A DNA stretch of 20,000 bases from an uncultured virus (IMG/VR IMGVR_UViG_3300031227_016742) (IMGVR_UViG_3300031227_016742), one strand, 5' to 3'; shown: positions 1-20,000, counted from the first letter of the stretch. Made by a program: numbers and translations. Notes: generated by a model not told the origin, from the letters alone.

Positions 1-630
1 GCTGGCTTCACCGAGGCTCGCGTACAGCTCCTCTTCTTCTTCCTCGTTCTCCTCGCTGGCCAGGTACACCTCGAGGTCGTCGATGTCTCCGATCCGGGTC
101 CACTCGACACCGTCGCGAGAGATGACATCATCTTCGACGATTCGTCCACTGGTCATGTAGTCCAGAAGCTTCGACAGATCGCTGAAATCGTAGAACAGGC
201 CGATCTTCACCTTGACCCTGAAGGCCGGGAGAGTGAACACCGGCGCTCGTCTCTTGGTGGCACGACCGGCGACCTTGGCCAGCAGCCTGGAGACATCCTG
301 CTCGTCCGGATCGTCGCTGACGAGCTGCATGCACGTGTCCCAGCCGGCCTTGGCCGCGTCTGTGGATAGTGCGATCTCTTCCAGATTCTCGTCCTCGAGC
401 AAACGACGACGATTTACGAAGGCAGCGACCTTGCCGGGATTATCGAATCCCCAATCCAGGATACCCCCAGCGAGCACGTCGATGTCGATGCCGGTGATCT
501 CGCACAGGGTGACCATCAGGTCAGCGACCTTGTTCGCTGGCGCTGTCTCGTCATGGGTGCACATCAGCCGCAAGAGCCTCCAGGCACGGCCGTACAGGAT
601 GGTGCCGTCTTCATCGTGGGTATTGCTCAT
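1..630 (-). CDS. Hypothetical protein with a GYF_2-like domain near the visible C-terminus (3'-truncated by the window edge)
   Basis: Not in the ORF track because it has no stop inside the window. The ATG at 630 overlaps the stop of 627..1478 (ATGA). Manual translation is open to base 1: MSNTHDEDGTILYGRAWRLL...FRVKVKIGLFYDFSDLSKLLDYMTSGRIVEDDVISRDGVEWTRIGDIDDLEVYLASEENEEEEEE. The 'G..YDF....L..Y...GR+...D.+S.DG..W..IG.I..L' pattern resembles myxobacterial GYF_2-type domains. Confidence 0.75.
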   Translation of the reverse strand, partial: MSNTHDEDGTILYGRAWRLLRLMCTHDETAPANKVADLMVTLCEITGIDIDVLAGGILDWGFDNPGKVAAFVNRRRLLEDENLEEIALSTDAAKAGWDTCMQLVSDDPDEQDVSRLLAKVAGRATKRRAPVFTLPAFRVKVKIGLFYDFSDLSKLLDYMTSGRIVEDDVISRDGVEWTRIGDIDDLEVYLASEENEEEEEELYASLGEAS

Positions 631-1478
631 GGTCGCCTCGGTCTCGGGGTGTCGGGTCTGTCGATCTGATGCAGCTCGATGTCGATAGGGGCGGGCTCAC
701 GGTCCGGCTGGACCTCCCAGGCCACATCCACATGGTCCCGCTTCCAGCCGCAGCAGAGATACTCCACGTTGGCGATGAACTCCCGGGTGACGATGTGGTG
801 GTGCCCGAAGACCCACAGCTGGGGCGAGTGTGCAGAGCTGTCCATCACGCTCTGCAGCATCTTTGGGACGGCCTCTTCGAGGCGGCTGTTGTTCCGAACC
901 GCACGGCTCCCATCCGGGGTCGCGTCCATGGGGCAGTCGTGGGCCACCACCACCGCGGGCTTGCGCTCGTCGTAGGTCTCGAAGAGATGCTCACACTCGG
1001 CGGGGGTCGGGATCTCTTCGGGCCACCAGGACAGCCCGGGGATCCGGAGATGGGCGTCGACGCTCCTGGCGCCCCCGAAGAAGAGATGGTCCACGCCATC
1101 GATCCTGACGATCGTTCCACGGTCAGCGAAGAACAGTCCAGGCGCCAGCTCTCGCAAGCCGTCCTTCTCGGGAAGATCTCGCCATCGAGGCCAGTTGTCA
1201 TGGTTGCCGCCCGGGGTGATCCACACCGGCCAGGGGCCCGGCTCTCCGTTCCTGGTGCTCCTACAGTAGCTGACGATGCGGTCCCAGGGGACGGGACCCT
1301 TCACATCCCGCCACAGCTTCCAGCGCTCATCGTTGCTGCGCGACGGGGTGTACAAGGCACCCAGGTCTCCACACTGCACCACGTGCCGGATGCCCGCGTC
1401 GCGGGCCGCTCTGTCGTGGAAGGCGAAGTGCTTGGCATCACAGTGCAGATCGCCGACGTAACGGATGGTGAACTTCAT
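627..1478 (-). CDS. Calcineurin-like metallophosphoesterase
   Basis: Canonical motifs in order: GDLH, QCGDLG, GNHD, VAHD, FGHHH. The 'GGARSVD...WWPEE' segment is typical of a phage-associated subfamily. ATGA overlaps at both ends. Confidence 0.9.
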   Translation of the reverse strand: MKFTIRYVGDLHCDAKHFAFHDRAARDAGIRHVVQCGDLGALYTPSRSNDERWKLWRDVKGPVPWDRIVSYCRSTRNGEPGPWPVWITPGGNHDNWPRWRDLPEKDGLRELAPGLFFADRGTIVRIDGVDHLFFGGARSVDAHLRIPGLSWWPEEIPTPAECEHLFETYDERKPAVVVAHDCPMDATPDGSRAVRNNSRLEEAVPKMLQSVMDSSAHSPQLWVFGHHHIVTREFIANVEYLCCGWKRDHVDVAWEVQPDREPAPIDIELHQIDRPDTPRPRRP

Positions 1479-1945
1479 GGGGTCGCGTCCAGCTGGTGAA
1501 AGGGCCGGTCGTTTTCGATGGCGAGCTCGAGCTGGGCTTTGTCCACCGCCAACAAGCCTGCGCCGCTCCTCTGTCCGATCTCACGGCCTGTGTCACGACG
1601 GAGGCGATAGACATGGGCATGGCCGGACCTGGTGTGACGGATGACCCAGGCCTTGGTCTTGGTGGCTCGCATCAGGTAGCACGGCAAGAGATCGGATCTG
1701 GAACAGTACGGAGCGGCTCGCCTGCAAAAGATGGCCTGACGATCCTTCTCCCAGCGACCCCTGGCTGTCTCCATCGTATCATCGAGCGCCTTCTCGGAGT
1801 GGAGTGCGAGCCTCTGGTACAGCTGGAGCTGGGCCCTGTTCTCGTCGTGCTCGACGCTGGCCTCTCTGACCTCAGCGGTGTACCAGGGCGCTTCGCTGGG
1901 CCGAGACGGCCCCTCGGCAGGGAACGGGAGCTTGGCGCGCTTCAT
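1475..1945 (-). CDS. Hypothetical protein (156 aa)
   Basis: AGGGAG RBS 5 nt before the ATG. The stop overlaps the next start. Same-strand gene packing. Confidence 0.7.
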   Translation of the reverse strand: MKRAKLPFPAEGPSRPSEAPWYTAEVREASVEHDENRAQLQLYQRLALHSEKALDDTMETARGRWEKDRQAIFCRRAAPYCSRSDLLPCYLMRATKTKAWVIRHTRSGHAHVYRLRRDTGREIGQRSGAGLLAVDKAQLELAIENDRPFHQLDATP

Positions 1946-1954
1946 GGTCGCTCC

Positions 1955-2683
1955 CTACAGCTTCGTCGGGGCCTTCAGTACACCGTGCTCGTCCTTGGGG
2001 GCCTGCTCGTGGAGACGCCCTACCACGTCCAGCGGCTTCTCCCCGGTCTCGCCAGCCTCGGCCTTGCCCATGGAGATGATCTCCTCCATGGCGGCACGCC
2101 AGGCCTCGATGTCGGCTTCGTCCATGTCCACGAGCTCGGCCCGCTGGGGCGTCCGCTTCCTACCGCGACCGTACAGCAGCCAGCGCAGCTTCAGGACGTG
2201 CTCCTCACAGCGGTCGACATGCTTGATAGCGGAGAAGTCAATGACCCAAACGCCGAGGGACAGCAGGATGGCGAGCCATAGCTCGAAGCCGCCCAGCAGC
2301 CACTGGCTCATGTCGAGCTCAGCGGGCATAGCTACGACCATCAACAGAACGAACAGCCCGGTCTGGGCCACGGAGAGGATAGCAGAGAGCGTCTTCGGGC
2401 GATGCTGGCGCACCGAGAACAGGGCCTCCTGGGTGCTCAGTTCGAGCTCGAAGATGCGGTTGGCGCGGCACAGCAGGTGCTTGATCGCCTTGGGCAGCCA
2501 TGCGCTGGGCTCGGCGTTGCACAGCTTGATGGAACGATCGATGTTGTTGGCGCTGATGAGCATGACGATCTGCTTCATGAAGCCCTTATCGTTGATCTTA
2601 CCACGGAATAGCACCTTGTAGGCGCGCCAGCAGAACCAGGCTCCCCAGGCGAGCATCAGGAGGATGGAGACGATTTCGATCAT
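1955..2683 (-). CDS. Divergent MotA/TolQ/ExbB-family (AglR-like) membrane protein
   Basis: N-terminal TM followed by 'LFRGKINDKGFMKQIVMLISANNIDRSIKLCNAEPSAWLPKAIKHLLCRANR', which resembles the cytoplasmic helix region of myxobacterial TolQ/AglR-type proteins. Two further hydrophobic segments and a 'HVDRCEEHVLKLRWLL' ending fit the family topology. The canonical GLLGT-type motif is missing. Confidence 0.65.
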   Translation of the reverse strand: MIEIVSILLMLAWGAWFCWRAYKVLFRGKINDKGFMKQIVMLISANNIDRSIKLCNAEPSAWLPKAIKHLLCRANRIFELELSTQEALFSVRQHRPKTLSAILSVAQTGLFVLLMVVAMPAELDMSQWLLGGFELWLAILLSLGVWVIDFSAIKHVDRCEEHVLKLRWLLYGRGRKRTPQRAELVDMDEADIEAWRAAMEEIISMGKAEAGETGEKPLDVVGRLHEQAPKDEHGVLKAPTKL

Positions 2684-2771
2684 GGGAAGGCCCTCTTCGA
2701 TGAGATGGTTATGCCACCACCAGTAGCACGATGACCATTAGCGTGCAAGCCGAGCGCGCTCGAGTCGTGCC

Positions 2772-2782
2772 CGTGTTATCCT
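2772..2782 (+). promoter_or_regulatory. Putative extended -10 promoter (CGTGTTATCCT) for the GP88-like operon
   Basis: TG-n-TATCCT in the divergent intergenic gap, followed by an AGGAG RBS (2796-2800) and ATG 2806. It matches the motif at 5274, 12684 and 15539. Confidence 0.55.
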
Positions 2783-2805
2783 GGGCGGCAGCGACAGGAG
2801 TGAGC

Positions 2806-4029
2806 ATGGCCAGGAGAATGGCGAGGACCAACCCGCATCAAGTCATCCCGGACTGCGTCCTGTACCGTCGGGCGAAGTACCCGGTCTCCATCGACGTCCC
2901 GGTCGCTGTGGCCATCGAGCAAGGGCTCCCGCTATACAACTGGACACCCCAGGGCCAGCCCAACAGCGTCTGGGACGCCCTGCCACCCATCACGGTGGAC
3001 CACTCCGGAGACATCAGCACTCTCATCTTCGGTGGCGAGCATCTGTGGACCGTGACCAAGGACGGTAAGAGCCTCCCGGCGGTCAAGCCGAGAGGCAACA
3101 ACGGCAAGACCAAGACCTCGCTTCTGACGGCGACGTCCAAGATGATGTGCCCGAGCCTGTCGCTTCCAGCAGGCCCGCCCAGTGAGCATGGGACCTGCAT
3201 AGCCGCCGAGAAGATGCTCAAGGCCAATCTGCAGGCTGACAAATCCCAGGTCTGCGGCCAGTGCTACGCATCGGAAGGGAACTACAAGTTCCCCGAGCCG
3301 ACGATCTCACAGATGGCGACTCTGGCTTGGATTCGTCAGGAGTGCCTGGCAGATCCGAGCGGAGAGTCACTCGCAAAGCTGCTGGTGTCCGCCATCGAGC
3401 ACTACGCCCGGGTCACGACACTGAAGAGCATCAACGCACGTCTCATCCAAGAGATCGGCGTCTGGAGCTCGGGTCAGAGCTGCATCCTGATCCCCTGCTC
3501 GATCCCCGAGGTCGGTCGTCACTGGCTCCAGCCCGTCATCGACACCAAGCTGCACGACCTGCCGTGGCCGAACACCCGCGCCATGTTCGAGAACATGTCT
3601 CTGCAAGACGGCCAGGTGGCCGGGTTCTTCCGCTTCCATGATTCCGGCGACATCAACATCCACCCGAAGGCATGGAAGGCCTACATCATAGCGATCCATC
3701 GGGTCGCTCAGCTGCTGCCTGGCGTCGTGTTCTGGATGCCGACCAGGGTGTGGGAGTTCCCCTCGATCCTGCGTGAGCTGAAGCGCGTCAACAGGCAGTT
3801 CTCGCTGCCCAACCTCATCATCAGACCGTCCTCGGCCCTCGTCGACTTCGACGCACCGTCCATCACCGGGCTCTTGGCCGGGACGACCGTGCACGCACCC
3901 GATACCGAAGAGATGTTCGCAGACAGGGAGTGCCCAGCGTACTCTGGCAAGGGCACCAGCTGCATGAACGAAGACTGCAGGGACTGCTGGCTGAAGACGG
4001 CTGTCTCGGTGCAGTACAAGTCACACTGA
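2806..4029 (+). CDS. GP88-like Cys-rich phage protein (putative Fe-S/radical-SAM-like)
   Basis: Motifs SKMMCPSLSLPA..GTC, CGQCYA.EGNY, FRFHDSGD, FWMPTR, PNLIIRPS and C-terminal CPAY..SC..DCRDCW..VQY..H match the phage GP88 family pattern. Start moved from 2731 to the RBS-supported ATG at 2806. Confidence 0.8.
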   Translation: MARRMARTNPHQVIPDCVLYRRAKYPVSIDVPVAVAIEQGLPLYNWTPQGQPNSVWDALPPITVDHSGDISTLIFGGEHLWTVTKDGKSLPAVKPRGNNGKTKTSLLTATSKMMCPSLSLPAGPPSEHGTCIAAEKMLKANLQADKSQVCGQCYASEGNYKFPEPTISQMATLAWIRQECLADPSGESLAKLLVSAIEHYARVTTLKSINARLIQEIGVWSSGQSCILIPCSIPEVGRHWLQPVIDTKLHDLPWPNTRAMFENMSLQDGQVAGFFRFHDSGDINIHPKAWKAYIIAIHRVAQLLPGVVFWMPTRVWEFPSILRELKRVNRQFSLPNLIIRPSSALVDFDAPSITGLLAGTTVHAPDTEEMFADRECPAYSGKGTSCMNEDCRDCWLKTAVSVQYKSH

Positions 4030-4042
4030 CACGGAGACGACA

Positions 4043-4327
4043 ATGGCCTGGAGCACGGAAGAGCAGGAAGCGTACGGCGCCGAGCTGATCGAAGGCGCCG
4101 ACGAAGAACGTCTGCGCCAGATCGTCCTGGCGTGGCTCGGATCCAATCAAGGCATCGATCCGATTCAGATGATCCAGTGGATGCGCGACACCATCGACTT
4201 CGACCCGTTCCTGCTGTTCGACGAAGAGGGCGGCATGTGGCTCCAGAGCGCCCTGTACGGAACCGACATCGGCGACGAAAGCCCTCTGTCCACGGCTCTG
4301 TTTATGGGCCTGGACGCGGGGCCATAG
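4043..4327 (+). CDS. Hypothetical acidic protein (94 aa)
   Basis: GGAG RBS, operon packing behind the GP88-like gene, protein-like composition. Confidence 0.7.
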   Translation: MAWSTEEQEAYGAELIEGADEERLRQIVLAWLGSNQGIDPIQMIQWMRDTIDFDPFLLFDEEGGMWLQSALYGTDIGDESPLSTALFMGLDAGP

Positions 4328-4336
4328 GAGAAGACC

Positions 4337-4558
4337 ATGGCACAGCCAGCACGCCAATACGTCATGCCGTCATGGGTGGTCACACCCGAGCAGGCCCGGG
4401 CCACGGACGAAACCGACGCCAAGATCCGCACAGCACTGCTGGCCCGAGCACTCCCCCTGCTGGAAGGCGAGGAACAACCCGCAGAGGGCGGAGGATCCGG
4501 TGCCGCGATCGCCTTCCTGCTCGGGCTCTCACCGATCCTGTTGATCCTGAATAGGTAG
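4337..4558 (+). CDS. Small protein with a C-terminal membrane anchor (73 aa)
   Basis: AGGAG RBS. It ends in GGGSG-AAIAFLLGLSPILLILNR (linker plus hydrophobic helix). Confidence 0.7.
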   Translation: MAQPARQYVMPSWVVTPEQARATDETDAKIRTALLARALPLLEGEEQPAEGGGSGAAIAFLLGLSPILLILNR

Positions 4559-4561
4559 CCC

Positions 4562-5224
4562 CTACTCCGGCTGCTGCCATTGATCCTGGTACTGCTCGAG
4601 GGCCTCGTCCATCTCCGCCCCGGTGTCCTTCACGCTGCGCTCCATGCGCTCGAGCAGGTCGAGCTCACGGCCCATGATGCCGAGCTCCCAGACCAGCATG
4701 TCCACAGGGGCCATCTTTGTCGACCCCCCATCGCTGGGTGGCGGCTGCTCGATGAACGCGTGTGTCACTTGCGGCGCTGGCGCAGAGGTCACCACGTTCG
4801 TCCCTTCTATGTCCTGGTCGTCCTCGACATCGACGTCCCCTTCTCCCCCGGGCAGCGCCATGTACTCGTCCAGCTCGTCCATGATTCCATCCGCTTCGAT
4901 GTCCGGCACCGCGGCGACGTGGCCCGGCTGATTCCCGGTGGTGGATCCGGAGAAGCCGAAGAAGTCCAGCTGGATACCGACCCCGACCACACCGGCCAGC
5001 AGCAGCGCCACGATGCCCATGGCGCCGCCGACCAAGACGATCATGCGCTTGTTCTGCCCGGCCTGCTCCTTGACCTGGGTCTCGATGAGGCCCATCATCC
5101 GGTCAGCCAGGTGCTCGGCGGTCGGAGACTCGTGATCCTCATGGGCGTCGTGAGCTGGCGGCGCAGCGTCATCACGCTCAGTAGGGACAGCGACCTCGTC
5201 GGTGGGCTCGATGATGTCGGACAT
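4562..5224 (-). CDS. Hypothetical acidic single-pass membrane protein (220 aa)
   Basis: GGAG RBS, one hydrophobic stretch (MIVLVGGAMGIVALLLAGVVGVGI), acidic flanks and an upstream promoter-like motif. Confidence 0.75.
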   Translation of the reverse strand: MSDIIEPTDEVAVPTERDDAAPPAHDAHEDHESPTAEHLADRMMGLIETQVKEQAGQNKRMIVLVGGAMGIVALLLAGVVGVGIQLDFFGFSGSTTGNQPGHVAAVPDIEADGIMDELDEYMALPGGEGDVDVEDDQDIEGTNVVTSAPAPQVTHAFIEQPPPSDGGSTKMAPVDMLVWELGIMGRELDLLERMERSVKDTGAEMDEALEQYQDQWQQPE

Positions 5225-5240
5225 GGCTCACTCCGTTCGC

Positions 5241-5261
5241 CAGCCTACAGCTGACAGCTCG
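5241..5261. repeat. Degenerate 7-bp tandem repeat (CAGCCTA CAGCTGA CAGCTCG)
   Basis: Read directly from the sequence. It lies in the putative 5' UTR of 4562..5224. Confidence 0.5.
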
Positions 5262-5273
5262 CTGGTCACAGGC

Positions 5274-5284
5274 ATCGTAGCACG
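5274..5284 (-). promoter_or_regulatory. Putative extended -10 promoter (CGTGCTACGAT)
   Basis: TG-C-TACGAT oriented toward 4562..5224. It shares AGCTCGTGCTA exactly with 15535-15545. Confidence 0.55.
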
Positions 5285-5326
5285 AGCTCTGCGCATGGCC
5301 ATGATCGACGGTCCGGCAGGCCCGAA

Positions 5327-5359
5327 AGCGGTAAGCGGTGAGCGGTGAGCGGTGAGCGG
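5327..5359. repeat. 7-bp tandem repeat AGCGGT(G/A) x ~4.7
   Basis: agcggta agcggtg agcggtg agcggtg agcgg, intergenic, flanked by direct GGCAGGCC copies at 5315-5322 and 5359-5366. Confidence 0.9.
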
Positions 5360-5372
5360 GCAGGCCGCGGGC

Positions 5373-6629
5373 CTACCTCCTGCGACGCCTTCTACGGGTG
5401 ACCTTGACCTCGCGCCGCTTCGCGCTGGCCGGCGTGGCCTTGGTCGGATCCCCGCGGGTGTAAGGAGGAATCCAGGTGGAGACCCGGTACACGGTGTTGC
5501 CGTGCGGGTTGACCCGCTCGCCACGGGTCGATCGCCTCTCTGGATCTCTGACCCAGACACCCTTGAAGAAGCCCTTCACCTCATGCTGATAGGGAGCCGA
5601 ACGACCGGAGGGCTCGACTCTCGCCTTCTCCTCTACCTCATCCCGCTCGTCGAAGGCGCGCCGGCCGAGGTTGATGACCGTGTAGTCCAGCCTGCTCTGC
5701 CGATCCTGCATCCGCTGCTTCTTGCCCCGCTTCGGGGGCGCGGGGGGAACGATGATGGGCTGACCGCGCAGATAGTCCCCGTGTTCGAGCACCATGAAGA
5801 GGTTGATCATCAGCTGCCAGCACGCGTTGTCCCCAGTGGGAGCGTAGTGGGGCATCAGATCAACGGCGTTTCCGAAGCTGATGTCCAGCCAGCCGTCGTT
5901 GAAAGCGATCTTCTCGTACTTGGTCCGATCCTGGATACCCAGGTAGCGCCACTTGACTCCCGGGATCTCTTCGTAGATCAGAAGCGAGGTGAGTTGCAGC
6001 TTCAGCTCCCGCTCGTACTGGGACTTCGAGGCCCGGAACATTCCCTCTGCTGGCTCTTCCATCTCGTCAATCGTGGCGTCACGGTCCCTGATGATGCCTA
6101 CGTTCACCTCGATGGTCTTGCCGGGAGGCAGCACGATGAGCATCGTGGAGAACGGCAGATACGGGAGCCTGTCGGCCACCAGCGCTTTGGGGATCTTGGT
6201 CTCCGTCAACGCGTCCATGGTCTCATCATCCAGCACCCAGACATGCTGCTGGGCCTCGAACATGGACTGCGCCAGCATGTAGGCCGGCTTCATGGCGGTG
6301 GTCTGAGATGGGTTATCGGGGCTCAGACCGAACAGGCGCTGCATCAGCTGTGCAGCGAAGACGAAGTCACGACGCTTCGCCAGATTCATCGCACCATACA
6401 GCATGTCGGACTGTGTAGCGAGGGTCGCGACGGCTGCTCGCCCGAGGTCGACCTTGGAGAGGATGGACCTGGCCGCCCTCGGATCGAGCATCTTCTCAGC
6501 GGCAGCGACGCTCTCCTTGTACTCCTTGACGTAGTCCAGGTCGTTCAGACCCTGATCGAGCCAGTCGTAGATCAGCTTGTAGGGGATCGGGCGCCCGGTA
6601 GCGCTGGGTTCGGTCTTCAAGGTCGGCAT
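5373..6629 (-). CDS. Hypothetical phage protein with a basic C-terminal domain (418 aa)
   Basis: Start moved to ATG 6629 (AGGAGAGAG RBS, no overlap with the upstream gene). The C-terminal 'HEVKGFFKGVW...WIPPYTRGDP' resembles the uncharacterised phage H.VRGH.R...WI.P..RG motif. It ends in RRRRRRR. Confidence 0.75.
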   Translation of the reverse strand: MPTLKTEPSATGRPIPYKLIYDWLDQGLNDLDYVKEYKESVAAAEKMLDPRAARSILSKVDLGRAAVATLATQSDMLYGAMNLAKRRDFVFAAQLMQRLFGLSPDNPSQTTAMKPAYMLAQSMFEAQQHVWVLDDETMDALTETKIPKALVADRLPYLPFSTMLIVLPPGKTIEVNVGIIRDRDATIDEMEEPAEGMFRASKSQYERELKLQLTSLLIYEEIPGVKWRYLGIQDRTKYEKIAFNDGWLDISFGNAVDLMPHYAPTGDNACWQLMINLFMVLEHGDYLRGQPIIVPPAPPKRGKKQRMQDRQSRLDYTVINLGRRAFDERDEVEEKARVEPSGRSAPYQHEVKGFFKGVWVRDPERRSTRGERVNPHGNTVYRVSTWIPPYTRGDPTKATPASAKRREVKVTRRRRRRR

Positions 6630-6654
6630 CGTTCTCTCTCCTGTCCTGTACGTT

Positions 6655-8532
6655 CTACCACGCTCCGCTGTCGTCTTCGTCGTCTTCGTCGTCTTCTTCG
6701 GGACGCAGCTCGCTCCACTTCTTCTGTACGATCTCACCGGCGTGCTGCTCGATCTCCTCGAGCGCCAGCTCGACCGCGGCCTGCTGGCTCGCTGCCTGTC
6801 GCTGCAGTTCGACCTGCCACTCTATCTGGGCCCGCAGCGCGTCCGCGGACGGAGACAGGACGCGCCCGATCGTCTGCGTCCCGAGCCTGACAGCCTCGGC
6901 GACCATCGGGAAGGCCGAGCGAGGTCGTCCCTGTAGACGATCGAGCAGCCTGTCGTGGGCCTCGGCAGGGAATGCCAGGCCATGCTGCACCAGCACCTCG
7001 CTGTGCTCGTGCAGTACGCCAGGTTCCACCACGTTGTTCAGTAGCTGCTCATGCAGCCACCAGACCAGGCGCCACTTGGCTACTTCCTCGGCGATGGGAC
7101 CGTTGTGGTGCCCATGGACTTGGCTGACCCACCAGATCGCAGGGCGCATGGTCTGCTCACGGGTGAGGGGATCGATGTCGATCCTTCGTCCATCACATCG
7201 CAGCTCGACGGTGGCCACCGGAGCGCCTGACGGCATGCGATAGCTGATGTAGCGACCCCGGCCGGCGAGCATCTCATCGTAGTAACCGGCCCGTCCGATG
7301 CAGTGAGCCATGCTGGTACCTTCTCCGGTAAAGCTCCTGGCGTCACCAAGCTCCACCAGCATCGCTCCATCCGGCCAACGGGCCAAGACGATGTCGTTGC
7401 CCCGAATCTCAACGGGCTCGGCCTCGCTCACTCCACCCTCGATGGCTCTGTCGTCCGTGGCACGGTGCTCATCGTAGTGCATCTGGTAGGCGAGAGACAC
7501 CGCACTGTTCAGACTGAGTGTCGACAGATCGGGATGATCGGCATGGTACCAGTCCGAAACAATATCCATCACCTTCCACAAATCACGTAATAGCAGGTTC
7601 CTGACCTTCACCCAGTGGATGAGCGAGGCGAGCATCAGCGGACGGCAGATGGTCTCCAACGCCTCTTCTACGATGTCTTCTTCGAGCCAGGTCGGGTTCT
7701 CCACCTCCGCGAACCGCAAGAGATCGCCCAGCCCTGTCCCCTCTTTGTTTCCTATGATGTCTCCAACAGGCTCCTGGGGAAAGCACAGCCAAGTACGTGC
7801 GTCGGCGACGTTTTCGAGATCCACGTAAGCGCCACCGGAGTTCATCCTGGACAACACTTCGTCCAGTGGCTCCAGCTCACCGGCCTCTGCTCCTCTGCCG
7901 AACCGGATCAGCGCACGCTCCAAGGGGCTCGGGCTCCTCGATAGGTAGGTGAGCTCGGCCCACTCGTCGGTCCCGCACTCCACCTTGATGGTGACGATGT
8001 GATTCCAGCGAGACACCTGCTCGACGACGGGCGGTCCGGCCAACGGGAGCTGTCGGTCGTTGTGCTCGTGATGAGAGAAAGGATGCTCCGTGAAACGAAG
8101 GTCCATACTGTTGGTATGGGACATCTCGTCGATCTCGTCCCAGTTGATGGGATAGTCCCCTCCGTGCTCGAACCACTCATCGACGGCGATGTAGTAGCGC
8201 CGGGTCTCGGTGTCCACGCTCTGAATGCTGAAGGGCTTCTCGAGCTGCCTGGCCATCCAGGAGATCAGTGGCTCCACCCTGACGGCGGACTCCGGAGGTG
8301 ACCAGGTTTCCTCCAGGCCTCTCATGCGGCTGCTCATCATGGCCACCACGAACTGAAGCCAGGGAGCGGACCCGGGATGCTGGGAGATGGCCCAATCCAT
8401 GCGACGCTCGAGGCTGGTGCGGCTGTCGACGACCACGGGCTGTAAGCCGAGGCGGCCACGCAGCTGCTGCAGTGTGCTACGGCGGCCAGTGGACGAGCTG
8501 ACAATAGCTGTAATGACGGTGGTCGAGATCAT
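6655..8532 (-). CDS. PcfJ-like domain protein, paralogue A (625 aa)
   Basis: Start moved to ATG 8532 (ATGA overlap with the upstream stop, and the N-terminus aligns with the paralogues). PcfJ-like signature: EGTSMAHCIG..YY...GRGRYISYR..SGAPVATVEL...QVHGHHNGPI. Confidence 0.8.
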   Translation of the reverse strand: MISTTVITAIVSSSTGRRSTLQQLRGRLGLQPVVVDSRTSLERRMDWAISQHPGSAPWLQFVVAMMSSRMRGLEETWSPPESAVRVEPLISWMARQLEKPFSIQSVDTETRRYYIAVDEWFEHGGDYPINWDEIDEMSHTNSMDLRFTEHPFSHHEHNDRQLPLAGPPVVEQVSRWNHIVTIKVECGTDEWAELTYLSRSPSPLERALIRFGRGAEAGELEPLDEVLSRMNSGGAYVDLENVADARTWLCFPQEPVGDIIGNKEGTGLGDLLRFAEVENPTWLEEDIVEEALETICRPLMLASLIHWVKVRNLLLRDLWKVMDIVSDWYHADHPDLSTLSLNSAVSLAYQMHYDEHRATDDRAIEGGVSEAEPVEIRGNDIVLARWPDGAMLVELGDARSFTGEGTSMAHCIGRAGYYDEMLAGRGRYISYRMPSGAPVATVELRCDGRRIDIDPLTREQTMRPAIWWVSQVHGHHNGPIAEEVAKWRLVWWLHEQLLNNVVEPGVLHEHSEVLVQHGLAFPAEAHDRLLDRLQGRPRSAFPMVAEAVRLGTQTIGRVLSPSADALRAQIEWQVELQRQAASQQAAVELALEEIEQHAGEIVQKKWSELRPEEDDEDDEDDSGAW

Positions 8533-10097
8533 GAGTTTGGCTCCATCAGCTCTTCCTGGTTGACGGTCATCGTACCTGGGTCCACCAGCCACTCCCCAGC
8601 CGGGATCTCCACCGTGGCCCAGGCCGGGAGCTCTTGTCCGTCCTCGACCACGACCATGTGGCCGGTCCCAAAGACGTTGTCGGAGAGCTGACGCAGCGCG
8701 ATGGTCTGGCCTGTTCCACGGCTGATGTAGCTGTCCTCGTCGTTGTGTTTGTGCTTGACCACCGTCCACTCGAAGACCATGTCCTCCGGCCAGACCTCGA
8801 GCTCTATGTTGAGGGTCTCGATTCCGAGCTGGACCTCCATGGAAAGCCAGATGTTGTCCATCTCCAGGCCCGTGTTCCGGTACACATCGGCTCTTCCGTC
8901 AGAAGACCGCACCATGGCCGACAGCGTCGACTTGACCTCTTCGTGGGCGACCAGAGCCGCCTGTTCGGCCTTGTCCTGCCACGCGGAGAGCAGCCGATCC
9001 TCCTCGTCCGACGGATCGCCCTCGTAGTCCCTCGCCTCCTGCAGCTCCCGCACTTTGTCCTCGATCTCTCCGAGCTCAATCATCTCGACCTTGACGGCTT
9101 CGTAGACCGACGGGTCGAGCTTGGATCGGCGCACGATGACCGGAGACCAGATCCCAGGGACGGCGTCGCTCTTGTCGATCCCAGCCTCCTGCAGCGCCGG
9201 GATGATTCTGCGACACAGCTCGTAAGGCACCCCGGCGTTGTCCGGGCCGTTGGCCTCGGTCAACATGAACTCGTCATCGTATTCGTTCAACAGGCCCAAG
9301 GACAGATCGACCCTCGGGACCCCCTCGTGGTCACGGTAAGACAGAATGATCTTCTCACCCTCTCTCACATCGTCCCACTGCCACTTCGCACCGACGCAGT
9401 TCCGCATCACGTGCCCTTCCGCCTCCAGCTGCTTGCGGGTGTACAGCCGCTGCAGGGTCGCTCCGTCTGCCCAGCGGTACAGGACGAGCCCAGGCCTGAT
9501 GTCGGCGTCCTCGACGAGCGCTGACTGCTGCCGCCAGTACGCTCGGCTGGCCTCGAAGGCCCCCGCGAACCCGAGCCCCTCCAGGGCGCCAGGTCCGACC
9601 TCGCGGGCCCAGTCCACGACCTCGTGTATGGCGTCACCGTCCATGGTCAGCTCATCGTCCACGTGGGCGAGCCTCTGGATCAGGGAAGAAGCCCAGAACA
9701 AGCCCTCTACCGACACGTCTCCGGTACGAGACTTGATCTTGCTGGGGGTATGCAGCCTGGGGCCGCGAGTCATGAGCTCACAGATCGCCTGCTGTTCAGG
9801 GTCCTTCCTAAGGGAGTCCAGCTCGGTCTTGGCGACGGTCACCATCCATGGGATCATCGGGTCTACAGGTTGGGCTTCCGGCAGATCGCACTGGAACCCC
9901 GACATGCTCACCATGGCATCGACCGCCAGCCTGATGGTGACTCCGTGTTCACGCTGGACCCTGTCGAGTCGTCCCTTGGTCCCAGTGGACACGACCACAG
10001 CCGCCAGCCCACCGCGGTTGCGCAGCTCGTTGAGCGTGGCTCTGCGCACACGATCAGGTGCGAAGCAGAGGGCGGTCACTGGAATGATCGGATTCAT
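8529..10097 (-). CDS. PcfJ-like domain protein, paralogue B (522 aa)
   Basis: LEAEGHVMRNCVG...GEKIILSYRDHEGVPRVDLSL...EANGPDN. Shared N-terminal leader. Distinct acidic C-terminal region. Confidence 0.8.
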   Translation of the reverse strand: MNPIIPVTALCFAPDRVRRATLNELRNRGGLAAVVVSTGTKGRLDRVQREHGVTIRLAVDAMVSMSGFQCDLPEAQPVDPMIPWMVTVAKTELDSLRKDPEQQAICELMTRGPRLHTPSKIKSRTGDVSVEGLFWASSLIQRLAHVDDELTMDGDAIHEVVDWAREVGPGALEGLGFAGAFEASRAYWRQQSALVEDADIRPGLVLYRWADGATLQRLYTRKQLEAEGHVMRNCVGAKWQWDDVREGEKIILSYRDHEGVPRVDLSLGLLNEYDDEFMLTEANGPDNAGVPYELCRRIIPALQEAGIDKSDAVPGIWSPVIVRRSKLDPSVYEAVKVEMIELGEIEDKVRELQEARDYEGDPSDEEDRLLSAWQDKAEQAALVAHEEVKSTLSAMVRSSDGRADVYRNTGLEMDNIWLSMEVQLGIETLNIELEVWPEDMVFEWTVVKHKHNDEDSYISRGTGQTIALRQLSDNVFGTGHMVVVEDGQELPAWATVEIPAGEWLVDPGTMTVNQEELMEPNS

Positions 10098-10103
10098 CTG
10101 TTG

Positions 10104-10112
10104 TGCCTATCA
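10104..10112 (-). promoter_or_regulatory. Possible leaderless -10 box (TGATAGGCA, 6 nt before ATG 10097)
   Basis: Minus strand reads TGA-TAGGCA-CAACAG-ATG, the same spacing as at 11718, 12651 and 18610, but the last T is not conserved. No SD sequence. Confidence 0.35.
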
Positions 10113-11711
10113 CCTGCTACCAGGAGTAGCAACTTGCCGCTCCCAGGCTTCTGGAGAGAACGCCTCTTCGTCGATCTCGTCGACCTCGTCCCAGATGCCA
10201 TCGAGGACGACCTTGGCGCTCCCGAGTCGCCTCCCGACGAACCCCTCGATGAGCTTGTCGTCCTCGATGCCGTACAACGGCAGGACGTGTTCGTTCTCGC
10301 CCTCTTCGACGTTCTTACGCTCGAGTTCGGCCAGGATCCCGGGATGGGCCATCCTCATCCTCACGACCACCGCGGCCAGCCTGCGCTGATGTTCGTCCTC
10401 CTCGATGGGTCCGTTGTGGGGGCCCTCCACGTCTCTGGTGTGACCCGTCGAGGTCAACAGCTCGATGGTCGCGGTGGGCTCGTCATCGGCTGTGCGGTAG
10501 GACAGCACCCTGGTGCGCCCAGAGATCAACATCTGTGGGTGGCTATGGCCGCCAATGCAGTGGCGCATCCTGCGACCCTCGTGGAGCAAAGCGTCTTGTC
10601 CAACGATCTCGACGACCCGATCTCCGTCCGAAAAGACGACCACGGGGATGGTCTGATCCGCCACGACCTCCGGATCGAGCTTCACGCGTTCACGCTCGCG
10701 CTGCAGCTCGATGTCGACGACATGGCGCTCGGAGGCCGCCTCGAAAGCATCTTTGAGCCCGAGATCTCCCAGCGGGGCCTGCGGGTGTCCGGCACGGTCA
10801 TCGTCCATCACCTGGCGCACATGATAGATTCCGGTCTTGTACAGCTCGAGCCATGCGTGCAAGACGGCTCTAACGCTCTTCAGCGTGTCTTTCACGATCT
10901 CGGCGCTCCCTGGTCCTCTCTCCTTGTCGGCCATCTCTCCGATCCTGTCATGAACGACCGGGAGCTGTGGGTCACGCTCGCGGAACCACGATCGGTACAC
11001 GGAGAAGGCATCGATCTTCCCATCATGTGCCCGGTTTCCGGCGATGATCGAGCTGACGACATCCGGGATCTCTCCGTCGGGATCGTCGATCGACATCAAC
11101 TCCAGCTGAGGCTCGAGGATCCCCAAACCGCGCACCGGCCTCGCCAGAACCCTCGCCCTGGTCTGCCCGATCCGCGCCCACACCACTGCGCCATCATCCG
11201 CCCACTCCATCCCGCGCTCGATGTCGCACCCGTTCTGGTACCAGAGGTACTCCGAGCGAATATGACGGTTCTCGTCGATCTCTTCGCACGCTTCGTCCCT
11301 GGCCATCTCCCAAGCCTCACGCACTACCGTGTTCGGATCGTCCATCAACTCCTCGTCGAGCTCCGCCAGCATGTCCGGGAACAACGAGAACGCCAGCGCA
11401 GTGATCTCGAGACTTGTCCAGCTGTCGAGCCATCCATCTCGGTGGAATGTCCTGGCGAGCCACGCGAGCACTTCGGCCTGCGGGGCGCTCCCCTCACCGT
11501 CTTCGATCGGGCTCGGATAAGCCATCCTGAGCATCTGAATCACCGGGGCCGGATAGTTGCTCATGATCCAGCTCAGCCTGCGCTGGAACGGATCTCGAGC
11601 ATCCACCGTCACGGAGATCATCTCCAGGCGACTACGCAGCTGATACAGCACCGCTCTCCTGGCACGCTCTGGCGCCGTGGACAGTGTCGTGGTGATCGAG
11701 GTGGGCAGCAT
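10110..11711 (-). CDS. PcfJ-like domain protein, paralogue C (533 aa)
   Basis: LLHEGRRMRHCIGG...GRTRVLSYRTADDEPTATIEL...DVEGPHNGPI. Shared N-terminal leader. Confidence 0.8.
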   Translation of the reverse strand: MLPTSITTTLSTAPERARRAVLYQLRSRLEMISVTVDARDPFQRRLSWIMSNYPAPVIQMLRMAYPSPIEDGEGSAPQAEVLAWLARTFHRDGWLDSWTSLEITALAFSLFPDMLAELDEELMDDPNTVVREAWEMARDEACEEIDENRHIRSEYLWYQNGCDIERGMEWADDGAVVWARIGQTRARVLARPVRGLGILEPQLELMSIDDPDGEIPDVVSSIIAGNRAHDGKIDAFSVYRSWFRERDPQLPVVHDRIGEMADKERGPGSAEIVKDTLKSVRAVLHAWLELYKTGIYHVRQVMDDDRAGHPQAPLGDLGLKDAFEAASERHVVDIELQRERERVKLDPEVVADQTIPVVVFSDGDRVVEIVGQDALLHEGRRMRHCIGGHSHPQMLISGRTRVLSYRTADDEPTATIELLTSTGHTRDVEGPHNGPIEEDEHQRRLAAVVVRMRMAHPGILAELERKNVEEGENEHVLPLYGIEDDKLIEGFVGRRLGSAKVVLDGIWDEVDEIDEEAFSPEAWERQVATPGSR

Positions 11712-11717
11712 GGAACC

Positions 11718-11723
11718 ATCCTA
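11718..11723 (-). promoter_or_regulatory. Putative leaderless -10 box TAGGAT
   Basis: AGG-TAGGAT-GGTTCC-ATG, nearly identical to the context of ATG 12644. Confidence 0.55.
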
Positions 11724-11750
11724 CCTTGTCTTCGGGGCCAACGCCTTCCC

Positions 11751-12644
11751 TCATGGGCCGTAGCGGGCCTCTGCATCTATCCGCAGCGCCTCGAGCGAGA
11801 TGGGCTCTTCATTCTTCAGCGCTCCCACGACCTTTGGAGCGCCAGGATGGGCCACGGTCGGAGAGAATGCCGCCAGATTGAGCAAGAGCTTTCTTCCACG
11901 CTCTGTCCTGGACAGCTCGCGGATGACGTCCTTGGCCACAGGAGCACCCCCGCGCCAGTCGTCAGCTCCCGTTATGGCCAGCACCCTCTTGCACTTATCC
12001 ACGAACGCCTCCCCCATCATGGACACCACCTCCATGATCATTGGCGCGACGGGAGCGTAGTCCCATGGGTCCTCTGCGGCCCAGGTGCTCTGATCCATGG
12101 ACCATGTGTGGCTGCCCTTGCCGCCATAGGGGCCCTCTCTCGCGGCGGCCAATACGAAGCTGCCAAGCCAGTCCTCGTCCGGAATCAAGGGAGCTGTCGG
12201 CTCGACCATCAAGGTGTAGCTGGCTTCGCCCTTTCTTGGTCGACACAGGGCGTGATCCGAGCTTCGTCCCAGGTAGACCATCCCCGGATAAGGGGAACCA
12301 GCCTCTTCTCCAAAGTCCCTCCAGAGCCAGTCACCGTACTCATCCCGTCCTTCCTCGCTCATGCCATGAAGATCTCCAGGATGCGCTCTCCTCATCTCCT
12401 CGTGCTTGCTTTCGAGTCGCTCGATGGCCCAGTCCGTCCCATGCCATACGTCGGTGAGAGGCGTCCCGGAGAGCCCGTGGTCGAGGATGGCCAGCACATG
12501 CCTCAGCCCGGTCCCGTGGTACAGCCTCTCCTTCTGGGGAACAATGACGGATGAACCCGTATGGTACGTCAGCCACGCCAGGGTGGTGAAACCATACCGG
12601 GGCGGAGCGGTGAAGAGGCATGAAACCAGCGAGGATGCGAGCAT
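11751..12644 (-). CDS. Putative ADP-ribosyltransferase-fold protein (297 aa)
   Basis: 'RLYHGT....AILDHGL' strand-1 motif, 'GMVYLG..D.A' second motif and a later 'LIPDED', the pattern of HYx-class/Tpt1-like ART domains. The N-terminus partly matches the PcfJ-paralogue leader. Confidence 0.55.
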   Translation of the reverse strand: MLASSLVSCLFTAPPRYGFTTLAWLTYHTGSSVIVPQKERLYHGTGLRHVLAILDHGLSGTPLTDVWHGTDWAIERLESKHEEMRRAHPGDLHGMSEEGRDEYGDWLWRDFGEEAGSPYPGMVYLGRSSDHALCRPRKGEASYTLMVEPTAPLIPDEDWLGSFVLAAAREGPYGGKGSHTWSMDQSTWAAEDPWDYAPVAPMIMEVVSMMGEAFVDKCKRVLAITGADDWRGGAPVAKDVIRELSRTERGRKLLLNLAAFSPTVAHPGAPKVVGALKNEEPISLEALRIDAEARYGP

Positions 12645-12650
12645 GAGACC

Positions 12651-12656
12651 ATCCTA
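12651..12656 (-). promoter_or_regulatory. Putative leaderless -10 box TAGGAT
   Basis: AGG-TAGGAT-GGTCTC-ATG at the head of the minus-strand gene block. Confidence 0.55.
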
Positions 12657-12683
12657 CCTCGTCGGTGCCGACACCGCCTCTGT

Positions 12684-12694
12684 CGTGCTATGCT
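12684..12694 (+). promoter_or_regulatory. Putative extended -10 promoter (CGTGCTATGCT)
   Basis: TG-C-TATGCT, with an identical 11-mer at 15539-15549. Followed by GGAGG (12708-12712) and ATG 12717. Confidence 0.6.
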
Positions 12695-12716
12695 GCCAGC
12701 CAGCAACGGAGGCCAC

Positions 12717-12839
12717 ATGCGCCGCTACGAAAAACCACTGCTCCGCAAGGCGCATGGGCTCGACTTCGTCCTCTCCGCCATCAAGCGCGGCTGGCACACA
12801 GCCTGCCGTCAGTGCTCGAGCTGCCACGGCTGCCGCTGA
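12717..12839 (+). CDS. 40-aa Cys-rich peptide, RiPP-precursor-like
   Basis: Below the ORF-track cutoff. MRRYEKPLLRKAHGLDFVLSAIKRGWHTACRQCSSCHGCR*. GGAGG RBS, upstream promoter motif, and a TGATG overlap with the next gene. Confidence 0.8.
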   Translation: MRRYEKPLLRKAHGLDFVLSAIKRGWHTACRQCSSCHGCR

Positions 12840-13360
12840 TGCCCATCATCGTCGAGGCTGCAGGGTTCATGGACCTGATGGGAAAGCTGTTCGGCGACAT
12901 CACGCCGTCGGGTATGTCCATCTGGCCCTTCGTTCTGGTGCGTGACAAGGCGACCATGAGCGAGCGGACCCTGCGCCACGAGCTCATCCATAACAAGCAG
13001 CAGTCCGAGCTGACCATCGCCGCGGTCATCTTCGGAGGCCTGTGCATGGTGGTCATCGCGCTCTCACCGCTGCCTGCATGGCTCGTCGTCGGGCCCCTGA
13101 TCCTGATGATCCCCAGCGCCCTACAGGGCATCGTCTACGGTGCCTTCCACTGGGTAGGAGCCATCGCCTTTCGGGGCGCGAACAGTCCCCTGAAGCGCTC
13201 CTACCGCTCCAGCCCCTTCGAGCTCGAGGCCTACGCCAACGACGACGATCCGGAGTATATCTCCCACCGTCGCATCTTCGGCTGGACCGGCTACGTCCGC
13301 GACTGGAGAGAGCGCATCGAGAAGTTCGAGGCATCCGCAGAAGACAACGAAGAGGAATAG
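12839..13360 (+). CDS. HExxH (zincin-like) membrane protein, putative metallopeptidase
   Basis: GMSIWPFVLV...LRHELIHNKQQSE, a hydrophobic hairpin, then SPFELEAYAN.DD.EY..HR..FGW..Y (candidate third-ligand Glu). Start moved to ATG 12839. Confidence 0.7.
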   Translation: MPIIVEAAGFMDLMGKLFGDITPSGMSIWPFVLVRDKATMSERTLRHELIHNKQQSELTIAAVIFGGLCMVVIALSPLPAWLVVGPLILMIPSALQGIVYGAFHWVGAIAFRGANSPLKRSYRSSPFELEAYANDDDPEYISHRRIFGWTGYVRDWRERIEKFEASAEDNEEE

Positions 13361-13363
13361 ACC

Positions 13364-14050
13364 ATGGCCAAGCCCAGATTCGAAGCCCGCTGGATTCGCG
13401 CCAGAGAGTCCGACTACAGCGTCATGCTCATCGTTCCCGGCGAAGACCTCTCCGTACACCTGGTGGGCCAGGCTCCTGGCGACCCCCTCACCATCCGAGC
13501 TGCCCGCATCTGGATGGAGGACAGGGGCTACCAGCCGCTGGGTGTCACCAACGCCGGCATCTTCCACTCCGGGCTGAGACCTGTCGGGCTGTTCGTGGAA
13601 GGCGGCATCACCAAGAGCCCGCTGAACCTCAGCTCCGGAACTGGGAACTTCTTCATGAAGCCCAACGGGGTGTTCAGCTGGACACCGGGCTTCGGATTCT
13701 CCATCGATCGCAGCGATCTGTACAAGCCCAAGAGCCGTCCCTTGCTGGCGACCCAGTCAGGGCCACTGCTGCTCGAGAGAGGGCAGCCCCACCCGGACTT
13801 CCGGCAGCACTCGAGCAACAGAGCCATCCGCAACGGCGTCGGCGTGAGCAGCAGCGGAGACAAGGCCATCTTCGCCATCTCCGATAGAGCCGTGAACCTG
13901 TGGGACTTCTCGAGCTTCTTCCTGTCCCAGGGCTGCCCTGACGCCCTGTACTTGGACGGGGCCATCTCGGACATGTGGACCCCCATCCGCAACGCAGGAC
14001 GCTCCGACGACTACGCTGGGCTGCTCTGCATCGCGCAGAGGATGTCATGA
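13364..14050 (+). CDS. Phosphodiester glycosidase family protein (YigE/DUF2233, NAGPA-like)
   Basis: NAGIFH...PVGLFVE, GNFFMKPNGVF, ATQSGPLL, IRNGVGV, FAISD, GCPDALYLDGAIS. GAGGA RBS. Confidence 0.88.
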   Translation: MAKPRFEARWIRARESDYSVMLIVPGEDLSVHLVGQAPGDPLTIRAARIWMEDRGYQPLGVTNAGIFHSGLRPVGLFVEGGITKSPLNLSSGTGNFFMKPNGVFSWTPGFGFSIDRSDLYKPKSRPLLATQSGPLLLERGQPHPDFRQHSSNRAIRNGVGVSSSGDKAIFAISDRAVNLWDFSSFFLSQGCPDALYLDGAISDMWTPIRNAGRSDDYAGLLCIAQRMS

Positions 14051-14715
14051 GCGCTGTCAACACCATGCTGCAGCACCGCTACGGTGGCCTGTTCAGAAAG
14101 AAGCGCCGCTTCAGGGGCCCCCTCGACGTGAACCCCTTGGTCAACATCCTCGTCCCACTGCTAAAGGGCGACAAGGAAGAGGCGCTGAAGGGAGCCAAGT
14201 ACCACCGCAAGGGTGCAAAGCGCGCTCAGATGTTCTTCATGCCAGAGACGGCCAAGAAGGCCGGAGCGGCGATGGAGCCGGTCTTCGAGAAGATCGAGCA
14301 GGCCCTGGAGGGGGACTGGAAAGGCATGGAGGGCATGGAGGACATGAAGGGAATGGAAGAGATGGAGGACATGAAGGGGATGGAAGGGATGGAAGGGATA
14401 GAGGGGATGAAATGGATGGAGGGGATGGACGAGGCCATCTTTGCGGGTGTGGCCGAAGCGTTCGGTGAGTTCTCGGGGCATGCTGTGTCGGGATCGGTGA
14501 GCGTGACCGCACATCGCAGTGGTGCTGACGCCTTCATCGACGTCGCACTGGACGCCATCGAGGACGGGAGACCGAAGCTGGCATTCCAGCACCTGTTCAA
14601 CGCGGAGATCGTCCACCATGCGAAGAACAACCAGCCGCCGGCCCACGGAGAAGATGAGCGGCTGAGGGGCGCATGGCAGAGCTTCGGAGAGATGCTGCCG
14701 GACAAGCTGTGGTGA
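14047..14715 (+). CDS. Hypothetical protein with a Met-rich tripeptide repeat (222 aa)
   Basis: Start moved to ATG 14047 (ATGA overlap). Central (M-E/K-G/D)n tract. Confidence 0.7.
   Translation: MSAVNTMLQHRYGGLFRKKRRFRGPLDVNPLVNILVPLLKGDKEEALKGAKYHRKGAKRAQMFFMPETAKKAGAAMEPVFEKIEQALEGDWKGMEGMEDMKGMEEMEDMKGMEGMEGIEGMKWMEGMDEAIFAGVAEAFGEFSGHAVSGSVSVTAHRSGADAFIDVALDAIEDGRPKLAFQHLFNAEIVHHAKNNQPPAHGEDERLRGAWQSFGEMLPDKLW
14326..14433 (+). repeat. Degenerate 9-bp coding tandem repeat, 12 units (ATG-GAR/AAR-GRN)
   Basis: Encodes MEG MED MKG MEE MED MKG MEG MEG IEG MKW MEG MDE. Confidence 0.9.
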
Positions 14716-15449
14716 TCCTCCCCATCACCATCCTCGTTCTCGGACTCATCCGCCAGAGCGTTCCACCGTCAGACGAACGAAGAGAACGAATAGCGCTGGC
14801 GAGGAAGCTGATGGGAGAGAGTCCGGATCACATCCACTTGCTGGTGAGGTCTGTGGGACCACCTATCATCCTGAGGATCCCGAGCTCGATACGGACAACA
14901 AAGAGGGATCTCCTAAAATGCGTGGATCCAGTCATGCGATCACATGGCCACACGCAGAGGTCCATCTTCGAGTTCTTGCCACTGATCCAAGAGGAGCCCG
15001 ACGATGGAGGGCCCGTCACGGAATCGTACCTGTCGGTCGAGTCGGCCTACGAAGGAGATGACAGCAGCGCAAGAGACTATTGGCTCTACGACTGGGTCCA
15101 TGGATCGTTCGATCTCGTGAGAGCCCCAGCGGACGACGTCCAGAGCTATGTGCAGATCTTGACGCACGGTCCGATGATCATTGTACGGATGGGATTCCCC
15201 TTCCCAGAAACGAATAGTCTGCTGGACGTCATGTTGCCGATCTTCAGAGAGTCGTTCGAGATCAAGAAAAAGGACGTGTTCGCGATGGAACGGATGGACG
15301 TCGGGAGAGCGGACAGGCGTGCAGAACGACAAGAGAATCTCCTGAACACGTGCAAGAGAGCGTTCAGCGGATCTACGTCCGACTTGACAGAGACGTGGCT
15401 ATACGACTGGACAGGGGAACAGCCACGGCTCGTAAGAGCTGGGACGTGA
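14712..15449 (+). CDS. Hypothetical protein with a hydrophobic N-terminus and an internal two-fold duplication (245 aa)
   Basis: Likely GTG start at 14712 (GTGA overlap). The two units each contain GP.II.R...LL....P and end in A(Y/F).G......WLYDW.....LVRA. Confidence 0.7.
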   Translation: MILPITILVLGLIRQSVPPSDERRERIALARKLMGESPDHIHLLVRSVGPPIILRIPSSIRTTKRDLLKCVDPVMRSHGHTQRSIFEFLPLIQEEPDDGGPVTESYLSVESAYEGDDSSARDYWLYDWVHGSFDLVRAPADDVQSYVQILTHGPMIIVRMGFPFPETNSLLDVMLPIFRESFEIKKKDVFAMERMDVGRADRRAERQENLLNTCKRAFSGSTSDLTETWLYDWTGEQPRLVRAGT

Positions 15450-15538
15450 GCTCCCGACGTGCACCGTATATCCACTCACAGTAGCAAGCACATCCCACGA
15501 AAAGACAGGATGGACCAGTAATGTCGTGAGAGACAGCT

Positions 15539-15549
15539 CGTGCTATGCT
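15539..15549 (+). promoter_or_regulatory. Putative extended -10 promoter (CGTGCTATGCT) for the tail-fibre-like gene
   Basis: Identical to 12684-12694, intergenic, ~100 nt before ATG 15648. Confidence 0.6.
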
Positions 15550-15593
15550 TCTAACCGAACGTCTCGATCCATCCCACGATCGCCGGTCCGGTA

Positions 15594-15621
15594 GTCGGAA
15601 GTCGGAAGTCGGAGGTCGGAT
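15594..15621. repeat. 7-bp tandem repeat GTCGGAN x4
   Basis: gtcggaa gtcggaa gtcggag gtcggat in the putative 5' UTR of 15648..18575. Confidence 0.9.
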
Positions 15622-15647
15622 ACCGAGCGAGCGAAGCGAGCGCACCC

Positions 15648-18575
15648 ATGGGCGGCAGAAGCTACAGCAGCATCCTCACCGTTGGCGACATCGACATCTA
15701 CCAGGTGAGCGCCAACCCCAACGGGACGCTGCCCGGTCGTGCCGGCTCCATGGCCGTCCGCAACGGCGTGACCCCGCGCTACTACCAGAACACCGACGGT
15801 GCGATGGCATGGGTGCCCATCGCGCAACGGCCCGGGCAGACCATTGTCGTAGCCAAGAGCGGAGGCGACTACGACACCATCGAGGCCGGCGTGGCTGCTG
15901 CCAACGCCAGCCCTGACAACATGCTCGTCACGGTCTGCCCTGGAGACTACATCGAGAACAACCCCATCACGGTGGGGACGCACGTCACCGTCTCCTGCCC
16001 CGCCGCGCATGAGCAGACCAGGATGTTCTGCGCGAACACCGGAGCGGGCCAACATGGTGTGATCTGGGGGATCGACACCGAAGGGTTCGGGCTGCAGGTG
16101 CGAGGTGCGAGCGGCGCCGGGGCCGCTGGCCACTACTGGGGACCCACGGCCCACGACTCGGAGCTCCACGACTGTAAGTACAGAGACTGCGACTACGGAT
16201 TCCTCTCCGAAGCGAGCGCCGCCGATCCGGCCATCCTGGTCCGCGATCCGCACTGCTCGGGCGGAGCGTGCTCGGTGGCGTACGCGGTCAAGGCCAGCGG
16301 AAACATGGTGGTCACAGGCGCCGTCCAGACCAGCGCTGTCACCACCGGAACCTTCGCACTGGCCGACGGGGTCGGATCCAAGCTGACGATGTACGTCGCC
16401 CAGGTCGGAGGCACGCTCACCACCCGTGCCGCCGAGGTGAGCAACACGGCCGAGATGGAGCTGCAGGTCTTCCGCCTCGACGGCGCCGCTGAGGGTTTCT
16501 TCGTCCTGGGAACCGGCGGCCAGCTCTCTCTGGGCTCGACCCAGGTCACCAATGTCGCAGGCGACGAGGTCAACCTGGCGAACTCCGCCAACGTCTACGG
16601 ATTCCTCAACGACTGCTACATCGACTCCGACAAGATCGTCAAGGGGGCGGCCGCGACCCTCAGCGGCATCTACGAGTCCTCGAACACCTCCTCGAAGCCC
16701 GGCCCCACCGTCATCGGTGAACTGTGGCTGGGCTTGGACCCTGCTGTTCAGGTCCCTCTGTCCACCTACACCAGAGAAACAGCGGTGACGGGCTGGTTCT
16801 CGGGTGGCACCGTCACAACCAATGCGGGTCGCGTGCTGGATGTGGCCTCGGGCTCGGGGCCCATCAACACCGGCACCGGAGTCATCCAGGTCGACTGGAG
16901 CGCTACCCAGGTCACAGCCCCAGCGAACGGTGAGTTCTGGGTTTACGTCGACAACGCGGGAGCGGTGTCCGTCGCAGCAGTCGAGCCGAGCAACAACACG
17001 AATATTCTGTTGGCCGGCGGCTTCGCCAACGCGACCGACATCGTGTATCTGTCCAGCCACATCGTCCCGATCTCCCACGCCGTAGCGTCCAGGCACGAGT
17101 GGACGAAGGCCGTCATTGGCTCGATCTGGCAGTCCGGCCTCGTCACCACGACACCCGCCCTGCTCGAGCTGAGCATCTCTGGCGGCACCTACTACCGCTC
17201 CGATGTCCTGAAGACCGCGGCGGGTGCAGTCTCTGCCACGCTCACGACCTGGCACAACGACGGTAACTGGGTGCCGACGACGGGGGCGACGGGTGCGTCC
17301 AACACGCAGTACAACAACTTCGGTGTCGGACTCGCTGGCATCCCGGCCCTGGAGTACGCCAAGCACGCCCTGTGGGTCACGGTCGGTGGCGATGGAACCC
17401 AGTACCACCTCGTCTACGCTCAGACGACCTTCGCTGTCCAGGCGGACGCAGAAGCCGCTGCGCTTCCCACACCTCCAGGATGGTTCTCCGAGACCGGCAT
17501 GAAGCTGGCGGGACCTGTCGTGCGGGAGGGGACAGCAACGCTCATCTCGATCATCGACGAGCTTCCCGTCATCCAGACCGGAACACCGGGTACCGCGGTA
17601 GCGGCGACGAACCACAGCGCGCTGCTCAATCTCCCTGCCGACGACCACGCCCAGTACCTGCTGCTGGCTGGCGGAGCCATCCGAAACCCTGTCACCGGCA
17701 CTATCGACCTCGCTGGCGGCCAGGTCGTACTGCCCACCTCCGCGGCTCCGGCACAGACCGTTGACGGTCAGGCCGTCTGGGACAGTGTCACCAAGCAGCT
17801 GACGGTCGGCGACAGCGTGGCCCGCAGAGTCATGGTAGACACCAGCACTGCCCAGACCTTGAGCAACAAGACACTCTCGGCCCCAACCATCGGTGATGCC
17901 GGCAACATCGTCTCGGCCTCCACCATCGCCGAAGGCGTCGTCGAGGTGGCCACCCAGGCCGAGGTGGACACCGGCGCCGATGCGCTGCGTACCGTGAGCC
18001 CGGCGACCCTGGCGGCATCCAGCACTGTCATCAAGTCCGGACAGTCCGCAGGCGGAGACCTGGGCGGCAACTACCCGAACCCGACAGTGGTCGCAGCCTC
18101 GGAGGCAACAGCCGGCAAGATCGAGATCGCTACCCAGACCGAGGTGACGACGGGCACGAACGACACGCGAGCCATCACGCCGTTGAAGCTGGCAACAGCC
18201 ATGGTCTTCGGCAGGGACTTCCAGCAAGTGGCCGCCGAGGCCACCACGACCACGACAGCCGGTGCGTACACCACAAAGGTGACGCTGACCACGGGAGCGT
18301 TGACGGGCACCTACAGGGTCGCCTACAGCGCAGAAATCCAGGGAAGCGCCAAGGACAAGCAGATGAGCTGCAGGCTCTACAACTTGACAGACGCCGTGGA
18401 GTACTGCTTCGACTCGGGCGACAAGGAAGAGGCAAACCAGTGGGAGGAGAACTCTGGCTTCGCGTACGTCACCCTGGTCGGTGCCAGCAAGAACATCGCC
18501 GTCCAGTTCGCCTCTCCCGAAGGCATCACGGTGTCCTGTCGCAGAGCTCGTATCGAGTTCTGGCGAGTAGCGTAG
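15648..18575 (+). CDS. Mosaic tail fibre / receptor-binding-like virion protein (975 aa)
   Basis: T/G/A/V-rich. Two T4 gp34/gp12-type fibre repeats (GVVEVATQAEVDTGADALRTVSPATL and GKIEIATQTEVTTGTNDTRAITPLKL), plus HSALLNLPADDHAQYL, QTLSNKTLSAPTI and AGGDLGGNYPNPTV motifs common in phage fibres. VVAKSGGDYDTI...PGDYIE resembles a beta-helix N-cap. Confidence 0.8.
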   Translation: MGGRSYSSILTVGDIDIYQVSANPNGTLPGRAGSMAVRNGVTPRYYQNTDGAMAWVPIAQRPGQTIVVAKSGGDYDTIEAGVAAANASPDNMLVTVCPGDYIENNPITVGTHVTVSCPAAHEQTRMFCANTGAGQHGVIWGIDTEGFGLQVRGASGAGAAGHYWGPTAHDSELHDCKYRDCDYGFLSEASAADPAILVRDPHCSGGACSVAYAVKASGNMVVTGAVQTSAVTTGTFALADGVGSKLTMYVAQVGGTLTTRAAEVSNTAEMELQVFRLDGAAEGFFVLGTGGQLSLGSTQVTNVAGDEVNLANSANVYGFLNDCYIDSDKIVKGAAATLSGIYESSNTSSKPGPTVIGELWLGLDPAVQVPLSTYTRETAVTGWFSGGTVTTNAGRVLDVASGSGPINTGTGVIQVDWSATQVTAPANGEFWVYVDNAGAVSVAAVEPSNNTNILLAGGFANATDIVYLSSHIVPISHAVASRHEWTKAVIGSIWQSGLVTTTPALLELSISGGTYYRSDVLKTAAGAVSATLTTWHNDGNWVPTTGATGASNTQYNNFGVGLAGIPALEYAKHALWVTVGGDGTQYHLVYAQTTFAVQADAEAAALPTPPGWFSETGMKLAGPVVREGTATLISIIDELPVIQTGTPGTAVAATNHSALLNLPADDHAQYLLLAGGAIRNPVTGTIDLAGGQVVLPTSAAPAQTVDGQAVWDSVTKQLTVGDSVARRVMVDTSTAQTLSNKTLSAPTIGDAGNIVSASTIAEGVVEVATQAEVDTGADALRTVSPATLAASSTVIKSGQSAGGDLGGNYPNPTVVAASEATAGKIEIATQTEVTTGTNDTRAITPLKLATAMVFGRDFQQVAAEATTTTTAGAYTTKVTLTTGALTGTYRVAYSAEIQGSAKDKQMSCRLYNLTDAVEYCFDSGDKEEANQWEENSGFAYVTLVGASKNIAVQFASPEGITVSCRRARIEFWRVA

Positions 18576-18606
18576 CGCACGCTGCTCAACACGGGTCACC
18601 GCGACC

Positions 18607-18615
18607 TGATAGGCT
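18607..18615 (+). promoter_or_regulatory. Putative leaderless extended -10 (TGATAGGCT, 6 nt before ATG 18622)
   Basis: TG-A-TAGGCT-GAACCG-ATG with no SD sequence. Confidence 0.55.
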
Positions 18616-18621
18616 GAACCG

Positions 18622-19239
18622 ATGCTGCTCCCCTTGGCCGTCCTCGTCGCTGCTGCCGCCTCCCAAGCGGCCTCGGAGAGCTCCGGGGGCCAGGAGAGGG
18701 CCGAACTCGAGGAGAGACTCACAGGGCCACAGAAGACCCGTACGGCGCTCGTCATCGTACACCTGTCCTCCTTCGACGCCTACGCGGACCAAGCCGAGGA
18801 CATGGGCGACGACCTGGCCCGTGGGCTCATCTACGTCTTCGAACACGACAGGGACCTGCTCATCATTCTCGACCAGGGCCGGGAGCCAGAGAGCCGGAAC
18901 ATGAAGGCCATCCGCGAGTCACTGGACGACAGGATAGGGCGAGGCCTGCCGACTATCATCGAGTGGCACGACGAGAACTGTGAGATCGAAGATCTCCCCG
19001 AGCCCTTCGACGACCCCTGGGAGTGGCTCGAGATGTGGCTGCCCCCGCTGCTGAAGAAGAACGGCGTGACCAAGGTCCTGGTCGGTGGCGTCTGGTGGTA
19101 CAGGGACGACAGCTCCGGCTGCGTGAACCACGTCGAGAAGATCCTGCGAGAGTGGACAGTGGGAAAAGGCGGATTCCTCGAGTCGGTGACGGTGGACAGG
19201 GGCCTGGTGGGAGAGGATGAGGCGGGCGACCCTCAGTAG
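18622..19239 (+). CDS. Divergent cysteine hydrolase (isochorismatase-fold)-like protein with a hydrophobic leader
   Basis: TALVIVH (strand 1), LPPLLKKNGVTKVLVGG......GCV (catalytic Cys position) and VTVD follow the order of the isochorismatase fold. Confidence 0.5.
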   Translation: MLLPLAVLVAAAASQAASESSGGQERAELEERLTGPQKTRTALVIVHLSSFDAYADQAEDMGDDLARGLIYVFEHDRDLLIILDQGREPESRNMKAIRESLDDRIGRGLPTIIEWHDENCEIEDLPEPFDDPWEWLEMWLPPLLKKNGVTKVLVGGVWWYRDDSSGCVNHVEKILREWTVGKGGFLESVTVDRGLVGEDEAGDPQ

Positions 19240-20000
19240 CCGCTGCTCGCGGTCCAATAGGCCGGGCAGACCACGCCCTTGCTCTGCACCGCGGCCACCA
19301 GCTGGCGGGCCTGGGCCTCGGTCAGATGACGCTCACGGATGGTGAAGCCGTGCTCGTCCTTGCCCCCCTCGCCGCGGTAGACCATGGCGCCCCCATAGCC
19401 ACGACCCGTGCCATCGTTGGCGCCGCTCCAGCGCTTACCGTCGGTGTCGTGACCCTCGGTGACACAGCTGACGTACCAGAAGGCCCCCTGGTGTCCTGCA
19501 TTCATCTCGTAGCAGTTCACGCTCGTGACGGCGAAGAGCAGGTCGGCGGGGTCCATGCCACGCACGATGGGCCTGGAGAACTTCCGTCCCACATGCTCCC
19601 AGCACTCAGCGCCGTCTTCGGGGTCCCAGGAGATGCGGTCGTTCAGGACCACATCGGTGTAGCGGACCTCGCCACCCTTGCCGTCGACATAGACCTGCAT
19701 GGCCATGCCGGTCTGTATGGGGACGCTGACCATGTCGCTGATCTGCATGATGGTCCCGACATCCTTCTCGGCCTCGTTGGGGCCCACGTAGCCCGGTCCC
19801 CTGCTGGCCATGTAGGCCGCGGTGACCTCGCCGGTGAACTCCACGTAGACCCACTTGGGCTTGGGCTCGAGCGCCACCACCGGGTAGCGGCCCGGGGGAG
19901 CCACGATGGTGTGGAACCACGAGGCGGTCTCGTAGTGCTGGGTGACCTCGCGGGGGTCGGGGATGTCGACATAGCCGACGATGACGGGGAAGAGGGCCAT
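19233..20000 (-). CDS. Hypothetical protein (255 aa; true start may lie beyond the window)
   Basis: Long ORF with protein-like composition and GC-rich third positions. It converges on 18622..19239 with a 7-bp overlap. Confidence 0.7.
   Translation of the reverse strand: MALFPVIVGYVDIPDPREVTQHYETASWFHTIVAPPGRYPVVALEPKPKWVYVEFTGEVTAAYMASRGPGYVGPNEAEKDVGTIMQISDMVSVPIQTGMAMQVYVDGKGGEVRYTDVVLNDRISWDPEDGAECWEHVGRKFSRPIVRGMDPADLLFAVTSVNCYEMNAGHQGAFWYVSCVTEGHDTDGKRWSGANDGTGRGYGGAMVYRGEGGKDEHGFTIRERHLTEAQARQLVAAVQSKGVVCPAYWTASSGY

Follow-up and report, generated by a model that had tools for sequence, protein, structure and literature searches.

A conserved Cys-tailed peptide family adjoining a radical SAM/SPASM cassette in many cellular genomes and present without it on a phage-like element

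Peptide systems built on radical SAM/SPASM enzymes are already known as a kind, and several of them offer points of comparison for the locus analysed here. The ACGX system (TIGR04340) has Cys-repeat target peptides and is, to our knowledge, likewise uncharacterised. In the SCIFF/CteB, SkfB, PapB ranthipeptide and 'Cys-every-fifth' CefB systems, a short precursor with a Cys-rich C-terminal region adjoins the enzyme. Mycofactocin (MftA/B/C/F) and PQQ (PqqA/D/E) are peptide-derived cofactor pathways. Both combine an invariant short C-terminal core with a PqqD-type protein and a radical SAM/SPASM enzyme, the mycofactocin cluster includes a glycosyltransferase, and we know of no phage-borne orphan copies of either pathway. 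The family of short peptides described here, recognised by its C-terminal C[RK]QCSSCHGCR tail, appears to be new among these systems.

We analysed a stretch of 20,000 nucleotides from an uncultured virus (IMG/VR IMGVR_UViG_3300031227_016742), hereafter the window. A first-pass annotation, made from the sequence alone, had pointed to a 40-residue open reading frame preceded by GGAGG and joined by a TGATG overlap to an HExxH gene, and all three are present where it had placed them. The peptide gene runs on the plus strand, as do the other features located in this paragraph, from 12717 to 12839 (ATG to TGA, 40 codons and a stop) and encodes MRRYEKPLLRKAHGLDFVLSAIKRGWHTACRQCSSCHGCR. The GGAGG at 12708–12712, 4 nt 5' of the ATG, reads as a Shine-Dalgarno-like motif and would act as the ribosome-binding site. 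Near the N-terminus lies a leader-type motif, Y4-E-K-P7-L-L9 (12726–12743), followed by G14-L-D-F17-V-L-S (12756–12776), in which the alignment identifies a subfamily motif G-h-D-F-V-L and a Phe, F17, that is nearly invariant family-wide. The peptide ends in the invariant tail CRQCSSCHGCR (12804–12836), which has four Cys at a spacing of three and one His, and contains CXXCH. The stop TGA (12837–12839) and the ATG (12839–12841) of the next gene, a membrane protein with HExxH encoded at 12839–13360, have one A in common, giving the TGATG at 12837–12841.

An open frame is by itself a weak sign of a gene here because spurious frames crowd the region, which is 62% G+C and in which 8 kb contain 86 ORFs of 30 aa or more. 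The G+C content of the peptide ORF by codon position is 0.585/0.561/0.829, resembling the neighbouring genes, and a sliding GC3 frame plot enters the peptide's frame at about 12700 and that of the next gene at about 12790–12840. A degenerate DNA pattern for the tail has one match in the window and none in 200 shuffles. The start at 12717, rather than the upstream ATG at 12690, fits the 40-aa homologues, which begin M-[RK]-x-Y. The promoter motif that had been attributed to the gene was not recovered: a consensus scan limited to the sigma-70 type gave 0 sites in 12300–13500. The description of the peptide as unannotated holds in that no function had been assigned, but the 40-aa protein had already been predicted, without a name, in the gene calls of JGI/IMG, of Logan and of ENA. 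From its frame, its GC3 signal, its homologues and its codon-level conservation, the gene at 12717–12839 is almost certainly a real, translated member of a conserved peptide family.

A five-sequence profile searched against 1.84 billion representative proteins found 159 relatives at E≤0.001, 21 of them at E≤1e-10, where the first-pass annotation had named a lack of conserved homologues, together with a lack of translation, as a finding that would speak against its proposal. These relatives are nearly all 38–90 aa long; three (P0006, P0062 and P0138) are long repeat proteins and were set aside as false positives. Besides the protein itself, a word-indexed search recovered two relatives that are 75–78% identical to it, one of them a 'hypothetical protein' of a Candidatus Uhrbacteria metagenome-assembled genome (MAG). 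Scans at the DNA level added 57 loci in GTDB species genomes and 40 IMG/VR contigs, together with a metagenome set consisting of the best 80 of 366 stretches, ordered by their similarity to the window peptide. The family is spread over many bacterial and archaeal phyla.

All loci share a common design: a Y-x-[KR]-P-x-hydrophobic motif whose Tyr and Pro are invariant in 80 members, an aromatic residue about 13 residues further on, a variable stretch, and a tail C-[RK]-Q-C-S-[SG]-C-H-G-C-R that forms the very C-terminus of the protein. The span from the Tyr to the C-terminus is 36–40 residues, with group medians of 37–38, and measures 37 in the window peptide (Y4 to R40). The window peptide thus has the leader motif, the terminal tail and the fixed span, so that the YEKP leader and Cys-rich tail singled out by the earlier reading turn out to be family-wide features; it lacks a further typical one, a radical SAM/SPASM gene and a PqqD gene directly upstream. 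Because the DNA scans were baited with the tail, conservation of the tail in those sets is partly by construction, whereas conservation of the leader is not. The exact tail occurs in 84 distinct genes under 82 different 33-nt codings that use both Ser and both Arg codon boxes, and the window gene differs from its closest relatives by 7–15 synonymous and 12–15 non-synonymous codons. The tail thus stays the same although its synonymous codons have been shuffled almost completely, which shows selection at the level of the protein. That the core does not vary, as the core of an antibiotic might, suggests that its product or target is conserved.

No model in Pfam, NCBIfam, PHROG or PADLOC credibly matches the peptide. 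With NCBIfam, the window peptide (in two start variants) and seven cassette-type members gave no credible match at E≤1 or 10; two of the cassette-type members matched cytochrome c models only, at E of about 0.04–0.05 and about 14 bits against cut-offs of 118–148. A c-type cytochrome was rejected on these scores and because no signal peptide is visible, although CSSCH is present. The literal tail string was not found in the open-access full text of 8.4 million papers, and open-access literature on phage-encoded or orphan RiPP precursors and on ranthipeptides in phages, Patescibacteria or DPANN contained nothing on the family as judged by title and the start of the abstract. One candidate for an earlier description, a paper on CrpA/CrpC (PMC13692751), concerns a different Cys-rich protein. 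The family with the C[RK]QCSSCHGCR tail therefore appears to be so far undescribed.

The neighbourhoods of the family members were compared by crude gene calling around each locus and clustering of the neighbours, which yielded six recurrent clusters, all on the strand of the peptide. The most frequent, at 34 of the 57 genome loci, is a protein of about 340 aa with Radical_SAM and SPASM domains, accompanied by a PqqD domain that is either separate (87–104 aa) or fused (L034). Bar a few extra copies, its gene is the first or second one 5' of the peptide gene. The association of similar peptides with radical SAM genes, which the first-pass annotation had tentatively put forward, is therefore real, and the pattern search with a table of neighbours that it had proposed places the enzyme at 27 of the 45 genome loci that have at least 1500 nt of upstream sequence. 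At the same flank length the enzyme is found at 22 of 47 metagenome loci, from a set in which sequences most similar to the window peptide rank first. The fused example, L034, comes from a genome entered as that of a Desulfovibrio sp. strain and not as a MAG.

The other clusters are a protein of about 576 aa with Asn_synthase and GATase domains (23/57 loci); a GT4 glycosyltransferase of about 367 aa (17/57); a protein of about 277 aa with weak squalene-cyclase repeats, predicted by AlphaFold (pLDDT 93) as an alpha/alpha toroid like that of class II terpene cyclases (16/57); a protein of about 1050 aa with a metallo-beta-lactamase fold (13/57); and a protein of about 592 aa without a match (7/57). 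The Asn-synthase-like, glycosyltransferase, toroid and metallo-beta-lactamase-fold genes usually lie 3' of the peptide. Most of the Asn-synthase-like proteins begin with MCGI, that is, with an intact glutaminase nucleophile, and they score 273–306 bits against a cut-off of 267 for true asparagine synthase. The subfamily of the window peptide (G-h-D-F-V-L...G-W) is itself found with the full cassette, at L104, L112, L116/117, L120, L122/123, L125 and L147; the peptides of L104 and L112 are 70% and 63% identical to that of the window. In L112 the order is enzyme (1198–2313), PqqD (2277–2582) and peptide (2601–2723), then the toroid, Asn-synthase-like and glycosyltransferase genes. By this linkage the peptide family takes the place that a precursor holds in radical SAM/SPASM-RRE systems, and we consider it very probable that the family is the substrate of the cassette.

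Against solved structures, the cassette enzyme is nearest to SkfB (E 4.7e-16), CteB (E 2.5e-13), anSME and PqqE. Its best-scoring curated model is that of ACGX, followed by AhbD, SbtM and NirJ-type models, and none of the cassette enzymes attains the NCBIfam cut-off of any characterised maturase. A PDB sequence search with the metallo-beta-lactamase-fold, 592-aa, HExxH and P-loop proteins gave no useful match, and PADLOC found in the cassette generic viperin-type radical SAM similarity only, hence no known defence system.

The likeness to ACGX lies in that best score (183–185 bits) and in the adjacency of a small peptide with regularly spaced Cys to a SPASM enzyme. The score nevertheless compares with a cut-off of 400, the peptides have a single Cys-every-third tail ending in CHGCR rather than ACGX repeats, and the cassette adds PqqD, Asn-synthase-like, glycosyltransferase and metallo-beta-lactamase-fold genes. 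The thioether maturases share with our family the Cys-rich C-terminal region and the short precursor beside the enzyme, but the PapB model gives 61–112 bits against 340 and the CefB model 58 against 600, and the tail stays unchanged from bacteria to archaea and phages, unlike most natural-product cores, which are variable. Assignment as a SCIFF, ranthipeptide or sactipeptide precursor was rejected, with no match to a curated precursor model and maturase scores below all cut-offs. Mycofactocin and PQQ come closer in their invariant core, their PqqD-type protein and, for mycofactocin, the glycosyltransferase, and by analogy the family may likewise serve to make one conserved product and not an antibiotic that varies. 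The scores again differ (103–124 bits against 265 for the mycofactocin maturase, 84–105 against 381 for PqqE), as does the core sequence, and the Asn-synthase-like, toroid and metallo-beta-lactamase-fold proteins are additional.

Lasso peptide systems resemble the family in the Y-x-K-P-x-hydrophobic leader and in the Asn-synthase homologue of the cassette, and the separate PqqD protein has a weak match to the PqqD model of lasso systems (22.8 bits against 70, E 8e-5). They differ in that the tail of our family has no Asp or Glu acceptor and no B2 protease is seen. A lasso precursor, whose core would begin with Gly, Ala, Ser or Cys and close its macrolactam on an Asp or Glu at position 7–9, was rejected on the lack of an acidic residue in the tail, on a score of 110–130 bits against 525 for the lasso cyclase, and on the MCGI glutaminase start. 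Judged by these analogies, the system would work like SPASM peptide maturation (SCIFF/CteB, ACGX, mycofactocin-like), yet it misses every curated cut-off tested.

The copy in the window stands apart from any cassette. None of the 20 larger ORFs of the window matched a cassette protein in Pfam, and tblastn with all cassette proteins against the 20 kb gave nothing better than E=0.003, in agreement with the earlier statement that no maturase is visible there. That reading had also called the region phage-like, and here the evidence is divided. A 975-aa ORF has PHROG tail-fibre matches, the window further encodes a GP88 domain, a phage-type metallophosphoesterase and an NAGPA glycosidase, and the family of the neighbouring HExxH protein is mostly viral; on the other side, the 20 kb contain no capsid or terminase gene, and a related contig, L110 (141.7 kb, 63% GC), carries PcfJ and ParB domains, by which the element may be a phage-plasmid or another large element. 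From gene content, a phage-like nature of the region is thus reasonable but not proven. L110 and the window have six genes in common at 45–61% identity, and the L110 peptide is 65% identical to that of the window. GenBank phages gave no DNA match to 12000–14100 and no tblastn match to the peptide, a plasmid search with the peptide gave no match, and a viral scan with the 522-aa neighbour gave no pattern match.

The lack of an adjoining enzyme is general among the viral copies. The first viral scan, with subfamily-specific patterns from alignment A1, gave two partial matches only, and a tail-based DNA pattern was used next. The 40 viral contigs with the peptide range from 25 to 67% GC and preserve an intact frame, leader and tail. 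At none of these 40 loci is a radical SAM/SPASM enzyme found within five genes of the peptide, and the only cassette match by tblastn of the viral flanks is an Asn-synthase-like fragment in L099. An enzyme profile (A5), to which independent full-length cassette enzymes score 488–575 bits, had 0 matches in 33 whole IMG/VR records, six of which are at least 90% complete and four of which have terminal repeats. The viral loci belong to genuine phages: 12–13 of the 31 that are non-redundant have a gene for a portal, terminase, prohead protease, MuF or adaptor protein no more than two genes away from the peptide. Orphans in the metagenome set are placed similarly: L146 between terminase subunits, L168 between portal and MuF-like genes, L129 and L171 after terminases, and L118, L158 and L182 near internal-virion and DarB-like genes. 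This neighbourhood of phage structural genes was observed without a background model and is suggestive only.

Orphan copies are also found in cellular genomes. Eighteen genome loci with enough flank lack the cassette, among them, going by genome titles, six from Patescibacteria, three from Pacearchaeota and one from a 0.8-Mb archaeon, while neither Patescibacteria nor Pacearchaeota occur among the 34 cassette loci. The CPR/DPANN orphans sit among housekeeping genes (L21, RecR, GltX, PriA, UvrA, eIF-1A, TrmB), and the CPR loci show synteny, with the order WecG-DUF5671-peptide-GltX in L010 and L011 and with GltX and M23 nearby in L025. In 14 orphan-bearing MAGs, which are incomplete, the cassette enzyme was not found, the best match reaching at most 209 bits against 488–575 for true members. 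Radical SAM matches of 182–209 bits in CPR genomes were considered as trans-acting maturases and rejected, as they belong to SrmL-linked and ACGX-like systems. A PqqD search of five orphan genomes, run without a positive control, gave no match. In these CPR/DPANN cells the enzyme seems not to be needed for the peptide to function, as far as incomplete MAGs, whose bins may include phage contigs, allow. This split distribution is the surprise of the family: free-living anaerobes have the whole cassette, and phages and CPR/DPANN have the peptide only.

The orphans keep what the cassette copies keep. The Y..P pair is present in 30/31 distinct viral peptides and in 22/22 and 23/23 orphan peptides, as in 56/56 cassette peptides, and lengths are equal; the downstream Phe and the tail, too, are conserved to the same degree in all these groups. 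Only the tail had served as bait for the viral set, so that conservation of the viral leader is independent of the search. When the sequence outside the tail is compared, the nearest neighbour is cassette-linked for 21 of the 72 viral or orphan peptides, and five of the clusters at ≥70% identity mix contexts. The GC content of orphan loci tracks that of the nearest cassette locus, with a Spearman coefficient of 0.52 over 89 points that are not independent. As far as sequence comparison can tell, this pattern suggests that hosts and parasites have exchanged the gene repeatedly while selection held both ends of the peptide.

For cassette-bearing cells we propose that the PqqD domain binds the N-terminal Y-x-K-P-x-h...F segment and that the tail, C-x-x-C-x-x-C-H-x-C, kept at a fixed distance by the span of about 37–38 residues between the Tyr and the C-terminus, would thereby be offered to the radical SAM/SPASM enzyme. 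The enzyme would probably form thioether-type links or another Cys-centred modification, and glutamine-dependent amidation and then glycosylation may follow. The predicted complex of the L112 PqqD protein with the window peptide supports this docking weakly: at least 80% of contacts agree between runs and the score is 0.44, a pass, against 0.01 for the best of three controls, with a pLDDT of 52–53 for the peptide; of 157 solved complexes 116 reach the mark applied to such models, as do 2 of 215 mismatched pairs, and scores up to 0.60 comprise only 18 of the 157 together with both mismatches that passed. The pass may reflect no more than likeness to solved RRE-leader complexes.

Because orphans keep leader and tail as strictly as cassette copies do, the window copy most likely acts through the cassette of its host, either as an extra substrate that hijacks the pathway or as a competitive binder that acts as a decoy. 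We put the probability that it works in trans through a host-encoded cassette, which the host is assumed to carry, at roughly 0.45–0.5. The tail would be superfluous in a decoy that only binds, and a leader of RRE type would have no obvious use in a plain metal-binding peptide. A narrower and speculative version, which we hold unlikely, is that phages, Patescibacteria and Pacearchaeota carry a frozen mimic of the precursor with which to plug into, exploit or jam a host radical SAM/SPASM pathway, such mimicry being a device for host manipulation or counter-defence. The frequent position of the phage copies beside portal, MuF, terminase, internal-virion or DarB-like genes would agree with late synthesis of the peptide, or even with its packaging and delivery along with the DNA. 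If the orphans do act on host enzymes, phages and episymbionts would have a novel means of disturbing the peptide chemistry of their hosts.

The strongest rival to action through a host cassette is that the unmodified peptide stands alone as a mini-metalloprotein, folding around a metal, an Fe-S cluster or heme at its Cys4-His tail, with a function of its own in phages, CPR and DPANN and with the radical SAM cassette as a lineage-specific add-on. It gives the best account of the CPR/DPANN chromosomal copies, which in CPR lie in conserved housekeeping synteny, and of the near-constant length, which together with conservation over the whole length is unusual in RiPP precursors. Complete phage genomes and small, largely assembled CPR/DPANN genomes have the gene without its cognate enzyme, the tail contains CXXCH and draws the weak cytochrome c matches (E of about 0.04–0.05), and the cassette enzyme is about as near to the heme-modifying AhbD and NirJ as to peptide maturases. 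However, about 60% of cellular loci place the gene between the PqqD protein and the modifying enzymes, the typical position of a precursor; the peptide reaches a pLDDT of only 52–53 in the complex model; no signal peptide for c-type heme attachment is visible by eye; and no family or structure match links it to a known metal-binding fold. We regard this explanation as possible, and if the orphans do act alone, they would be a new 40-residue metal-binding protein common to cells and viruses.

The remaining explanations carry much less weight, and two of them turn on L110. The TGATG overlap suggests coupled translation, and in a two-gene module the HExxH product would be the dedicated protease or processing partner of the peptide. 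The protein has HELIH at residues 47–51 and a distal conserved NPFELEAY motif, which look metallopeptidase-like, and it matches PHROG 15610 'protease' at E 3.4e-11. Yet L110 keeps the HExxH gene (60%), NAGPA (61%) and the next gene (about 58%) in order, while its peptide is encoded on the opposite strand, some 6.6 kb away from the HExxH gene, with no copy or remnant 5' of that gene. Searched by tblastn, the HExxH protein has no homologue at the 57 genome and 40 viral-pattern loci or in the two partial viral matches, nor at the 80 metagenome loci except L110, so that nowhere else among the fetched loci does one lie beside the peptide; its nearest Atlas clusters (381, 53 and 155 members) are large and 68–92% viral. 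Since L110 lacks the adjacency, the overlap is best taken as a local accident of insertion and not as a conserved partnership, and a dedicated module is very improbable. The different place and strand in L110 show that the gene moves within its lineage, and its GC content and subfamily equal those of cassette copies from high-GC organisms, as would be expected of a functionless passenger recently captured from a host cassette. This too is improbable, as viral contigs of very different phages keep frame, leader and tail, and the window and L110 genes differ at 21 of 40 codons with all invariant residues kept; no degraded copies occur at the fetched loci, in searches that required an intact tail and could miss them. 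A chance open frame in GC-rich DNA, with no gene behind it, would agree with the abundance of short ORFs and the empty promoter scan, but it is already refuted by the GC3 signal, by hundreds of homologues and by a protein kept through synonymous change, and its probability is negligible.

A protein of 110 aa recurs beside the phage copies of the peptide. It was considered as a partner on the phage side, but it has no Pfam match and is not a PqqD; it carries a DGxxHR-type motif and looks ParB-like.

A small protein of 160–200 amino acids, recognizable by a Walker-A-like start (ILITG.GN.GKS), adjoins or neighbours the peptide at 13 loci in total. It lies at L001:3210-3803(-), L108:9301-9945(-), L043:10256-10864(+) and L126:1603-2238(-), directly downstream of the peptide at L138, L142 and L143, and further at L037, L175, L045 and L033. 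Carriers include the Uhrbacteria that lack a maturase, one more CPR-like contig and one Pacearchaeota genome; four full cassettes, counted within the 13 loci, likewise have it. Searches of Pfam, NCBIfam, PHROG and PDB returned zero matches for this protein. One possibility is that it serves the orphan peptide copies as a minimal partner enzyme.

In several phage contigs and two contigs from metagenome-assembled genomes (MAGs), the peptide is directly followed by a 110–115-aa protein carrying a DGYPMDGWHRIIKA motif (L041_1, L042_2, L078_1, L089_1, L090_1 and, in two copies, L094). The motif looks ParB-nuclease-like. Because the same protein recurs after the peptide in phage contigs, its presence suggests that the two MAG contigs are phage-derived. 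Two further phage copies, on IMG/VR contigs L098 (51 kb, 29% GC) and L099 (316 kb, 25% GC), encode peptides with an additional Cys/His-rich insert of about 20 residues preceding the invariant tail. The upstream neighbour of the L099 peptide is an Asn-synthase-like fragment, the sole cassette-type gene among the viral loci examined.

Elsewhere in the window, two large paralogous genes stand side by side at 8529-10097(-) and 10110-11711(-), the second of which contains a PcfJ-like domain. The related 141.7-kb contig L110 has homologues of these paralogues, an additional PcfJ-like gene and a ParB gene. These represent plasmid- or conjugation-type functions in an element that is otherwise phage-like. 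A 246-aa ORF at 13975-14715(+) includes a Met/Glu/Gly-rich run (…KGMEGMEDMKGMEEMEDMKGMEGMEGIEGMKWMEGM…), and in the C-terminal part it shares 33% identity with a small ORF of L002/L121, another peptide-carrying contig.

Within the invariant tail of the peptide, C33-S-S-C36-H37 (window 12813-12827) forms a c-type heme-binding motif, CXXCH. Members of the peptide family match cytochrome c550, c551 and MoxG models weakly (E 0.04–0.05), and models of the heme-modifying enzymes AhbD and NirJ score nearly as high against the cassette radical SAM enzyme as its best model.

In G001, a Moranbacteria MAG bearing an orphan peptide, a different radical SAM/SPASM gene adjoins a split 'PheS-related mystery ligase SrmL' (L100:5931-8439). 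The two are located 55 kb from the peptide and make up an unrelated system within this small genome. Some cassettes have neighbours or inserts resembling those of defence islands (gene positions relative to the peptide: L049/L050 +1, L004 +3, L023 -4 and +4, L037 +4). They are an N6/N4 DNA methylase that separates the peptide from the MBL-fold gene, a 960-aa HD/dGTPase-like protein, Fic, PHP and an AAA_33/nSTAND-like ATPase.
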